Shown in pieces: positions 1-57,535 of a DNA stretch of 57,535 bases; position 1 is the stretch's first letter; the number at the start of each line of letters is the position of its first letter. Position numbers and translations under genes: made by a program. Source of the DNA: a virus. Lineage: Duplodnaviria; Heunggongvirae; Uroviricota; Caudoviricetes; Ackermannviridae. Where the stretch lies: the IMG/VR virus record IMGVR_UViG_2974546594_000001, positions 1-57,535 of that record; one strand, written 5' to 3'. The notes below the pieces were generated by a model. It did not search any database and was not told where the DNA came from. It saw nothing but the letters and a program-made list of their open reading frames with translations.

Positions 1-20
1 ACTGTGGGGTAATGGGGCTA

Positions 21-2762
21 TTATGCCCCGAGAATACGTTTTGAAATAGCCTTCACAAATCTAGTGGCATCTTCAATCGCGTTGTGTGCCGAAGGCTGAT
101 ATTTTGACATCATGAACTTCACCAAACGATGACATTCAACTCGGTATCGGTTTTTGGCCTTTTGCTTTTGAGATATAGTGCTAGTGACCTTTATCTCATC
201 AAATCCTTCAGCAGTTAATTTTTCATTCAATAAATCAACAACTTGAGTTAACTGGTTACAGGCGCGGAAAAATCTCGTAGTTGGGAAAGGCATTTCTATA
301 CGATAATGTAATTCCTCAACAGCCTTGCGGAAATAACCGTACCCCGATCCAGACGGGTTTCGTTTGGCCAGCATACGAACAATCTTCCATTCTTCTTCAG
401 TGATTTGTTGTTTCGCATAACCGATGATTGCTTTTGCCCTGTGTTGATGATGGGCATAGCCATCCGTAACTTTTCCATGGGAATCAATCAACAGCTTGGC
501 ACCATAATCAATGCGATGAGACATGATGTTTATGCCCTTGCGAAGTTTCAGGAGTTTCTTAGATTCAAGCGCCTGAAATTCATCTTTATAATGCTCAAGC
601 AACATATCAAACACTGCGTCAATGGGGATGAATACTTCTGGGAATTTCTTCATCATCGGAACAGATTTACGACGCGCAAGAACGATTGTTGGGTGTGCTC
701 CCAGCAAATCAAACAGGTTTTCGTTTCCATTCTCGCCGAACTTCGTTCTTTCCATCGCTTCACGCAAATGTCCAGCCGTGGATTGTCGTAAGGTATTACC
801 ATGAATTTTATGGATACCTTCTCGGCCAGATACTTCGATATATACGATCTTTTTGCCCGAATCAATAATATCTGAAACGGTTTTTCCATCTAATTCATAA
901 ACGCTGTCGAAGTTAAATGAATTGTAATAGAAACTAAACATCCCAGGATCTTTTTCAACGGTCGGGCGAACATATTCCATTTCATGCATGAAATAGACTT
1001 CATCCGGATTGAATAAATCGCCAAAGACCTCGATCAGTTTATCGGCAAAGACCAGGTAGTCCGGCGTTGTTTCTTGTACACCGATCCATGATTCAAAATA
1101 AGACTTCAATTCCTCATGGTTGGTAAATGATTCTTTATGTGCCGCCAGCTGATTCCGATTACTGAAATAATTTTCATTCGGTTTGACGACGATAACGACA
1201 TTGAAGTTATTGCGTGCTGTTTGTATCTTCAGGTTTCGAGCACGATTCGAGTTATCAATAATAACAGCAATTTTTGATTTAGATTTCAACCAATTTCCGA
1301 CAGAGTTCACATAAATGCTGTCGTGTACTACACCGTTGTCGTGTACTTCAATTTCGTAAGGACTACCAATAGACCGGAAAGGTGCATCCAAAGAGTAATC
1401 GCGCACGACGTCCGGCGCTCCGATATAACGGAACGTGCCTTTGTAGAAACGGTTATCTGCAGGAAATTCTCGCTCCACTAATTTACGGAAACCGCTACCG
1501 AACATATCAGTCAGCTGAGTCTTTTTCATATACAACATAAGAGGACCCATTGACTCCGCTTGGCGAAGTTCATACATCTTCGCTTGCATGATATTTTCGG
1601 CCACATGCTTGAACACGCGGTTCAGGCTTTCACGAGTGAATTCGTCGTATGACAAGTCTTCGCGTGACGGCGGTACATTCAGTTCTCCAAGTTCGAAGAA
1701 GGTATAGGAACTCGGGAATTTTTCCAACACGGTGCATATTTCAGAGTCCAATTGGTCGAGATCTATCGGGTAAGAAACCCCGCCCATGACAGCATAGTGG
1801 ATGTTGTCGGAATCTGACTTCGGTTGGATATATGTGTTGCCTACACGGTTTTCGAAGTTGATGTCATACCAACGGAAAGAATAACTGGCGTTTTCAACCT
1901 TCGGTCGCATTGAAGGTCGCATCACTCGACCCAAACGGACCAACTCTTGTTCAAAGGCGGTAAAACGCTGATTCTTTACAGGAACTTTAACAGTCAGGCC
2001 GTTGAACTCATCAGTGTCTTCCGGTTTAGGATCACGGGTATCTAAATCTTTGGTAATGAGATCTACAGTTGGGATTCTGTCCGCATTCAGATACATCAGG
2101 AAGCGATACAGTTTACCTTCATAACGGCTTTCTACAGTAAATGAGTCCGACACTGCAAATGGGGATTTGGAACCCAGCCCAAACGCACCGATCTGTCCGT
2201 CGTCGTCCTCTTTGGTGCTATGGAAGAGTGTGGTGTACAAACCAGGTCCACGGATGATCTCGCCGTCCTCAGCGCGGAATACCAACATCCCGTTGTAATA
2301 ACCAGGCGTTCCAATAACAGCCGTGCTGTCAGGGATTTCATCTTCCTTCACAACGATGTTGCCTTCGACAAGCACTTCGTCTTCCCGCGCTGTAATAGGC
2401 TCACCGATGATCATTTCTAATGGAAGACCAACCCCATAATCTTTAATTTCCAGCCAGGGTTCCATAACATCGGGTAAATGGACCACAACAGGAGTTCCTT
2501 TGGGAGCAAGATGCTTGCTGTATCGTTGAGGCATAGGAGTGAGAGGAGCATAATGCGATGGCATCCAGCGTTGTTGGCGATCACGCATATTATGTGAGTC
2601 TATACCATTACACAACGTCTCACGCAAAGACGCCGCCTCTTTATATTTGTAGAGACTTGAAAATAATGTTTCAAATAATTTATCCGTCATCTTGACATTG
2701 AATGTCTGCCCGACGATGGTAGAAGAAGAGCGCACGAAATGCTCGGACTTGCGCATTTTCAT
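21..2762 (-). CDS. rIIA: RIIA lysis-inhibition accessory protein (N-terminal GHKL/Hsp90-like ATPase)
   Basis: 913 aa; RETLCNGIDSH, IKDYGVG, GAFGLGSKSPFAVSDSFTVESRY are GHKL motifs typical of T4-like RIIA. Confidence 0.85.
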   Translation of the reverse strand: MKMRKSEHFVRSSSTIVGQTFNVKMTDKLFETLFSSLYKYKEAASLRETLCNGIDSHNMRDRQQRWMPSHYAPLTPMPQRYSKHLAPKGTPVVVHLPDVMEPWLEIKDYGVGLPLEMIIGEPITAREDEVLVEGNIVVKEDEIPDSTAVIGTPGYYNGMLVFRAEDGEIIRGPGLYTTLFHSTKEDDDGQIGAFGLGSKSPFAVSDSFTVESRYEGKLYRFLMYLNADRIPTVDLITKDLDTRDPKPEDTDEFNGLTVKVPVKNQRFTAFEQELVRLGRVMRPSMRPKVENASYSFRWYDINFENRVGNTYIQPKSDSDNIHYAVMGGVSYPIDLDQLDSEICTVLEKFPSSYTFFELGELNVPPSREDLSYDEFTRESLNRVFKHVAENIMQAKMYELRQAESMGPLMLYMKKTQLTDMFGSGFRKLVEREFPADNRFYKGTFRYIGAPDVVRDYSLDAPFRSIGSPYEIEVHDNGVVHDSIYVNSVGNWLKSKSKIAVIIDNSNRARNLKIQTARNNFNVVIVVKPNENYFSNRNQLAAHKESFTNHEELKSYFESWIGVQETTPDYLVFADKLIEVFGDLFNPDEVYFMHEMEYVRPTVEKDPGMFSFYYNSFNFDSVYELDGKTVSDIIDSGKKIVYIEVSGREGIHKIHGNTLRQSTAGHLREAMERTKFGENGNENLFDLLGAHPTIVLARRKSVPMMKKFPEVFIPIDAVFDMLLEHYKDEFQALESKKLLKLRKGINIMSHRIDYGAKLLIDSHGKVTDGYAHHQHRAKAIIGYAKQQITEEEWKIVRMLAKRNPSGSGYGYFRKAVEELHYRIEMPFPTTRFFRACNQLTQVVDLLNEKLTAEGFDEIKVTSTISQKQKAKNRYRVECHRLVKFMMSKYQPSAHNAIEDATRFVKAISKRILGA

Positions 2763-2835
2763 AGTATAGAATTCCTGTTCAGATCAAAGAAGAACACATT
2801 ATTGGGTAAGGTTATGATACTGGTGGGTGGTTCAA

Positions 2836-2860
2836 TAGAAAAGCCTCCAATCGGAGGCTT
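2836..2860 (-). terminator. Intrinsic terminator
   Basis: AAGCCTCC-4nt-GGAGGCTT followed by T-run on minus strand. Confidence 0.7.
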
Positions 2861-2869
2861 TAATCAGGA

Positions 2870-3223
2870 TTAACTTCCCTGAACGTTTACAACGGCGGCG
2901 TTGAAATTGAATATCGGGTGGGTGGCACCTGGCTCTAACGTCTCTTCCAGATAACCCACAATATTGCGTGTCACAGATTTCGGCTCTGCGCGGGAAGGCT
3001 TCGTTGCGCCGAGGTCAATAATGCTCGAAGTGACTTGTTCAACCTGAGTGTGATTGACAACAAAATGATAACGACTACCGAAGGCCGCAACTTCAACTTC
3101 TGTGATTTCTAAACCACTCAATTCAGAGCTGTTCAACTGCTTCACATTCAATTGAGAGCGGAGGTGCTCTACAATATTGCTGTAAACATATTGTGGTGTG
3201 ATCAGCTGTTCAATAGAACTCAT
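2870..3223 (-). CDS. Hypothetical protein (117 aa)
   Basis: ORF with GAGGA SD upstream, co-oriented in operon. Confidence 0.7.
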   Translation of the reverse strand: MSSIEQLITPQYVYSNIVEHLRSQLNVKQLNSSELSGLEITEVEVAAFGSRYHFVVNHTQVEQVTSSIIDLGATKPSRAEPKSVTRNIVGYLEETLEPGATHPIFNFNAAVVNVQGS

Positions 3224-3232
3224 GACATATCC

Positions 3233-3307
3233 TCATTTCTTTGGGGGTTTATTGTTACTTAAACGGATCACCTCTGCTCGAAGGAAGAGGATTTCATCGG
3301 CCATCAT
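3233..3307 (-). CDS. Putative micro-ORF, 24 aa (MMADEILFLRAEVIRLSNNKPPKK)
   Basis: ATGATG overlaps the TGA of the upstream micro-ORF (AAATGATG coupling). Confidence 0.4.
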   Translation of the reverse strand: MMADEILFLRAEVIRLSNNKPPKK

Positions 3308-3396
3308 TTTACCTTCTTGAAACATAACATGACATCGTGATGATCTGGGTTCACCTTCCGATAATGCGTAAAGGCGATATTCGGGGATGACATCAT
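3304..3396 (-). CDS. Putative micro-ORF, 30 aa (MMSSPNIAFTHYRKVNPDHHDVMLCFKKVK)
   Basis: ATGATG overlaps the TGA of 3393..3599 (AAATGATG coupling). Confidence 0.35.
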   Translation of the reverse strand: MMSSPNIAFTHYRKVNPDHHDVMLCFKKVK

Positions 3397-3599
3397 TTAC
3401 GGCGTTTCTTTTTGTTCTTTCCATGGGTCTTGGCCTTTTTAGGACGACTGACGGAAGGACGAGCATGCCCAGGTTCCCCAGGGGTACACCCCTGTGCATA
3501 ACGATGTTCATCCCAGAGACGACCATTATGCATCATATCTTCAGCCATGGCGGACAAAGCAAGGGTTGCTACAGTCGCAGCAGATAATGGTTTAGACAT
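3393..3599 (-). CDS. Hypothetical protein with basic C-terminal tail
   Basis: Likely start MSKPL at 3599, overlapping the upstream stop; ends KKAKTHGKNKKKRRK. Confidence 0.6.
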   Translation of the reverse strand: MSKPLSAATVATLALSAMAEDMMHNGRLWDEHRYAQGCTPGEPGHARPSVSRPKKAKTHGKNKKKRRK

Positions 3600-4038
3600 T
3601 TGTTTCACCTTTTGCTGCATACGACAGAGCTTTTACGATCATAACAGCCAAACCGATAGGATCGTATGCATTGTCGAATTCTTGTTCTATGTTCTGACGA
3701 ATTTCATCAGAAGATTGTACTTCAGAGCAGTTCTTACTCTGTCTGCGTTGCTCTTGCTCGACTAGATCTTTGAACAGAAGGTCTTTGAAAGAATACTCAT
3801 CGAAGTTTTCAAGATACCGTTGGATGCTTGGTTGTTTTACATCCATCGTTTGACGCAAATTGCTAATAGTTGAACTTGCCTGTTCGCGGTGTTTGTTCAT
3901 AACAGCAAAGTTAACGGGCTTGCCCCAAGCATTCATCACTGGATTAGAGCATACTTGGCCAAAGAGATCTTGGAAGGCATCATCCATGTGGATCAACGCA
4001 GTGGCCAATTCTTCATAAGTTGGTTTTTGAGTAGTCAT
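3592..4038 (-). CDS. Hypothetical protein (148 aa)
   Basis: ORF tightly overlapping neighbours in the operon. Confidence 0.7.
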   Translation of the reverse strand: MTTQKPTYEELATALIHMDDAFQDLFGQVCSNPVMNAWGKPVNFAVMNKHREQASSTISNLRQTMDVKQPSIQRYLENFDEYSFKDLLFKDLVEQEQRRQSKNCSEVQSSDEIRQNIEQEFDNAYDPIGLAVMIVKALSYAAKGETNV

Positions 4039-4406
4039 TTTCGTTTACTCCGATTTTTATATTTCTTAGCCTGACGTTTATGTTGGGCGGCTCCATATAG
4101 GCGCGGCGGCTTTTGATAACGTTGTGACGCAATTATGTCCCTGTCATCGGCTTCTGCTTCACAATACGAAATATCTGCCTTCCGTAACTGAGCCACCGCT
4201 TGAGATACCAATGTTTTGCGTTCACTTTCTACCAGATCATCACAAATTATCATGCGTTCACCTGGTTCACAACGACGTTTAGGAATATCGTCTACACTGA
4301 TACATTCTACTTCAACACCTTTCAACTTTTCTTGAAGGATAATGGCCATAGTCCGAGCGCCGATTCCTCCTCCAATAATCGCTATCTTTCTTGGCTTGTC
4401 TGTCAT
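4035..4406 (-). CDS. Hypothetical protein with N-terminal GxGxxG motif
   Basis: IAIIGGGIGARTMA; start moved to MTDK (4406) because the track start lies inside the promoter hairpin. Confidence 0.65.
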   Translation of the reverse strand: MTDKPRKIAIIGGGIGARTMAIILQEKLKGVEVECISVDDIPKRRCEPGERMIICDDLVESERKTLVSQAVAQLRKADISYCEAEADDRDIIASQRYQKPPRLYGAAQHKRQAKKYKNRSKRK

Positions 4407-4423
4407 GTTCTTGTCCATGAAAA

Positions 4424-4461
4424 GGGGATAGAGCAATAATACCCTATCCCCATTTATTGAA
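4424..4461 (-). promoter_or_regulatory. TTCAAT-N14-TATTAT promoter with -10 in the loop of a 10-bp stem
   Basis: TTCAAT AAATGGGGATAGGG TATTAT; stem GGGGATAGGG/CTCTATCCCC then TTTT. Confidence 0.75.
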
Positions 4462-4467
4462 GAACTA

Positions 4468-4890
4468 TTAGTCTTCCGAACCTACAATCCCACCACGCAG
4501 ATCCTGTGCTGGCTTACCATCAGGTGCCATGACATAGATGGTATTGATAGTCTCAAACCAAGACAATAAATCAACTCCTTCAGTGTATGGCGTTACCGGA
4601 ACAGAAGTTTTGATTTCTTTCTGTTCATCCTTCAAATCCGGATGACTTCCCGATAGGGTTAACCAAGCGAATCTTCCGTTGGGATAAATAATGCCTTCTT
4701 TGAACATTACAATCTTTTTGCGAGGATTATTGGCTTCGCCCAGGCACACCACCAGATGTTGGATCATTTCGGGGCGCGTCAACAACGTGTCGTCTTTGAT
4801 AATGCCCTGCTTGACAGCAGAGATTACCACTTCATCCAGTAACGCCTGTTGCTGTTCCAGCGTCAGAGATTCGGTTAGTTTCACGCTCAT
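4468..4890 (-). CDS. Hypothetical protein (140 aa)
   Basis: Likely start MSVKL 4 nt after the upstream stop. Confidence 0.65.
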   Translation of the reverse strand: MSVKLTESLTLEQQQALLDEVVISAVKQGIIKDDTLLTRPEMIQHLVVCLGEANNPRKKIVMFKEGIIYPNGRFAWLTLSGSHPDLKDEQKEIKTSVPVTPYTEGVDLLSWFETINTIYVMAPDGKPAQDLRGGIVGSED

Positions 4891-4894
4891 AAGA

Positions 4895-5464
4895 TCAGCC
4901 TTTGAAGTTAATCGGAGTCTGGACACCAGAGTCAAATGCGGCCTGGGTGCGGGTGTCACTCACCACCTGACATGTCTTGTCAAGATCGATACGCGGATAT
5001 CCAAAGATTCCTGCTATCAGAGAACCAGGGAACTGGCCAAGTTTAGTTTCATAGATCGCACATGCGTCCAATTTTTTAGTTTGGCTAATGCGGAATTCAT
5101 CCCGACCTGAGCTGATAACAACCTGAATCTCTTTGTACAAAGATGAATCAAACTGAATATTCTGTTCCTGAATCCATTGCATTACTGCTTTGGAACCGTC
5201 CGCGCCATAACGGCCTTGGAAAGTATCTTTGATCACTTCCTTCAAACCGTTTTTGTACATGTCAGGAATCTGCGCCGTCTCCTGAACTTTAAGCGTATAA
5301 TTGCTCAGGTGGTTTTCAGAATCTTTGTTGAACTTTTTGACCTGTTGTTCAGTGCGGTTGAAGTCATTGAAATAGCTAACCACACTGCCAATCCCAATTA
5401 CAGCAAATGCCAGAATCGCCAACCCAACGATCCAACCAATTGAAATACCTTTACGTTGTGACAT
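4895..5464 (-). CDS. LemA-like membrane-anchored helical protein
   Basis: N-terminal TM, SYFNDFNRTEQQV, YETKLGQFPGSLIAGIFGY resembles the LemA C-terminal signature. Confidence 0.6.
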   Translation of the reverse strand: MSQRKGISIGWIVGLAILAFAVIGIGSVVSYFNDFNRTEQQVKKFNKDSENHLSNYTLKVQETAQIPDMYKNGLKEVIKDTFQGRYGADGSKAVMQWIQEQNIQFDSSLYKEIQVVISSGRDEFRISQTKKLDACAIYETKLGQFPGSLIAGIFGYPRIDLDKTCQVVSDTRTQAAFDSGVQTPINFKG

Positions 5465-5479
5465 CTTTACTTCCTCTTG

Positions 5480-6589
5480 TTAAAACAAACGTTTATAAGT
5501 TCGACCATTGTACTGCATGCGGCCTAATATGAAAACTGTGGTAAAAGGGATACATCCAAACAGCACGACGATAATCACTTCCCAAGTTTTAAGATCTCGC
5601 CATTTCAAATATTCCATTTCCTTCATCTCAACTCGGTTGTATCCCTTACTGATATTGACCGCAACTTCTTGGAACACGGATATGCCCATTGGTTTCCCAG
5701 TCAATGAAAGTCCGTTACGAGAATGGAGTTCCATGTTGTTCATGCCGTCGGCAAATGACGTAGACTTACCCCAATTAATTTTCATATCCTTTGAAATATC
5801 GGTGACTACAATAACATCGTTCTTTTTACCGCCAGACCATGCATATAGAAGTCCCTGAAAATATTCAACAGGCTGGCCAGAAGTCACAACCCAAACGATA
5901 TTAACCTGACGTGAAGCACCTAACGTTTTCAGAGTATTGTTCAGATAATCATTCCAGTAATCAACAGGAATGTCCATCCCTGACATATTCAGAACACGAG
6001 TTACTCGGTAATAATCATACACCCTCGGATATGAAGGGATATGCTCTTTGAACTTCTCAGCGAATTGCTGGTCAGATTTAGAGAATAATGAATCTTTGTT
6101 GCCCAGCACATAATTCATATATGAATGTTCACGTGCCGCAGGTTCCCCGATTTTAACTTGTGCCCAACGCGGAGGCTCTGTAGTACCCTGACGATCAATA
6201 CGGTCAATGCTCAGATCACCGACGGTTGTTAATACGTCCCAATCAACGTCATAAGAGTGCTCATAGCATGTGCTGCAATGACGCGTTTGGGTACACGACC
6301 GATTATTTCCTGAACCTGTACAAGATGTTGTGTAATAACACATACATTCATAAGAATGTTCACAACCCACCTTATTCCGTTGCTTATCAGTTACATATCC
6401 ATTCAGGATTTCCACGTCCCCAGAACTACCAAGGGAGAAAGCAGCATATAATCCCGACTGGATAAGGCAAGATAATACGATAACAATGGCCGTGGCGATC
6501 AAAGTCTCCTTTGGCTCATGAGTCTTGCGGTGATATATCACAAACAAGATGGCCAAAATTACAGGAACCACAAACAGAAGGTAAATCAT
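5480..6589 (-). CDS. Membrane protein with Cys-rich segment and TPM-like periplasmic domain
   Basis: 2 N-terminal TM, 1 C-terminal TM, CEHSYECMC..C..C..C..C cluster, VNIVWVVT..W.GGKKNDVIVV. Confidence 0.55.
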   Translation of the reverse strand: MIYLLFVVPVILAILFVIYHRKTHEPKETLIATAIVIVLSCLIQSGLYAAFSLGSSGDVEILNGYVTDKQRNKVGCEHSYECMCYYTTSCTGSGNNRSCTQTRHCSTCYEHSYDVDWDVLTTVGDLSIDRIDRQGTTEPPRWAQVKIGEPAAREHSYMNYVLGNKDSLFSKSDQQFAEKFKEHIPSYPRVYDYYRVTRVLNMSGMDIPVDYWNDYLNNTLKTLGASRQVNIVWVVTSGQPVEYFQGLLYAWSGGKKNDVIVVTDISKDMKINWGKSTSFADGMNNMELHSRNGLSLTGKPMGISVFQEVAVNISKGYNRVEMKEMEYLKWRDLKTWEVIIVVLFGCIPFTTVFILGRMQYNGRTYKRLF

Positions 6590-6972
6590 AACACACCATC
6601 CACGAGTTGTTCCTTCGTCATACCAAGAAGTTGATTTTTATGCTCAGATTTAGCCCCATTTTTCAACAACAGATCCCAACGTTCTTCATGATACTGTGGA
6701 GTTATTGCATCGTCAAAAGAAACATGGTGGCGATGCATAATTGTTGCAACGGCGTGAAGAACGATTGCTGTTGCTCTTTTTAAAGCACGTGTATCCGTGA
6801 TATGGTCTTCATATTCGATTCCCATCAAATCTAGTTCTTTTCGGATATATGCTATAGACAAATCACCTTCAGAATGCAATTTAACGATAGTCGCTTTCTT
6901 AGGATGTAACACGCCGTCTGTTTCTTTCATGAACAGATCGTACAAATATTGTTTGTATTCGGGGCGCTTCAT
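6586..6972 (-). CDS. Hypothetical protein (128 aa)
   Basis: 4-nt overlaps with both neighbours. Confidence 0.7.
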   Translation of the reverse strand: MKRPEYKQYLYDLFMKETDGVLHPKKATIVKLHSEGDLSIAYIRKELDLMGIEYEDHITDTRALKRATAIVLHAVATIMHRHHVSFDDAITPQYHEERWDLLLKNGAKSEHKNQLLGMTKEQLVDGVL

Positions 6973-7190
6973 CTCGTAATCCCTCCGGCACAGATGATAT
7001 TCAGTTCACCGCGACGGAAACCGCCTTGCCCACCGTTCAATTTAGTCGGAAGCGTATCTTGAACTTTTTGTGCGAACTCTTCCGACACTACCAGATGACC
7101 CTTTTCTTGTTTCGGGGTAGATTCAAAATAGTCGCCAAATGTCGCTTCCATATCGAGCACAGACATATCTTCAATTCGTTGCATTGCCAT
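6969..7190 (-). CDS. Hypothetical protein (73 aa) ending in a DnaB/RecA-like pre-Walker A fragment
   Basis: GGFRRGELNIICAG at the C-terminus; GGA SD. Confidence 0.55.
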   Translation of the reverse strand: MAMQRIEDMSVLDMEATFGDYFESTPKQEKGHLVVSEEFAQKVQDTLPTKLNGGQGGFRRGELNIICAGGITR

Positions 7191-7201
7191 GATATAGGAC
7201 C

Positions 7202-7393
7202 TCAGTATAATTTCGTATAAACTTGTTTAACGCCAATATCGGCAGGAGCTGTGCTCTGCTGCATATTATAGAATGCCAAATCTGCTTGTTCTTTGTTTTC
7301 AAAATCAACTACAACTGTGTGTACTGATATTGCTTCACCCTGTCCATAAGCATAACAACGGCTGGTGACCAATATTTTGTATTGAGGTGTCAT
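7202..7393 (-). CDS. Hypothetical protein (63 aa)
   Basis: First gene after the 7415-7456 promoter. Confidence 0.65.
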   Translation of the reverse strand: MTPQYKILVTSRCYAYGQGEAISVHTVVVDFENKEQADLAFYNMQQSTAPADIGVKQVYTKLY

Positions 7394-7414
7394 AAAATCA
7401 ATCCTTGCAAAAAG

Positions 7415-7456
7415 AAAGGGGAACGGGCTAATAATAACCCATTCCCCTTTATTGAA
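7415..7456 (-). promoter_or_regulatory. TTCAAT-N14-TATTAT promoter within a 13-bp stem (also terminator-like)
   Basis: AAAGGGGAATGGG/CCCGTTCCCCTTT then CTTTTT; spacer exactly 14. Confidence 0.75.
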
Positions 7457-7475
7457 GAACGCAATCGCAATCAGA

Positions 7476-7643
7476 TTACTTTTTCTTCAGCTCGTCCAGT
7501 TTGGCTTCGATTTGTTCCAGGATGTCTTTACCCTTCTGAACAATCACTTCACCGTCTTGCGCGTGTTTGCGAAAGACCAGAGCGCCAGCGATGAAGCCGA
7601 CAACCACACCAGGAAGCGCATAAACCAACAGATCTTGTAACAT
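7476..7643 (-). CDS. Small single-TM membrane protein, 55 aa (not in ORF track)
   Basis: MLQDLLVYALPGVVVGFIAGALVFRKHAQDGEVIVQKGKDILEQIEAKLDELKKK; GAGG SD; own late promoter. Confidence 0.8.
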   Translation of the reverse strand: MLQDLLVYALPGVVVGFIAGALVFRKHAQDGEVIVQKGKDILEQIEAKLDELKKK

Positions 7644-7646
7644 GAT

Positions 7647-7678
7647 AATATCCTCACTTTATAGCGAGGATATTTATA
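7647..7678 (-). promoter_or_regulatory. T4-type late promoter TATAAATA overlapping an RBS-sequestering hairpin
   Basis: TATAAATATCCTCGC-TATAAA-GTGAGGATATT-ATCATG: 11-bp stem covers GAGG. Confidence 0.8.
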
Positions 7679-8920
7679 TCAGCGTTTCAAGAGTGTCATG
7701 AGGTTCACACTTTTAGAAGGATACACAGTACCATTTCGGCTCATGGTGTCCAATTTACCAACTGACAAACAAACCTCAGACGGTTCCCAACGTGTACCCT
7801 GCTGTAAATGCCAGATATGTAGAGGAACACCCGTCTCAAAGAACACGGGCATCTTCCACTTCTGGACGCCTGGAACGTGCCCTGCAGGAGCTTTTTCGCA
7901 CAACAGGGTATCTGGTAGCCAGAGTGAACGGGCTTCCCAGAGAGGTGCACAGGAGTATTCAGGCCAAATACGTTCCATATAATCGATCTCGTCCCATGTA
8001 CGCTCGGCGTCCCACCCGATGTAACGGGTATTCTTCAGTCGGAAGAATTTCTTCAGCCAACAAGCACCGGAGGTCTCAAAGTTCAGACGATTGATAAACG
8101 TGATGTGGCCAAACTCTTCAACGCATTCCTGAAACGCTTTCTCAAGGTCGGTTTCGAGTATATCACATTCTTCGTCTGTAATAGGACAACCGTTAATCTT
8201 TTTCTTCCCGTGCTTGGTCACCCAATCATCACGGTTGGATAAGAACGCCGCGCCGTTACGATTGGATTCGCTACCATCACGGTCACGCAACATGAACCCA
8301 GGGACGTCTATATCCCATATGTTACCGAAGACCATGTTCAGGGCTTCCAGGAAGTTCCAGGCGCTCAGGCGACCGAAGTATTTCCATGACATCGCCGTAT
8401 TCCACAGTTCGGTGAACTGGTCTTCCTTGGTAGTGCATTCCAACATCCAACGAAAAGAATCCATTTGGGTTTTACCACCCAACCAATCGATATAGGACTG
8501 AACGCACGGAATCATTTTCGACTTACGATAACGACAATCTGTATCGAAGCGCATACGATCAAAGTTCAGGTTATACCAATCAGAAAATCGCTGAAACTCT
8601 TTCGGAGATTGTGGGGGTACAGGAAATTCACTGTAAATTGTCCATGGTCCAATCCCATTATAGCAACACCCCCACAAAAAGGCCATCCAAATCTTGCGCT
8701 CGATCTTTTCGAGCTGTGTGATGCCTTCTGTAACCTCGATGGCATAATCCATCAGACGGACTTGCTGGTTATGCTCTTCAGTGTAGGATAGCGCCTCCAC
8801 CCATGCCTTGAGCAGGTACATGCGATTTTCTGGCTTACGATAATCTACTGCCAGATCAATCGGGTATTTCCATTTTTCAGGGGCTTTATATCCCTGCGGC
8901 ATTTTAGACAGATGCGTCAT
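7679..8920 (-). CDS. Amino acid:DNA transferase (aGPT-pyrophosphorylase clade 2-like), thymidine hypermodification
   Basis: 413 aa; FDTDCRYRK, YFGRLSAWNFLE, FETSGACWLKK, RYIGW recall aGPT-Pplase2 of ViI-like phages; near the kinase; alternative start 8902. Confidence 0.7.
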   Translation of the reverse strand: MTHLSKMPQGYKAPEKWKYPIDLAVDYRKPENRMYLLKAWVEALSYTEEHNQQVRLMDYAIEVTEGITQLEKIERKIWMAFLWGCCYNGIGPWTIYSEFPVPPQSPKEFQRFSDWYNLNFDRMRFDTDCRYRKSKMIPCVQSYIDWLGGKTQMDSFRWMLECTTKEDQFTELWNTAMSWKYFGRLSAWNFLEALNMVFGNIWDIDVPGFMLRDRDGSESNRNGAAFLSNRDDWVTKHGKKKINGCPITDEECDILETDLEKAFQECVEEFGHITFINRLNFETSGACWLKKFFRLKNTRYIGWDAERTWDEIDYMERIWPEYSCAPLWEARSLWLPDTLLCEKAPAGHVPGVQKWKMPVFFETGVPLHIWHLQQGTRWEPSEVCLSVGKLDTMSRNGTVYPSKSVNLMTLLKR

Positions 8921-9254
8921 CCTTCACCTCGGCTTCGAGTTGGATATCTTCGGGGCTTACTACGGGCTGTCCCAGAGACCAGATAGGCAGGAAACGACGA
9001 TCATTCGTCACCAACCAAATTTGCTTGGCGGTTTTCGTCTTTTCGGAAATAAAATGCTGGGCATTGACTTGGGTACGAGCCAAACCCACCTGACGCCAAG
9101 AACCGAAATCCTTAGAAGAAGGATTGGTATTCAGTTGAAATTGTGGGACGATTTTATTCTGTTCCGGATAATAACGGACAGCGTTAATCATCTTCGCATC
9201 ACCACGGTAATCAATAGCAACAGCGACAACGTTGCGTGGAATGAGGATTTTCAT
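8904..9254 (-). CDS. Hypothetical protein (116 aa)
   Basis: Operonic ORF. Confidence 0.65.
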   Translation of the reverse strand: MKILIPRNVVAVAIDYRGDAKMINAVRYYPEQNKIVPQFQLNTNPSSKDFGSWRQVGLARTQVNAQHFISEKTKTAKQIWLVTNDRRFLPIWSLGQPVVSPEDIQLEAEVKDDASV

Positions 9255-9255
9255 T

Positions 9256-9459
9256 TTAATTCCTTTTGAAACTCTGAATTATGTTATAGACGAAAGGCGT
9301 TAATAAGATAGCACCCCCCAAATAATATAACGCGTAAACGTTCAATATTTCGGTTGAATCCAACTCAACGATGCCCAAATATTTCATGACACCGACAAGC
9401 ACAGCTGTGATACACATCACCAATCCGACGAACACAAAATATTTAGACATCTGTTTCAT
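9256..9459 (-). CDS. Small two-TM membrane protein
   Basis: Two hydrophobic stretches in 67 aa. Confidence 0.6.
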   Translation of the reverse strand: MKQMSKYFVFVGLVMCITAVLVGVMKYLGIVELDSTEILNVYALYYLGGAILLTPFVYNIIQSFKRN

Positions 9460-9461
9460 TT

Positions 9462-10355
9462 CTAACCCTTACTCAACAGGCCGAGAAGGGATACAGAGGA
9501 CTTTGTTACCTCTCCCTTGGCGCTCGCCTTGGTTTTAGATTTGGTCGCCTTCTCAGGGACTCGATGCGCTAGAGGATCATCCCCACCGACTTCACGCGTC
9601 ATTGGGTCAGTTTCACAGAATCCGTAGAAATCTTTGATGTCGAGATCGATCGCACCGATATCCATCTGGTATGCGATGGCATCACCAACAACCCAAAGAG
9701 GAGCATCAAACGGCATGACCGCTATTTCGCTGCGGTGGTCCATGTCATACACATTTTCATTAGGCTTCATATATACGATATCTTGACCGCTGTAAGCATC
9801 TTCTAATACATTCCAGCCCAGCGCCAGCATTTCAGCTTTCGACTTCTCAAACTCCTTGGAGTAAGATTCGTTGCGTGACCAGCCGGAGTCCCCTGCTTCC
9901 TTACCAGAGCGACCACGGATGCGTGCATCATACTGATAGCGGTCTGGGTATGCAAAATAAAGCAACGCCAGAGATTCAATCGGATAGTTCTTGAACATCC
10001 ATTCAGGACGCCATTTATCCGATAGCATGAGGGGTTCACCCTCGCACACCAAAGTGTAACCCTGAGCCAGCCAGCCTTTGACCAGATCACGGGCGATATC
10101 ACCCGAGCCTGTGGCAGCATGAATAGCATCCATGGAAGTCCAGGAAGCCAGACCGGATTTGTTGGACACAGTATACTGGCCAACGAAGATTAACTTCAGC
10201 TCTTCGAATTTCAGACCGAATGGGCGCGTCTTGTCGCCAATGGTGTAGGTGAGTTCAGTAGGCTCCAGCTTAGTGCGGAGCCATTCGATGAACTGAACAA
10301 CACGGGTGCCTTTACCCGTGCCAGAGGTTCCTTTCACTACAATTATTTTAGCCAT
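9462..10355 (-). CDS. P-loop kinase, putative 5-hydroxymethyluracil-DNA kinase
   Basis: N-terminal GTSGTGKGT Walker A, CEGEP; neighbourhood of aGPT-Pplase as in ViI-like phages. Confidence 0.65.
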   Translation of the reverse strand: MAKIIVVKGTSGTGKGTRVVQFIEWLRTKLEPTELTYTIGDKTRPFGLKFEELKLIFVGQYTVSNKSGLASWTSMDAIHAATGSGDIARDLVKGWLAQGYTLVCEGEPLMLSDKWRPEWMFKNYPIESLALLYFAYPDRYQYDARIRGRSGKEAGDSGWSRNESYSKEFEKSKAEMLALGWNVLEDAYSGQDIVYMKPNENVYDMDHRSEIAVMPFDAPLWVVGDAIAYQMDIGAIDLDIKDFYGFCETDPMTREVGGDDPLAHRVPEKATKSKTKASAKGEVTKSSVSLLGLLSKG

Positions 10356-10696
10356 TATGCATCTTCCTCAATACGCCAGCTCACACCGCCCAACCAGGGA
10401 GACCAGAAAACAGCAACCTGTGGACGTTCGTTTTCTACAAACTTCACTTTATACTGGTCTTCAAAGTTATAGAAAATTTCATCGTCATCTGGTGCCATAC
10501 CGTTTTCTATCAGAACACGCTTTAACTCCAGCGCCGCACCAACGGAAGTGGGTGTGGTTTGTTTACGAATGAAGTTGTTCACATGGATAATAACGCCATC
10601 CATATCGCTATCACCGGAACGCTTGTCTGGGGTTTCCCCAAACTTAGATTGTTCTTGCACGATGTCCTCCTCAACGGACGTATTGATAATGGCCAA
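10355..10696 (-). CDS. Hypothetical acidic protein (113 aa)
   Basis: Operonic ORF with overlaps. Confidence 0.6.
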   Translation of the reverse strand: MAIINTSVEEDIVQEQSKFGETPDKRSGDSDMDGVIIHVNNFIRKQTTPTSVGAALELKRVLIENGMAPDDDEIFYNFEDQYKVKFVENERPQVAVFWSPWLGGVSWRIEEDA

Positions 10697-11405
10697 TCAG
10701 GCGATTCACCACTTCGACAATATTCCGGTTCAGGAAGTCGAAGTGGTTCTGGCCTTCTACTGGTTTAATATAAAGCATATCTTCCGAGTTCGAAAGATCC
10801 AGTTTTTCATAATTTCCCTGAGGAACAAAGATGACAAAAATATTGTTCATCGCACAGGGTTCAACGTATTTCGGATTATCATCAATTAAAACATCACCTG
10901 CCAAAAGATGCTTTTCGTCGGTGCTGACAAACCCGTTGAAGATGCCAGGGAACTTGTCATAGACAAACTGGCGCTTGCTGCGCTCGTGTTCTGGCTCACA
11001 CTTAGATACTGCGATCAATTCAACATTTTCAAAGTCTTCGAGTAGGATCTTCTTCAGATTCACCAGGAACTCGTAAGCGCCTGGAAGCGGGTTCATCTTG
11101 GCATACAGGTCCGGCATGCGCCACCAATCCATAGGATCACGTCCTGTAGGTGAATCCATCCATTGACCAGCAACAAACACACGGCGTGTCAACCATGCTG
11201 GGTGAGCGCGTTCCCGCATGAGGATCGCCAAATCACCAGCATGAGCCATATAGCACTCTTTGGTGATACGCTGGAAATCATTGGGATAATCATGACAACC
11301 CATGTTTTCCGCAGCAGCTTTTGAATTGGAAATATTAAACCAATCCACCCAAGGGGAGAGGCTATCAACCAAAGTCAAGTCTACGTCTACCAGGATACGA
11401 TACAT
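10671..11405 (-). CDS. HAD-family 5'(3')-deoxyribonucleotidase (NT5C-like)
   Basis: ILVDVDLTL (DxDxT), LPGAYEFL, GDVLIDDNP; GGTGGA SD before MYRIL; alternative start 11453. Confidence 0.8.
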   Translation of the reverse strand: MYRILVDVDLTLVDSLSPWVDWFNISNSKAAAENMGCHDYPNDFQRITKECYMAHAGDLAILMRERAHPAWLTRRVFVAGQWMDSPTGRDPMDWWRMPDLYAKMNPLPGAYEFLVNLKKILLEDFENVELIAVSKCEPEHERSKRQFVYDKFPGIFNGFVSTDEKHLLAGDVLIDDNPKYVEPCAMNNIFVIFVPQGNYEKLDLSNSEDMLYIKPVEGQNHFDFLNRNIVEVVNRLIGHYQYVR

Positions 11406-11445
11406 TCCACCGATTTTAGAATTGGCATCATACAGACCAACATGA

Positions 11446-11808
11446 TTATTCATCAGACTTCTCCACTTGATCATAACCAGTTGCGGTGCATTGCTCTTCT
11501 GTGCAATCTGCATACAGAACCACAGAAGATTCCTTCACGTAAGTGGTGCAGTGATAGGTTTCATCTTCCTGGATGGAATCATCATAATTGCAAACAGTTT
11601 GCAACGGACCAGGAGTGGTGTTATCCAACGCAGCATGCGCCTTGATGGTGTCTTCCATCTTATTCACCGCTTGCTGATTGGTGAACGTCGGCGCATCGAG
11701 GTCAACCGAATCCAGAAGAGTTGCACATGCTGACAATGAAAACGCCATGGTCGTCACAGCGAACACCTGCATGATTTTGTAAAAAAGGACATCTTTTTTA
11801 AGTTTCAT
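11446..11808 (-). CDS. Putative lipoprotein
   Basis: MKLKK + hydrophobic stretch + lipobox LSAC; 4 further Cys. Confidence 0.7.
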   Translation of the reverse strand: MKLKKDVLFYKIMQVFAVTTMAFSLSACATLLDSVDLDAPTFTNQQAVNKMEDTIKAHAALDNTTPGPLQTVCNYDDSIQEDETYHCTTYVKESSVVLYADCTEEQCTATGYDQVEKSDE

Positions 11809-11836
11809 AACAATACCTGTTGTCAAAGGGATAACA

Positions 11837-11868
11837 GGGGGAATTATATCCCCCTTTGGTTTATTGAA
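11837..11868 (-). promoter_or_regulatory. TTCAAT-N14-TATAAT promoter; the -10 hexamer is exactly the loop of GGGGGA/TCCCCC
   Basis: TTCAAT AAACCAAAGGGGGA TATAAT TCCCCC. Confidence 0.8.
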
Positions 11869-14865
11869 TCAACCTTTCTTGCCCATCATGGACAACAGGT
11901 TAACTCGACGTTTATGAGACCAACCAACCACATCCAAGATAGACTGAATTGGCTCTATAAAGGTCTTTTCAAACGTGGTGTGGTAATCCACCCATTTATC
12001 CAATCCCAATTCTGGAGGAAGGAAGTCAGGGAAGGCTATGCGATCATTCCCCACAGGATTGCCAGGTTTCAGGTTGATGATTTTAACCTTATCACCGGAT
12101 TCGATAGGCGGAAGACCGAGATCTTCGTGCTTATCGATCAGCTTGTTGTACATAATACAAGCCTTGGCAGCGAAGTGCGTACCGCTGATGTAATTCCCGT
12201 TCGCGTCTAACCACTTCTCAATATCGCTCACACCAGATGCCTGAGCGATATCATCCACGGTGAGTTCCATATATTCCTTTTTGTATCCAGCGATTAATTC
12301 CTGAACCTCCGCCTCAGTACCGAGCAGGACTTTCTCATAACATTTGACAAGACGCTCACGACACCATTCCGGCGTTGTAGATTTACGCGCTTCCAGACCT
12401 TTGAATTTGATCTTTGGTTTCTCATACTTGATGCCTTCGCTATCGTATACTGCCATGCAATACATCTTCTTGGCTCGCCATACAGCAGACGATGCGATGA
12501 CCTCACGTTCCCAGACCATGCGCTGCTCAAACCCGTTCATGGTATTACACAGCAATTGCGCCCATTCACTAGTTTTTGGTTGGTAATTCTCTTTGATCCA
12601 TTGGTCGATGTTATCAACAAGTTTATGATGATCCTTTTCATCAGGCCATAATTGCTTGACCAGGCGTTCAATGCAAATATAATTGGAGTCTGTATCACCT
12701 GCGATAACAAAATCCTGACCAGTGGTGCCACAAAGTTTGTTCAGATAATCATCAGTGTGGCGTTTGTTCCATTTATTGATCAGCTGGCCGGAAGTGGTAA
12801 TTGCTTCAGCGATGTTGATGTTGAAGTATTCTTTAAACCAGACGTTAGAAATTGCACCATATCCTGCGTTCATCAAGATCTTCAGACCTTGTTGTAACGT
12901 ATCTTGGGCAACTCCCAAATCTTCCCACTTATGCATGACTTCAGTCAGGTGATCAAGGTCGATATGCTTGTGTTCTTCATACCATTCAGGATCGTAGAAA
13001 CGAGACTTCATGGCGGATTCAAGGTGGAAATCACCTTTAGACATTTCCTTACACCAACCAGCCCATTGCTCATACTTCAGGCCAGTTGCTTTCTCTCCTT
13101 TACGGTCAGCGTATATGCCTCGCATAATTTCGGAAAGGAAGGACATCTTCTCATTACTGAAGAACTGAACGTTCGGGGTAAACGAAACGTTATATCGGCG
13201 TAATGTTTCAAAATGGAATTCGCCCAGCGCGACCAATTCATCAACAACTTGTATGCGTTCATCAATAGCACGCTGCAACTTGTCGTGAAGATTTTTGAGA
13301 TGACGACGTTTATTCATCGGTGTTGTCATATCATTCATCGCTTTGGTCAATTCCTCACACATGGCCTCAATAATATCACGGCGTGTGTGCTTATCAGAAA
13401 CGATAGTCTCTGGACCAAGGTTGTATTGCTGTATGATGTGGGGATACAGGGAGTTTAAGTCCTCAGAGAAGACCCAGAAATATATCCCTGGTGCAACCTC
13501 CATGACATATGCGCCTTCAAAATCTGTTGGCCCATCATAGACGCGCTGGATTTTCGGGACAATCCCCTTCTCATAAAGACGATAGTAACACATCGCCAGC
13601 CATGGTGCTACAGTCCCAAGACCGTCTTCATAGTTAGATTTGGTGCGATACGCCAATACGAACATCAGCTGTATCAAACGCAGCTTTTGTTCTAAACGCC
13701 ACACGAGTTTGACGTCTTTGATACCATATCGGGTGTGTTTGCAATAATCATTAAAATATAGATCATACAATGACTTGCTTTCACTATAATCCAACTTCTT
13801 CTCACCGAGTTCACAATAAGCGATCCAATCCAGTGAGTATTTTTCGCGGGTTGTGTACGTGTGTTTCTTGTAAACTTGCATGTAGTCCATCATAGGACAA
13901 CCCACGAATTGATAAGAAGTCACGTCGCCTTTACGGTCTTTGATGAAACGTTTCTTGAGTTTGCCCCAAGGACTGAGGCGCTCTGCCTGAGTTTCACCGA
14001 GAACCTGCGTAATACGTTCAACCAAGTACGGGCTATCAAACGTTTCGATGTTCCAGCCAGTCCAACCATCAAATTGACGTTCAGACCAATAATCTAAGAA
14101 AGCGCGAAGAAGTTCTTGTTCAGTCGTGTATTCTTTGTATTCAACCTCAAGACCACCTATCTCTTCATCATTTGGATCATATTTGAATTTATGGCGATCC
14201 TTAGAACACGGCATACCCCAGACATAGAACTTGTTGGTGTTCATGTCTTGAAGCTGGATGAGCGTAATAGGGAAGGCGGCATTCATGTTCTGTGTGATCT
14301 TACCATTACTATCAATGATAGGGAACTGGTCAGTCACGTTGTTGGAAATAAAGGAACCTGGGAAGTGCTCTCGAACGAAATCATGGTTGGCCAACACTTG
14401 CTTATGGAATCGGCGAACACGCGCCTCGCTCCCCTTAAACGTGTGGGATTCAATCGTCGCGTGAGGAAATGGGCCTTTAGTCATTTCTCCATCGCGCCAC
14501 CCAGCCGAGAAAACTTCGATATCCACGTTGGCGATGTGAATATTTGAGTAATCGGGGGTAATCATCCCAGGAAAACTATGCGCTATGAATTGATATGCAT
14601 AATCCGTTTGTCCGTAAACAGCAGCGCCTTCGACCTCCTTATATTCCTCCAGATAGTTGTCGGCGTCACGCATTGACGCAAATTTTTTAGACACCAACGG
14701 TTCATTGAGGAGGCCAATCTTTTCAACTTTGGAATAATCGGCTGTGGGTAAATACAAGGTGGGTTCGAATTTCTTACGCAACATACGGCGATTACCGTTG
14801 TCGTCTGCAATACGAATCAGAAGGTCGTTACCCTGTCGGGCAACGTTCGTATAGAAAACAGTCAT
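11869..14865 (-). CDS. 43: Family B DNA polymerase (T4 gp43-like), 998 aa
   Basis: DIE, GWNIETFD exonuclease motifs; DLNSLYP, KILMNAGYG, GDTDS; real start MTVFYTNV (14865) rather than 15024. Confidence 0.97.
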   Translation of the reverse strand: MTVFYTNVARQGNDLLIRIADDNGNRRMLRKKFEPTLYLPTADYSKVEKIGLLNEPLVSKKFASMRDADNYLEEYKEVEGAAVYGQTDYAYQFIAHSFPGMITPDYSNIHIANVDIEVFSAGWRDGEMTKGPFPHATIESHTFKGSEARVRRFHKQVLANHDFVREHFPGSFISNNVTDQFPIIDSNGKITQNMNAAFPITLIQLQDMNTNKFYVWGMPCSKDRHKFKYDPNDEEIGGLEVEYKEYTTEQELLRAFLDYWSERQFDGWTGWNIETFDSPYLVERITQVLGETQAERLSPWGKLKKRFIKDRKGDVTSYQFVGCPMMDYMQVYKKHTYTTREKYSLDWIAYCELGEKKLDYSESKSLYDLYFNDYCKHTRYGIKDVKLVWRLEQKLRLIQLMFVLAYRTKSNYEDGLGTVAPWLAMCYYRLYEKGIVPKIQRVYDGPTDFEGAYVMEVAPGIYFWVFSEDLNSLYPHIIQQYNLGPETIVSDKHTRRDIIEAMCEELTKAMNDMTTPMNKRRHLKNLHDKLQRAIDERIQVVDELVALGEFHFETLRRYNVSFTPNVQFFSNEKMSFLSEIMRGIYADRKGEKATGLKYEQWAGWCKEMSKGDFHLESAMKSRFYDPEWYEEHKHIDLDHLTEVMHKWEDLGVAQDTLQQGLKILMNAGYGAISNVWFKEYFNINIAEAITTSGQLINKWNKRHTDDYLNKLCGTTGQDFVIAGDTDSNYICIERLVKQLWPDEKDHHKLVDNIDQWIKENYQPKTSEWAQLLCNTMNGFEQRMVWEREVIASSAVWRAKKMYCMAVYDSEGIKYEKPKIKFKGLEARKSTTPEWCRERLVKCYEKVLLGTEAEVQELIAGYKKEYMELTVDDIAQASGVSDIEKWLDANGNYISGTHFAAKACIMYNKLIDKHEDLGLPPIESGDKVKIINLKPGNPVGNDRIAFPDFLPPELGLDKWVDYHTTFEKTFIEPIQSILDVVGWSHKRRVNLLSMMGKKG

Positions 14866-14944
14866 TGTTTGTCTCCGGTTAACCGTGCCGTTAGCACGTC
14901 CCCGTAATTTAGCCGAGGAACGTTCAATGACCAAGGAGTTTATT

Positions 14945-15517
14945 ATGGCAATCCCCTTTGTGAGTATGATCCCAGGGGCGCTCAAGCAACTCTGGAACCT
15001 CGGGACTGATTTGATCCAATACAAGCGGGAAGTTGTTCAGGCCAAACACGATGTCAAGCTAGAGGCTATCAAGTCCTCCTCAGATTGGGAGCTGTCTAAG
15101 ATCACCGAAGTCGGCGGGTCTTGGAAAGACGAATTCTGGACTATCGTGTTAGCTGTTCCCGCTATCCTCGTCATGACTGCTCCGGTTGTGGAACTAATTC
15201 TGTTCCCTGATGAGTATCATAAAGGGGATTTCATCAAAGCAGTAATCGACGGCCTCCAGGCGCTCGATACCGCACCTGAATGGTATACCTATTCGTTATT
15301 GACAGCAATTAGTGCATCATTCGGTATCAAGGGGTATAACCATTACAAAAGCAACAGCCGGAAGGCGCAAGCTGTGGATGCTCTCAAGCAGTTTGGGGTC
15401 AAAGTGGTTAACAAAGATCCCACTGTTGTTACTCAGTCGGGTTCTCCCGATCTTGAGTCTGCTCCCCCAGCTGGGTCTACTGCGACCTCTGGTGCGTGGC
15501 CTGATCTGAAGAAATAA
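14945..15517 (+). CDS. Putative holin (GTA-type 3TM holin-like)
   Basis: W..SWKDEFWTIVLAVP, PEWY, SFGIKG pattern; GGAG SD before MAIPF. Confidence 0.6.
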   Translation: MAIPFVSMIPGALKQLWNLGTDLIQYKREVVQAKHDVKLEAIKSSSDWELSKITEVGGSWKDEFWTIVLAVPAILVMTAPVVELILFPDEYHKGDFIKAVIDGLQALDTAPEWYTYSLLTAISASFGIKGYNHYKSNSRKAQAVDALKQFGVKVVNKDPTVVTQSGSPDLESAPPAGSTATSGAWPDLKK

Positions 15518-15522
15518 GTTAG

Positions 15523-15547
15523 AGGGGAGGAAACTCCCCTTTCTTTT
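15523..15547 (+). terminator. Intrinsic terminator
   Basis: AGGGGAG-GAAA-CTCCCCT-TTCTTTT. Confidence 0.8.
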
Positions 15548-15558
15548 GGTGTTAAGGA

Positions 15559-15771
15559 ATGAAAGTGGTAAACAAGAGATTGCTCGTCACCCAAGGCGGG
15601 GCGACGATAGTGAGAGGAAGGATTTATGAACAAATTCAGCTGGGTGATCATAAGACACGCCTGACTGTCAAGGCACCGGACGGTGGATGGCCCACAAAGG
15701 TGGTTGTCCCCGACGGCCTCATAGAACGAGGGAAAGCAGTGTACAAAGGAGCAGAATTCAAAATTTATTAA
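15559..15771 (+). CDS. Hypothetical protein (70 aa)
   Basis: AAGGA SD, fills the gap. Confidence 0.6.
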   Translation: MKVVNKRLLVTQGGATIVRGRIYEQIQLGDHKTRLTVKAPDGGWPTKVVVPDGLIERGKAVYKGAEFKIY

Positions 15772-15776
15772 AATAT

Positions 15777-15817
15777 TTATTGAATAAAGTTTACTTCTTC
15801 AATAACTGGCGTATACT
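15777..15817 (+). promoter_or_regulatory. Sigma70-like early promoter (TTTACT-16-TATACT) with TTATTGAA/TTCAATAA inverted repeat
   Basis: Near-identical element at 53988-54028. Confidence 0.7.
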
Positions 15818-15866
15818 TCTAATTGTAGTACGAACAAACAACAATCTGAAGAGAAGGAAATACATC

Positions 15867-16424
15867 ATGGCAATCGAAATTATCGCTCAATCCAAATCCG
15901 GCAAAACTGTATTGTTCGGCACCGAAGAAGGCCGTGTAATCACCACTTTGGGCACAGTTGACGGCAGCAACCCCGTAAAAGGCGGTCGCTTCCTGGTTGA
16001 GTACGGTTCTCGTGTCGTGATGGTAAGTAAAATTGATGGGCGTGATATCACTGCTCCTCGTCAAGAATTCTTTGATTCACGTTCTGCCGCCATGCAATTC
16101 TTTTTCTTCCAGAAACGTCACGAACTGTTCGTTGAAGCGAAAGACGCAGGTCTGGACGACGCAACGGCTGAGCTGATTGCCGAAGGTAAAATGACTCTTG
16201 AGACTGCTCTGGGAGACATGGATTACGAAGCCGAAGCGCATTATATTGAATATTCCGCATATCAGAACGAATGTGAAGATGATCCGGAAGATGATGGATT
16301 TGATCCAGATCTTCACGGCGGCGAGGATGACAATACTCCTTCTCTGGAAGTTATCATGGCAGGTGGTCAGGCCGCTTGGGAATGGCAGAATGAAAAGAAC
16401 GCATGGTTGGATTCCCGCCTCTAA
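15867..16424 (+). CDS. Hypothetical early protein, acidic C-terminus (185 aa)
   Basis: GAAGGA SD before MAIEII; follows the early promoter. Confidence 0.75.
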   Translation: MAIEIIAQSKSGKTVLFGTEEGRVITTLGTVDGSNPVKGGRFLVEYGSRVVMVSKIDGRDITAPRQEFFDSRSAAMQFFFFQKRHELFVEAKDAGLDDATAELIAEGKMTLETALGDMDYEAEAHYIEYSAYQNECEDDPEDDGFDPDLHGGEDDNTPSLEVIMAGGQAAWEWQNEKNAWLDSRL

Positions 16425-16472
16425 TATGACAAAGCCCCTTCGGGGGCTTACTTTGAACTGAAGGACTATATC

Positions 16473-17015
16473 ATGAGCACCCCAAAAACTCCTGTCCGTA
16501 TTGCCGTCGAGCCTCTGCTGGTTGATGCTGAGAATGCTGCTGAGCAGTACGCGAACAAAGTCATCAAGAACATAATGGACGATCTGGCATCCAACGGCTG
16601 GGACGTCGAGAAGTGCGCTCCGTGGCCATCTTCGGTTGGTGTCAAGTTTGGTGATCCAGATTACCAACGAATGAAATCAAAACATGCGCTCTACCGTTCT
16701 TTGACCCAGGCAGTGAATCCTTCTTACATACCTGGGAAGCCGGATATTGTCAAAGCTGATCCTGAGCGCCATGCTCTGTTTGTCAAAGAAGCACGTCGAA
16801 ACGCTGCGATGCAATATGAGTCTTTCATTTGTAAACTGGAAGACAAAATTGGTGGGCACAGCGCGGCTGTGCTGAATGGTTCCCATATATGGGGTTATTC
16901 AATCCTAACCGTGACTACACCAGAGGGGATCGAGCGCTGGAAGACTCAGACGATTATCAATGTGTCCAAGCTGGGCAAACTCTTTAACCAATATCCAACG
17001 AGGAAGGTGAAATGA
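16473..17015 (+). CDS. Hypothetical early protein (180 aa)
   Basis: GAAGGA SD. Confidence 0.75.
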   Translation: MSTPKTPVRIAVEPLLVDAENAAEQYANKVIKNIMDDLASNGWDVEKCAPWPSSVGVKFGDPDYQRMKSKHALYRSLTQAVNPSYIPGKPDIVKADPERHALFVKEARRNAAMQYESFICKLEDKIGGHSAAVLNGSHIWGYSILTVTTPEGIERWKTQTIINVSKLGKLFNQYPTRKVK

Positions 17016-17386
17016 TGAAAAACTTCGCACAAGAATTACAGACTACGATTGACCAGGCTCAGATTTGGGAAGCCATGGGGATAGTTGAAAAAGCCGTTGA
17101 TATCTTTGTTTGCAAAATGAAGAAGCAACTCGTTTCCCAAGCAAATCGCGGAGTTGAAATTGATGACATGGTGTACGCTGTTGGTGGCCACAGGTTTGAC
17201 GAAATATTAACCGCATTTCAACAGGCATATAAGTCTCAAAAATACCCAACAGACAAGCAAGTCGAAAAGTTCAAAACATTGTTGGTGGCGAGTCTTCTGA
17301 AGGAAGGTTTGAAGTTCGAATTACACAAGGATGAAAGAACAGATGTCGTAACAATGAGATTCACAGTATACACAAACGATATCTAA
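17012..17386 (+). CDS. Hypothetical early protein (124 aa)
   Basis: ATGA overlap with the upstream gene. Confidence 0.7.
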   Translation: MMKNFAQELQTTIDQAQIWEAMGIVEKAVDIFVCKMKKQLVSQANRGVEIDDMVYAVGGHRFDEILTAFQQAYKSQKYPTDKQVEKFKTLLVASLLKEGLKFELHKDERTDVVTMRFTVYTNDI

Positions 17387-17387
17387 A

Positions 17388-17415
17388 ATAAAGGGGCTTA
17401 ATGCCCCTTTGTTTA
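17388..17415. terminator. Bidirectional terminator between convergent genes
   Basis: AATAAAGGGGC-TTAAT-GCCCCTTTGTTT. Confidence 0.7.
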
Positions 17416-17871
17416 TTTCCCATCCCAAAAGTCGTCTTCATCGTCTACTTCATCAAACGCAGAATCCAATTCTGCGTCAGAGTACTCTGGAAGGCGACCA
17501 TTCTGTTTCAGATATTCAATCTCGTCATCTTCCAATTGAAGATCCGTTGCTATAAACAGTGCTCCGGTCTCTTCATCATGTTCAATGCTATAAGACGTAT
17601 ATTCAGAACCCTGAACTGTAATGATGATAGATGTTGGATCTTCTGGATCCACGTGAGCTTCAAACGGGATACCGTCAATTGGGGCGTCTTCTAAGAATGT
17701 TGCAAGGGCTACGGCAGCGCGGACAACATCCGTGCCCTGTACCGATGCATAAATTTCTTCTGCGCCCGTTTCCCCGCGCTCAAAGAATTCAATCGTAGTT
17801 CCGTCTTGAACCCCAGTCCAGATAGGCATATCTGCTGGTGTATCGGCTTCAAATAATTTTGAAATTGGCAT
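17413..17871 (-). CDS. Acidic late protein, possible head internal/core protein
   Basis: CTAAATA at 17904-17910; very D/E-rich; N-terminal KLFE resembles a prohead-protease site. Confidence 0.6.
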   Translation of the reverse strand: MPISKLFEADTPADMPIWTGVQDGTTIEFFERGETGAEEIYASVQGTDVVRAAVALATFLEDAPIDGIPFEAHVDPEDPTSIIITVQGSEYTSYSIEHDEETGALFIATDLQLEDDEIEYLKQNGRLPEYSDAELDSAFDEVDDEDDFWDGK

Positions 17872-17906
17872 GTTCGTTTCCTCTATGGATAAACCTTATG
17901 GGATAT

Positions 17907-18356
17907 TTAGGCTTCTCTCTTCGCCAGCCCTGGTTTAAACACGACCATTTCTTCAACGTTATTAGCGCTCATAGAGGCTATGGAATCGAATCCTTTATTG
18001 ATAAGTTCCTTCACATTATCGTGAATCTTACCAGGTTCTATCCCCAACTCACGCATTTTGTTTTCCCAAACAGAAACGTTATTAGAATCTATCACCAGAG
18101 TCTTCTTGGCCTTAACACGAAATGCCATGACAACAGGTTCACCAGATTGACGATAGCGAGCGGCGTTTTCCGCGTAGATCTGCGCTTTTTCTGGATCCCC
18201 TGTCAGGTAAAATCCAGCACCCATCGTACCAGAGTCAGTCTGGCCAAATTTTTCAAAATCAAAGACGTCGAATTCAACATTCGACCCATGATATAAAACA
18301 ATATCCGTAAAATCGGGCAATGTTGATTCACGATAGAATTCTAGGAAGGTTTTCAT
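17907..18356 (-). CDS. ADP-ribosyltransferase-like protein (HYE clade, ART-PolyVal-like) with T4-type capsid-targeting sequence
   Basis: MKTFLEFYRE N-terminus; LYHGS, GAGFYLT.D...A..YA, GFDSI, EEMVVF.P. Confidence 0.7.
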   Translation of the reverse strand: MKTFLEFYRESTLPDFTDIVLYHGSNVEFDVFDFEKFGQTDSGTMGAGFYLTGDPEKAQIYAENAARYRQSGEPVVMAFRVKAKKTLVIDSNNVSVWENKMRELGIEPGKIHDNVKELINKGFDSIASMSANNVEEMVVFKPGLAKREA

Positions 18357-18358
18357 AG

Positions 18359-18389
18359 ATACCCCACACTTACTGTATGGGGTATTTAG
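18359..18389 (-). promoter_or_regulatory. Late promoter CTAAATA with anti-SD hairpin
   Basis: CTAA-ATACCCCATAC-AGTAA-GTGTGGGGTAT-CT-ATG. Confidence 0.8.
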
Positions 18390-18395
18390 GAGGGA

Positions 18396-19589
18396 TCAAT
18401 CAGGGGTAAACTCGTTCACAGGAACTTGTTCCGGCATAGACAATTCGGGGCATGCTGCCTTCATTGGCTCAACATACGGCTTGCTACCAACAATCCAGAA
18501 CAGAGCGTTTTCGTTGAGCAGTTCTGGCTTATGCTGTTGGATCCAGGTCATGACCTTGCCTTCATAGCGAGGATGCAGCTCAATATCACCCCACTGATAA
18601 TCCATCAGGTCATTATAGCGAACCCAATTCGTTGTATGCAAATCCCAATGGTGTACTGCAAAGCGTGGGAGCGTTATCTCCGGCTCTCCCTTCTCGCGGA
18701 TACCCATCAGGAGGCCAGCCAGCGAAACGCTCTTAGAGGCATGCTGAAGATCCTTCTTGCCGTACACATAATCTGGGTTGTCGTGATAGCAACGAGTGAA
18801 ATCCGTTATGTGCGGAAGATTAGCTTGTTTTCCAATAATACGCAAACGACTTTCAATAAAGTCCAGACGGTTGGGACCAATCCCGATCAGATATACATTT
18901 TTCAGATTTGGTTTCGGGTGCATAGCCAGCCCTGTCAAAATGCTGGTACAAGAATTACATGAACCAGCAGGAATGATCAGATCTGTGATATGGTCCGGAA
19001 TGTTAGCAACCTGCTCGCCGCCCAGCATATGAAATCCTGCAATCCTCTCCGGAGAATGCAACGTATGATCCAGAGTGATCCCATACTCTAGATAATATGC
19101 TTTTGGATTCTGCTGCTCAATCAATTTCTTGCAGCGCGGCTGGATAGTGCTGTTGTAACCCGAACCGACAAAGTTGAATTCGCTGCCGAACCAGGCGCTC
19201 ATCTTCACCATTTCATGGTTCATACACGTGGTGGGTTTGGTAGCGCCCAGGACTGTAGTTGTCTTGCCGCCGAAATGCCGTGAGACTGCTGTCGCCATAG
19301 GGGATTGCGGACTACCAACGACAGTACCATGGATAAGGTCTGGGGAGCCTCCGGCCTTTAAATGCTCAACCATCAGCCAGATGGCCTGACGCAATTTACT
19401 GCCGTTGATGCCCTGCTTGCCATCTGTATAGTTGGACAGCGGCGCGAAGTAATCTTCACGCTTGAACCAGACCTGTTGATTGGTTTCAGGGTTGGCAACG
19501 AGTTCACACGGGGTGTGCTTGTAGAGGTAGTCTTCCCAGTGGACCAGGTTGCGGTCGAGGGAAAGTGTATCGAAGATGGACTTGTTCAT
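18396..19589 (-). CDS. PLP-dependent enzyme (fold type II), putative decarboxylase of the 5-NeOmdU pathway
   Basis: HTP..VWFKREDY..GINGSKLR (PLP lysine), IIPAGSCNS, HPRYEGK. Confidence 0.75.
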   Translation of the reverse strand: MNKSIFDTLSLDRNLVHWEDYLYKHTPCELVANPETNQQVWFKREDYFAPLSNYTDGKQGINGSKLRQAIWLMVEHLKAGGSPDLIHGTVVGSPQSPMATAVSRHFGGKTTTVLGATKPTTCMNHEMVKMSAWFGSEFNFVGSGYNSTIQPRCKKLIEQQNPKAYYLEYGITLDHTLHSPERIAGFHMLGGEQVANIPDHITDLIIPAGSCNSCTSILTGLAMHPKPNLKNVYLIGIGPNRLDFIESRLRIIGKQANLPHITDFTRCYHDNPDYVYGKKDLQHASKSVSLAGLLMGIREKGEPEITLPRFAVHHWDLHTTNWVRYNDLMDYQWGDIELHPRYEGKVMTWIQQHKPELLNENALFWIVGSKPYVEPMKAACPELSMPEQVPVNEFTPD

Positions 19590-19658
19590 TCTATTTCTCC
19601 TGTAGACATTGGCTTATCATAGCGTATCTACAGGAGTATAGAAAAGGAGAATCTCGGG

Positions 19659-20333
19659 TTACTTGGTCAGAAAATCCATCAGGCGGCGGAAAAACGATTT
19701 GTGTGAGTCACTCACCTTCGGAGGATACTGAAGGATGGGTGGAAGTTCAGGATCCACACCAACAGGCGCTCCCTGATCGTTCAGAACACGACTGGCTGGT
19801 GGAGTCGGCTTCAAAGATTTGATCGCCTGATTCAGATCGGAATTGTCCACAACACTCGCTTCTTCAGCCACAGAAACACAAGGCTTGATTAAAACAGATT
19901 TCTTGGACTGCTCATACTGATGAGCGATATCTAGATATTTCTTGCGCTCGGCGTAGAAATCGACGTTCTTAACTTTACGGCGGCGAGCAGTAGAACTCTC
20001 TTCACCATAAAAGTCATATCCATTTTTGAACATCCAATTCACTGCTTGCTCAAATGAATTGAATACCATATACAGGCCGCGCCGCCCGTTGACCATATCG
20101 TCTTCGCTGGAATAACCGATGAACACCGCTTGGCCTTTCTTGTTCAGATCAAATGGGGTGCAGACGCCCGTATCATCTAGGGAACGCGGTGCGAGGTGCC
20201 CGTCTCTGTAAATGTATGCCGGATACAAGAACTCATTCAGAGTGCGCTTGTTGCCTTTATATGTGTACAGACGAGCAAATGGAGGCAGATCACAAACAAC
20301 ATCATTGTAATCCCAGATTGTTACATTGCGCAT
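19659..20333 (-). CDS. Hypothetical protein (224 aa)
   Basis: GAGG SD; own TTCAAT-N14-TAAAAT promoter. Confidence 0.7.
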   Translation of the reverse strand: MRNVTIWDYNDVVCDLPPFARLYTYKGNKRTLNEFLYPAYIYRDGHLAPRSLDDTGVCTPFDLNKKGQAVFIGYSSEDDMVNGRRGLYMVFNSFEQAVNWMFKNGYDFYGEESSTARRRKVKNVDFYAERKKYLDIAHQYEQSKKSVLIKPCVSVAEEASVVDNSDLNQAIKSLKPTPPASRVLNDQGAPVGVDPELPPILQYPPKVSDSHKSFFRRLMDFLTK

Positions 20334-20353
20334 GGTGTTTCCTCAAATCAATG

Positions 20354-20400
20354 AAGGGGTTTATAAACGGTTAAATTTTAAACCCCTTATTGTCATTGAA
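20354..20400 (-). promoter_or_regulatory. TTCAAT-N14-TAAAAT promoter in a 10-bp stem
   Basis: AAGGGGTTTA/TAAACCCCTT flanks the -10. Confidence 0.7.
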
Positions 20401-20404
20401 CAAA

Positions 20405-20923
20405 TCAAATGCTGGTCATATAGAGTGGGACAACCTGCTCGGCAATCAACACGACCTCAGTAATAGTGAAGTCACCGCCATAAGAGTACAGTTTGATTTG
20501 CGCCCCGTTTGTCGCCAGATTCCCATCCTTGTCAACACTGAAGAACGTAATGAAAGACAAGGTGTCCGGCGGCGGTACGCTAGCATCACGACTTCTTGAT
20601 AACTGGTTCCCAACAGAGCCAACAAAGTCAACAATCATGGTTCTGTTTGAAGTGGATCCAGACCATGAACCGACGATATTGACCTTCACCGGAAGAATAG
20701 AATCATAAGGAAACGCGTGAAATTTGTGATCTGATAATTTAAAGAACGGAGCCAAACCAGTAGGAGAAGAAGGGTTCGGAGTCTTCCCATCCAACACAGT
20801 TAACAAATCTATTCCAGTTGCCCCAGAAGTTAGAAGTTGTGACAAACCGGAAAATCTGACTTCTGTTTTGATGCGATGGGTCTGAAGCATATTCCCCAAA
20901 TAGGGAGATGTCAAAATGGCCAT
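20405..20923 (-). CDS. Beta-rich late protein, probably virion-associated (172 aa)
   Basis: GGAGGGAG SD; downstream of a late TAAATA; beta-strand-rich composition. Confidence 0.6.
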   Translation of the reverse strand: MAILTSPYLGNMLQTHRIKTEVRFSGLSQLLTSGATGIDLLTVLDGKTPNPSSPTGLAPFFKLSDHKFHAFPYDSILPVKVNIVGSWSGSTSNRTMIVDFVGSVGNQLSRSRDASVPPPDTLSFITFFSVDKDGNLATNGAQIKLYSYGGDFTITEVVLIAEQVVPLYMTSI

Positions 20924-20932
20924 ACTCCCTCC

Positions 20933-21166
20933 TTAAGAAACGATAACCGTCGCATCAGAATTAATTGCCTTAACCCATCCCACCGTCGGCGGGGTTAAAA
21001 CGACCATATTTCCTTGATATATGATATGCGCGTTGTTACCCGTTGGAGTGCTGGGGCTATCACACAGATACACAGAACCGTGAGTCACTTGAAGAGTTTT
21101 CAAAGATGTGCCGTCTGAGACTTGCGTCCATGTACTTGCGTTTGGTGTGATCTTAGCAGTTGCCAT
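20933..21166 (-). CDS. Small beta-rich late protein (77 aa)
   Basis: GGAGG SD in hairpin under TAAATA (21193-21198). Confidence 0.65.
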   Translation of the reverse strand: MATAKITPNASTWTQVSDGTSLKTLQVTHGSVYLCDSPSTPTGNNAHIIYQGNMVVLTPPTVGWVKAINSDATVIVS

Positions 21167-21198
21167 AATAGACCTCCTTTACAAGTCAGATCTATTTA
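21167..21198 (-). promoter_or_regulatory. Late promoter TAAATA with anti-SD hairpin
   Basis: AATAGATCT/AGGTCTATT 9-bp stem overlapping the GGAGG SD. Confidence 0.7.
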
Positions 21199-21206
21199 TT
21201 ACAGAC

Positions 21207-21235
21207 AAAAAGAAACCCGATCATCCTGATCGGGC
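21207..21235 (-). terminator. Terminator closing the tRNA/ncRNA transcription unit
   Basis: GCCCGATCA-GGA-TGATCGGGT-TTCTTTTT. Confidence 0.8.
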
Positions 21236-21294
21236 TATGTTAAACCATCGTGGGGATGGAAAGACTACTCACAGCAATTTCTGATAATGGGCGT

Positions 21295-21450
21295 TGGGAG
21301 AGTGCGTCGGGAATCGAACCCGAAACCGTCAGGACAATGAAAAGCTATTGCATTTCACCTTGCATATCCTCCGGCTTTCTTAACTTCCTTAACCCCAGAT
21401 TGTTATGAAGTCGGCATGCACACCTTCTTCATCTTCAGGAAGTCACACTC
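21295..21450 (-). ncRNA. tRNA-like RNA A (~156 nt): acceptor stem + T-arm, expanded core
   Basis: GAGTGTG/CGCACTC stem, TCGGG-TTCGATT-CCCGA, ends TCCCA; no standard D/anticodon arm. Confidence 0.6.
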
Positions 21451-21457
21451 ATTGTTC

Positions 21458-21546
21458 TGGTTGCTTCAACTGGATTCGAACCAGTGACCTCAGGCACCTT
21501 GTTCTCTCGAAACTTTCCTGCGCTCTACCACTCGAGCTATGAAGCA
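21458..21546 (-). ncRNA. tRNA-like RNA B (89 nt): full cloverleaf but anticodon loop replaced by a GAGA-capped extension
   Basis: TGCTTCA/TGAAGCA-A-CCA, D-arm GCTC..GAGC, T-arm ACTGG-TTCGAAT-CCAGT, 30-nt anticodon arm. Confidence 0.75.
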
Positions 21547-21549
21547 ATT

Positions 21550-21638
21550 TGGCGGAAGGTGAAGGATTCGAACCTTCGGGGGCTAAAAGCCCCACTCGAT
21601 TAGCAGTCGAGTCCCTTAAACCTCTCGGGCAACCTTCC
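21550..21638 (-). tRNA. tRNA-Ser(GCT)
   Basis: Canonical cloverleaf, CTCGA-CT-GCT-AA-TCGAG, long variable arm, GCCA end. Confidence 0.97.
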
Positions 21639-21639
21639 G

Positions 21640-22067
21640 TATACTGCGCCTCGGTCAAGAATTTTCCAAGCCATGACCTAAATCTGGGTTCTTGACCTGA
21701 CCGAGCGTATTATGGACGGGCTTCACACCCGATTGTGCATTTGATCTGCCGTAGCCCAACTCCCCGCGCTTATCAGCGCCGATTGGTTAACTGACACCAG
21801 TGCCTTCTGGTTCGATCTCCTGGAACTTTACAGGCTTCGCGCCCGACCATTTCTGGAAGTTGGGGCATCGTTTCCGATGTGGAGTCACCCCATTTTATAC
21901 ACAGCTGGCTGCAACGCTTACTGTGTTTGGTCTACCACCACGTGCTGGGCCACGCTTGAGGACATCGGCCATCCTTCCTCAGCTAATCCACGCGGTGGTA
22001 GATTTTGTATCAGAGTGTCCGGTGTAGCTTTCCGTGAGGTGCGCACTACTGTAGCCTCTACACTCTG
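21640..22067 (-). ncRNA. Large structured ncRNA domain (~430 nt)
   Basis: Stems TCTACCACC/GGTGGTAGA, CAGAGTGT/ACACTCTG, CCCAACTTCC/GGGAGTTGGG, GGTCAAGAA/TTCTTGACC, GNRA loops; bounded by a CCA end and tRNA-Ser. Confidence 0.65.
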
Positions 22068-22071
22068 AATT

Positions 22072-22180
22072 TGGTGGGCGTTACTTTCGTCGGGTTCAGA
22101 TTCCGTTCGGCTATTAGACGTCGCTCGAGAGAACTTGTCGTTCGCGTACTTCGTGCTTACTTGCTTTCGTTTCACACCCA
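22072..22180 (-). ncRNA. CCA-ended RNA C (~109 nt)
   Basis: TGGGTGT/ACGCCCA then CCA; GAA/AGTA loop-E-like motif next to the terminal stem. Confidence 0.5.
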
Positions 22181-22189
22181 TTGTTTGTC

Positions 22190-22316
22190 GTCGGGCGGGG
22201 GATTCAAACCCCAATCTTTAGTTTGTGTTTCTTCAAAGCTATCATATGTTCACTTTGAATACTAGACTCCCCTGGACATCAAAACAGAATCTCTATTCCA
22301 TCCTGCAAGACCCGAC
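22190..22316 (-). ncRNA. tRNA-like RNA D (~127 nt)
   Basis: GTCGGGT/GCCCGAC acceptor, GGGG-TTTGAAT-CCCC T-like arm, TTCAAAG/CTTTGAA internal stem; no encoded CCA. Confidence 0.55.
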
Positions 22317-22323
22317 ATAATCC

Positions 22324-22399
22324 TGGCGACGATGACAGGACTTGAACCTGCGACATACGATTTAACAGACCGCCGTTCTACCGACTGAACTACATCGTC
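22324..22399 (-). tRNA. tRNA-Asn(GTT)
   Basis: 76-nt cloverleaf, CT-GTT-AA loop, GCCA end. Confidence 0.97.
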
Positions 22400-22425
22400 T
22401 CTATTCTTACTTTCGTAAACACTCT

Positions 22426-22560
22426 TTATTCTGCATGAAGATCCAGGGCAGGATCATAACGATCGTAAGTTTTTGGATGAGACCCGTTCTTGATGCTCAC
22501 CATCCGACCTTCCCAACTAGCGCGAATTCTGTTGGAAATTACCACCCAAATATTCTTCAT
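22426..22560 (-). CDS. Possible 44-aa ORF (MKNIWVVISNRIRASWEG...)
   Basis: Fills the gap, weak SD only. Confidence 0.3.
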   Translation of the reverse strand: MKNIWVVISNRIRASWEGRMVSIKNGSHPKTYDRYDPALDLHAE

Positions 22561-22573
22561 AATATAGAACCCT

Positions 22574-22771
22574 TCAACTATGTTTATTCGCTTCGATCGC
22601 CCCTAATTGGGCGTCCGCGTCAGCTTTGGTGTCATGTGTCCCAAGAACTTTAGTCTTGGTGTGGTCAAGGACAACCCACTTATCGCCTCGCTTTTCAACA
22701 AACTCAACAATCTCTTTGTTGTCAGTAGCGAGACCATCCCACTCAGTAAGAAACTCACCGAACGTTTTCAT
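22574..22771 (-). CDS. Small protein with T4-type capsid-targeting sequence (65 aa)
   Basis: MKTFGEFLTE N-terminus; GGTGAG SD; CTAAATA at 22805-22811. Confidence 0.7.
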   Translation of the reverse strand: MKTFGEFLTEWDGLATDNKEIVEFVEKRGDKWVVLDHTKTKVLGTHDTKADADAQLGAIEANKHS

Positions 22772-22811
22772 CATACTCACCAATTGTTTATTGAACAACT
22801 GGTTTATTTAG

Positions 22812-22886
22812 TGGTGACCCTGGCTGGACTTGAACCAGCGACCAATCCCTTATGAGGGGGCTGCTCTACCACTGAGCTACAGGACC
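22812..22886 (-). tRNA. tRNA-Met(CAT) (or Ile2)
   Basis: 75-nt cloverleaf, CT-CAT-AA loop, ACCA end. Confidence 0.93.
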
Positions 22887-23290
22887 TTTTGTTTCTTCAA
22901 ATTATCTAACACATGTGGATTGGATTTCAACATCTTCTTCATGTTGGCCTCCTTACTCAGCAATTGTAAATTCCACAATACGCAATTATACTTATTTTCA
23001 TCAACATGATCTATTTCAAACCCTTCTGGGACTAGACCATTAAATGCAACCCAGACAAACCAGTGTAGATATTTCCTGAAATATTTGCCCTTATATTCTA
23101 CTTTGATTTGCAAATAACCAGTTCCATTGTCTACGCCCACCAAATATCTTTCAGGTAGTTTTTGTTCATATTCTCCAAACTGATTTTTACGGCGTATAGT
23201 CAGTTCTGGCTTTTTAATTTTTCCATAGTTGCTGACAAATACATGAATGCCAATTTTGTCTAAATACAACTCTTTCCAAATCTCTTCCAT
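22877..23290 (-). mobile_element. Free-standing HNH homing endonuclease (NUMOD4-like + HNH_3)
   Basis: MEEIWK..VSNYGKIK..GTGYLQ..LHWFV..IDHVDENKYN..NLQLL; stop codon lies inside tRNA-Met. Confidence 0.85.
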
Positions 23291-23317
23291 AACAACTACC
23301 CACAGCAATATGAATTT

Positions 23318-23526
23318 GTTGTGTCCAATCAAGGACTGTCAACCTTTTATCCCGTTTGTGCATGATCAGTTCATGCATGCCTCTTGTGCGCCTCACGGCA
23401 ACGCGCTTCTGTAGGTCATCGACTTGCACTGTAGTCTCACCACAGGCGTTTATTTTTCCAGGGCTTTCCACTTACAAGTCTTAACCAGATCGGGATACGG
23501 GCTTGTAAGATCGGATTGGACACAAC
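23318..23526 (-). ncRNA. ~210-nt structured RNA domain with kink-turn and possible pseudoknot
   Basis: 13-bp closing stem GTTGTGTCCAATC/GATTGGACACAAC; K-turn 23409-23445; TATCCCG/CGGGATA. Confidence 0.65.
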
Positions 23527-24160
23527 TTTGATGGCTCTAGGACTAAAGATCCCGCGTCACCCATAGACTTGGTTTATAAAATCTAGAGCCATCAAAGTTG
23601 CAACCAATGTCGCAACTCGCACTTCAGCGTCTTCGTCTCGCTTCAGCACTTGTCCTCTACGTTCGGACCAAACGAGGCTGGCCGACAGAAACATAACACC
23701 ACTCATCACTAGAGCGAGGATGTGGTTGATAGCCACGATGTTACGTCTCTGTCGTAGAGTGATCACACTTGTCAGGATGATCACTGTTTTGCGAACTTGA
23801 AAATACTGCGCCTGTCTCGGGTTTCCCCTTAGTTCGGCCTCTCATTGTTCGTCTAGTCAGGGAGCTACCCTTGATGACCAGCTTATTTTGAGATCTTCGC
23901 CAGCACCCACTAGTGTCTAGAATATGTAGGTGTCGAGGTCTGCAAGGCATTGCCCTATTTCATACAACGCTCTCTCAAGTACGCAAATCGAAGTTCTCTG
24001 GGCTTAACAGGTTCGACCCAACATGTTGTATATCGCCTAACTTACTCATGGGACGGCCACTTCTGTGTACAGACCTTGAGGGTTAAAAGATATACCCAGA
24101 GAACTTCGATTTGCGTTGCCCTTCACTTGCCAGAGATCAGGGCAATTGGTAAGACTTCGC
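23523..24160 (-). ncRNA. Structured non-coding region with very long stems
   Basis: Perfect 18-bp (23523-40/23583-600) and 22-bp (23981-24002/24095-116) inverted repeats; 16-bp stem with G-U pairs (ACAGAGACGTAACATC/GGTGTTATGTTTCTGT). Confidence 0.6.
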
Positions 24161-24161
24161 T

Positions 24162-24250
24162 CACATCTTAGAGGACACTGCACGGGACTCGAACCCGCCA
24201 CGAACATTTGGCGCCAAATGCTTCCACCTGTCAATGTCCTCTAAGATGTG
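24162..24250 (-). ncRNA. tRNA-like RNA E with a 16-bp acceptor-type stem
   Basis: CACATCTTAGAGGACA/TGTCCTCTAAGATGTG, T-arm GCGGG-TTCGAGT-CCCGT, CATTTG-GCGC-CAAATG instead of an anticodon arm. Confidence 0.65.
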
Positions 24251-24374
24251 GAGCCGTTTTAGGGAGTCGAACCCAAATGCTTGGCCAGCGCTGACCTTAC
24301 ATCCCATCTGACTTAGGCAACCCACCTCTGCTTACTCAGGAGCTTATCCCCTTTGGACAGTCAGATATAACGGC
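24249..24374 (-). ncRNA. tRNA-like RNA F (~126 nt)
   Basis: GCCGTT/AACGGC-T-CCA, GGG-TTCGACT-CCC, TCTGACT/AGTCAGA core stem. Confidence 0.6.
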
Positions 24375-24376
24375 AA

Positions 24377-24470
24377 TGGGATTGGAGGAAGGACTCGAAC
24401 CTTCTCATGTACGCTCCTGATTTCTCAGAAGTAGTCTGCTCCCATCGACCTATTAAGTACACGCTCCGCT
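24377..24470 (-). ncRNA. tRNA-like RNA G (~94 nt), weak acceptor stem
   Basis: GAAGG-TTCGAGT-CCTTC, ends CCCA, GTGTAC/GTACAT core stem; 5' boundary approximate. Confidence 0.5.
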
Positions 24471-24745
24471 CATTGTCGGCGGGAGCTTATTAATCACACC
24501 CTCCCGCCTATTGTTAGTGCGCCGAATTTTGTTATGAGGAATCGGAAGACCTCACTGGTGTATGGCTATTAAGCTACTGCCAGGAACGTGTTATCATTAG
24601 CGATTATTTTTGTGGTCAGTTTCTAAAAACCCGCAAAGTCACGCACAACGAAAACGAAAACCTGTTTGAGTCCTAAACCTACCTGTCTTGGTCTCACATC
24701 GCTATGAGTGGCCAGGACTCAAACAGCTTGCCGTTCAGTGAGTTA

Positions 24746-24771
24746 ACTATACTTTGTAACCCGTTATTGAT
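24746..24771 (-). promoter_or_regulatory. Variant ATCAAT-N14-TATAGT promoter inside the ncRNA island
   Basis: Exact 14-nt spacer as in the other TTCAAT promoters. Confidence 0.5.
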
Positions 24772-24790
24772 AAAACCTTTTATTTTTGTT

Positions 24791-24856
24791 GACGAGGGTG
24801 TGGAATCGAACCACACTTCTGAGCGCCACCCCGTGTCACCAATGCACCACCTCACC
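24791..24856 (-). ncRNA. tRNA-like RNA H (66 nt) with a truncated anticodon arm
   Basis: GGTGAGG/CCTCGTC, D-arm GTG..TGG..CAC, GTGTGG-TTCGATT-CCACAC; no CCA. Confidence 0.6.
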
Positions 24857-25314
24857 ATCGATTTGCCGGAACTTACGCATCCGGCCTCGTCCTGTCGGTG
24901 TTCTTCTGAATCCGGGAAGATCAGCAGGAACTATGAATCAAGTTAATTCAACCAACAGGAATCCTCTTGTTGCCCTTTGACGCAACATTATGAACCCTCT
25001 ATGAAGACTCATAATGTTGTCGGCGTGATGGAGATTAGCGCCCCCGACCTCCCCTTATATGTTGGTGTCGACTTGCTAACAGGGTGCTCTCTGATTCTGA
25101 GCTAATCACGCTACAACAGGGAGTTTCGTTCTCCGACGGTCAAGTGCGTCCACTGACACCAGCGAGGTGGCTATTACGCCTCTATTCACACAAGCCCCTG
25201 AGACTAGGGGTTAACTGGTTTTGGGCTGCAAACCCGACTCCCACTGTGTTATTTCCCTCATGTTTAATACTTTACCGCAGCCCAGCTAATTTGAAAAGTC
25301 CTCTCCCCTTTGAG

Positions 25315-25461
25315 CTACACTGCCCACAGCAGTGCGGACGAACCTTCACTCAAAACCGGATGCGCCGAAGTGGGCAACTGTTTACCGGACTGATCGGGTA
25401 GACCCAGGAGAGAGCAGGTAATCCCGATCAGGAGGATGAGGAGTAACATCATGTAAAACAT
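25315..25461 (-). CDS. Putative 48-aa hydrophobic peptide
   Basis: GGGAGG SD; MFYMMLLLILLIGITCSLLGLPDQ... Confidence 0.45.
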   Translation of the reverse strand: MFYMMLLLILLIGITCSLLGLPDQSGKQLPTSAHPVLSEGSSALLWAV

Positions 25462-25518
25462 AGTGTTCCCTCCCTTCCATGCAACTAACTTTACTACAAT
25501 TATTTATTGAATAAAGCG

Positions 25519-26088
25519 TTATTTTAACACTTCTAACTTCACAACACGACGCAGAAGGTAAACATATTCGCCAGCAGCTTCATGCGTCATATAATGGGTA
25601 GAAGGTGTGGAATGATTGTTCTGGGTTTCTTTTAATCCAACACGTTCTGCCCAACCATTAATAGAGTTCCCATAGAAACCGATAATCGCGCCAAAATAAA
25701 TGCGCTGGCTTTCTGGCTCTAAAACATAGTTGACAGTGAAGCAAATATCAGAACGAATAGACTCCAGTTTCATACCAACACGACCTTCGGAGAATTCGTT
25801 ACGAACATATAAATGACGGAAACGATCGCGCCGCGCTTGTGATGATTCTTCCAATTCTTGTCGGAGTGAAGAAGTTACGTCAATATTAAATGAAAATGTT
25901 GGATTCTGTAAATCGGAACGGGCCAACTCTAACGCAGATTCAACAACGCGACGGAAATTGATACTTTTACCTGTCAGGCGTTTCACTTCATCTGTGATTG
26001 TTCCAAAAGGGATTTTCGTGGCGCGTTCCCCTTCGTATTTTGCCAATAAAGGAATAATGTGTTTCATGATTGCTGTGTTAATGTGCAT
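25519..26088 (-). CDS. Hypothetical protein (189 aa)
   Basis: GAGG SD, perfect TTCAAT-N14-TATAAT upstream. Confidence 0.75.
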   Translation of the reverse strand: MHINTAIMKHIIPLLAKYEGERATKIPFGTITDEVKRLTGKSINFRRVVESALELARSDLQNPTFSFNIDVTSSLRQELEESSQARRDRFRHLYVRNEFSEGRVGMKLESIRSDICFTVNYVLEPESQRIYFGAIIGFYGNSINGWAERVGLKETQNNHSTPSTHYMTHEAAGEYVYLLRRVVKLEVLK

Positions 26089-26116
26089 TCCGGAGCCTCA
26101 CCGAATTGATTAAATG

Positions 26117-26150
26117 TCTCCATTATTATATTGGAGATACGTTTATTGAA
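26117..26150 (-). promoter_or_regulatory. TTCAAT-N14-TATAAT promoter with TCTCCA/TGGAGA stem around the -10
   Basis: Exact consensus. Confidence 0.8.
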
Positions 26151-26404
26151 TATAAACACAGGAATGGCCAATAAAATAATGACAGTGATTATTAATAGGT
26201 AAAAACTACTTTTCTACAACATCAAGAAACTGTATCTTAACGCGGTGCCCTTCGAGTTGTGAGTGTTAACGAACAACGAGAAGCAGCCTCCATGGCTGCG
26301 GAATGGGACTGCCTGTCAAGGCGGTGTTACGAGCGAGGGCGTCAGCCCCCTCGCGAGTATATTCGAATAAATTAAACGCGCGCGAGCGTTTTGATTCCCG
26401 TTGG

Positions 26405-26447
26405 CTAAATATCTTCAACACCATATTCAAACTCAGGTGATGGAGAT
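26405..26447 (+). promoter_or_regulatory. Late promoter CTAAATA with anti-SD hairpin
   Basis: ATCTTCA-a-CACC / GGTG-a-TGGAGAT covers GGAG. Confidence 0.7.
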
Positions 26448-26451
26448 TATC

Positions 26452-28233
26452 ATGGCCACGCAAACAGTTCCTTCACTCGACGTCAGAGCATTTGAATACA
26501 TTATTAAACAGCGAATGAAAGCTGATCCCACCTTTAAAGATTATGACTTTGAAGGTTCTGGTCTTAGTGCGATTATTCGTTTGTTGGCATCTGACGCGAA
26601 CGCCATAGCCTTTATGCAAAACATGCTTAATGGTGAAGGCCATTTGAAGACAGCAAATCAACGTTCAAACGTCGGTTTATCTGCTGCATTTCTTTCCTAC
26701 ACGCCTGACAACTATCGGGCAGCATACATGTATGTCAACATCAAAGTTACGCCTTATGACGCCAGCACAGCCCCCAATGAGATCATCATGGATCGGCGCG
26801 TAATGTTCGTTGGGGCAAAAGACGGCAGTTCCTACAACTTTACTGTTGAGAAACCAGTGTCGGCAACGTTGACTGCAGACGGTTATTACATGTTCAACAA
26901 TGTAAAGTTGGTACAGGGGAATTGGTTGTACAAGACATATGATGTTGAAGGAAGCGCGATTTCAACATATACGATTCCTTCTGGGAATGTCGATATCAAT
27001 CATATGGTCGTGCAAGTACAAGAATCAGAGTCTTCCGACGTTTCGACGACATATCAACGTTACAACAGTCCATTTGATCTGAGCCAATATGCTTACCTGT
27101 ATTTCGTAGAATTGGGTATTGACGGTCTGTATGTGTTTGAATTCGGGGATGGTTATCTTTCGCGTCGAGTAGAAGATGGGAACGTCATATTCCTTCAATA
27201 CTTGGAAACTTCTGGTGCTGATGGGAATGATATCACAAGCCTGTCATCAGCGTCATCCATAGGCGGGTTTAACCAGGTCGACGTAGAATTGGTTTCCGAA
27301 CGTAGCGCAGGTGGAGACGATCCGGAATCTATTGAGGACACTAAACGGTTGGCTCCTTTAGCTTATCAGGCTGATGGTGCTGCGGTTACAGAAACAGATT
27401 ATGGTGTATTGACTGAAAGGTTATTCTCCAACGTCTCCCGAGCTAAATCATATGGTGGTGACACGCTGTCTCCTCCTGATTCTGGCTATGTTTACATCGC
27501 TGTTATACCTTCTGTTGGTGAGACACTTTCGGACGCTGAGAAGGCCGATATCGTTGCTGCTCTGGACAAGTATAATGTGGGATCTATTACCCCCAAAATA
27601 GTAGACTCCGAGATCACATATATCCAAGTCTCAACGACTATATTTTGGGATCCTACTTCTACAGTCTACGTTGAAGAACAGATGAAAGTTGTTGTTGGAA
27701 ACAGTATCGTTAAATGGGGTGAAAATAATCTCGGCGGATTTGACCAATTGTTTGACAAAGAAATATTGCAGGAAGCAATTACAAAAATGGAACGTTCTAT
27801 CAACTCGAATATTACTTCAGTTGGTTATAAACGCCATTTTAAACCTGATTATGGAGTCTTAGACAGTTTCACATTCAGTTATGGACGAAGTATCAAACCT
27901 GGTTCTGTGAAAATAACGGGGTTCAAACCGCTTCCTGCCGAGGTGGATTTCACTTACTACATGCGCGACAATAATGGCGATTTGAACATGTATAAAGTGA
28001 ATAACAATGACACGACAAAAGAGTTTTTAGTTCAAAAAACAGGGGTTGTGGATTATGCAAATGGGGTTGTAGACCTTCAACAGATCACGGTCTCCAACTA
28101 TAACCCTGAAGGGGTGACCATAGTCGTGTTACCGGATGGACTGAACCAGAACATACAGGCTACACAAAACCAAGTATTCAAGATTGGTGATGTGGTTGTT
28201 ACGCCAGAGGTGCGCTATGTCCAAAGATCTTAA
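26452..28233 (+). CDS. 6: Baseplate wedge subunit (T4 gp6-like), 593 aa
   Basis: F.DYDFEGSGLS, RAVT-like AAVTETDY, YGG, GYVYIAV; real start MATQ. Confidence 0.9.
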   Translation: MATQTVPSLDVRAFEYIIKQRMKADPTFKDYDFEGSGLSAIIRLLASDANAIAFMQNMLNGEGHLKTANQRSNVGLSAAFLSYTPDNYRAAYMYVNIKVTPYDASTAPNEIIMDRRVMFVGAKDGSSYNFTVEKPVSATLTADGYYMFNNVKLVQGNWLYKTYDVEGSAISTYTIPSGNVDINHMVVQVQESESSDVSTTYQRYNSPFDLSQYAYLYFVELGIDGLYVFEFGDGYLSRRVEDGNVIFLQYLETSGADGNDITSLSSASSIGGFNQVDVELVSERSAGGDDPESIEDTKRLAPLAYQADGAAVTETDYGVLTERLFSNVSRAKSYGGDTLSPPDSGYVYIAVIPSVGETLSDAEKADIVAALDKYNVGSITPKIVDSEITYIQVSTTIFWDPTSTVYVEEQMKVVVGNSIVKWGENNLGGFDQLFDKEILQEAITKMERSINSNITSVGYKRHFKPDYGVLDSFTFSYGRSIKPGSVKITGFKPLPAEVDFTYYMRDNNGDLNMYKVNNNDTTKEFLVQKTGVVDYANGVVDLQQITVSNYNPEGVTIVVLPDGLNQNIQATQNQVFKIGDVVVTPEVRYVQRS

Positions 28234-29071
28234 TAATGGACACAACGGGGTTAAGTATGAAACTCCGTTGTTCTACCAGAATGATTTCCCTCTGTTCATA
28301 GAATTTATGGACACGTTCTTCAATTGGTTGTATAGACAGCAGGGGTTTACTCAAGAAGAGATCTTGGCATATCTGGCAGATACGTCTAGTTGGATGAATC
28401 CTGAGAGTGAAGATTCTCCAGTTAAGCAGCTGATTGATTTAAAGGCTGACAAGACCCCAGGCTCAGAGGCCAAGGATTATTTGTCAGATAAATTTTTGGT
28501 CAGAACATTTGAGAACATGATGGCTCTGGATGCCGAAGAACTTTTAGATGCCGACGGAAGGCCGCTACTGTCAATAGAAGATAAGAACAAACAGATAGAT
28601 GACTGGTATAATGATTTTGGTTTCCAACGAACTGTTGATAAATCATTTCAGGAATTTGGTCATTTTATCCCAGTTGGTTCGGATTCTTTATTGACGGCCA
28701 CGGGCGATACGTTCTCTGTTTATATCGAAGGAACGAAACGGAGAACTCTGGATCATCCGCGTTGGCTGAAATTATTGAAACACATCTATAAAATACGTGG
28801 AACAAAGAAAGCGATTGAATTGTTCTTTTGGATATATTTCGGTTGTCCAGTCAGCGTCTATTTTACGAAAGAAGACATAGGCGGTCTGGACGGAAATTTT
28901 GAATGTGACGGCACGACAGGGATGCGTGATGATTACTATTATGATGAATACACTTATGTTATAGGAGTCCCAGGCGACGTATCTGATTTTGAAGGTGTGT
29001 TTGAGCGCGTCTTCCGTCAGCATTTTCATCCTGCTGGATTTACTGTATTCCTAGAAAGCACAAGGAGCTAA
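28217..29071 (+). CDS. Baseplate wedge subunit (gp7-like, short)
   Basis: P.FY..DFP.FIEFM, YKIRGTKKAIELFF, HPAGF; follows gp6. Confidence 0.6.
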   Translation: MSKDLNNGHNGVKYETPLFYQNDFPLFIEFMDTFFNWLYRQQGFTQEEILAYLADTSSWMNPESEDSPVKQLIDLKADKTPGSEAKDYLSDKFLVRTFENMMALDAEELLDADGRPLLSIEDKNKQIDDWYNDFGFQRTVDKSFQEFGHFIPVGSDSLLTATGDTFSVYIEGTKRRTLDHPRWLKLLKHIYKIRGTKKAIELFFWIYFGCPVSVYFTKEDIGGLDGNFECDGTTGMRDDYYYDEYTYVIGVPGDVSDFEGVFERVFRQHFHPAGFTVFLESTRS

Positions 29072-29073
29072 AA

Positions 29074-30264
29074 ATGGCCGATTTCCTGAGTCAATATACA
29101 GGTCAGCAGATAGATCAGATATTGGGTTCTGTTGACGACAAAGTAAGTAAAAACGACGTCATTGATGATTTTGAAGTCAGCGACCCATTGTTTCCACCGT
29201 CTGCTCGCCTGACATACGAGTTGAAAAGATCTGTTGACACAATCAATGATACTCTGGCCAACAAAGTTATTCGGACAGATAGTGGTGAACAAACAATCAA
29301 TGGCAAAAAGACTTTCAATGCGTTGTTGGTGACCAATGGGGGCATACAAGTTCCCGCCGGAAAATCCGTTTCAATCACAGATGAACCAACGAACTCGACA
29401 GATGGTGTTAACCTGAGTATGTTGAGAAAGCATGGCGTCAGTGAAGACACTACCCCGCCTGGTTCTGGTTTGGCTGGGGAGTTGTTGACATCCGGATATT
29501 ACAAATTCAATTTGGATTTCACCAGATTGTCTGCGTATACCGGACCAACGTTGCCGACTTCAGTTCCAGTACAAACAAATTCTGGAGCGCGTTATTGGAC
29601 AATGACTGCATTTTTTGATGCGTTGTTTGCAGACAACCGATTTAATGGATATGTGACAACGACAGCGTATGACGCAGATATGCTGAGTCTAGAGTCCCAG
29701 ATTAATAACATCAACACGTCGTTGAACGGGAAAGTCAACACCTCGACTTATAACACTAAGATGGCGTCATTGGATTTGAGTATCTCCAATATCAATACGT
29801 CTCTGGGTAATAAAGTCGAGGTCAGCACGTACAACACGAAGATGACATCTCTGGATAACAGCATCAGTTCTCTTTCCAGTGATAAAGTTAGTGTATCAAC
29901 GTATAATGCCAAGATGACCTCTATCGACAATAGTTTGGGGAACGCCGTTTATCGTACCAAAACGAATTTGTCGTCATACACGGTTTCGGCTTCGGGAACG
30001 ACGGCTCTTCCAGATTTTGATTTGGTAAACCTTTGTCAAATACTGGTAACTGCGCAATGGGGTACAGGAGATGTCGTAGACACATATCGAGTAACCATAA
30101 CTCGTGACGGAACGATCAAATCAGAGTTGTTGGTTCAGAAAAGTACGAGCGGTACAGTGACGTTCACAGGGGCTGTTGTGGGTGGCAAATTGAGAATTTC
30201 CGTTGTTAATGCAAATACAACAACCGCTTGTTCTGTCGATTATTCTATTACAGCTTCTTTCTAA
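29074..30264 (+). CDS. Baseplate-associated fibre/coiled-coil protein (396 aa)
   Basis: YTGQQIDQIL, QTINGKKTF fibre motif, three STYN.KM.S.D repeats. Confidence 0.6.
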   Translation: MADFLSQYTGQQIDQILGSVDDKVSKNDVIDDFEVSDPLFPPSARLTYELKRSVDTINDTLANKVIRTDSGEQTINGKKTFNALLVTNGGIQVPAGKSVSITDEPTNSTDGVNLSMLRKHGVSEDTTPPGSGLAGELLTSGYYKFNLDFTRLSAYTGPTLPTSVPVQTNSGARYWTMTAFFDALFADNRFNGYVTTTAYDADMLSLESQINNINTSLNGKVNTSTYNTKMASLDLSISNINTSLGNKVEVSTYNTKMTSLDNSISSLSSDKVSVSTYNAKMTSIDNSLGNAVYRTKTNLSSYTVSASGTTALPDFDLVNLCQILVTAQWGTGDVVDTYRVTITRDGTIKSELLVQKSTSGTVTFTGAVVGGKLRISVVNANTTTACSVDYSITASF

Positions 30265-30266
30265 AA

Positions 30267-30306
30267 CTAAATACCCCTAGATGACATGAATACATTTAGG
30301 GGTATT
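30267..30306 (+). promoter_or_regulatory. Late promoter CTAAATA with anti-SD hairpin
   Basis: AATACCCCTA/TAGGGGTATT perfect 10 bp, ATG 4 nt later. Confidence 0.8.
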
Positions 30307-30310
30307 ACAA

Positions 30311-33300
30311 ATGGCCAACAAACCAACACAGCCTCTTTTCCCTTTGGGTTTAGAAACTTCTGAGTCTTCGAACATAAAAGGCTTCAATAACTCCGGCACC
30401 ATAGAGCATTCCCCTGGTGCAATATTGACGTTCCCTGAAGATACTGAAGTTGCAGGTCTTCCATCTTCTGTACGTTACAATCCTGATAGCGATGAATTTG
30501 AAGGTTATTACGAAAACGGTGGTTGGTTGTCTTTGGGGGGCGGTGGAATACGCTGGGAAACGCTCCCTCACGCTCCCTCTAGCAATTTGTTAGAAGGTCG
30601 CGGCTATCTCATTAATAATACCACAGGGACATCTACAGTGGTTCTCCCTTCCCCTACGCGTATTGGGGATTCCGTTACTATTTGTGATGCTTATGGAAAA
30701 TTCGCCACTTACCCATTGACTGTATCTCCAGCGGGAAATAACCTTTACGGCTCCACCGAAGATATGACGATATCCACCGATAACGTGTCGGCGACTTTCA
30801 CTTGGTCTGGGCCTGAACAAGGTTGGGTTATCACATCTGGTGTTGGCCTCGGCCAAGGTCGTGTCTACAGTCGCGAGATTTTTACACAAATTTTGGCGTC
30901 TGAAACAAGCGCTGTCACTCTCAATACTCCACCAACAATCGTGGACGTGTATGCTGACGGAAAACGTCTTGCGGAATCCAAATATTCACTAGATGGGAAT
31001 GTGATCACTTTCAGTCCTTCTTTGCCAGCCAGCACAGAACTTCAGGTGATTGAATATACTCCTATTCAATTGGGTAATGGCGGTGGTTCTGGTTCTTCTA
31101 CGATTACCTGGGTCTATAATGGGGGGTCAGCGATTGGCGGTGAAACCGAAATCACGTTAGACATCGTTGTCGATGATGTTCCGGCTATTGATATAAACGG
31201 AAGTCGACAGTATAAAAATCTGGGGTTCACATTTGATCCATTAACCAGTAAAATCACTCTTGCGCAAGAACTGGATGCAGAGGATGAAGTTGTTGTAATT
31301 ATCAATGGAACGCCAAACATCTATAATCAAATTGATTATACTTTGCGGGAAGTGGCTCGTGTAACCAATGTTAAAGATACAGAGGTCATTTATTTTAGTG
31401 TTGGTGCTGTGTTAAGTGGATATAAAGTTATCTATGATAAAGTAACACAGAGATCATATTTTATTCCAGAGCTACCGACTGGAACCACGGCAGTCAGCCT
31501 TAGTTCTTCGGCTGTGCTTGTACATTCTGCTGGTAGTGTTGATCTGGGCGCATTAGCTGTATCTCGTGAAGAATATATTACATTGTCTGGGACATTTGAT
31601 TCTGGTGCTGTCATCAATACTAAAAATGAATTACTCACCCACACGGATGGAAAGTATCGTTGGGATGGTACACTTCCTAAAACCGTTGCTCCTGACTCAA
31701 CTCCTGAAACATCTGGTGGCGTTGGCTTGGGTGCTTGGGTTGGTGTTGGTGATGCAACTCTGAGGAGTGATTTGTCTAAAGATAATGGTGCACTATTAAT
31801 AGATGGTGGCGCTATTACAGAATTTAAGAAAGAGTTTAAGTTCTTAAGTGTCGGCACTGTTACTAATGATCGTCAAGCGGTTAAGTACACAGATGGTATG
31901 TGGTATATATGGGGTGGTACTTATCCACGGGATATAACAGTCACCACACCTGCTACTGATACCAACTGGAAATGTGTGGGATTACTGAATGGCTACCCAG
32001 TCAATGACGCCAGAAACTTTGGCTTCGTCAGCGGCATGGCTAATGCTCTGCCTGCACTAAATGCGATGATTCGTAGCCCATTCTTCAAGATGTTCTTCCC
32101 TATGGGTAGCACAATCAACATTGCTGATAAATGGGCTATGCGCTCATTTGTTGATATCGATTTCAATGGCTCAACTATCGATTGGAAAGGGGCAATTCTT
32201 GATAGCTCGAATAAAGCAACCGGGTATGATCTTAATGTAATACATACAAATGACTATCAAGGTGGCACTGTAGGAAGTTATGAACACATATATCTCCGTA
32301 ATTTTAACATTAAAGGAAATGATGTGGGTAACGGAGTAAACTTACGAAATGTTACCCATTTCAAGTTAGAAAACTTTACTGTTGATAAATCACAACGCGC
32401 TGGGGTTAACATTAGCAACTGCCATTTTGGTGTTGTAACAGGATTTCATCTTACAGATTGCATTGCCCGCTCAGACCTCGGATTTACATCCACTGAACTT
32501 GAGGCATGGTCTGATGGTATGACAACCTGGTACGGAAGCACTGAAATAGAAATATCAAATGGCTTGATTGAGGTGCCAGATACTACCAGGGGTGGCAGAT
32601 GTGGTTATGTAGTAGACGGATACGCCCCACCAGGAAACCCAACAACACACAGCATCAAGATTACAAATCTTACAGTATCAGGGTATGATAGGCCAGTTCA
32701 CACTGAATTTAGTAGAAACGTTACATTTGAAAACTGCCGATTTAGTTATCTGTCCACGGATAAACATCAGAACCTAAAATGTGCAGTGGCAGTATGGAAT
32801 GTGTATGAGCCAACAGTTTTTATAAACTGCTACTTCTACACCCAGGAACGATTCATGCTGACAGAAGGTGCACTTGCTAAATTTTACAAATGTAAGATTA
32901 TAAAAGATATTGAAACAAGTTACATGTTCTTTCCTGGTGGTGGGGGGCAGAATGGTGTTATCGAATTTGATTCCTGTGAGTTCTCCCAAAGAGGTGGGAC
33001 ATGGGGCATGTATAATTGCACATTTAAATTCTACAACTCCACTTTATCATCTGATACTGCTAGTCTTATGGACTTTGGTACAGAAACAGCATCTAGGAAC
33101 TTAGAGTTTTACTCATGTGGTTTAACTAACATCGAGATAAGCGGAAACCTAGCTAAATCTGGCTCGCTGATTATTCTTGATGCAACTAATTCGGGTAGTA
33201 ATGTAAATACAGGACCCAATGCAACATTATACGTAAATAACAGCAATCTTTTTGGTGAGGTAACTGCAAACACTGTAATGCGGTACAACGGTCAACTTCC

Positions 33301-33526
33301 GAAAGTATTACACTATCTTCAGAATGTTAACCAGCAGTACAATGGAATGTGGCTTGGTACTGGTAAGCCTGTTGGCGCTAGACCTGACGGTACAGGAGAT
33401 TGGTTGCGCGGTGATAAGATAATTAATCTTGATGCCACAGAATCAAACCCTTACCTATGGCAGTGCGTGACGGCTGGAACGCCTGGCAGATGGTCTGTTG
33501 CTGGTTCTTTAGGTGCAGGTTCTTAG
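30311..33526 (+). CDS. Tailspike TSP4 (baseplate-anchoring hub, beta-helix depolymerase)
   Basis: MANKPTQPLFPLGLE N-terminus as in CBA120 TSP4; XD/TD modules; beta-helix; W.RGD...W.CV.AGTPG.W C-terminus. Confidence 0.9.
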   Translation: MANKPTQPLFPLGLETSESSNIKGFNNSGTIEHSPGAILTFPEDTEVAGLPSSVRYNPDSDEFEGYYENGGWLSLGGGGIRWETLPHAPSSNLLEGRGYLINNTTGTSTVVLPSPTRIGDSVTICDAYGKFATYPLTVSPAGNNLYGSTEDMTISTDNVSATFTWSGPEQGWVITSGVGLGQGRVYSREIFTQILASETSAVTLNTPPTIVDVYADGKRLAESKYSLDGNVITFSPSLPASTELQVIEYTPIQLGNGGGSGSSTITWVYNGGSAIGGETEITLDIVVDDVPAIDINGSRQYKNLGFTFDPLTSKITLAQELDAEDEVVVIINGTPNIYNQIDYTLREVARVTNVKDTEVIYFSVGAVLSGYKVIYDKVTQRSYFIPELPTGTTAVSLSSSAVLVHSAGSVDLGALAVSREEYITLSGTFDSGAVINTKNELLTHTDGKYRWDGTLPKTVAPDSTPETSGGVGLGAWVGVGDATLRSDLSKDNGALLIDGGAITEFKKEFKFLSVGTVTNDRQAVKYTDGMWYIWGGTYPRDITVTTPATDTNWKCVGLLNGYPVNDARNFGFVSGMANALPALNAMIRSPFFKMFFPMGSTINIADKWAMRSFVDIDFNGSTIDWKGAILDSSNKATGYDLNVIHTNDYQGGTVGSYEHIYLRNFNIKGNDVGNGVNLRNVTHFKLENFTVDKSQRAGVNISNCHFGVVTGFHLTDCIARSDLGFTSTELEAWSDGMTTWYGSTEIEISNGLIEVPDTTRGGRCGYVVDGYAPPGNPTTHSIKITNLTVSGYDRPVHTEFSRNVTFENCRFSYLSTDKHQNLKCAVAVWNVYEPTVFINCYFYTQERFMLTEGALAKFYKCKIIKDIETSYMFFPGGGGQNGVIEFDSCEFSQRGGTWGMYNCTFKFYNSTLSSDTASLMDFGTETASRNLEFYSCGLTNIEISGNLAKSGSLIILDATNSGSNVNTGPNATLYVNNSNLFGEVTANTVMRYNGQLPKVLHYLQNVNQQYNGMWLGTGKPVGARPDGTGDWLRGDKIINLDATESNPYLWQCVTAGTPGRWSVAGSLGAGS

Positions 33527-33532
33527 TAAAAA

Positions 33533-33621
33533 CCCCGCTTCGGCGGGGTTTTTATTATACCTTTGTTCATAAATTTTATTAGTTCAGACTAAATACCCCA
33601 TATTGGTCATCCTTTATGGGG
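33533..33621 (+). repeat. ~89-bp intergenic cassette copy 1 (terminator + late promoter + anti-SD hairpin)
   Basis: Near-identical to 35769-35857. Confidence 0.9.
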
Positions 33622-33628
33622 CATTATC

Positions 33629-35755
33629 ATGATTTCTCAATTCAATCAACCACGCGGCTCTACTTCCATAGAAGTTAACAAACAATCTATCGCTCGAAAT
33701 TTCGGTGTCAAAGAAGACGAAGTCGTTTATTTCACTGCTGGTATTGATCTCGGTGGATTTAAAGTAATTTATGATGAGTCTACCCAACGGGCTTATTCTC
33801 TTCCTTCAGGTATTGTTTCAGGAACGACTGCGATAAGTCTGAACGAACAAGCCATCCTCACTCATTCTTCTGGCTCTGTTGATCTCGGGGAATTAGCAGT
33901 AAGTCGCGAAGAATATGTGACTTTACCTGGTTCTTTTAATTTCGGCCATACCATTAATGTGAAAAATGAACTTCTTGTTCACGATGATAAAAAATATCGA
34001 TGGGATGGTTCTTTGCCAAAGGTAGTTGACGCTGGTTCTACTCCAGATAGTTCAGGTGGTGTTGGTTTAGGTGCATGGTTGAGTGTTGGTGACGCAGCAT
34101 TTAGACAGGAAGCCAACAAAAAATTCAAATATTCAGTAAAGTTATCTGATTATTCTACATTACAGGATGCAGCGACAGCAGCCGTAGATGGATTGCTTAT
34201 TGATATCAATTACAACTTCACAGATGGTGAGTCTGTAGATTTTGGTGGTAAGATTTTAACCATTAACTGTAAGGCTAAGTTTATTGGAGATGGGGCTTTA
34301 ATCTTTAATAATATGGGGCCAGGCTCGGTAATTAATCAACCATTCATGGAGAGCAAGACTACTCCATGGATCATTTTCCCGTGGGATGCTGATGGTAAAT
34401 GGATTACAGATGCTGCCCTTGTTGCTGCAACGCTGAAGCAATCAAAGATTGAAGGCTATCAACCTGGGGTAAATGACTGGGTTAAATTCCCTGGATTAGA
34501 GGCATTACTCCCACAGAACGTTAAAGACCAACATATTACAGCCACTCTAGATATTCGCAGTGCCAGCCGAGTAGAAATAAGAAATGCTGGTGGTCTTATG
34601 GCTGCTTACCTTTTCCGTAGTTGTCATCACTGCAAGGTAATTGATTCAGATAGCATCATTGGTGGTAAAGATGGAATCATTACCTTTGAGAACCTTAGTG
34701 GTGATTGGGGATTAGGTAATTATGTTATTGGTGGACGTGTTCATTATGGTTCTGGTAGTGGTGTTCAGTTCCTGAGAAATAATGGTGGTGAATCCCACAA
34801 TGGTGGAGTTATTGGTGTTACATCATGGCGAGCTGGTGAGTCTGGTTTCAAGACTTATCAGGGTTCCGTTGGTGGTGGTACTGCACGTAACTATAATCTA
34901 CAGTTCAGGGATTCTGTTGCATTGTCTCCTGTTTGGGATGGTTTTGACTTGGGTTCTGACCCAGGTATGGCACCAGAACCGGATAGACCTGGGGATTTAC
35001 CTGTATCTGAATATCCATTCCACCAACTGCCTAATAACCATTTGGTTGATAATATTCTTGTTATGAACTCACTTGGTGTTGGTTTAGGTATGGATGGTCG
35101 TGGTGGGTATGTTTCTAACGTTACCGTACAGGATTGTGCTGGTGCAGGTATGCTTGCACATACTTACAACCGTGTATTTTCTAACATTACAGTTATTGAT
35201 TGTAACTACCTTAATTTTGATTCTGACCAAATTATCATTATAGGTGATTGTATTGTTAATGGGATTAAGGCTGCTGGGATTAAACCACAACCATCAAATG
35301 GTCTGGTTATCAGTGCACCAAACTCCACAATAAGTGGGTTGGTCGGTAATGTTCCTCCAGATAAAATTCTTGTTGGTAACTTACTTGACCCAGTATTAGG
35401 TCAGTCTAGAGTCATCGGGTTCAATAGTGATACTGCTGAGTTGGCTCTACGTATTAACAAGCTGTCAGCTACTCTGGATAGTGGTGCTTTACGTTCCCAT
35501 CTGAACGGTTCTGCTGGTTCTGGTTCAGCATGGACTGAGTTAACTGCACTCTCTGGTTCAACCCCTAATGCTGTATCTCTCAAGGTTAACCGAGGAGATT
35601 ATAAGACAACTGAGCTACCTATTTCTGGTACAGTATTACCGGATGAAGGTGTGTTGGATATTAATACAATGTCCTTGTACTTAGATGCGGGTGCACTGTG
35701 GGCTTTGATACGACTCCCTGATGGAAGTAAAACACGTATGAAGTTATCTGTGTAA
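33629..35755 (+). CDS. Tailspike TSP3, Det7/P22-type endorhamnosidase (708 aa)
   Basis: KFKYSVKLSDY.TLQDAA.AAVDGLLID, DFGGK.LTI.CKAKFIGDG match the P22 tailspike body. Confidence 0.93.
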   Translation: MISQFNQPRGSTSIEVNKQSIARNFGVKEDEVVYFTAGIDLGGFKVIYDESTQRAYSLPSGIVSGTTAISLNEQAILTHSSGSVDLGELAVSREEYVTLPGSFNFGHTINVKNELLVHDDKKYRWDGSLPKVVDAGSTPDSSGGVGLGAWLSVGDAAFRQEANKKFKYSVKLSDYSTLQDAATAAVDGLLIDINYNFTDGESVDFGGKILTINCKAKFIGDGALIFNNMGPGSVINQPFMESKTTPWIIFPWDADGKWITDAALVAATLKQSKIEGYQPGVNDWVKFPGLEALLPQNVKDQHITATLDIRSASRVEIRNAGGLMAAYLFRSCHHCKVIDSDSIIGGKDGIITFENLSGDWGLGNYVIGGRVHYGSGSGVQFLRNNGGESHNGGVIGVTSWRAGESGFKTYQGSVGGGTARNYNLQFRDSVALSPVWDGFDLGSDPGMAPEPDRPGDLPVSEYPFHQLPNNHLVDNILVMNSLGVGLGMDGRGGYVSNVTVQDCAGAGMLAHTYNRVFSNITVIDCNYLNFDSDQIIIIGDCIVNGIKAAGIKPQPSNGLVISAPNSTISGLVGNVPPDKILVGNLLDPVLGQSRVIGFNSDTAELALRINKLSATLDSGALRSHLNGSAGSGSAWTELTALSGSTPNAVSLKVNRGDYKTTELPISGTVLPDEGVLDINTMSLYLDAGALWALIRLPDGSKTRMKLSV

Positions 35756-35768
35756 TAAGTAACTTATG

Positions 35769-35857
35769 CCCCGCTTTGGCGGGGTTCTTATTATACCTTT
35801 GTTCATAAATTTATTAGTTCAGACTAAATACCCCATATTGGCAAATCCTTTATGGGG
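35769..35857 (+). repeat. ~89-bp intergenic cassette copy 2
   Basis: Same terminator, CTAAATA and ATACCCCATA/TATGGGGTAT hairpin. Confidence 0.9.
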
Positions 35858-35866
35858 TATTTTCAA

Positions 35867-38134
35867 ATGACCAGAAATGTAGAAGAATTATTCGGCGGCG
35901 TAGTCACAGCTCCCCACCAGATTCCTTTCACTTATAAATCAAGTGTCGGTGGAGAAACTTTCTTTTCTCTACCTTTCTATCCTGTCACTGGTGTTGTCAC
36001 AATTAACGGTGGTATGCAAGTTCCGTTAGACAACTTCGAGATAGACGGGAATACGTTAAACCTCGGGCGCGCATTGTCCAAAGGCGATGTTGTGTATTGC
36101 TTATTCGATAAAATTCTTTCGCCAGAAGATACAGCCAAAGGTATCCGCATATACAAATTTCAGGCCGTGGGAGGTGAAACCGAGTTCACTCCTGATTTCA
36201 CATCTTATGGTGTCCAATCTCTTTATATCGGTGGTGAGTACAAAACACCCGAAATTGAATATTCCTATAACAGCACGACAGGAAAAGTATCTTTACAAAC
36301 TGCACTGACTGCAGGTGTTTGGGTAGTCGCTGAAATGTCTGTTAAACAACCGAATATCAGTCCGTTGTTTGACCGCAGTATTCAAGAAATTGCCCGTTCT
36401 GCTAATGTGAAAGACTCTGAAGTCATCGTTAGTACGGACACCATATCTTTGTTGGATGGGAAGAAAGTTGTTTATGACATAGCGACGCAAACCAGTTATG
36501 GTTTACCTACATTACCTACGAATGTATATATCTCATCTGTTGGTAATGGACAGTTAACTTACCAGCCAGGTAACGTAACTGTAACTTTAACTGATATCCC
36601 CCATTCAGCAGATGAATTACGAAAAGAATTAGCATCGTCATCTGGACATTTACTAGTGCCTTCGATTCAAATTCAGAATTGGAAAGACATTGGAGATATT
36701 CGTGGTTGGGGTGCCGTAGAAGGTCAGGACTGTACTGCTGCATTGCAGGCTGCAATAAATGACCGTTCGGCATTAGGTTGGGGTACTAGTTCAGATGTAA
36801 TCATCAATGGTAATTACAAAATTGAAGGGCAAGTCATACTAACTACGGATGTTCGATTGATTGGTAATTGGGCAACAATAACTTCAACATCAAATGATTT
36901 TATTTTTGTCTCTGGTTGGAAAGATGGAACTGGTACAGTTGTTCCAAATATTACTGGTTATACGGATGATGAAATAGTATACAACACACGTCTAAAAGGT
37001 ACGGTAATTAAAGGAATTACTTTTGTGGGTGTTGCTAAAGTTTTCAAACTATGGGGCTTTACAGAGCGTTGTGGTATGGAAGATTTAGTTTTCGATAACT
37101 GCGGTATGTGTTGGGATACCCGTTTATCATTCTATCCGTATTATTCAAATATCCTCATCAGAGGTGTTAAGCCTGGTTATGAAGATTGGTTTTCTTACCA
37201 ATTACGTCATCAATGTAATCAAGTTACTTTTACTAAAGTAACTGTGTCTGGACGTAAATATGGTGAATTGATTGATGATGATGTTGAACCTACAGTTACA
37301 CCACCTATAGGTAAAAACTGTCAGCACATCAATCATATTGACTGTACATATGAAGGTGTAACTAAAGCTGTAGTGGCTAGTATCAAAACTATAGGTTACA
37401 CAAATAAAGGTATATACGCTGAAGCTGTATCCGATAACATGTTTGAATTTACTACCGTAGAGCATTACGACGTAGAAATTCAACCTCGCTGGTTTGCTGG
37501 CGTAGAGAAGATGGGGCATTTTAATAATCTTAGAGGTAACTCTAAGATTTGGCAAGGAATGCAGTATGACCATGTTCCTGCTAAACGTTCTGCACTTCAA
37601 TTTGGCAATAGCATCGTTACTGTATACCCTGCTCAAGAAATGTTGTCATATGAGCCAGTATCCACTATGGACAGTGGTATTGCCTTTGACGGTACTTCTA
37701 AAGTCAGAATGCCAAGAATGCGTTTAACTTCTGATGATGTACCAGTGTGGGATGACAATGTTAACTTTGCTCGTTGTCCTGTTACTATTTCTGGATTTAT
37801 CCCCCACATTGATGGGAAGGTAATTGGTGTAACCGCAGCCAGTTATGACCAAGCCACAGATGTTCTGACATTAAACACAGACATTTACTGGTCTGTTTCT
37901 AACCTGGTTCTGGTTGCATTGCAGGTATACCAGACCAGCAATACTGTTAACAGATTCAACTCTACGGGCGTCGTCATGAATGGGTTTGCTTCTCAGTTCG
38001 CTGGACAAAGTATAACCTATGACAACGTTGGTGGACTTACTGTAGTCAAGATTGCCCAACCTGGTGGACCATCTGGTAGTTCTTGGATGACTTCAGGGGA
38101 CTACACAGTAGAAGGGTGTATTCGTTTACTGTAA
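35867..38134 (+). CDS. Tailspike TSP2 (755 aa), specificity unknown
   Basis: MTRNVEELFGG N-terminus (CBA120 TSP2-like XD/TD), beta-helix start DIRGWGAV..D.TAALQAAI. Confidence 0.88.
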   Translation: MTRNVEELFGGVVTAPHQIPFTYKSSVGGETFFSLPFYPVTGVVTINGGMQVPLDNFEIDGNTLNLGRALSKGDVVYCLFDKILSPEDTAKGIRIYKFQAVGGETEFTPDFTSYGVQSLYIGGEYKTPEIEYSYNSTTGKVSLQTALTAGVWVVAEMSVKQPNISPLFDRSIQEIARSANVKDSEVIVSTDTISLLDGKKVVYDIATQTSYGLPTLPTNVYISSVGNGQLTYQPGNVTVTLTDIPHSADELRKELASSSGHLLVPSIQIQNWKDIGDIRGWGAVEGQDCTAALQAAINDRSALGWGTSSDVIINGNYKIEGQVILTTDVRLIGNWATITSTSNDFIFVSGWKDGTGTVVPNITGYTDDEIVYNTRLKGTVIKGITFVGVAKVFKLWGFTERCGMEDLVFDNCGMCWDTRLSFYPYYSNILIRGVKPGYEDWFSYQLRHQCNQVTFTKVTVSGRKYGELIDDDVEPTVTPPIGKNCQHINHIDCTYEGVTKAVVASIKTIGYTNKGIYAEAVSDNMFEFTTVEHYDVEIQPRWFAGVEKMGHFNNLRGNSKIWQGMQYDHVPAKRSALQFGNSIVTVYPAQEMLSYEPVSTMDSGIAFDGTSKVRMPRMRLTSDDVPVWDDNVNFARCPVTISGFIPHIDGKVIGVTAASYDQATDVLTLNTDIYWSVSNLVLVALQVYQTSNTVNRFNSTGVVMNGFASQFAGQSITYDNVGGLTVVKIAQPGGPSGSSWMTSGDYTVEGCIRLL

Positions 38135-38186
38135 TTTACTCACCCCTCTACGGAGGGGGTTTCATTAGAAAAACAATGAGGTACTT

Positions 38187-40433
38187 ATGAACGAAATGTT
38201 TAGTCAAGGTGGTAAAGGTTCAACTGGAATCTTAACCAATAAACAAGCAGTAGCCAGACACTTTGGTGTTAAACAATCTGAGGTTGTTTATGCCAAATCA
38301 GGACAGTCCTTGTCTGGTTATAAAGTGATCTACGATAAGTTGTCTCAACGTGCCTACGCTCTCCCTTCTAACATTGGTACTGTAACGGTCACCAGTTTAG
38401 TCGACGGCATCCTCACACACTCTGAAGGCACTGTAGATTTGGGTGCGCTGGCCGTATTGCGTGAGGAATACGTCATTCTGATAGAAAATTTCACTTCTGG
38501 ATTTACGATTCGTGTCAAAAACGAAGTTGTGAGTGATGGGGTGAGTCTATATCGTTGGGATGGTGATTCCCCCAAGACAGTTGCACCTGGTTCAACTCCA
38601 GCATCTACTGGTGGCGTTGGTTTAGGCGCGTGGGTTAGTGTTGGTGATGCCTCTTTGAGATGGCAATTAGCATCAGACACTGGATACCAACTAATACCAT
38701 CCGTACAAATACAACAATGGAAAAGTTCAGGTGATATTCGAGGGTGGGGTGCTGTCTGTGATGGAATAACAGATGATTTGATACCGATTACAAACGCAAT
38801 AATAGATACGTCTGGTAATATCGCAATACCTAAAACAACATTCGTAAGTTCCCACATCCTTTTTAAAAATCTATCCGATGTGAATGTGATTTTTTTGAAT
38901 TCGTCACAGATAAGAATTGGCACTGGATTTATTTTCAATCCTGATTACCGAGGAATCCTTGAGTTTGATGGGTGTAAAAACGTAACCATTAGAGAACCAA
39001 ACATATTGGGTGCTAAACTTGATAAGTTAAATGCTTTAGAGCCTTGGCAGGATGGAGATGCAGGGATTGAATTCATTAACTGCTCAGGAACGCTGCACAC
39101 AATAAACCCAACGATAAAAGATGTAAAAACATGGGGTATAATCCATGTAACATGTACAAATGCAGATAGTATTGTTGACAATCCTATTATGGAGAATTGC
39201 CAAGTTCAAAGTGGCATTGGTGGAACTGGTTACAGGTCGTTAACTATTAATGGCGGAAATCTAAAAGATATCGGATTGTACGGAGTTGAACTAGAGACAA
39301 GGTCTAGAAATGCAAGAACAAAAATTAACGGCACCACTGCGTTATTGTGTAACAAAGGTTTTGCCGCGGTCAACAACAGTGACAATATAAATATCGTCAA
39401 TGCGAAGGCGATAAACTGCAAAACAGGATTTAGTTTTTATAGCGACAATAGTAGCGATGAATCATTAAGAGGTGATAACCAATGGTTGAAATCATGCGTA
39501 GCTACAAGTTGCAAAACAAGTTTTGAATTAGTTTATCCTAGAAACTCAGGAATAACTGGCTGCACAGAAGACCGTGATGATATTGATTACTTTACAAGAA
39601 CACGCGCATTAGACAGGATTGTTAAGATAACAGGCGGCAAGTCATATGTGGCTCTGGATTCTCCCTCTGAAAACCCAGGATTAATACCTGGTGCGATTAT
39701 ACAAATGGATGACGGCACTCAATTTACTATCGGCTCTGTAGATCCGTCTGCTTCATCAGACCCATTATTTGGTAATGTTGTAGGGTTCACAACATTAACA
39801 GTGATGAATTCGGCATATGTTCGGTCATCTTTCAGAAGATACGTTCAAATATCCACTGGGAAAACCAGTGTTGTTCTTTATGGTGGGAATAACGTATTTA
39901 TTCACGGAAACGACTTTTCTTGGAGCGAATCAGTTTTATCCAGCTTTGGAAATCATGTGAATTTGCAATGGTATGATAACAATACTTATTCATGCCAGAA
40001 TTATTTTGCGCAAGGTTCAGCGGGAACTGTAAGCGGCTCTCTACGAGTTGAAACAGGACAAAATTTAAATTTTGGGGACTGGGGGTCTCCCGGAAAGTTT
40101 TCCAGTACTATAAAGTCAGGGATTACGCTTAGGTTTGATAATGAATCAAGTCATACATCAACGATAAAGCCGAGATATGTAACTGTAGAAGATGGTACGT
40201 TGTTAGCCAGGGTGAGGGTGGTTGTTGATGCAGGAAGCACCACGACTGGTTCGGCTGTATTGAAAATTAATGGTACTGACGCCGTTTTTTTGGCTGGGAC
40301 ACCGTTAGTTGGTGAATCAACATTATCACCTTTAATCACAACGGCTGGGAATATAAATGTACAATTAACTGATACTGCTGGTGATATTATAGCAACAGGA
40401 TACTCCATAAAAATATATCACTTATCTAAATAA
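38187..40433 (+). CDS. Tailspike TSP1 (748 aa), specificity unknown
   Basis: MNEMFSQGGKGSTGILTNKQAVARHFGV N-terminus; beta-helix body. Confidence 0.88.
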   Translation: MNEMFSQGGKGSTGILTNKQAVARHFGVKQSEVVYAKSGQSLSGYKVIYDKLSQRAYALPSNIGTVTVTSLVDGILTHSEGTVDLGALAVLREEYVILIENFTSGFTIRVKNEVVSDGVSLYRWDGDSPKTVAPGSTPASTGGVGLGAWVSVGDASLRWQLASDTGYQLIPSVQIQQWKSSGDIRGWGAVCDGITDDLIPITNAIIDTSGNIAIPKTTFVSSHILFKNLSDVNVIFLNSSQIRIGTGFIFNPDYRGILEFDGCKNVTIREPNILGAKLDKLNALEPWQDGDAGIEFINCSGTLHTINPTIKDVKTWGIIHVTCTNADSIVDNPIMENCQVQSGIGGTGYRSLTINGGNLKDIGLYGVELETRSRNARTKINGTTALLCNKGFAAVNNSDNINIVNAKAINCKTGFSFYSDNSSDESLRGDNQWLKSCVATSCKTSFELVYPRNSGITGCTEDRDDIDYFTRTRALDRIVKITGGKSYVALDSPSENPGLIPGAIIQMDDGTQFTIGSVDPSASSDPLFGNVVGFTTLTVMNSAYVRSSFRRYVQISTGKTSVVLYGGNNVFIHGNDFSWSESVLSSFGNHVNLQWYDNNTYSCQNYFAQGSAGTVSGSLRVETGQNLNFGDWGSPGKFSSTIKSGITLRFDNESSHTSTIKPRYVTVEDGTLLARVRVVVDAGSTTTGSAVLKINGTDAVFLAGTPLVGESTLSPLITTAGNINVQLTDTAGDIIATGYSIKIYHLSK

Positions 40434-40435
40434 CA

Positions 40436-40461
40436 AAAACCCCGCTTTGGCGGGGTTTTTA
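40436..40461 (+). terminator. Intrinsic terminator
   Basis: AAAACCCCGC-TTTG-GCGGGGTTTTT. Confidence 0.85.
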
Positions 40462-40526
40462 TTTCTATCTGTTTGTTGGCTGTATACTAAATATCTCTAT
40501 AAAATGGCACTCGATGGAGCATCAAA

Positions 40527-43500
40527 ATGCAATCTACAAATTTAAACCGTCGCCCGTATTGGGATGACTGGAATCCTGGGAAACGTTTTTCACGGATTCT
40601 TTTTCGTCCGATGCCTATCAAGGTTCAGACTCGCGAACTGAACCAGATGCAGACTATTCTTCAGGATCAAATTGAAAAACTGGGCAACCATTTGTTCAAA
40701 GATGGTTCTATGGTTATTCCTGGCGGTTTGACGATCACTAACGCCGCAGTCTCTTTGAAATTCACTTTGGCGGGTGGTACTGAATTCACCGATCTGGAAG
40801 GTATTTCTGAACTCTACGTTTTGGGGAAAGACAATAACGCCAAAGCGCGTGTGCTGTCTCTTGAACGTGATCTGTCTGCTCCTGACACGATGCTGGCTAT
40901 CCTTGAGATGACTGAAGCGGGTAATGCTGACGGATTCCATGTTAACGATAATCTGTATTTCCAGACTTACGACGTGAATGATAATTTCATTCGTATTGGT
41001 TATGGGATCGCAGCTGCAGTAACTGGTTCTATCGTTGCTCGTATGACGAAAGGCGTTTACTTCATTCGTGGGATGTTCCTAGACGTTGATGACGCAACTC
41101 TTATCGTTGATAAAACTTCGAACACGTCTTCCCACCGCGTCGGATTTAAAGTCACTGAAACCATCGTGACTGAATCTGAAGACGAATCCCTTTATTCAAA
41201 TGCTCAGGGAACGATTAACTCCAAAGCCCCAGGCGCTCATCGTCTTCGAATAGATCTGGTCTTATCTCGATTTGATTATGATGCTGTGGTTGAAGACTTT
41301 GTTGAACTGGCCAAAGTTCGTGATGGTAAAATCCAGTCTATGGTGACTCAGTCCACCTATAATATTCTGGAAGACACGTTGGCCCAACGGACTTATGAAA
41401 CCAATGGCGATTACAACGTTTCAACGCACCAGATCGACATCCGCGAACACCTGAAAGTCAATAACAATGGTGGTGTATTCAATGCTGCTGATGGCGGTGA
41501 CGAAAGTAAATTCGTGTCTGTAATGAAACCAGGTATTTCCTATGTTCGCGGTCGCCGTATCGAAAACGTCGGGGAAGAGTTGGTGATCGTTGATAAGGCG
41601 CGGGATACCGATGTCCTGAATAACACCCCTGTTGCGGTGGCTACAGGCAATTATCTGGTCACCAAGAATTCTAAAGGTGTGCCAGTGATATCCCGCACTG
41701 TTCGATACAAATTACTGAACGCATCCGGTGTTGCTCAAGCCACGGCGTTGTGTATATCCGCCGAACGCAGTTCAACTGAATTCCGCCTGTACATGCGCGA
41801 CCTGGTCGTTACTGGCGATGCATCCACTATCACCAAAGTATCTTATGAAGAAAGTGGTATCACCATGTTCTCTGCTGAACTGGAATCCAATCAGTTTAAC
41901 CAGAGTTCTATGATAGATCTGATCTTCTCTCTTCCGGTATTCGGTGTCAAGACTTTAGCACCAACTGGCTCCGTGGATATCAACTACACTGTTCTCAGAA
42001 CGTATAAAGTGACGTTGGACAACAGCGGCGCGGGTTCTATTTCTGCTCCATTGGGATATAGTTTTTCCCCAGAATTTTCGTTATACTCTGCAGCGAAATC
42101 AGATGGTTCGGAAGCACAGTTCGATATCTCTGGTTCTTTGTCTTTGACTGGTTCTCCGGTCGGTTCGGCGCTGCAGATTTCTCTGGGCAGTGGTAATGCT
42201 AACCAGTCAATCAATTTGCTGGCGCTGATGATTCGTACCACGGCCACAATCAAAACGAAGACCATCACTGAAACAACTGAAACAGTGACGTTCACCTCGC
42301 AGACTAGCCGTCCTTTGGCGAATCACGATGGTTGGAAATTGGTGTCGGTCAAAAACGATACTGGCGCAGACGTGACCTCCAGCTTCGTCCTAGATGGCGG
42401 ACAACGTGATGCAGGGTATTACAAGTCTAACTTGTTATCCAGCGCTGGAGCAATCTCAGGGACGTATACAGTGGTGTATCAATACTTCGCCCACAGTTCC
42501 GGTGATTTCTTCTCTGCTGATTCGTATACTTCGATGGATTATAAAGATATCCCGAATTATACATCATCTACATCAGGCGCGGTGTATGGCCTTGCAGATA
42601 GTTTGGATTTCCGTCCGAAAATTACCAACGGAACTTCTGACACAGATATGGTTCGTCCAAACACTGCAGTTATTCTGGACACAGAATATTATCTGCCGCG
42701 TATTGACGCGATTTATCTGGCAGACAACGGTGTGTTTGGTGTGGCTCGAGGCATTAGTTCTAATAATCTGGCTTCTCCAGCAATCCCAGCGAACGCCATG
42801 CGTTTGTATGAATTGTTGATCCCGCCGTATACACCGAATATTGATGATATCCAAATTCGAACTATTGATAATCGTCGTTATACGATGCGCGATATCGGTA
42901 AACTGGAAACCCGTATTTCCAATGTTGAATACTATACCTCTCTGTCACAGCTGGAATCTTCAGCGATGACACAGCAAGTGTTCGACCCCATTACGGGTAA
43001 TCCTCGTTTCAAAAATGGTATCGCAGCTGATCCGTTCAAAGACTTCCGGTTGATTGATGACTTGTCTGAAGATTGGATGGGTTCTATCGATACCGAAAAC
43101 GGACGTCTACGCCCGTTTGTACAACAGAACGTTGTTGACATGACTCCTGTTGGCTGGAACAAAGTGATGGATGGGATGGTGGTTTGTAATTACACGCCTG
43201 AAATCTCAGTGAACCAAGAATATGCGACGACGACGATCAACGTTAACCCGTATGCAGTATTCAATTGGGAAGGTTTCTTGAAGATTAACCCGACCACAGA
43301 CTACTGGTTCGAAAACTATTATGTTGCGCCGCGTATTATCAATGAAACGATCAACACCCGTGGTACTGTACAAGAAGGTTCAGTGTACGGAACATGGCGT
43401 ACTGTTTCTGTTTCTGATCGTGTTTGGGAACCGCATGGCGCTGGTGGTGTGTGGTGGGGATATCGTTACCGCACGACTGTTTCTGCCCGTGATGTCACCA

Positions 43501-45365
43501 CATATACATACACGGACAAAACAACCACGACCATGACTGGTGAACAGATTGTGGAGACGCAAGTTATCCCATACATGCGCGAGATCGATATTTCTTTCGA
43601 CGCATCTGGGCTGCGACCTTTCACTCGTATGTATGCGTTCTTCTCTGGTCGTGACGTCAATCTGTATTGCAAACCGAATGGTGGTAATTTCGGTGACCCA
43701 ATCACCACTGATGCCAATGGTGCTGTTAAAGGTATATTCCGCGTTCCACAGAACGATACAATCAAGTTCAACACAGGCGACAACGTGTTCCGCTTAACGG
43801 ATAGCCCTGTTGACAGTAAATCTGCGGATGATACACTGACCAATGCAGAAATTGTTCATAAATCTTTCGGTAAGAAACAAGGTATTCAAAAGACCTTTGT
43901 CAACACTCGTGTCCTGGGTTACACTGCTAGTACTCGCACCGAAACCAGCACTTCTGAAGTTGTGGTCGACCAATGGCGTGATCCGATTGCCCAATCGTTT
44001 ATGGTAGCGACTAAGAATGGCGGCGAGTATATTGAAGGCGTGGAAGTATTCTTCTCTACCAAGTCACGTGATGTTCCGATCACTCTGGAAATTCGCGAGA
44101 TGGAGAATGGCTTACCTTCTCATACAGTCATTACTCGTAAAACTTTGAACCCGTCTGAAGTGACGATCTCTACAGACTCTTCCGGCGGTACGAAGTTCAC
44201 CTTTGATTATCCGGTGTATCTGCAAGCATCGACTGAGTTTGCTATCGTTTTGTTGGCGAATACTCAGGATTACAACGCGTATATCGCGGAAATGGGCAAG
44301 AAAAACCTTCTGTCCAACGAATATATCGCCAAACAACCGTATACAGGGGTGTTCTTCACTTCTTCAAACGGTTCTACATGGTCTCCAAACCAAATGGCTG
44401 ATATGAAATTCCGCATATATCGTTGTAACTTCGCTGCGGGACAGAACGTTGTAACATTTGATCCGAAGCTCGGGCCAAAACAACGTCCGTTGGGATTGAA
44501 CACTCTGAACTGCGTAAGCGGGTCTTCTGTTGTGACTGTGTTTGCACCTGGTCATGGTTTGGTTGCTGGGAACAATGTCACTCTTTCTGAATTGACAGGC
44601 GGTTGTGGCTTTACTCCTGAACAACTTAACAAAACGTTTACTGTGACAGATGCGAGCTATACTTCATTCAAGATTGACGTCGGTACGGCAGCAGACAGCA
44701 ATGGACAAATCGGTGGAGATAATGCTTCTTTCTTGGGCAATTATCTGGTTGATATGTTCTATGCCAGCGTTACCAATTCGGCTCTGGAAGGTTCAATTCT
44801 GAAATTGGAATACCGTTATCGCGATGCCACTTCAAATTCTATGTCTGATTGGGCTGAGTTTGAAACTGACACTGACGTGGCATTGCCGACTGAAGGTATC
44901 TATCGTCAGGTCGGGGATTTCCAAATCCGAGCCACCATGACGCGTAGTGAAAACAACGTGTACACTGCTCCAATGATTGATGGCGATGACCTGAGCGTAA
45001 TCTTCAACTCATACGGTGTGGATCCATTTGAAGATGTCTTCAAATACGTGACAAAGGACATCGGATTTGATAATCCGTGTTCTACTGTGAAGTTGTTCTT
45101 TGGTGCAATGCTCCCATCTCAGTCTTCGATGAAGGTGCAGGTGAAACTTCTACGAGCAGGGCAAGAGATGGATAGTGTGGCTTGGGAAGACGTCACCCCA
45201 ACTTCGCCTCTGGTTAACGACGGTTCCACATTCTTTGAATATGAATACGACAAGACTGTGGCAAGCAACAATCCGTTCGTTGGACTAAAAGTCAGAGCAC
45301 TTGTAAGGGGGAACCGCGTTGCTCCTCCTTCATTCAAAGACTTCCGTCTTATTGCTCTGGCATAA
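40527..45365 (+). CDS. vrlC: Large baseplate protein, VrlC/VriC-like (1612 aa)
   Basis: PYWDD..K.F.RILFRP..VQTRELNQMQ, APGAHRLRI, DPIAQSF; position after the TSP cluster; CTAAATA at 40487. Confidence 0.85.
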   Translation: MQSTNLNRRPYWDDWNPGKRFSRILFRPMPIKVQTRELNQMQTILQDQIEKLGNHLFKDGSMVIPGGLTITNAAVSLKFTLAGGTEFTDLEGISELYVLGKDNNAKARVLSLERDLSAPDTMLAILEMTEAGNADGFHVNDNLYFQTYDVNDNFIRIGYGIAAAVTGSIVARMTKGVYFIRGMFLDVDDATLIVDKTSNTSSHRVGFKVTETIVTESEDESLYSNAQGTINSKAPGAHRLRIDLVLSRFDYDAVVEDFVELAKVRDGKIQSMVTQSTYNILEDTLAQRTYETNGDYNVSTHQIDIREHLKVNNNGGVFNAADGGDESKFVSVMKPGISYVRGRRIENVGEELVIVDKARDTDVLNNTPVAVATGNYLVTKNSKGVPVISRTVRYKLLNASGVAQATALCISAERSSTEFRLYMRDLVVTGDASTITKVSYEESGITMFSAELESNQFNQSSMIDLIFSLPVFGVKTLAPTGSVDINYTVLRTYKVTLDNSGAGSISAPLGYSFSPEFSLYSAAKSDGSEAQFDISGSLSLTGSPVGSALQISLGSGNANQSINLLALMIRTTATIKTKTITETTETVTFTSQTSRPLANHDGWKLVSVKNDTGADVTSSFVLDGGQRDAGYYKSNLLSSAGAISGTYTVVYQYFAHSSGDFFSADSYTSMDYKDIPNYTSSTSGAVYGLADSLDFRPKITNGTSDTDMVRPNTAVILDTEYYLPRIDAIYLADNGVFGVARGISSNNLASPAIPANAMRLYELLIPPYTPNIDDIQIRTIDNRRYTMRDIGKLETRISNVEYYTSLSQLESSAMTQQVFDPITGNPRFKNGIAADPFKDFRLIDDLSEDWMGSIDTENGRLRPFVQQNVVDMTPVGWNKVMDGMVVCNYTPEISVNQEYATTTINVNPYAVFNWEGFLKINPTTDYWFENYYVAPRIINETINTRGTVQEGSVYGTWRTVSVSDRVWEPHGAGGVWWGYRYRTTVSARDVTTYTYTDKTTTTMTGEQIVETQVIPYMREIDISFDASGLRPFTRMYAFFSGRDVNLYCKPNGGNFGDPITTDANGAVKGIFRVPQNDTIKFNTGDNVFRLTDSPVDSKSADDTLTNAEIVHKSFGKKQGIQKTFVNTRVLGYTASTRTETSTSEVVVDQWRDPIAQSFMVATKNGGEYIEGVEVFFSTKSRDVPITLEIREMENGLPSHTVITRKTLNPSEVTISTDSSGGTKFTFDYPVYLQASTEFAIVLLANTQDYNAYIAEMGKKNLLSNEYIAKQPYTGVFFTSSNGSTWSPNQMADMKFRIYRCNFAAGQNVVTFDPKLGPKQRPLGLNTLNCVSGSSVVTVFAPGHGLVAGNNVTLSELTGGCGFTPEQLNKTFTVTDASYTSFKIDVGTAADSNGQIGGDNASFLGNYLVDMFYASVTNSALEGSILKLEYRYRDATSNSMSDWAEFETDTDVALPTEGIYRQVGDFQIRATMTRSENNVYTAPMIDGDDLSVIFNSYGVDPFEDVFKYVTKDIGFDNPCSTVKLFFGAMLPSQSSMKVQVKLLRAGQEMDSVAWEDVTPTSPLVNDGSTFFEYEYDKTVASNNPFVGLKVRALVRGNRVAPPSFKDFRLIALA

Positions 45366-45417
45366 ATAATGTTGAAAGGTGGGCGTAAAGCCCACCAAAC
45401 CAATAGAGGATAAAGAT

Positions 45418-45666
45418 ATGCGTGGAGTGAAAGTACAGGGGCACGCATCCATGTTGAGAAGCAGTTCTTGCCCTGGCGCGATTATTTGCACCGATCACGC
45501 CGCTGGCATGGCTGCATTGCAAGCCCGTCAACGCAATGAAACCCGTGAAGCCACCATTGTTGAACAATCAAACCAGATATCTAATCTGGAGGCGACAATC
45601 AAAATGATGGCCGAAAAGTTGGGGATCGAAATCCCCGAAGGAGGTCAGAATGGCGACGCAAGCTGA
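45418..45666 (+). CDS. Hypothetical coiled-coil protein (82 aa)
   Basis: GAGGA SD before MRGV; GAII..D motif seen after VrlC genes. Confidence 0.65.
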   Translation: MRGVKVQGHASMLRSSSCPGAIICTDHAAGMAALQARQRNETREATIVEQSNQISNLEATIKMMAEKLGIEIPEGGQNGDAS

Positions 45667-45991
45667 AAGAACGGGGCTTGACATCCGTGGTATCTTAACC
45701 GCTGTCGTGGCTTCTGCATTGGTCTCGGCAGCATCGTTCCTTTGGTTCATGGGCGGGATGGAAACGCGCGTGAATGTATTGGAACGAGATTCCAACAAGA
45801 TGGATCAAGTTCTTCAGAAAGTGAATGACATGAGTGAACGTATGGCGATCATGAATACTGACCTCGCATATGTCAAACAAAACATGGCTGAGTTAAAACT
45901 CAATAGCAGCAGTCTTTCAGATGATGTTCGCACACTGCGGATTACTGTATCTGATTTGCAGCAAAAGGGGAATAACAATGGCCGTCAATAA
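45650..45991 (+). CDS. TM-anchored coiled-coil protein (113 aa)
   Basis: GGAGG SD; one TM then heptads. Confidence 0.65.
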   Translation: MATQAERTGLDIRGILTAVVASALVSAASFLWFMGGMETRVNVLERDSNKMDQVLQKVNDMSERMAIMNTDLAYVKQNMAELKLNSSSLSDDVRTLRITVSDLQQKGNNNGRQ

Positions 45992-46730
45992 GATTCGAGA
46001 CAAAAAATCTTTTATGAATTATGTCTTGCGTAAATTGGGCGCTCCTGTGATCCAAATTAACCTTGACAGTTCACAAGTCGAAGATGCAGTCGATGATGCT
46101 CTGCAGAAATTTTGGGAATATCATCGTGATGGTAGCCAAGATGCGTTCTTCCTGTACCAAGTTAAACAAGAAGATATCGACAAGGGATATATAGAATTCC
46201 CCGATGATATTGACGATGTGATTGAAGTTATCCCTGGACCTCCTATTGAGTCAATCGGAAACTGGGCAACTCCTCAATGGCAAATGGCTCAAGCAATGCT
46301 TGTCCCCAAAGCAGCGCTGGTTTCTATTCGTCTCATTGATTATGTTTCCATGCAACAACGTCTGTCGGATATCACAAGCGTCTTAAATGTTCGCCGTAAT
46401 TTTGTGTACAAGAAGTTCCAGCGACGCCTTTACCCGCAGTTTGCTGCCATTGTTGATGAAACTCTGGCTTTTCGTTGTTATCAAAATATCGACCCCGAAT
46501 CGGAAGAAAACGCTGAAGCATGGAATGATATGTGGTTGAAAGCGTATGCGACTGCATTGGTCAAGCGCCGTTGGGCAGAGGTGCTTAAGAAGGCAAGAGG
46601 CATCCGTCTCCCTGGTGGTATCGAACTGGATGGTGATAGTATGTTCAGTGAGGCCGAGACCGAGATAGAGCGGTTGGAGGAAGAATTGCGTACTGGTCAG
46701 CAATACCCTATCGATTTTATGATGGGATAA
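45978..46730 (+). CDS. 13: Neck protein (T4 gp13-like)
   Basis: LRKLGAPVIQINL..Q.ED.VDDAL, WLKAYATALVK..W, LPGGIELDG. Confidence 0.92.
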   Translation: MAVNKIRDKKSFMNYVLRKLGAPVIQINLDSSQVEDAVDDALQKFWEYHRDGSQDAFFLYQVKQEDIDKGYIEFPDDIDDVIEVIPGPPIESIGNWATPQWQMAQAMLVPKAALVSIRLIDYVSMQQRLSDITSVLNVRRNFVYKKFQRRLYPQFAAIVDETLAFRCYQNIDPESEENAEAWNDMWLKAYATALVKRRWAEVLKKARGIRLPGGIELDGDSMFSEAETEIERLEEELRTGQQYPIDFMMG

Positions 46731-46732
46731 GA

Positions 46733-46759
46733 GAAGGCGGGATAACCCGCCTTTCTTTT
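46733..46759. terminator. Bidirectional terminator
   Basis: AAGGCGGG-ATAA-CCCGCCTT-TCTTTTT. Confidence 0.75.
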
Positions 46760-46971
46760 TATAACTTGATGTCGCGTCCGGAAGGATCTGAATTTGCTAG
46801 AATATAACCATCAACCACGTTCTTTTCGTCCCACCATTCAATAAAATCATTACCCTTTTCGTCTTTGATAAGACCCACAATGTTATATGAACCATCGGCG
46901 ATTTTAGCATCTACACAGATAATTCTCACACGCCTTCCGTCACGAGTTTCTTTAATATCTTCAACATTCAT
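46759..46971 (-). CDS. Hypothetical protein (70 aa)
   Basis: TRDGRRVRIICVD motif; GAGGA SD. Confidence 0.65.
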   Translation of the reverse strand: MNVEDIKETRDGRRVRIICVDAKIADGSYNIVGLIKDEKGNDFIEWWDEKNVVDGYILANSDPSGRDIKL

Positions 46972-47002
46972 TTATCAATTCCTCAAAAGAATTAATGATT
47001 GA

Positions 47003-47719
47003 CTAAATACCTTCAAAGGTATTTCTGATAAATTCGATAATTCTACTTTCATGTTTAAACCATTCAGTCGCACCGTCAAATCCCTCGTAACCCATACTAA
47101 TTGACATCACATGAGCCTTTCTTTCCATTTCTAACACGAATTGCCCATCATTTGACTTAAAAACTTCCAGGACATTGAATTCAAATGGAGTTGATCTTCT
47201 TAAAGATTTAAATCTATTATTTGGTGAATTGGATATCCCGATTTTCATACAGCCTTCTTCGCTGGACAATATGTACAAATAACCGACTTTAAAAGGATTG
47301 TATCCAGAAGTCGCGCAGTAGGGGCACCAACTTTTACTATTCACCAAATTACCGTATCTTGACTCCCAACGATGTCCTTCTGAACATTCCATGAGGCAAA
47401 CTGTCACATTATCTTTATACTTTCCACCAATAAATTCTATGAATTTACCGCCGTTGGTTTCAGCATGGTCAGCTATTCTCTTTTTAGATCCTTGCTGGGT
47501 ATTTCTCTTGTTACCATTACATGTTGGACACCAACTGCCTTTATTGATCAAATTTCCATAAGATGCTGAACTCCATTGATGTCCTTCACCGCACTGTAAT
47601 ATACATTTTGTCTGATTAGTGATAAATTTACCACCAACGAATCCCTGGAACAAACCACCTTTAGATAAGGCATATTTGTAAAGATTTTGAATAGCAGTTT
47701 CTTCCGTCAGGACGATCAT
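47003..47719 (-). mobile_element. Homing endonuclease-like: two zinc-ribbon repeats + GIY-YIG/T5orf172-like domain
   Basis: C.EGH.W...Y.NL...SWCP.C x2; YLYIL..MKIGIS..P..RF..L. Confidence 0.75.
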
Positions 47720-47777
47720 ATTGATTCACCTTAAAAACAAATTCAACTAAATATATTTAAATCTTGAGGAAAATATT

Positions 47778-48419
47778 ATGGCTACTTCTCGATACTTCAA
47801 TTACACAGCACACCAAGGTACTCAAAAATTAATTGATGACTTGGTGGTCGAGATGATACAATTGCGTGGGATTGACGTCAAGTATATCCCACGTTCTATT
47901 GTTGAAAAATACCCAATTTTAAACGAGGCCGAACACAAATTCGACCAAGCGTTTGACATCGAAGTGTATATGCAGGATTATCAAGGCTTCAACACACAGA
48001 TGTGGGAAAAGTTCGGCGGTATCCAATTACAAGATGAAGTGACATTCACTATTGCTCGTCGTCGTTTTTCAGAAGTTATTGGTAATGGTCCAGGCCTTGA
48101 ACAAATGCCTCAAGAAGGTGATTTGATATATCTGCCTATGGCTAACAAAATATTTAAAGTGAATAACCCGAATAACGATGAAGAATTCATGCAATTTGGG
48201 AAATGGTACACATATTCCCTACCATGTACGTTGTTCCAATACGGTAACGAAGATTTCGATACAGGTGTATCTGAAATAGACGATATCGATAAACGATTGC
48301 AGGATCTGGAAGGAGACGGTGTGTACAAAGACGCCAGCCTGCAAACGGATAACCAATTTGCGGACGAAATAGAGAAAGATCTTTCGCCCAATAAAATGAA
48401 GATAGACTTCGGGGAATAA
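47778..48419 (+). CDS. 14: Neck protein (T4 gp14-like)
   Basis: Q.LIDDLVVE.IQ.RG.DV.YIPR, P.EGDLIYLP; CTAAATA at 47747. Confidence 0.92.
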   Translation: MATSRYFNYTAHQGTQKLIDDLVVEMIQLRGIDVKYIPRSIVEKYPILNEAEHKFDQAFDIEVYMQDYQGFNTQMWEKFGGIQLQDEVTFTIARRRFSEVIGNGPGLEQMPQEGDLIYLPMANKIFKVNNPNNDEEFMQFGKWYTYSLPCTLFQYGNEDFDTGVSEIDDIDKRLQDLEGDGVYKDASLQTDNQFADEIEKDLSPNKMKIDFGE

Positions 48420-48421
48420 TC

Positions 48422-49120
48422 ATGGCCAGACCATTTGAAAAATATTTCTATCATGAATCATTGTTGAAATACATACATGTGTTCAACGCTATCATGTCAG
48501 ATTTAAAAGTCAAAACCGAACGTGGCTTGATGGAAATCCCGCTGCATATGGCCATTGGCCGCCGTAATGACCTCAACAGGAACGTGCCAGCCAATATGCT
48601 GCCATTTGCAACAATGTCCTTTGGTCAGTTCGAAATCAATAAACAGGTGACGAAGTCATACCACAACCAAATATCGACCGCTACGGCACGGTCCAAACAA
48701 CGCATTCCGATCATTATAGATTTTGAATACAATATCAGAACTAAAAAATTGGTCGAAATGTTGCAAGTATTAGAACAAATTTATTCTGTGTTCACTCCTT
48801 CTATTGATTGTCAGATAAAAGACAACGATACTTTATCTCAAGATCAGAACGTGAAGATAATGTTGGTAAATCACACGATTTCTGACAACTGGGAAGGAGA
48901 CGCAACAGAATCACCACACATAGATTGTTCATTCAATTTTCAATTACATGGTCACATCTATGGAGAAGATTATTGGGTTGATGATGGTTCGGGCGGTGGG
49001 GATCCAAACGTCATCAAAGAGATAATTATTGAAATGTCTAATGATTTGAACATGCCATGGTCGGAACTTCCTGAATGGTTCCGAGTTGATAAAGACGGCA
49101 TACATCATCCGGAGGATTGA
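48422..49120 (+). CDS. 15: Tail sheath stabiliser / tail terminator (T4 gp15-like)
   Basis: YFYHES, Q.LEQI...FTP; synteny. Confidence 0.85.
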   Translation: MARPFEKYFYHESLLKYIHVFNAIMSDLKVKTERGLMEIPLHMAIGRRNDLNRNVPANMLPFATMSFGQFEINKQVTKSYHNQISTATARSKQRIPIIIDFEYNIRTKKLVEMLQVLEQIYSVFTPSIDCQIKDNDTLSQDQNVKIMLVNHTISDNWEGDATESPHIDCSFNFQLHGHIYGEDYWVDDGSGGGDPNVIKEIIIEMSNDLNMPWSELPEWFRVDKDGIHHPED

Positions 49121-49122
49121 TC

Positions 49123-49803
49123 ATGAGCAATATGTCAGAAAGGTTACTCGCCACACTTGATGCGGTGACTGCCCGAGACGAAGTTGGGAAGGAGGCAATG
49201 GAGGCTGTCGCCCCTCGTCCAGGTATTGACTTCGATGAAAATACAGGTGAATGGTTTGGTGAACGTCCGGAAGGGTATCAGCCGATTCCTGAACCGCCTT
49301 CATTGGAGGATATTGCTTCCAAGGAATCCAAAGTACCTGAGTTTGCGGACACTGATGCTACAACGGATTACAAACGGATACGCGACACAACATATGCCAT
49401 GCAAGAAGCCACAATGTTCATGATGGGACAAGCCGCTAAATTGGCTGCATCCACAGAAGCTCCGCGAGCATTTTCTGTTTTCCGTGAATTGGGTGAACTC
49501 ATGCGAGGTCTGAATAAAGACTTGATGGAAAACCAGAAAACCATCAAGGCAGTAACAGGTGATAAAGAACCACCTGTTGATGACACGACAGTGGATGTTA
49601 CAACTTCACCAGACGGAACAACAACAGTATCGGTTGGGAAAAAGGCGCGATCTTCTCGCGATTTATTGAAGACGATCGAAGATGCACGCCGCCGCGCTGA
49701 AGAAAGAGCACAAGCAAAGGCCGCACAACAACCAGAAGATGAAATCATTGATGGTGAAACAGTTGATGTGAAGGAAGAAGACGATGGCGTATCAGAAGCG
49801 TGA
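49123..49803 (+). CDS. 16: Terminase small subunit (gp16)
   Basis: DY...R, PRAFSVF.EL, SSRDLLK; precedes gp17. Confidence 0.8.
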   Translation: MSNMSERLLATLDAVTARDEVGKEAMEAVAPRPGIDFDENTGEWFGERPEGYQPIPEPPSLEDIASKESKVPEFADTDATTDYKRIRDTTYAMQEATMFMMGQAAKLAASTEAPRAFSVFRELGELMRGLNKDLMENQKTIKAVTGDKEPPVDDTTVDVTTSPDGTTTVSVGKKARSSRDLLKTIEDARRRAEERAQAKAAQQPEDEIIDGETVDVKEEDDGVSEA

Positions 49804-51994
49804 TATAGAATATGCCCCAATTAAAACGGGGTTCAAAATAGACGATGTGAAATTGCGTATGGACCAAACGTTCATGCGCAAACCTTCTGTGCGTGCTCCT
49901 CGAGTCGAGTTAATGCTGACAGATGAACAAGAAGACGAATTCGTTGAATGTTCTATGGATGCACACTACTTCGCCGCCAACTATTACAAGATAACCACGA
50001 TCGATAAGGGCTTTATCCTTTTCGATATGCATGATTATCAGAAGCAGTTGTTCCACGACTTTCAGGACTATCGATTTAATGCGGTCGTCCAGGCTCGTCA
50101 GTCCGGAAAATGTGTAAAAGGCGACACGCTTGTCACAGTTTACGATACTCTCAGCCAAGAGGAGTTGCTCCTGACTATAGGGGAGCTTCACAGCCGCTTC
50201 GAGGACGTCAACCACGCTGTGCCGCTGAATACCATTGGCAACCATGACAAGTTCGTGGACAGCCGCTTCGGCAAACGTTACTTTGTACAATCCGATAGTG
50301 GCTGGGTTCCGGTTATCGCAGCGCATAAGACGAAGAAATATGCGGAATTCGTTATTGTCACCGTTACCGGAAGGCGAATTAACGTGGCCGATGAACATAT
50401 GTTCTTCACTCCGGACATGAAGGAGATATTTGCCAAAGACCTGAATGCTGGGTCATACATCATGACGACAGAAGGTCCAGAAGAAATCCGTGAGATTTGG
50501 CAGACTGGTGAATATCACCATATGTACGATCTTCAGGTCAAATCTAGTGATCAACGTTATTACACGAATGGCTTTCTCAGTCATAACACGACCGTGGTGG
50601 CGGCGTTTCTTCTTTGGTATGCGATGTTCCATTCTGATAAGGAAATCGCAGTACTGGCAAACAAAGAGAAACAAGCGATAGAAATTCTTGACCGTATCAG
50701 AAAAGCATACCAAGACCTTCCATTCTTCCTTCAGCAGGGTTGTGAGAAGTTTGGTTCTACCCTGATAGAGTTTGAGAATGGTTCTAAGATATACGCTTAT
50801 GCCACGTCTTCGGACTCCATCCGTGGTCGTTCTGTATCGCTCTTGTACGTTGACGAAGTCGCGTTTATCGAAAACGACTTTGAATTTTGGGAATCAACTT
50901 TCCCAGCCATTGCATCTGCCGATACATCACGCTGTATTTTGACAAGTACTCCGAAAGGCCAGCGAGGGTTGTTCTATGATATTGTCACCAAAGCAGATCC
51001 GCGCCATCCACAATACAACGACTTCCACCTAACTGAAGTCCCATGGTATAAGGTTCCGGCATATACCAAAGATCCAGATTGGGAAACCAAACAACGTGCC
51101 CGTCTGGGGGATGCTCGTTTCGATCAAGAATTTGGCATTAAGTTCCGTGGTTCCGTGGGTTCATTGATTCCGGCCAAATGCTTAGATAAAATGACGTCCA
51201 AGTTGTATCGGGAACCTAATGAATTCACCAAGATTTATAAGGAATACGACCCACAACGTCTCTACTTTGGGATTGCGGACACTGGGAAGGGGGTGGAAGG
51301 AGATTATTCCGTCTTAACAATTCTGGATATAACTGAATATCCGCATGTCATAGCAGCCAAGTACAGGAATAACACGATACCTCCTATGATGTATGCATAC
51401 ACGATAGCTGATATGTGCACCGAATACGGGGAATGTCCTGTCCTTGTTGAAACAAACAACGACGTCGGCGGTCAGGTTATTACAATTCTTTATCAAGAGA
51501 TAGAATATCCAGAAATCATATTCACATCAACAGATAACAAAGGGACGGGGAAACGGATTGGTGGACGTAAACCGGAACCTGGTATCAATACCAACAGAAA
51601 AGTCCGATCTATCGGTTGTGCTAACCTGAAAGCGCTCATTGAGAAAGAAATGTTGGTGATAGAAGACCAGGACACGATAGATGAACTCAGTACATTTGTG
51701 TTCAAAGGCGCTCGGTATGAAGCCGATGACGGTTGTCACGATGACTGTGTCATGCCGTTGGTCTTATATTCATGGGCGGTAAAACAAGAATGGTTCAGTG
51801 ACTTGACATCTACAAGTATTTCTCAGGACATGAGAAACCGAATGTCTTCAACTGAATCCCAGCAGGTATTCCCATTTGGCGGTTTAGTCGTTGGAGACAC
51901 CCCATCTGGAACTGAGCATCTCCCTGGGTTCGGTGGTGTTCAAGTCTTCGACGAACGTTCAGGGATGACAATGGACGAGTGGTTTAAGAATTGA
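49784..51994 (+). CDS. 17: Terminase large subunit (gp17) with intein
   Basis: RQSGK|T Walker A, RG.S..LLYVDEVAF, STPKG, DTGKG..GDYS, HDDCVM. Confidence 0.96.
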   Translation: MAYQKRDIEYAPIKTGFKIDDVKLRMDQTFMRKPSVRAPRVELMLTDEQEDEFVECSMDAHYFAANYYKITTIDKGFILFDMHDYQKQLFHDFQDYRFNAVVQARQSGKCVKGDTLVTVYDTLSQEELLLTIGELHSRFEDVNHAVPLNTIGNHDKFVDSRFGKRYFVQSDSGWVPVIAAHKTKKYAEFVIVTVTGRRINVADEHMFFTPDMKEIFAKDLNAGSYIMTTEGPEEIREIWQTGEYHHMYDLQVKSSDQRYYTNGFLSHNTTVVAAFLLWYAMFHSDKEIAVLANKEKQAIEILDRIRKAYQDLPFFLQQGCEKFGSTLIEFENGSKIYAYATSSDSIRGRSVSLLYVDEVAFIENDFEFWESTFPAIASADTSRCILTSTPKGQRGLFYDIVTKADPRHPQYNDFHLTEVPWYKVPAYTKDPDWETKQRARLGDARFDQEFGIKFRGSVGSLIPAKCLDKMTSKLYREPNEFTKIYKEYDPQRLYFGIADTGKGVEGDYSVLTILDITEYPHVIAAKYRNNTIPPMMYAYTIADMCTEYGECPVLVETNNDVGGQVITILYQEIEYPEIIFTSTDNKGTGKRIGGRKPEPGINTNRKVRSIGCANLKALIEKEMLVIEDQDTIDELSTFVFKGARYEADDGCHDDCVMPLVLYSWAVKQEWFSDLTSTSISQDMRNRMSSTESQQVFPFGGLVVGDTPSGTEHLPGFGGVQVFDERSGMTMDEWFKN
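50111..50587 (+). mobile_element. 159-aa mini-intein in the terminase Walker A
   Basis: Starts CVKGDT after GK; ends YYTNGFLSHN; +1 residue Thr; no LAGLIDADG. Confidence 0.92.
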
Positions 51995-52046
51995 TCACTA
52001 AATATCTTTCAAATTGAGCGAAACTCTACCGAGAAGGAATGATATT

Positions 52047-53942
52047 ATGGCAACTCAAAGCTTCAGCGTTGCGCCGTCCGTTCAGTGGACTGAGCGTGAT
52101 GCCACGCTTCAGACGTCCCCGTCCGTTGTTGTTCAGGGCGCGACCGTCGGCAAATTTCAATGGGGTGAAGTTGAACTTCCAGTGCTGGTGACTGGTGGTG
52201 AGACAGGTTTGGTGAAGAAATTCTTCAAACCCAACGACAGTACTGCGACCGATTTTCTCGTAATCGCGGACTTTTTGTCTTACAGCTCTATGGCATGGGT
52301 GACCCGTGTTGTTGGTCCTCTGGCCAAGAACTCTGTTACCAAAGGTCAGACAGCGATTGCGATCAAAAACAAACTGGATTTTGAAACAGCAAGTCCTTCG
52401 GCGTCCATCACTTGGACTGGTCGTTATCCAGGTTCCCTGGGTAATGATATTGCTATCAATGTTTGTGATGCTGCTGGATTCTCAACTTGGGAATTCCGTA
52501 ATAACTTTGCATACGCACCTCAGTCTGGTGAATTCCATGTAGTTGTCGTAGACAAAGTTGGTCGCATTACCGACTCTGCTGGCGCGGTCGGTCAGGTTGA
52601 CCGTATCTCCGTTTCTGGTACGGCTACTGCTGCTGGCACCATCAGTGTGGCAGGTGAAGATATCGCATATCTGGATACTGATACTCCAGCCACTTTGGCA
52701 ACCAAAATCGGTACAGCGCTGACTTCCCTGACAAGTGTTTATTCTTCTGTTGTCGTGAAGTCCAACACTGTCATCGTGACCCATAAAGCTATTGGTCCCC
52801 AGACAGTTACTGCTATTGTTCCAGATGATAAAGGACTGACTGCAACCGCCGTGATTACCACTGTTGGCGCATCTGGTTCTATTATCGAAAAATACGAACT
52901 CATGCAGAACACACAGGGTTCCAAAAAGTCCGATGGCGCGAATGCGTACTTCAAAGATGTCATCAATGATACATCAAATTGGGTGTACACCTTCGCGAGC
53001 GAACTGGTTGCAGGTGTCGTTGAATTAGAAGGCGGCGTAGACGATTATAACATCAACCGCGTGGCGGCTATCCAAGTCTTGAACAATGCTGAAGCATATG
53101 ATGCGAAGCCAGTATTTGCGTACTGTGAAGAACTGATTGAGCAACAAGCATTGATCGACTTATCTACTGAGCGAAAAGATACGGTATCTTTCGTATCCCC
53201 GCTCCGTGATACGGTTGTTGGCAACCGTGGTCGTGAAATGGATGATGTCGTTGCTTGGCGTGAAAGCCTTGTTCGCGACTCTTCTTATTTCTTCATGGAT
53301 GATAACTGGGCATATGTGTACGACAAGTACAACGACAAAATGCGTTGGATTCCGGCTTGTGGTGGCACCGCAGGTGTTTGGGCGCGAAGCATTGAAATCG
53401 CGGGTATCTACAAATCTCCGGCGTTCCACAACCGTGGTAAATACAACAACTATAATCGAATGGCGTGGTCTGCGTCTTCTGATGAACGTGCTGTGTTGTA
53501 CCGCAACCAGATCAACAGCATCGTAACCTTCTCCAATGAAGGCATCGTCCTGTATGGTGACAAAACTGGCCTGACCCGCCCGTCGGCGTTTGACCGTATC
53601 AACGTTCGTGGCCTGTTCATCATGGCTGAGCAGAACATCGCCGCAATCGCCAAATACTATCTTGGTGAGAACAATGACGCGTTTACACGTGGTCTGTTCA
53701 GCAATGCGGTTCGTCCTTATATTCGCCAGCTGGCAAATATGGGTGCGATCTACGATGGTAAAGTCAAGTGTGACGAAGATAACAACACTGCTGATATTAT
53801 TGCAGCAAACCAATTAGTCATGGGCGTGTGGTTAAAGCCAGAGTACAGCATAAACTGGGTGTACTTGGATTTCGCCGCCGTTCGTCCAGATATGGAATTT
53901 TCAGAACTCGAATCTGGCGGTGGCATCGTAGCTGCTTCCTGA
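52047..53942 (+). CDS. 18: Tail sheath protein (gp18)
   Basis: GKFQWG, YPGSLGNDI, SPAFHNRG, FDRINVRGLF; CTAAATA at 51998. Confidence 0.96.
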   Translation: MATQSFSVAPSVQWTERDATLQTSPSVVVQGATVGKFQWGEVELPVLVTGGETGLVKKFFKPNDSTATDFLVIADFLSYSSMAWVTRVVGPLAKNSVTKGQTAIAIKNKLDFETASPSASITWTGRYPGSLGNDIAINVCDAAGFSTWEFRNNFAYAPQSGEFHVVVVDKVGRITDSAGAVGQVDRISVSGTATAAGTISVAGEDIAYLDTDTPATLATKIGTALTSLTSVYSSVVVKSNTVIVTHKAIGPQTVTAIVPDDKGLTATAVITTVGASGSIIEKYELMQNTQGSKKSDGANAYFKDVINDTSNWVYTFASELVAGVVELEGGVDDYNINRVAAIQVLNNAEAYDAKPVFAYCEELIEQQALIDLSTERKDTVSFVSPLRDTVVGNRGREMDDVVAWRESLVRDSSYFFMDDNWAYVYDKYNDKMRWIPACGGTAGVWARSIEIAGIYKSPAFHNRGKYNNYNRMAWSASSDERAVLYRNQINSIVTFSNEGIVLYGDKTGLTRPSAFDRINVRGLFIMAEQNIAAIAKYYLGENNDAFTRGLFSNAVRPYIRQLANMGAIYDGKVKCDEDNNTADIIAANQLVMGVWLKPEYSINWVYLDFAAVRPDMEFSELESGGGIVAAS

Positions 53943-53947
53943 TAAAC

Positions 53948-53972
53948 AAACCCCGCTTCGGCGGGGTTTTTA
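53948..53972 (+). terminator. Intrinsic terminator
   Basis: AAACCCCGC-TTCG-GCGGGGTTTTT. Confidence 0.85.
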
Positions 53973-53987
53973 TTTGTCCAGATTATT

Positions 53988-54028
53988 TTATTGAATTACT
54001 TTACTTCTTCAATATCCTTCCCTATACT
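53988..54028 (+). promoter_or_regulatory. Sigma70-like early promoter (TTTACT-17-TATACT)
   Basis: Matches the 15777-15817 element. Confidence 0.75.
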
Positions 54029-54075
54029 TCAATTCATAGCAGCACAACATCAAATTGAAACGAAGGAACTATATC

Positions 54076-54438
54076 ATGACCAAGACCGAAATTAACGCTA
54101 TCCTGAAAGAAATCGGCCTCTGTAACCTGAAACGCCGCAGCGATCCTTACTCTTACCAGCCTGCAAAGCCAGTACGCGACTGCCAGGGAAAGATGATAAA
54201 GGGGATCTACTGTGCAGAAGTTGGCCCAATGACGGTGACCAGCCCACACGTTGACAGATTTAACGCTATCGTTGAGGAGTTTTGTGATAAGGTTCTGGGT
54301 GGACTGGCTAAGGATTTATGCTCCCCGGATACCAAAGTTGTAACTTTCGGGAGTCACCTCGTCGCCTTCCACCTCACCAGCTTCCGTGTCCACGGTGATT
54401 ATCATGGGTATTACGCCCAGGTTAGCATTCGCAAATAG
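54076..54438 (+). CDS. Hypothetical early protein (120 aa) inside the tail operon
   Basis: GAAGGAACTATATCATG RBS like the early genes at 15867/16473. Confidence 0.7.
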   Translation: MTKTEINAILKEIGLCNLKRRSDPYSYQPAKPVRDCQGKMIKGIYCAEVGPMTVTSPHVDRFNAIVEEFCDKVLGGLAKDLCSPDTKVVTFGSHLVAFHLTSFRVHGDYHGYYAQVSIRK

Positions 54439-54443
54439 CAGTT

Positions 54444-54470
54444 TACCCCGCTTCGGCGGGGTTTTTATTT
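54444..54470. terminator. Terminator between convergent genes
   Basis: ACCCCGC-TTCG-GCGGGGTTTTT. Confidence 0.8.
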
Positions 54471-56240
54471 GGATAATTCATACCGGATAAGACCACACCC
54501 CCAGATACGCCCCAACCCGGCTTCTACCGACAGCATATCCTCTGTTTTACCTTCTATCTCGTATCCAAGTTCAAGGAATTTCTCTTTCCTAAAATTGAAT
54601 TTGTGTACACGTAAGTAAGAGTCTGGGGTCACATATTTGTAATCTGGGGGGAGGATTTCCCTTTCAACAAATCCGTTATTCAGGTAAACATTTTTCAGAC
54701 GACTGACAACACAACGATCACCAAAAGAATATACTGCCTCACCCCGATGTCGAGCGATATAATATTTCAGCAAGCGTGAGAATGCACCATGACAACCGTT
54801 AGAAGCAAATCTCACCAATTCAATACCATGCACCCGTTTGGTAAACAGCATCACCGCCTGGATGTTCCCAGTTTTGTCTACAAGGTGTATGTAATCTGTT
54901 GCCACTGCACCGCCTTGTATATGGAATCGGTCGAGAAAGTCCTTGGACGTCCTATAGGATCCTTCTGCAATGGTATGTTGGCGAGCGTACGACAACGGTT
55001 TCCCTATCCCCAATTTTGCTTTAAGGAGTGATTTAACCACTTCCTGTTTGTCACGCCACTCATCTTCCCAGATGTGGATTAACTGAATACCCTGGGCTTC
55101 ACAGTACATGGTCTTTTCAAGATGGTAGTCTTTGTATCGATATTTCTCTGAATGCCAATACAGCCCATTGAATTCTATCGCAAGTTTGTGTTCCGGGCAA
55201 TAGATATCGATTTGTCTAGTGGCAACCCTCCCACCGAACATTTTGCCTTTCAAGATAGAGAAATTACCAGATTCGCAAATAACACCCAATGACTCCAGAT
55301 ATGAACATATTTCTATTTCCGGTTTTGAGTGCTGTATGTTTGTGTTGAAAGAGTTAACATAATCCCTGATAATTGGATTGTTGATGATGTTTTCCACACC
55401 GTACCGCAACAAATTAGTTGCTTTAATTTTTTCGCGAACTGACTGGTCAGACAACGGGTGGTTCACCCCTCTTCTTTCTAAGTTGGTCTTTTCCAACCTT
55501 GTATAAACCATTTCTGTTTTCATGGGGTGGTCTACGCCATATATTCTTAACCAAGTGGCTTTCATTCTGGCCCTAACAGAAGGGTTCTGAGTAGGATGAC
55601 CGAACCCTGTTCTTTCCAAATAAGTGGCCTTGGTTTTGGATTTTATTTCTTCCGATTTCATGGGATGGTCTACCCCATATTTCTTCTTAATAGTTTCTCT
55701 TGACTTTTGTTTTACTTCTTCCAGCTGGAATGTGTTAGAAACGCCATATTTCTCTGTTATGGAGTTTTCTAGGTTGGTCCGTTCTGAACCTCCTGCCTTC
55801 ATTGATTCTCGTTGACATTCTTCGGAACAAAACTTTTTGTATCTGGGTGGTTGGGCTTCCATTTCTAAACCGACGTCAGCACCGCAAGTGGTACACTGCG
55901 ACTTCGGAATATCGTACAGCCAAGCAGTTATCGCTTGTGGTTCTTCTAATAGATCGTTGTGAGACACCACGTATCCAACGACATCAACCCCAGTATGGGC
56001 CGTGAGTAGGTGATGGGAGATAAGTTTGTAGTTCAGCGAACCATCCTTTTTCCTGAGTTTACTATCAACCCAAGAGCGGCATTCGGTTTCGGTCGTCGGA
56101 AGATTGACCAACAAATTCGGGTTGCGTTTCAGTGTACCGAGCATAAATGTTTTACAGTCGTCACCACAATACAACGCAGCCTTCCTGGTTGGGGTGAACG
56201 GTTTATGGCAGCATGAACAATTTTTATCAGGGAATGGCAT
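54465..56240 (-). mobile_element. Hef-like homing endonuclease (Zn fingers, YGV.HP repeats, PD-(D/E)xK/Vsr-like nuclease)
   Basis: IDIYCPEHKLAIEFNGLYWHS, IHIWEDEW, five YGV/FG.HP-type repeats; GAGG SD before MPFPDK. Confidence 0.8.
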
Positions 56241-56320
56241 AATAAATATCCTCACTTTAGAATATTCTAACCCCATTTATTTCAAAACTAAATATTTACA
56301 CTATTCAGAGGAGAACGACC

Positions 56321-56854
56321 ATGGCTACAGTTAATGAATTCAGAGCAGCTATGTCACGCGGGGGCGGCGTTCAGCGCCAACACCGTTGGCGTGTGACTGT
56401 TAACTTCCCTTCCTTCGTGGCTGGAAGTGACACTATCCGTGATGTTTCGCTGTTAGCAGTGACCACAAACACCCCAACAGGCCAGCTGGGCGAGATACTT
56501 GTACCATGGGGAGGACGTGAACTTCCATTCCCTGGCGACCGTCGTTTCGAAGCACTGCCTGTAACATTCATTAACGTTGTGAACAACGCGCCGTACAACG
56601 CATTTGAAGTGTGGCAGCAATTCATCAACGGTAGTGAAAACAACCGCGCCAGCGCGAATCCAGATGATTATTTCCGTGATATCATCATGGAGCTTCTGGA
56701 TGCGAATGACAATGTCACCAAGACATGGACTTTGCAGGGTGGCTGGCCTCAAAACCTTGGCCAATTGGAACTCGATATGTCTGCGATGGACTCTTATACA
56801 CAGTTCACCGTCGATCTGCGTTATTTCCAAGCCGTTTCTGACAAGTCATTGTAA
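56321..56854 (+). CDS. 19: Tail tube protein (gp19)
   Basis: VPWGGREL.FPGDRRF, W...IN, WP; CTAAATA at 56288. Confidence 0.93.
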   Translation: MATVNEFRAAMSRGGGVQRQHRWRVTVNFPSFVAGSDTIRDVSLLAVTTNTPTGQLGEILVPWGGRELPFPGDRRFEALPVTFINVVNNAPYNAFEVWQQFINGSENNRASANPDDYFRDIIMELLDANDNVTKTWTLQGGWPQNLGQLELDMSAMDSYTQFTVDLRYFQAVSDKSL

Positions 56855-56921
56855 TGTCCTCGGTGCTGGGGGAATGTTATTCCCCCTCACTAATTACAAG
56901 AAAATGTTGAGGACTTAGATC

Positions 56922-57535
56922 ATGGCTGGATACGGCAGAGGGTTCTTCGGTTTGTTTGGCGGCGGCGGTTTAGTCAATGCCAAAGTAGACACCGATAAGT
57001 TAGCCCAAAAACAAGATGAATTGTTGCTCACCAAGGCGACAGTTGTTGCTCTGGACGATGCTCAAGACGGTTCTATAATCCTTCAGGGCGGTGCAAACAC
57101 CTACAACTATGTTGGCGTTGAGAGTGAACTTCTCAGCGTTAAAACAGTTGTGGAAGAATATCAGTCCATGGCTCAACAGCCTGAAATTCGCAAAGCGGTG
57201 GACATTATTGTCAATGATGTTGTCACCTGTGAGGAAGATGAAACTCCAGTGACAGTAAACCTTGACAAAGTTGAAGGGATATCTGATACTGTTAAAGAAT
57301 CTATCACCGAATGCTTCAAAGAAGTTATGCACTTGATGGACTTTGACAATACAGCATATCAGAAGATCCGGAAATGGTATGTTGACGGTCGACAAGCATA
57401 TCATGTCATCGTTGATCCCACGAATAAAAAAGGCGGGATCAAGAAATTGGTTATGCTTGATTCTCGTTGCATTCGTCCTGTCTATATCGTTGAGAAGGCG
57501 ATGCGTGAAGGCGGTATTGAAGCAATAGAATCTGT
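56922..57535 (+). CDS. 20: Portal protein (gp20), N-terminal part, truncated by the window end
   Basis: PEI..AVD.IVND, RKWYVDGR, LDSRCIR. Confidence 0.92.
   Translation, partial: MAGYGRGFFGLFGGGGLVNAKVDTDKLAQKQDELLLTKATVVALDDAQDGSIILQGGANTYNYVGVESELLSVKTVVEEYQSMAQQPEIRKAVDIIVNDVVTCEEDETPVTVNLDKVEGISDTVKESITECFKEVMHLMDFDNTAYQKIRKWYVDGRQAYHVIVDPTNKKGGIKKLVMLDSRCIRPVYIVEKAMREGGIEAIES

Follow-up and report, generated by a model that had tools for sequence, protein, structure and literature searches.

The window (the whole stretch of DNA analysed, 57,535 nucleotides) originates from the 161.5-kb genome of a Kuttervirus (Ackermannviridae), a ViI-like Salmonella phage. On its minus strand it encodes an amino acid:DNA transferase, which is a serine:DNA transferase orthologous to ViI gp247 (7679..8920; ADDT, PF18724, E 2e-57; 87% identity to Vi01_199) and whose type of enzymology has been described (PMC8989533), a 5-hmdU DNA kinase 2 orthologous to ViI gp243 (9462..10355; HMUD2, PF18747, E 1e-144; 81% identity to Vi01_196), a family-B DNA polymerase homologous to gp43 (11869..14865; PF03104, PF00136 and phrog_262), and a PLP-dependent decarboxylase orthologous to ViI gp226 (18396..19589; PALP match with a type-II PLP fold; 96% identity to Vi01_182). 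The three modification enzymes, which share 81-96% identity with ViI gp243, gp247 and gp226, are in synteny with their Vi01 counterparts, and their family assignments in an earlier, sequence-only reading of this DNA were upheld. Small membrane-protein genes are located between the kinase and transferase genes. The polymerase, as listed, is an ORF extending to 15024 from a TTG codon; its homology starts at Met54 (14865), the residue from which its orthologues align, and the protein matches the RB69 and T4 polymerase structures (E 1e-58).

The sequence-only reading had counted three pathway enzymes, a number that falls short of the ViI 5-NeOmdU pathway, which is comprised of five proteins: gp67, gp160, gp226, gp243 and gp247 (PMC5889632, PMC8989533). 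The gp67 and gp160 counterparts were found via the Vi01 annotation, a phmmer search with the three window enzymes against the genome's own ORFs having retrieved zero paralogues. They correspond to a gp67-type HMUD1 kinase (PF18748, E 2e-116; 99.5% identity to Vi01) and, outside the window, a gp160 paralogue (HMUDK_hel, PF18723, E 2e-83; 78% identity to Vi01). Because the phage enzymes are those of the ViI 5-NeOmdU pathway at 78-100% identity, the chemistry is already known, and orthology to ViI predicts 5-NeOmdU in the DNA of this phage.

A peptide common to the polymerase and the modification enzymes

Translation of the minus strand showed that the four related peptides reported by the sequence-only reading are all present, at the places given but with coordinates shifted out of frame by a few bases. 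They correspond to the C-terminal peptides of the polymerase (KRRVNLLSMMGKKG, 11872..11913), the kinase (KSSVSLLGLLSKG, 9465..9503, with L290 invariant) and the transferase (SKSVNLMTLLKR, 7682..7717), and to an internal peptide of the PLP enzyme (SKSVSLAGLLMG, 18702..18737, residues 285-296 of 397). All four display the same pattern, h-[NS]-L-h-x-h-h, hereafter the class-1 motif. The consensus proposed earlier, written as a regular expression, matched exactly these four proteins among 1134 ORFs (those of at least 40 aa in the entire 161.5-kb genome), compared with an average of 0.07 hits, and never more than 1, when residues were shuffled 100 times.

Scoring of the polymerase 12-mer with BLOSUM62 along the whole genome (98,846 windows) placed a 69-aa protein at rank 1, gp160 at rank 3, the kinase at rank 5 and the transferase at rank 9, in each case with the match at the extreme C-terminus. 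The peptide is also carried by gp160 and by the 69-aa protein, which is Cys-rich and encoded outside the window, and for which NCBIfam, Pfam and the ESM Atlas returned nothing useful. The gp67-type kinase, an active 5-hmdU kinase, has no such tail peptide; it may be recruited via gp160, a possibility that arises because both form a single fused protein in phage SP10.

The sequence context of the peptides was compared among orthologues, in which the motif persists although the linkers drift apart and acquire indels. Alignments of 21 transferase, 19 kinase and 15 gp160 sequences each display a conserved domain, followed by a variable, indel-bearing linker, followed by the conserved motif; in the transferase tail, S-V/N-N-L is kept in 21 distinct orthologues downstream of this linker. 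The kinase linker (minus strand, 9504..9599, residues ~253-284) is rich in K, A, S and P and is predicted to be disordered, with pLDDT values under 50 from residue 253 through to the C-terminus. An alignment of 11 orthologues contains zero conserved columns between V266 and S287/L290, and a short helix is predicted at the motif itself (residues 290-295).

In the PLP enzyme the motif is located in a predicted flexible surface insertion (minus strand, 18660..18749, residues ~281-310) with a block pLDDT of 61-74, the only low-confidence stretch of an AF2 model that has a mean pLDDT of 93.7 and values of 89-99 in the remaining blocks. The closest folds to this enzyme are D-cysteine desulfhydrase and ACC deaminase. 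Across 117 homologues the insertion is variable in length and sequence and carries VNLL-type, KxLW-type or LxxFF-type motifs, the motif being absent from the short-loop homologues in this comparison.

The sliding clamp and a second motif class

The sequence-only reading had also aligned the polymerase tail with the RB69 clamp peptide, and this holds: in a phmmer alignment SHKRRVNLLSM of the polymerase matches YEKKASLFDM of the RB69 gp43 end column for column, at the same position of the gp43 C-terminus. The RB69 gp43 peptide has been co-crystallised with the RB69 gp45 clamp (PMC2988020), and most likely the polymerase of this phage uses KRRVNLLSMMGKKG to hold its sliding clamp. A gp45-family clamp is indeed encoded at genome coordinates 71386-72069 (phrog_223, E 2e-65), adjoined by the gp44/62 clamp-loader genes. 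It matches the RB69/T4 gp45 structures 1b77, 1b8h and 1czd (E 2e-12), and PF09116 at E 8e-4, a match too weak to reach the curated cut-off.

A class-2 motif, [KR][KR]L[WF], is found on the same enzymes, PLP loop included, in Vibrio relatives and in one IMG/VR contig (G001). K-T-[KR]-[KR]-L-[WF] is present on the kinase, transferase and PLP loop of Vibrio phages K452 and 207E48; K452 has it also on the orthologues of gp160 and of the 69-aa protein, and its gp33 ends in KTKRLF. Both Vibrio polymerases retain KKRVNLFALGG and have an added C-terminal K[RK]LW. Contig G001 combines a polymerase tail of class 1 only with [KR][KR]LW on the kinase, transferase, gp160 and PLP loop, and its gp33 coactivator and gp55 sigma factor end in TKKLF and SLRRLFKK, respectively. 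At the aligned PLP loop position, PKTR[KR]LFG in the Vibrio phages and GTKKLWG in G001 correspond to the class-2 motif of those genomes. ORFs ending in [KR][KR]L[WF] number 7 in K452 and 4 in G001, against 0.09 and 0.06 expected. Since the enzymes bear class 1 in the present phage and class 2 in its relatives, each tagged enzyme always has one of two peptides that occur on canonical T4-type clamp clients.

The idea that the tails of the enzymes invariably mirror that of the polymerase is ruled out by G001, where the polymerase is of class 1 and the enzymes of class 2; two interchangeable motif classes fit these sequences better than simple covariation with the polymerase tail. The gp33 of the present phage ends in KSKKLI and no clear terminal motif was found on its gp55, so that the transcription factors here do not share the class-1 peptide. 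Binding of class 2 to the clamp would follow from the homology of gp33 and gp55 function, rather than from sequence likeness to T4.

Probable clamp docking and known systems

Taken together, the RB69 alignment, the encoded clamp and loader, the conservation, the flexible context and the class switch support the claim that a clamp-binding-type peptide is common to the polymerase and the hypermodification enzymes, an observation that is confirmed and is stronger than the earlier reading had claimed. We consider it probable (roughly 0.7) that these peptides act as short linear motifs by which the enzymes that convert 5-hmdU to 5-NeOmdU dock on the gp45-type clamp encoded by the phage itself, so that thymidine modification would be tethered to newly synthesised DNA. 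Clamps loaded in replication would remain on the daughter DNA, where the gp243-type kinase, gp247-type transferase, gp226-type PLP decarboxylase and gp160-type HMUDK_hel protein, by peptides on disordered linkers or, once, on a flexible loop, could attach to the hydrophobic site by which the clamp also holds the polymerase. Such attachment would concentrate the enzymes on new DNA and permit one-dimensional scanning; it may make modification faster or more complete, and several enzymes could occupy one trimeric ring.

A further extension, which we regard as rather doubtful, is that a single trimeric clamp on daughter DNA holds kinase, transferase and decarboxylase at once for processive conversion of 5-hmdU to 5-NeOmdU, the two motif classes representing different ring sites or affinities, and that the same clamps are competed for by, or passed between, replication, modification and late transcription (gp33), thereby setting the partial replacement of thymidine. 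The fork-following 'assembly line' of the sequence-only reading is speculative, as is its tie to sequence context. The ViI enzymes act on naked DNA with no clamp present, whether purified or in lysates that express them (PMC8989533, PMC5889632), so tethering is not needed for the chemistry.

In T4, gp43, gp55 and gp33 bind gp45 via C-terminal epitopes that can be exchanged for one another and that are borne on divergent linkers (PMC2988020). As in the T4/RB69 epitopes (RB69 gp45 with the polymerase 11-mer, PDB 1b8h), the present tails are short hydrophobic C-terminal peptides on a divergent flexible linker; they differ in that the carriers are DNA base-modifying enzymes, that one motif is internal, in a loop, that the peptides are basic (K/R flanks) and hydrophobic rather than acidic and hydrophobic, and that there are two motif classes. 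Because the family-wide feature is the hydrophobic core, the present tails can be regarded as a variant of the T4-type epitope.

The T4 alpha-glucosyltransferase was reportedly found to bind gp45 by Sommer et al. in 2004, and we know of no defined shared motif for it. It is likewise a post-replicative modifier of phage DNA that touches the phage clamp, with coupling to replication as the proposed purpose. T4 has one such enzyme, whereas here four of the five pathway proteins have a polymerase-type or gp33-type peptide, and the chemistry is thymidine hypermodification through 5-PmdU. The binding, a precedent for the present proposal, was confirmed by co-purification of the T4 enzyme with gp45, and the contact is reported not to set the glucosylation ratio (PMC13216743); contacts of this kind can have small effects.

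The PIP box of DNMT1 binds PCNA, 'tool-belt' clients of clamps are known, and so are internal loop motifs among clamp clients. The DNMT1-PCNA pair is similar in that a short clamp-binding motif brings a DNA-modifying enzyme to new DNA; it differs in that DNMT1 is a maintenance methyltransferase of eukaryotes, whose motif and clamp are unrelated to the phage ones, whereas here a multi-step pathway is tagged. Tool-belt clients have been reviewed (PMC9690074). The word 'clamp' is absent from the ViI pathway papers PMC5889632 and PMC8989533, where the tails are not discussed, and a literature search for clamp and thymidine hypermodification found no paper on such tails.

A docking tag on almost all enzymes of the pathway would be a concrete, testable answer to how post-replicative hypermodification enzymes locate and cover the whole genome quickly enough to forestall host nucleases, extending the single-enzyme cases of T4 alpha-glucosyltransferase-gp45 and DNMT1-PCNA to a multi-step pathway. 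Such a tag could serve as a sequence handle for listing the clamp clients of Ackermannviridae and for spotting new DNA-modifying enzymes in metagenomic phages, and the addition of clamp and loader could improve in vitro DNA-modification reactions.

Alternative readings of the shared motifs

The peptides might instead dock on a hub other than the clamp: a further replisome protein (for example a gp32-type SSB, the helicase or the helicase loader), a scaffold specific to the phage, or a complex of the enzymes themselves formed via a shared amphipathic helix. The motifs are basic where the T4 epitopes are acidic, and two motif classes within one genome could mean two partners. We nevertheless find this unlikely, as the polymerase tail corresponds by positional homology to the peptide in the RB69 clamp structure, and class 2 occurs on gp33 and gp55, the tails of which are known to bind the clamp; we know of no other protein that binds the tails of gp43, gp33 and gp55 alike.

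It is highly improbable that the tails are turnover or localisation signals (such as a membrane-targeting helix, or a C-terminal degron recognised by a host protease) that would control the timing or placement of the enzymes and be unrelated to DNA tracking. Hydrophobic C-termini can serve as degrons, and the small membrane-protein genes mentioned above could be seen as favouring localisation, but an internal motif such as that of the PLP enzyme cannot act as a C-terminal degron, membrane insertion is not compatible with so short a motif and such polar flanks, and a replicative polymerase and the gp33 coactivator have the motifs in common with the enzymes.

The weakest reading, a chance or compositional effect of lysine-rich phage C-termini with no common function, draws on the shortness and degeneracy of the motifs and on the existence of look-alikes, and is already contradicted by the conservation data. 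Motif counts are far above shuffled expectation in three genomes, the motifs are kept across genera despite diverging linkers, and five proteins change class together. The look-alike tails, which lack conservation in orthologues, are those of the tail-tube protein (genome 122151-123287), a structural protein ending in SSLLGLLQDVVKN, and of a 369-aa protein (window 5480-6589) ending in TYKRLF, whose tail is preceded by a hydrophobic segment; both were rejected as chance resemblances.

Class-1 peptides and their carriers

The window, which covers the initial 57.5 kb of a phage genome totalling 161.5 kb, is 99% identical to Salmonella phage barely and has relatives in Kuttervirus, Agtrevirus, Taipeivirus, Limestonevirus and other Ackermannviridae. 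On its minus strand are encoded a family-B DNA polymerase (11869-14865), the 5-hmdU DNA kinase 2 (9462-10355; PF18747, E 1e-144), an amino acid:DNA transferase (7679-8920; PF18724, E 2e-57) and a PLP enzyme (18396-19589). The last three are 81%, 87% and 96% identical to ViI gp243, gp247 and gp226, respectively, and their genes are ordered as in phage ViI, where 5-hmdU in DNA is phosphorylated, serine is transferred, and decarboxylation yields 5-NeOmdU (PMC8989533, PMC5889632). The listed polymerase ORF starts from a TTG located 53 codons before Met54, the residue at which all orthologues begin and from which homology extends; its N-terminal extension (14866-15024, minus strand) is probably untranslated.

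The polymerase-tail peptide (class 1, h-[NS]-L-h-x-h-h) that the sequence-only reading had reported on these four proteins is present in all four translations. The consensus from that reading, applied as a regular expression to the 1134 ORFs of at least 40 aa in six frames of the whole genome, matches exactly these proteins and no other; residue-shuffled ORFs gave a mean of 0.07 matches. In a further test, for which the enzymes were not used to define the motif, all 98,846 windows of the genome were ranked by their BLOSUM62 score against the polymerase 12-mer. Four of the top nine are the extreme C-terminus of a real protein: rank 1 belongs to a 69-aa Cys-rich protein, rank 3 to the gp160 paralogue, rank 5 to the kinase and rank 9 to the transferase.

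The three enzymes to which the sequence-only reading had confined the pathway do carry the peptide, but the ViI pathway comprises five proteins (PMC5889632), of which gp160 is also a carrier and gp67 is not. At its C-terminus, the orthologue of gp160 (genome 74987-76213; PF18723 HMUDK_hel, E 2e-83) reads VRSINLLEKMKK, and ViI gp160 reads RGSVNLLDRLKKPE. The gp67 orthologue (PF18748 HMUD1 kinase) lacks a tail of this kind in the present phage, Vibrio phage K452 or the IMG/VR contig G001. Recruitment of gp67 via gp160 could be envisaged, since a gp67-type kinase and a gp160-type domain form a single fused protein in Bacillus phage SP10 (PMC5889632). The 69-aa protein (genome 135194-135403, plus strand; phrog_4789), whose gene adjoins the ligase gene, ends in KGKINLLNMMRK, the genome's best match to the polymerase tail. 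It is annotated as 'transcriptional regulator' in Vi01, its K452 orthologue ends in KTRKLW, and it could be a clamp-bound regulator.

Conservation and structural context

The motif is retained in orthologues while linkers vary. In lineage A alignments (transferase, 21 distinct sequences; kinase, 19; gp160, 15), conserved columns end the catalytic domain and are followed by a linker variable in length and sequence, and then by the conserved terminal motif, a pattern characteristic of short linear motifs. The kinase alignment contains zero conserved columns between V266 and S287/L290, with L290 invariant. In the AlphaFold2 model of the kinase, the part from residue 253 onwards scores below 50 in pLDDT, and residues 290-295 form a short helix. 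The PLP enzyme is modelled with a mean pLDDT of 93.7 and has a type-II PLP fold most similar to those of D-cysteine desulfhydrase and ACC deaminase; the sole soft stretch of the enzyme, residues ~281-310, contains the motif. Kinases of Limestonevirus and some other relatives (L011:14239-15834, L038:9290-10879, L039:9290-10888) have a homing-endonuclease-like domain fused to their N-terminus; these proteins, 529-532 aa long and annotated F-LimXI, retain the clamp-type tail.

A second motif class across lineages

Vibrio phages K452 and 207E48 carry K-T-[KR]-[KR]-L-[WF] on the kinase, the transferase and the aligned PLP-loop position; in K452 this class-2 motif ([KR][KR]L[WF]) is also found on the orthologues of gp160 and the 69-aa protein, and the gp33 coactivator ends in KTKRLF. 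Both polymerases (L009 and L014, respectively) display class-1 KKRVNLFALGG followed by a lysine-rich 27-residue extension ending in K[RK]LW. In contig G001, a third lineage, [KR][KR]LW occurs on the kinase, transferase, gp160 and PLP loop, gp33 ends in TKKLF and the gp55 sigma factor in SLRRLFKK, while the polymerase has a class-1 tail only, which contradicts the idea that enzyme tails are plain copies of their own polymerase's tail. Occurrences of [KR][KR]L[WF] at ORF ends number 7 in K452 and 4 in G001, against expected values of 0.09 and 0.06, respectively.

Two C-termini indicate, at the level of sequence, that class 2 is in use in the present phage too: KSKKLI on gp33 (PF16805) and GKPKTKRLL on a 155-aa SLOG/YspA-family protein (genome 65307-65774, plus strand; PF10686). 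The latter tail is kept in orthologues of three genera (Kuttervirus, Taipeivirus and Miltonvirus), which makes this protein a candidate further clamp client. A 369-aa phrog_2087 protein (window 5480-6589, minus strand) ends in TYKRLF, but this tail is unconserved in orthologues and preceded by a hydrophobic segment, so that a chance resemblance on a membrane protein is probable. In K452, a 38-aa ORF (record 53102-53218, plus strand, in L018) that lies within the gene following gp33, but in another reading frame, has TLTKRLW as a perfect class-2 C-terminus; chance, frameshifting or gene mis-calling could each account for it.

The sliding clamp as proposed shared partner

A gp45 homologue (phrog_223 at E 2e-65; RB69/T4 gp45 structures at E 2e-12) is encoded adjoining the gp44/62 loader. 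The polymerase tail SHKRRVNLLSM aligns with the C-terminus of RB69 gp43, YEKKASLFDM, a peptide crystallised on the RB69 clamp, and T4 gp45 is bound by gp43, gp55 and gp33 via C-terminal epitopes that can be interchanged and sit on divergent linkers (PMC2988020). The peptides described here are basic, whereas the T4 epitopes are acidic. The clamp is proposed as the shared partner because each enzyme, in every lineage, bears one of two peptides found on the polymerase, gp33 or gp55, a pattern that would be hard to explain with another common partner.

The ViI enzymes are active on naked DNA both in purified form and in expression lysates (PMC8989533, PMC5889632), and docking could therefore influence rate, coverage or timing only. 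In T4, the contact between alpha-glucosyltransferase and gp45 is real, yet reportedly does not chiefly determine the glucosylation ratio (PMC13216743). An assembly line on a single ring is conjecture, as is any link of clamp docking to sequence context. Neither clamp-binding peptides nor gp45 binding by a phage DNA-modifying enzyme is new; our literature search found no paper linking the clamp with thymidine hypermodification. The present analysis adds gp160 and the 69-aa protein to the motif carriers, connects a second motif class with gp33 and gp55, and describes the tandem arrangement in Vibrio polymerases as well as the modelled structural setting of the PLP loop.

This loop varies across 117 PLP homologues and contains a VNLL-type, KxLW-type or LxxFF-type motif, short-loop homologues being without one. 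The majority of 150 ADDT family representatives have no tail, and nine end in LF. On the metagenomic T4-like contig L059 (7873-15394), genes directly upstream of gp45/44/62 encode a Tet/JBP dioxygenase, a 255-aa protein ending in NSLEKFL, a PLP enzyme with the loop TNVLDFSG, an ADDT ending in SRNILEFME, and a P-loop kinase 3; this cluster looks like a distinct hypermodification pathway with T4-like tags.

Follow-up and report, generated by a model that had tools for sequence, protein, structure and literature searches.

A conserved island of RNA genes, with tRNA look-alikes and a headless tmRNA-like RNA, in a CBA120-like Kuttervirus

Phage T4 carries tRNA-Arg, rnaD and rnaC at the end of its tRNA cluster, and the tmRNA of E. 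coli encodes the tag peptide ANDENYALAA. The window, by which we mean the whole 57,535-nt stretch of viral DNA that was analysed (IMG/VR record IMGVR_UViG_2974546594_000001), holds a 4.3-kb row of folded RNA genes at 21207-25500 on the minus strand of a CBA120-like Kuttervirus (Table 1). This "gene desert" is a conserved island of RNA genes that comprises three genuine tRNAs, an RNA designated X and about nine non-decoding tRNA look-alikes. We put the probability of the overall explanation given here, including the processing and the functions proposed below, at roughly 0.6. Its layout equals that of the T4 genes, and the analogy with rnaC and rnaD drawn in the original prediction holds in architecture and in position. 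GOLLD, ROOL and YrlA, the other families it had named, gave no Rfam match even at E-values up to 10. Hardly any of the island's RNAs have been annotated or described, and we found in the literature neither a published description of the island or of a headless tmRNA nor a Kuttervirus transcriptome. Unrelated enterobacterial phages share X, the arm of unit B and the M8c pseudoknot, and have a looser counterpart of unit E's closing stem.

Table 1. Features of the island, all on the minus strand, from high to low window coordinates
Feature	Position	Basis or remark
"orf219" of the CBA120 record	25315..25461	codon-phase and indel test, Pfam
Segment m1	25115..25314	conserved in Kuttervirus, Taipeivirus, P46FS4 group, L022
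Unit I (ninth), tRNA-shaped RNA	25022..25111	alignment; MFE fold keeps acceptor and D-arm
Unit H, tRNA-shaped RNA	24790..24891	sequence; MFE -38.1 kcal/mol with acceptor and T-arm
P_X, sigma-70-like promoter, TTATCA-16 nt-TATAGT	24746..24773	promoter scan, alignment
Hairpin Y, 12-bp closing stem, directly upstream of X	24662..24726	fold
X, tmRNA-like RNA without tRNA-like domain	24478..24661	ssrA matches, tmRNA-family hits, covariation
X antisense arm (5')	24661-24612	pairs with ssrA (predicted)
X linker AAAAAUAAUC	between antisense arm and resume codon
X resume codon GCU	24601-24599
X tag ANDNTFLAVA	24601-24572	start-less, 10 codons
X stops UAA UAG	24571-24566	in loop of helix UGGC/GCCA
X pseudoknot a	24554-24522	covarying
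X pseudoknot b	24521-24478	second stem covaries
Unit G, 69-nt tRNA mimic	24377..24445	sequence, fold
Unit F, 126-nt tRNA-like RNA	24249..24374	MFE fold gives acceptor and T-arm
Unit E, T-arm module, 17-bp closing stem	24164..24248	MFE -42.5 kcal/mol, z -6.2
Long hairpin in segment m5, 22-bp perfect stem	23981..24116	sequence
Segments m6a and m6b	23620..23962	structured, periodicity absent in both
Hairpin m7a, 18-bp perfect stem	23508..23625	covariation
M7, long-range pairing UAUCCC:GGGAUA	23340..23512	covariation
Promoter-like site TTGACA-17-ACAAAT	23314..23342	read from sequence, below promoter-scan threshold
HNH homing endonuclease gene	22877..23290	Pfam HNH_3, E 2.6e-13
tRNA-Met (CAU)	22812..22886	ARAGORN; Rfam 60.9 bits
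Small protein gene (CBA120 orf223, 74 aa)	22574..22798	codon-phase and indel test
tRNA-Asn (GUU)	22324..22399	ARAGORN; Rfam 70.6 bits
Unit D, tRNA-like RNA	22190..22316	conserved as far as Limestonevirus
Unit C (block M8a)	22074..22177	15 variants in all five groups
Blocks M8b-e, chain of stem-closed modules	21640..22073	sequence, folding, relatives
Pseudoknot module M8c	22008-21926	24 pairs, 8 compensatory, z -3.7
tRNA-Ser (GCU)	21550..21638	ARAGORN; Rfam 56 bits
Unit B	21458..21546	Rfam tRNA 48.7 bits with 22-nt insertion
Unit A, 156-nt tRNA-like RNA	21295..21450	sequence, fold, covariation
Intrinsic terminator at array end	21214..21236	10-bp stem, then UCUUUUUGUC (U run)

tRNAs and tRNA-shaped units

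ARAGORN and Rfam (at the gathering score) call only tRNA-Ser, tRNA-Asn and tRNA-Met, all on the minus strand; standard annotation is blind to the rest of the array, as had been foreseen. Sequence and folding delineate nine further tRNA-shaped units on that strand, namely the eight aberrant units A-H of the original prediction and a ninth, I, added here. All have an acceptor stem and most a T-arm, and none has a 7-nt anticodon loop, the anticodon arm being replaced by GNRA-capped stems or larger inserts. CCA is encoded in B, C, F and G; A ends in UCCCA, and D, E, H and I are without it. The spacings first read from the sequence were correct (Ser-3 nt-B-7 nt-A, G-2 nt-F-0 nt-E and Asn-7 nt-D). 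With up to one mismatch allowed, the window contains 19 copies of the T-loop motif GGTTCRANTCC where 7.9 would be expected; none of 100 shuffles had as many, and 10 of these matches lie on the minus strand at 21310-24812. The tRNA-like units have only modest thermodynamic z-scores, from -0.8 to -1.7.

Unit A has the acceptor GAGUGUG/CGCACUC, the T-arm UCGGG-UUCGAUU-CCCGA and two long hairpins with invariant loops. Across its 40 pairs 94% of cells are paired (slid controls, 43-46%), and 11 pairs are compensatory, including pairs of the acceptor and T-arm, a covariation equalled by 0 of 500 shuffles. A hairpin motif, GUGAA..AUAGCUUU, is common to A and D, and D combines the acceptor GUCGGGU/GCCCGAC with two hairpins and a T-arm, GGGG-UUUGAAU-CCCC, whose stem changes from GGGG/CCCC to AGGG/CCCU, again compensatory. 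Unit C (acceptor GGGUGU/ACGCCC, A73) has a weak T-arm; its 3' strand reads ACGCCC, ACACCC or GCAUCC, each of which pairs with an invariant GGGUGU, and its CCA is invariant across the 15 variants. Unit F, whose identity across Kuttervirus, Taipeivirus and L022 is 95% or more, has the acceptor GCCGUU/AACGGC, three internal hairpins, a T-arm and discriminator U, and shows the compensatory change of GGUCAG..CUGGCC to GGUUAG..CUGACC. Unit I pairs the acceptor GCGUGAU/AUCACGC with a D-arm, a degenerate T-loop and an extended "anticodon" stem whose 10-nt loop, CAAGUCGACA, is invariant in the alignment; the D-loop varies freely, and in phage Menlow GCGG/CCGC replaces the inner stem GUUGG/CCAAC.

The remaining units of this kind are more restricted. 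Unit G (acceptor AUGGGAG/CUCCAAU with a G3:A70 mismatch, T-arm GAAGG-UUCGAGU-CCUUC, discriminator C) carries a 7-bp stem with a GAAA tetraloop where the anticodon arm would be, has 6 compensatory pairs among 4 variants, and is a clean presence/absence module, missing from L005 between GACGAUG and CCGUUAUAUC. Unit H (acceptor GACGAGG/CCUCGUC, a hairpin, T-arm GUGUGG-UUCGAUU-CCACAC, discriminator A, then ACA in place of CCA) has 5 one-sided changes, all of which preserve pairing, and is nearly exclusive to Kuttervirus, the exception being a partial copy in L019. Unit E begins right behind the CCA of F; its slot in CBA120 holds a different insert with a covarying closing stem (UUAGAGGACA/UGUCCUCUAA versus UUUGAGGGCA/UGCCCUCAAA), and closing stems like it also bound modules in HK633, ZX4 and PhAPEC5. 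As only part of Kuttervirus has H, G and E, these three are dispensable.

Recent decay of decoding tRNAs would account for unit B at best. B is a tRNA-Ile body that matches tRNA-Ile(GAU) at 32 of 32 acceptor and T-arm positions, and tRNA-Ile(GAU) occupies its slot in L002 and L011. Its anticodon arm has given way to one of 30 nt, composed of CAGG, a GNRA-capped hairpin and ACAAGGUG-CCUG in that order, which was found in 154 phage records, unrelated phages included. Because only B has a decoding sibling, and the other units match 142 phage tRNAs at no more than 22 of the 32 positions, the units are not products of recent tRNA decay.

Selection on RNA structure and transcription signals

Translation of the region as conserved proteins was the alternative named at the outset. 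The control genes (the upstream gene, orf223 and the downstream gene) show codon periodicity (p between 1e-10 and 2e-5), and all their indels are multiples of 3, whereas the RNA segments lack codon periodicity and carry frame-breaking indels; the latter are therefore not translated. The region does hold two protein genes, orf223 and the HNH gene. Variable sites in orf223 fall 19/13/48 by codon phase (p 2e-6) with indels only in multiples of 3, and it is a real small protein gene that matched no Pfam family. The HNH gene is a variable insert of low G+C (0.34) present in 3-4 of 13 Kuttervirus loci, and its 3' end overlaps tRNA-Met. The annotated "orf219", with variable sites at 23/19/23 (p 0.78), 5 frame-breaking indels, none in multiples of 3, and no Pfam match, is probably not protein-coding; the island's RNA segments may begin with it.

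Compensatory base changes occur in the RNA segments across Ackermannviridae genera, and the covariation sought is present in acceptor stems, T-arms and internal helices, with 1-14 compensatory pairs in each module other than A, X and M7. The folds are strand-specific because they contain G-U pairs, such as an invariant G-U in X. The RNAs of the island are kept by selection on RNA structure, not protein.

Long stem-closed and pseudoknot modules lie between the tRNA-shaped units. M7 (45 pairs, 6 compensatory) is the best conserved across subfamilies, being 88-92% identical to Limestonevirus, where the flanking protein is only about 67% identical. Hairpin m7a has 29 pairs, 9 compensatory, in four groups with identity down to 59%. 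Compensatory pairs number 14 of 49 in m6a (Kuttervirus versus Taipeivirus), 1 of 52 in m6b, with 9 one-sided changes, 5 of 43 in m5 and 3 of 27 predicted in m1; periodicity is absent from m5 and m1, which have 17 frame-breaking and 79 non-multiple-of-3 indels, respectively. Hairpin Y, with an MFE of -31.1 kcal/mol (z -5.8) that none of 200 shuffles equalled, shows 2 compensatory and 9 one-sided changes. The M8 region, originally taken for one 430-nt domain, is instead a string of modules that have been shuffled independently: Taipeivirus has another block order, a tRNA-Tyr is inserted in relatives, and the M8c core recurs beside X in the N4-like phage PhAPEC5.

Several promoters may drive the island, one at its start, P_X, and one upstream of tRNA-Met. 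The -10 hexamer of P_X is invariant and its -35 differs in this window only (TTATCA versus TTGTCA in relatives), and the hexamers are kept while the spacer varies among Kuttervirus, Taipeivirus, L019 and Limestonevirus; phage ZX4 has a TTGACA-17-TAGATT promoter directly upstream of the X arm. The promoter-like site upstream of the HNH gene and tRNA-Met lies in a block, GGTTGACAGTCCTTGG, conserved in all groups. Transcription would stop at the terminator that closes the array; it is the clear one among four terminator-like sites found by a scan, a number not above that in shuffles (mean 4.4). The original observation of a structured, non-coding, strand-specific RNA array is confirmed, but its reading as one polycistronic RNA is too simple, because the array contains a conserved internal promoter, the HNH gene and one or more genuine small protein genes.

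As in the T4 tRNA cluster, RNase P may release the head-to-tail units, together with 3' trimming and the CCA enzyme; RNase P and RNase Z are both candidates for the cleavage. Anticodon-less mimics cannot decode. Most likely they act as inert look-alikes or decoys, which would occupy proteins that recognise the acceptor/T-arm end of tRNA.

X and the host tmRNA

X is the most decodable element of the island and had been overlooked in the first reading. Short colinear matches to E. coli ssrA with an equal 36-nt spacing, sub-threshold tmRNA-family hits that recur in every context, and a tag resembling that of E. coli identify X as tmRNA-derived, a copy of the tag-coding half of a tmRNA. The 21 tag variants differ mainly at third codon positions and use all three stop codons; the tag frame is kept by synonymous changes. 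All 738 cells of its 18 pairs (41 sequences) are paired, 6 pairs are compensatory, and 0 of 500 shuffles matched this. Copies of X are also present in Felixounavirus, in lambdoid, siphovirus and N4-like phages, and in phage-plasmids of E. coli, and no obligatory tRNA-like partner in cis was found.

The X arm is antisense to nt 54-105 of host tmRNA (ssrA), with a computed 38 bp and -46.2 kcal/mol. Among 41 homologues, 36 reach -37 to -49 kcal/mol, pairing is weaker (-25 to -30) in Felixounavirus and L212, and all 41 pair better than every shuffle (median z -7). Scanned over the whole of ssrA, the X arm ranked first of 432 windows, with noisy energies, a reversed-target control reaching -50 kcal/mol. 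The arm's predicted target comprises the 3' half of pseudoknot 1 together with the resume codon and codons 1-5 of the tag. Pairing there would block the host's tag frame and would bring the resume codon and tag of X itself to an equal distance from the docking site. Rescued proteins might then receive a phage-defined tail (..FLAVA replacing ..ALAA), or trans-translation might be inhibited. Since the phage has no gene for SmpB or for a full tmRNA, any role of X in trans-translation depends wholly on the predicted pairing with host tmRNA. The presence of X directs attention to trans-translation and not to anticodon nucleases alone.

Setting and coding content of the island

Escherichia phage CBA120 (Kuttervirus, Ackermannviridae) covers 96% of the region that holds the minus-strand RNA island (21207-25500), at 99.1% identity, and homologues of the region occur in 321 phage records with Salmonella, Escherichia, Klebsiella, Dickeya and other hosts. 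The island is flanked on one side by a conserved gene for a 189-aa protein and on the other by a 77-aa gene and a tail-completion gene. A sharp mosaic boundary marks the island's start: the 189-aa gene is just 65% identical to that of CBA120 (L001:910-1482), whereas the adjacent RNA island is 97-98% identical. An HNH endonuclease gene (Pfam HNH_3), found in some relatives only, lies within the island, as does orf223, a real protein gene. The 3' codons of the HNH gene overlap the 5' end of tRNA-Met (22877-22886, minus strand).

The original prediction, that only three tRNAs here are canonical, agrees with ARAGORN and with Rfam at the gathering score under default filters, both of which call tRNA-Ser, tRNA-Asn and tRNA-Met alone. 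It had also described additional tRNA-shaped units, and reading and folding the sequence gives nine of these, A to I; the spacings it reported (Ser-3-B-7-A, G-2-F-0-E and Asn-7-D, in nucleotides) are correct on the sequence. Against an expectation of 7.9, the window has 19 sites for the T-loop motif GGTTCRANTCC, 10 of them on the minus strand between 21310 and 24812. The array ends, as had been proposed, at one clear intrinsic terminator; the other three terminator-like sites of the scan show no excess over shuffles.

Features of the RNA island and its borders, in window positions
Feature	Position	Strand	Description
Unit A	21450-21295	-	acceptor, two long hairpins, T-arm, tail UCCCA
Unit B	21546-21458	-	tRNA-Ile body, anticodon arm replaced, CCA
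Unit C	22177-22074	-	acceptor (6-7 bp), A73, CCA, weak T-arm
Unit D	22316-22190	-	acceptor, two hairpins, T-arm, no CCA
Unit E	24248-24164	-	T-arm module, 17-bp closing stem, no CCA
Unit F	24374-24249	-	acceptor, three hairpins, T-arm, discriminator U, CCA
Unit G	24445-24377	-	69 nt, GAAA-capped stem replaces anticodon arm, C, CCA
Unit H	24891-24790	-	acceptor, T-arm, A, then ACA; no CCA
Unit I	25111-25022	-	acceptor, D-arm, extended anticodon stem, degenerate T-loop, no CCA
X	24661-24478	-	headless tmRNA-like RNA
Arm of X	24661-24612	-	5' part of X
P_X	24773-24746	-	sigma-70-like promoter, conserved
M7	23512-23340		structured module
M8c	22008-21926		structured module, pseudoknot core
Terminator	21236-21214		intrinsic, 10-bp stem and U run
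orf219	25315-25461	-	annotated as a CDS in CBA120
orf223	22798-22574		protein gene
189-aa gene	25519-26088	-	conserved flanking gene

For every segment, homologues from 24 Ackermannviridae loci were aligned, and variable sites were tallied by codon phase and indels by length. Three control genes displayed a strong third-position excess (p = 1e-10, 2e-6 and 2e-5) and indels in multiples of three only. Thirteen RNA segments had no codon periodicity and nearly all of their indels break the frame; the lowest p value among them, 0.03 for module M8d, reflects an excess that is not at the third position. By both tests small proteins are rejected as the product of the RNA segments; translation as conserved proteins had been foreseen as an objection to the prediction. 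The annotated orf219 behaves like the RNA segments, with no codon periodicity and with frame-breaking indels among relatives, and by these sequence comparisons is probably not a protein gene.

tRNA-shaped units and structured modules

None of units A-I scores above threshold as a tRNA with a cloverleaf and a 7-nt anticodon loop (RF00005, ARAGORN). Unit B reaches 48.7 bits with the Rfam tRNA model, carrying 22 nt where the nine central positions of the anticodon arm belong, and units A and C-I have no tRNA match in Rfam at E up to 10, save local T-loop matches. The combination of a 7-bp acceptor stem on a T-arm, a discriminator and CCA is complete in B, F and G and nearly so in A (tail UCCCA) and C (weak T-arm); the stems are present in D, H and I, and E is a closed stem. 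The G3-U70 pair occurs in none of the nine. Only unit B has a decoding sibling, tRNA-Ile(GAU), with which its acceptor and T-arm agree at 32/32 positions and which fills the slot of B in two relatives; the anticodon arm alone has been swapped, for an arm of 30 nt. The other eight units match at most 22 of these 32 positions in any of 142 phage tRNAs.

The replacement arm of unit B was found in 154 phage records, N4-like and siphovirus genomes among them, and its GNRA cap is kept in a divergent lineage (GAGA to GGAA). It is a mobile module, seen again in unrelated phages, including HK633 (L025:1780-1812), pSb-1, swi2, ZC2 and SopranoGao. The unit that carries it in HK633, some 200 nt 3' of X, is another cloverleaf-like structure, with acceptor UGUGGUG/CACCACA; the arm accompanies X in HK633-like phages only. 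Two sequence likenesses were set aside. Resemblance of unit A (GUGCAUGCCGA) and the arm of B (CAAGGUGC) to nt 37-51 of ssrA, the E. coli tmRNA gene, is not relied on because its E value is only 0.29-18, and an IMG/VR pattern scan with the hairpin motif common to A and D (AGTGAA..ATAGCTTT) returned nearly all chance matches and one true Dickeya-phage homologue.

Comparison among relatives shows that the modules of the island are structured RNA under selection. In an alignment of Kuttervirus, Agtrevirus and Taipeivirus copies of unit A, 94% of the cells of 40 pairs are paired and 11 pairs have changed on both sides, acceptor and T stems included; this covariation was matched by 0/500 shuffles, and slid controls gave 43-46%. 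Module M7 is 88-92% identical to its Limestonevirus homologue, against about 67% for the neighbouring protein, and has 6 compensatory pairs; the other modules have from 1 to 14 apiece (RNAalifold). In unit I the D-loop drifts, while the 10-nt loop that caps the covarying extended stem does not vary. Unit F is at least 95% identical across genera in which the flanking protein is 65-69% identical, and sequence diversity among the copies of H, G and E is small. Covariation, on which the original prediction had been staked, is found in A, M7, X and other modules in the form of compensatory pairs, and the folds are specific to the minus-strand transcript because of their conserved G-U pairs.

The tRNA complement of the island's 3' half differs greatly among relatives (Met, Arg, Trp, Asn, two Ser, Tyr, Gln and Ile), unit G is a clean insertion that is present or absent, and the modules of what had been described as a single 430-nt domain are shuffled separately, with a tRNA-Tyr inserted among them in many relatives. 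Structured domains are confirmed, but not the unity of that one. Taken together, the variable tRNAs, the clean insertion and the shuffled modules imply that the island evolves by module exchange.

GOLLD and ROOL are large structured RNAs that lie beside tRNA genes in phages. The context is alike, but the large domains of the window are chains of small, independently shuffled modules and not one large fold. GOLLD, ROOL and YrlA had all been suggested for comparison, and none was found in positions 21000-25700 at the gathering score or at E up to 10; a group I intron and riboswitches were likewise absent from Rfam matches at E up to 10, and the microRNA and snoRNA matches proved to be simply long hairpins. 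The units resemble YrlA-type Y RNAs and other tRNA mimics, non-decoding RNAs with tRNA-like T-arm, D-arm and acceptor modules, some of which RNase P and the CCA enzyme act on (PMC4201824). A point of difference is that the window units, like tRNAs, have their free ends at the acceptor stem.

The predicted analogy to T4 RNAs C and D holds for architecture and context, but not for sequence. In T4 the last tRNA of the cluster is followed at once, on the 3' side, by two orphan stable RNAs some 120-140 nt long, rnaC and rnaD (species 1 and 2 RNAs), and the T4 order tRNA-Arg, rnaD, rnaC resembles tRNA-Ser, B, A in the window. Like unit A, rnaC has a T-arm, of canonical form (CCGGG-UUCGAAU-CCCGG), by its 3' end and long internal hairpins. 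In MAFFT alignments with units A and D the similarity is confined to the T-loop, with no homology outside it. The window has nine units instead of two, and several have a GNRA-capped stem where the anticodon arm would be; the T4 RNAs have been shown to be processed and stable, whereas the window units are known here from sequence. The role of rnaC and rnaD is still unknown (PMC3014915, PMC9697503).

Two rival explanations concern the tRNA-shaped units. They might be processing signals only, a punctuation at which the long transcripts are cut to free the true tRNAs and embedded mRNAs, the released pieces being degraded. RNase P and RNase Z are established to recognise the acceptor and T-arm, the units stand head to tail with 0-7 nt spacers, and protein genes (HNH, orf223, orf224) lie between RNA units, all as this would have it. 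However, punctuation needs an acceptor and T-arm only, and it leaves unexplained the conserved, covarying internal hairpins, the invariant loops, element X, which has no T-arm, and the 2-kb stretch of modules that precedes every tRNA and mRNA; we consider it unlikely. Alternatively, the island could be a tRNA cluster in decay, its units functionless pseudogenes and recombination scars of turnover driven by homing endonucleases. The wide variation in tRNA complement, the HNH gene that comes and goes, the alternation of B with a normal tRNA-Ile in one slot, the clean indel of G, the lack of CCA in D, E, H and I and the degenerate T-loop of I are what decay might leave behind. Decay does not account for compensatory changes in acceptor stems, T stems and non-tRNA helices, for invariant non-tRNA loops, for the conservation of F beyond that of the flanking protein, for the arm of B with its GNRA cap in unrelated phages, or for the fact that 8/9 units have no decoding sibling, and it seems rather improbable.

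Element X and host tmRNA

Homologues of 24480-24700, which includes most of X, were found at 73-85% identity in 637 phage records and are unannotated in every case. X occurs in Felixounavirus genomes (inside the tRNA cluster), in lambdoid HK633 (between pR' and the lysis genes), in 45-50-kb siphoviruses and in N4-like phage PhAPEC5, and in 350/5426 complete E. coli genomes, mostly on plasmids of about 110 kb. The X-like places in E. coli comprise 219 on plasmids of about 94-115 kb and 141 in prophage-like chromosomal positions, all unannotated; the plasmids are probably phage-plasmids. In lambdoid, siphovirus and N4-like phages (L025:1400-1760, L027:1650-1950, L276:740-830) X is followed on its 3' side by modules with varied inserts, bounded by a conserved long stem (..ACAGGUAAGAGCAUU, the insert, AGUGCUCUUUCCGUUGUG..). 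A similar closing stem is seen in unit E and in the module that replaces E in CBA120. The pseudoknot core of M8c stands directly upstream of X in PhAPEC5 (L276:470-570).

X shares with tmRNA (SsrA; RF00023, RF01850, RF04321) an A-rich AUAAU/AUAAAU stretch ahead of a GCN resume codon, a tag of ten codons (ANDxxYxLAA type) with no start codon, stop codons within a helix-5-like hairpin loop, and H-type pseudoknots thereafter. The frame GCU AAU GAU AAC ACG UUC CUG GCA GUA GCU UAA UAG encodes ANDNTFLAVA; the SsrA tag of E. coli reads ANDENYALAA. The A-rich stretch and the tag end with its stops are colinear with those of E. coli ssrA at the same 36-nt spacing, and the stops of X lie in the hairpin loop. 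Among 95 copies there are 21 distinct tag sequences, in which the third position varies in 9/11 codons and TAA, TGA and TAG are all in use; the consensus is A-N-[D/E]-[N/E/D]-x-[F/Y]-L-A-V-A-stop. The PhAPEC5 tag reads ANEEAYLMVA.

The fold of X is conserved as well. All 738/738 cells of 18 pairs are standard in 41 diverse sequences, with 6 pairs compensatory; 0/500 shuffles did as well, and slid controls gave 24-50%. Both stems of each of two H-type pseudoknots 3' of the tag covary, the second stem of pseudoknot b as GCCC:GGGC, GCCCUGA:UCAGGGC, GGCGGGAG:CUCCCGCC and GCCCAC:GUGGGC. Standard tmRNA has three pseudoknots after the tag; X has these two, lacks pseudoknot 1 and a tRNA-like domain, and ends its tag in LAVA. 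The Rfam tmRNA models match X in every independent context, always below the gathering score: 20.6-30 bits for RF04321 (threshold 47), 14.6-17.8 for RF01850 (84) and 10.5-15.4 for RF00023 (47).

No Ala-accepting tRNA-like domain (G3-U70, T-arm and CCA) was found in cis or as a cognate piece, and in many X contexts no T-loop lies closer than 1.5 kb. The phage genome has neither SmpB nor a full tmRNA, and no obligatory tRNA-like partner recurs across contexts; the T-arm module beside X in some lambdoid contigs and unit G beside X in the window are each lineage-specific. Felixounavirus bumzen (L026:1665-1743; also L165, L169 and L183) has an unusual tRNA(UCU)-like gene 65 nt beyond X. This gene lacks a D-arm, has the alanine-type acceptor features G3-U70, A73 and CCA, and its anticodon stem covaries; the same slot in other Felixounaviruses holds a normal tRNA-Arg(UCU).

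The 5' arm of X, about 50 nt antisense to host tmRNA, has no counterpart in any tmRNA. It is predicted to pair colinearly with E. coli ssrA nt 54-105 in 38 bp (computed energy -46.2 kcal/mol), a stretch that runs from the 3' half of pseudoknot 1 through the linker and the resume codon and takes in codons 1-5. The predicted duplex beat all 60 shuffles in 41/41 homologues (median z -7), with weaker pairing in Felixounavirus and one contig, and the arm ranked first in a duplex scan of whole ssrA along the array, over a noisy background. When the array was compared by BLAST with E. coli 16S, 23S, 5S, RNase P RNA, 6S, 4.5S and three tRNAs, no further antisense match came up, a weak test because BLAST also misses the G-U-rich arm of X. 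The arm in phage ZX4 begins about 10 nt past the end of a consensus promoter and would therefore be the 5' end of the RNA there; in the window, P_X lies upstream of hairpin Y and X. The Limestonevirus locus of Dickeya phage JA15 (L006:3047-3118) keeps P_X and a Y-like hairpin and lacks X and most tRNA-like units; ARAGORN calls only tRNA-Met in JA15, although the tRNA-Asn region aligns at 85%.

Since its linker and resume codon directly follow the arm, X would present them as the host's are presented relative to pseudoknot 1, a placement that, judged from sequence, fits either blocking the host tag or replacing it. The coding piece of two-piece (circularly permuted) tmRNA is likewise a separate RNA with a tag frame and pseudoknots, and tmRNA_permuted is the best sub-threshold Rfam family for X in several contexts. 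Both that piece and, as proposed, X would obtain tRNA-like function by pairing with another RNA, but the partner of the former is a cognate acceptor piece from the same gene, paired through an acceptor or helix-2 strand, whereas that of X would be the host's complete tmRNA, paired in its message region.

The absence of a tRNA-like domain in cis and of SmpB, and the low Rfam scores, could also mean that X is a decaying, disused remnant of a once complete phage tmRNA. We find this quite improbable: five or more unrelated phage groups retain the same headless build, the tag shows constraint of the coding type, pairing in the two pseudoknots is intact in all sequences, and the antisense arm has been conserved. 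That the inverted repeats act as DNA, in replication initiation, in packaging or as a hot spot of recombination, is scarcely credible: perfect inverted repeats of 18 and 22 bp (the microRNA-like matches, on both strands) and modules mosaic between genomes would suit it, but conserved G-U pairs alternate with G-C or A-U on the minus-strand reading only, a single strand carries the T-loops, the CCA ends and the tag frame, and the pseudoknot pairings covary.

Proposed roles of the island

We infer all that is said here of function. The units, which abut like the genes of the T4 tRNA cluster, would be freed by RNase P, trimming of their 3' ends and the CCA enzyme. Mimics without an anticodon loop would neither decode nor be cut by anticodon nucleases, and those with intact acceptor/T-arm ends could occupy proteins that bind that end of tRNA. 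Our tentative reading, with a probability of roughly 0.3, is that the island is a toolkit directed against host tRNA-linked quality control. X would dock on tmRNA and either swap the degradation tag for a phage-defined one or shut off trans-translation; the CCA-ended, anticodon-less mimics would sequester host factors, or defence toxins, whose site of action is the tRNA acceptor end or elbow; and the modules would be cassettes exchanged among unrelated enterobacterial phages.

A literature search returned no description of the island RNAs and no Kuttervirus transcriptome, and as far as searched these RNAs are new to the literature. Large virulent phages used in the biocontrol of O157 and Salmonella carry about 4 kb of conserved RNA genes that are left blank in their records or mislabelled "hypothetical protein" or "tRNA-OTHER", and genome annotation pipelines need models for them. 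Through the non-decoding mimics, the role of T4 rnaC and rnaD, a question 50 years old, becomes open to experiment, as does the way in which phages deal with tRNA-targeting immunity. X is widespread in enterobacterial phages and phage-plasmids; should it indeed pair with host tmRNA, no earlier viral RNA would be known that reprograms or blocks ribosome rescue.

What the first reader, a model, noticed from the sequence alone, without database searches (positions are those of the whole stretch)
21640..22067. ~430-nt ornate RNA released by flanking processing sites
Seen: nested long stems (14-bp TCTACCACCGCGTG/CACGTGGTGGTAGA with one G-U), GNRA-capped hairpins (CATCG-GAAA-CGATG), and a 10-bp long-range pairing CCCAACTTCC/GGGAGTTGGG that overlaps the TGGGG/CCCCA helix (pseudoknot or switch). 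Its ends are set by the CCA of RNA C and the 5' end of tRNA-Ser. Inference: a new large structured RNA of the GOLLD/ROOL kind.
Basis: partly seen in the sequence, partly recalled or inferred. Interest (0 to 1): 0.72.

Follow-up and report, generated by a model that had tools for sequence, protein, structure and literature searches.

The report
Row of small phage RNAs
The supposed 430-base giant RNA in this Salmonella-type phage is really four small, separately inherited folded RNA units lined up among tRNA genes; three are conserved, uncatalogued RNAs of unknown job, and one of them looks built to pair with a copy of itself.

Summary
The hairpins are real, on the minus strand of a Kuttervirus tRNA cluster, but they are not one GOLLD/ROOL-like RNA. 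Relatives split the 428 nt into cassettes that are reordered, lost singly, or separated by tRNA-Tyr. None of 32 Ackermannviridae loci has the window's order.
A (58 nt): three-way junction, also in T5-like, N4-like and a lambdoid-type phage. Its loop hexamer changes but stays palindromic in all 42 copies, which points to kissing-loop dimers.
B (75 nt, ends in CCA): fully covarying stem around an invariant core; three phage families.
E: a deletion chimera.
There is no Rfam, GOLLD, ROOL, T4 rnaC/D or T5 stable-RNA match. Best reading: separate stable RNAs cut from the tRNA polycistron by host enzymes, like T4 RNA C/D, probably accessory decoys; expression and function are untested. The scan found this chain before on other phages.

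The parts
22072..22180 (-). Its CCA precedes cassette A. Not homologous to T4 rnaC.
22010..22067 (-). Cassette A, 58 nt. Three-way junction: P1 22067-22060/22018-22011, P2 22058-22055/22039-22036, P3 22034-22032/22022-22020. Putative loop-loop pair GTAG 22049-22046 with CTAC 22027-22024 (invariant, so untested by covariation).
22040..22045 (-). Palindromic loop hexamer of A (TGCGCA here; GTGCAC or TGCGCGCA in relatives); candidate intermolecular kissing site.
   Evidence: helix 5: 3 of 3 pairs change on both sides, 100% paired; 42 of 42 copies palindromic
21928..22002 (-). Cassette B, 75 nt. 14-bp closing stem plus CCA around a conserved core (21988-21945) with a bulged 8-bp helix and a putative pseudoknot GGCCG 21970-21966 with TGGCC 21952-21948.
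21713..21926 (-). Cassette CD, 214 nt. 5' hairpin; helix TGGGG/CCCCA carrying a GAAA hairpin; three-way junction; hexaloop hairpin; long variable hairpin; 3' T-loop hairpin 21731-21717 followed by TCCA.
21817..21884 (-). Pseudoknot of CD: CTCC 21884-21881 with GGAG 21820-21817 (CCCT/AGGG in three relatives).
   Evidence: helix 3: 2 of 4 pairs change on both sides, 100% paired
21755..21864 (-). Complementary in the window, but not supported as a conserved helix.
21640..21709 (-). Cassette E', a hybrid hairpin. A 142-nt deletion between two TCGGTCA repeats (junction 21704-21698) fused the 5' end of a 138-nt tRNA-like cassette F to the Kuttervirus hairpin E.
21550..21638 (-). tRNA-Ser(GCU), downstream neighbour.
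21214..21236 (-). Intrinsic-terminator-like hairpin closing the array.
   Evidence: consensus match only

Best explanation
The stretch is a row of independent small-RNA cassettes in the tRNA cluster of a Kuttervirus (Ackermannviridae). SHOWN: the cassettes assort separately; A, B and CD have helices kept by compensatory changes; A and B are shared with unrelated enterobacterial phage families; E' is a deletion product. INFERRED, from my own knowledge of T4 tRNA-cluster processing: they are transcribed with the tRNAs on one minus-strand precursor, cut at the short A/U-rich linkers and tRNA-like 5' ends by host RNase E and RNase P, and trimmed to CCA or to the closing stem. This gives separate stable RNAs of about 58, 75, 214 and 70 nt. 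The closing stem and CCA look like a processing and stability handle, because B's stem changes completely and the CCA is absent where B lies outside a tRNA row. The invariant cores are the working parts. A probably forms homodimers through its palindromic loop (about 60%). The most likely role (about 35%) is accessory decoy or ligand for a host RNA-binding or anti-phage protein: the units are dispensable, structure-selected, and swapped between phages that share hosts.
For: Order table: 0 of 32 Ackermannviridae loci keep A-B-CD-E contiguous, and insertions fall at cassette borders. Internal CCA ends: 21 of 26 CD copies in the full tally end in TCCA and the rest in TCCT. Covariation: A, 9 of 22 pairs; B, 17 of 25 pairs across three families; CD, 9 of 51 pairs including the pseudoknot; all far above the slid controls. 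Range: A in Demerecviridae, Schitoviridae and a lambdoid-type contig; B in Schitoviridae and Chaseviridae; CD in phage EP_H11. Precedent: T4 rnaC/rnaD and T5 RNAI, III, IV, 1, 2, 3, 2H and X are annotated as stable RNAs of unknown function between tRNAs (PMC9697503).
Against: A ends without CCA, so A and B could stay joined as a 140-nt RNA in this phage. The shuffle control ignores relatedness. The CD pseudoknot rests on 3 sequences, perhaps one or two events. The palindrome has only three variants. The decoy role has no direct evidence.
Confidence: 0.8

Rival explanations
1. One ~430-nt ornate RNA of the GOLLD/ROOL kind, with a long-range switch helix.
For: The minus strand folds at z -3.45. 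It lies in a tRNA island, as GOLLD and ROOL often do (PMC12286853). A-B-CD are adjacent in many Kutterviruses.
Against: Split by tRNA-Tyr, reordered or partly absent in relatives. Internal CCA ends. About 2% of predicted pairs cross cassettes. The 3' part is a deletion chimera. No GOLLD or ROOL match. The long-range helix is unsupported.
Confidence: 0.04
2. The cassettes are separate genes, but some assemble with each other or with themselves into an RNA-only complex, a modular counterpart of OLE/ROOL assemblies.
For: The palindromic loop of A covaries at adjacent nucleotides, the test used for intermolecular bridges in OLE and GOLLD (PMC12286853). B has a GGCC palindrome in its loop. CD has GNRA-type loops and a T-loop.
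Against: A, B and CD each occur without the others, so no obligate mixed complex exists. I saw no covarying complement between cassettes.
Confidence: 0.2
3. B (or A) is a small self-cleaving ribozyme or metabolite aptamer that helps process or regulate the array, as theta ribozymes do beside phage tRNAs (own knowledge).
For: B has 18 invariant core nucleotides across three families, while its helices covary freely. It has a pseudoknot-capable topology.
Against: No Rfam ribozyme or riboswitch model matches at E up to 10 or 5. By eye the strand order does not fit twister, pistol, HDV-like or hammerhead folds. No constant downstream gene. The units already have tRNA-type ends.
Confidence: 0.12
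4. The units are mere spacers, processing aids or decaying remnants of tRNA-like genes.
For: CD is internally deleted in SKML-39, Dickeya phages, Maynard/Marshall and Vi01. B's core is collapsed in locus L020. E is confined to Kutterviruses.
Against: Compensatory changes and invariant cores across unrelated families show selection on shape and sequence. This reading fits E' only.
Confidence: 0.1

Closest known systems
Phage T4 stable RNAs rnaC (species 1, 139 nt) and rnaD (species 2, 119 nt)
   Same: Non-tRNA structured RNAs lying head to tail with tRNA genes; function unknown.
   Different: No sequence similarity beyond T-loop words. The cassettes here are more numerous, shuffled, and shared between phage families. 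Stability has been shown for T4, not here.
Phage T5 stable RNAs RNAI, III, IV, RNA1, 2, 3, 2H and X
   Same: Same setting and size range. Cassette A lies in T5-like genomes near RNA2 homologues.
   Different: None of the annotated T5 RNAs matches A, B, CD or E, and the T5 tRNA region fetched (L015) lacks A.
GOLLD (RF02032), ROOL (RF03087) and OLE RNAs
   Same: Phage or prophage RNAs near tRNA islands (GOLLD, ROOL). Covarying palindromic loops mark intermolecular kissing in OLE and GOLLD (PMC12286853).
   Different: They are single RNAs of about 570 to over 800 nt with conserved long-range architecture. Here there are separate 58-214-nt units and no model match.
HIV-1 dimerisation initiation site (own knowledge; a structural comparison only)
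   Same: Hairpin loop with a 6-nt palindrome; one natural form is GUGCAC, also seen in cassette A of many relatives.
   Different: No homology. A is a free-standing three-way junction RNA of a bacterial virus, and its dimerisation is untested.

Membership tests
GOLLD (RF02032) | Match to the Rfam covariance model | tested here: not met
   No match at gathering or at E up to 10 in the window or the whole genome
ROOL (RF03087) | Match to the Rfam covariance model | tested here: not met
   In one search no control genome rang either, so that call alone is weak.
GOLLD/ROOL-type ornate RNA | One continuous large RNA inherited as a unit, with conserved long-range helices | tested here: not met
GOLLD/ROOL-type ornate RNA | Located near phage tRNA islands | tested here: met
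GOLLD/ROOL/OLE-type assemblies | Covarying palindromic loop indicating an intermolecular bridge | tested here: met
   Cassette A only; three variants
GOLLD/ROOL/OLE-type assemblies | RNA-only homo-oligomer shown physically | not testable with these tools
   Needs mass photometry or cryo-EM
T4/T5-type tRNA-cluster stable RNAs (descriptive class) | Non-coding structured unit abutting tRNA genes on the same strand, with tRNA-type ends | tested here: met
   CCA ends on B and CD
T4/T5-type tRNA-cluster stable RNAs (descriptive class) | Accumulates as a discrete stable RNA during infection | not testable with these tools
T4 rnaC/rnaD or named T5 RNAs (as homologues) | Sequence homology | tested here: not met
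Known self-cleaving ribozymes, riboswitches, RNase P, SRP, Y-like RNAs | Match to an Rfam model | tested here: not met
   No hit over 21640-22067 at E up to 10; no such family over the distant homologues

The most novel reading that the evidence does not exclude
Phage tRNA arrays carry a swappable toolkit of small functional RNAs. A would be a minimal 58-nt self-dimerising RNA, B a 44-nt aptamer- or enzyme-like core, and CD a 214-nt pseudoknotted RNA. They would move between unrelated phage families and act as RNA-only counter-defence or host-control agents.
Probability: 0.25. Interest if true: 0.72.

Novelty: new member of a known kind. Interest (0 to 1): 0.42.

Why it matters
The function of the stable non-tRNA RNAs in T4 and T5 tRNA clusters has been open for decades. 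The region was already noted as an unexplained gene-free 2 kb in CBA120 (PMC3184105). These cassettes give defined, covariation-backed structures, natural deletion variants for comparison, and one sharp in vitro prediction (A dimerises through its palindrome), in culturable phages used for biocontrol. It is not a new giant RNA.

Tried and rejected
Single 430-nt RNA: rejected. Plus-strand RNA: weaker fold and opposite to the tRNAs. Protein coding: the 98-codon ORF 21918-22214 crosses cassette borders where relatives have 1-nt indels and insertions. Homology to T4 or T5 named RNAs: none. Rfam: none. Twister, pistol, hammerhead, HDV-like, RNase P and SRP resemblances were considered by eye and dropped; the A of B's CUGAGGA is base-paired and covaries. 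Wider searches gave few new homologues: loose viral patterns mostly chance hits; the metagenome scan gave one more Ackermannviridae contig; GTDB genomes, plasmids and E. coli genomes gave none. Literature searches found no description of these motifs. Supplements of the 10,006-candidate viral RNA catalogue (PMC10690425) are not held, so overlap with it is untested. MAFFT misaligns EP_H11 by one base in two CD hairpins, which understates covariation.

Full report
Setting. The window is part of a 161.5-kb virus record. Its nearest named relatives are Kutterviruses (Ackermannviridae) such as CBA120 and S8, at about 97% identity over this region. The stretch lies in a tRNA and non-coding island read on the minus strand, between an upstream CCA (22074-22072) and tRNA-Ser at 21638-21550. 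A terminator-like hairpin sits at 21236-21214. The CBA120 paper noted an unusual gene-free 2-kb region beside the tRNAs (PMC3184105).

Observation. The quoted stems are all present. The minus strand folds better than all 100 shuffles (z -3.45); the plus strand is weaker (z -1.77). The 14-bp stem is beyond chance (0 of 100 shuffles). A 10-bp complement is not (24 of 100). The stems lie side by side rather than nested: 2.5 of 128.6 expected pairs cross the borders defined below.

It is not one RNA. BLAST against 50,697 phage records gives 397 hits, and all 60 best hits, which span the full length, come in two or three pieces. Mapping units over the fetched loci resolves four cassettes: A 22067-22010, B 22002-21928, CD 21926-21713 and E' 21709-21640. 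tRNA-Tyr is inserted between B and CD in ECML-4, Phi_10 and others. B is moved ahead of A in Klebsiella and Serratia phages. ZQ1 has CD without A or B; EP75 has A and B without CD; Vi01 keeps only CD's first hairpin. B and CD end in their own CCA followed by an A/U-rich linker. E' arose by a 142-nt deletion between two TCGGTCA repeats that removed a 138-nt tRNA-like cassette present in S8, LPEK22 and Phi_10; ECML-4 has the same junction. E occurs only in Kutterviruses.

Cassette A. A three-way junction found in Ackermannviridae, T5-like and N4-like phages, where it usually follows the CCA end of a tRNA or tRNA-like unit. It also occurs in a lambdoid-type contig, in the non-coding gap before the terminase genes (L022; model score 38 bits, E 6e-9). 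Nine of 22 pairs show double changes, 96% of cells pair, and slid controls reach at most 53%. The large loop holds a hexamer that reads TGCGCA (21 copies), GTGCAC (20) or TGCGCGCA (1); all 42 are palindromes. The two central, adjacent bases change together, which cannot be an intramolecular pair. Kretsch et al. used this signature for intermolecular bridges in OLE and GOLLD (PMC12286853). The neighbouring segment is near-palindromic too, and becomes perfect in Vi01. With three variants only, I put homodimerisation at about 60%. The GTAG/CTAC loop-loop pair is invariant and so unproven.

Cassette B. A 14-bp or longer closing stem around a core of about 44 nt, found in Ackermannviridae, N4-like Gamaleyavirus and Chaseviridae. 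All 14 stem pairs and 3 of the 6 inner-helix pairs counted show double changes, while 18 core positions are invariant. A GGCCG/TGGCC pseudoknot is possible but does not covary, and it has a mismatch in Dickeya phages. Outside tRNA rows the CCA is missing and B lies close to a tmRNA-like tag frame. This suggests the CCA is a processing handle and the core is the active part.

Cassette CD. 214 nt, in 204 records at 80% coverage or more, plus a distant copy in phage EP_H11. Supported helices: TGGGG/CCCCA (also TGAGG/CCTCA and TGTGG/CCACA), the GAAA hairpin, a pentaloop hairpin, the 3' T-loop hairpin (C-G to U-A), and a pseudoknot CTCC/GGAG that becomes CCCT/AGGG in three sequences. The junction-closing AACT/AGTT helix and two small hairpins are invariant. 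One position mismatches in 7 of 17 sequences, half its pairs fail in EP_H11, and SKML-39 deletes its 5' strand but keeps the 3' strand. A transient switch cannot be excluded but has no support. CD is internally deleted in several lineages, so it is dispensable. This unit is the closest thing here to an 'ornate' RNA.

Mechanism. Shown: modularity, selection on structure, spread across families, dispensability. Inferred from my own knowledge of T4 tRNA processing: one polycistronic precursor, cut by host RNase E and RNase P and trimmed to CCA, yields separate stable RNAs. B's 13-bp stem plus ACCA resembles the minihelix substrates of RNase P. Function is a guess: decoy or ligand for a host RNA-binding or defence protein (about 35%), self-assembly (20%), ribozyme or aptamer (12%), spacer or relic (10%, best for E'). 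No expression data could be obtained.

Comparison. No Rfam family matches. GOLLD and ROOL models find nothing in the genome. T4 rnaC/D and the eight annotated T5 stable RNAs are not homologous, but they are the right class: stable RNAs of unknown function among phage tRNAs (PMC9697503). I found no paper describing these motifs. Overlap with the Fremin 2023 catalogue could not be tested. Earlier notes of this scan reached the same 'chain of modules' reading on related phages; I consulted them after my own tests and do not count them as support.

Verdict. New members of a known, still unexplained kind. Interest 0.42.

Noticed in passing
window 24601-24569 (minus), within about 24700-24516: tmRNA-like tag frame reading ANDNTFLAVA-stop; weak Rfam permuted-tmRNA hit (E 0.36). 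Similar frames occur in N4-like and Chaseviridae phages, where cassette B lies close by.
   Followed up: partly
window 21546-21458 (minus): tRNA-shaped gene with an enlarged non-decoding anticodon arm; a 91.5% identical copy sits just upstream of CD in the unrelated phage EP_H11 (L051 1034-1118).
   Followed up: partly
L001 4360-4497: 138-nt tRNA-like cassette F (acceptor-like ends, T-arm, CCA) present in many relatives and deleted in the window.
   Followed up: partly
L020, just after cassette A (about 4027-4070): Cassette B has lost its core and collapsed to a perfect inverted repeat of the closing stem; a natural loss-of-core variant.
   Followed up: no
L051 280-2120 (phage EP_H11): About 1.8 kb of unannotated non-coding island with tRNAs and several further structured units; the phage is unclassified.
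   Followed up: no
L003 3890-3997; L010 1730-1920; L005 1561-1644; L053 1235-1565: Further cassettes absent from the window (a 108-nt unit, a 190-nt unit with a T-arm, an Ile-like tRNA variant, extra tRNA-like units in Vi01) occupy the same slots, so the array is an open cassette system.
   Followed up: partly
L022 5400-5870: In this lambdoid-type contig, cassette A sits in a promoter-to-terminator non-coding block before the terminase genes, with no tRNA and with other possible hairpin units.
   Followed up: no
window 23300-24450 (minus): More long inverted repeats and T-arm-ended units upstream; the whole 21.2-25.5-kb island looks like the same kind of array.
   Followed up: no
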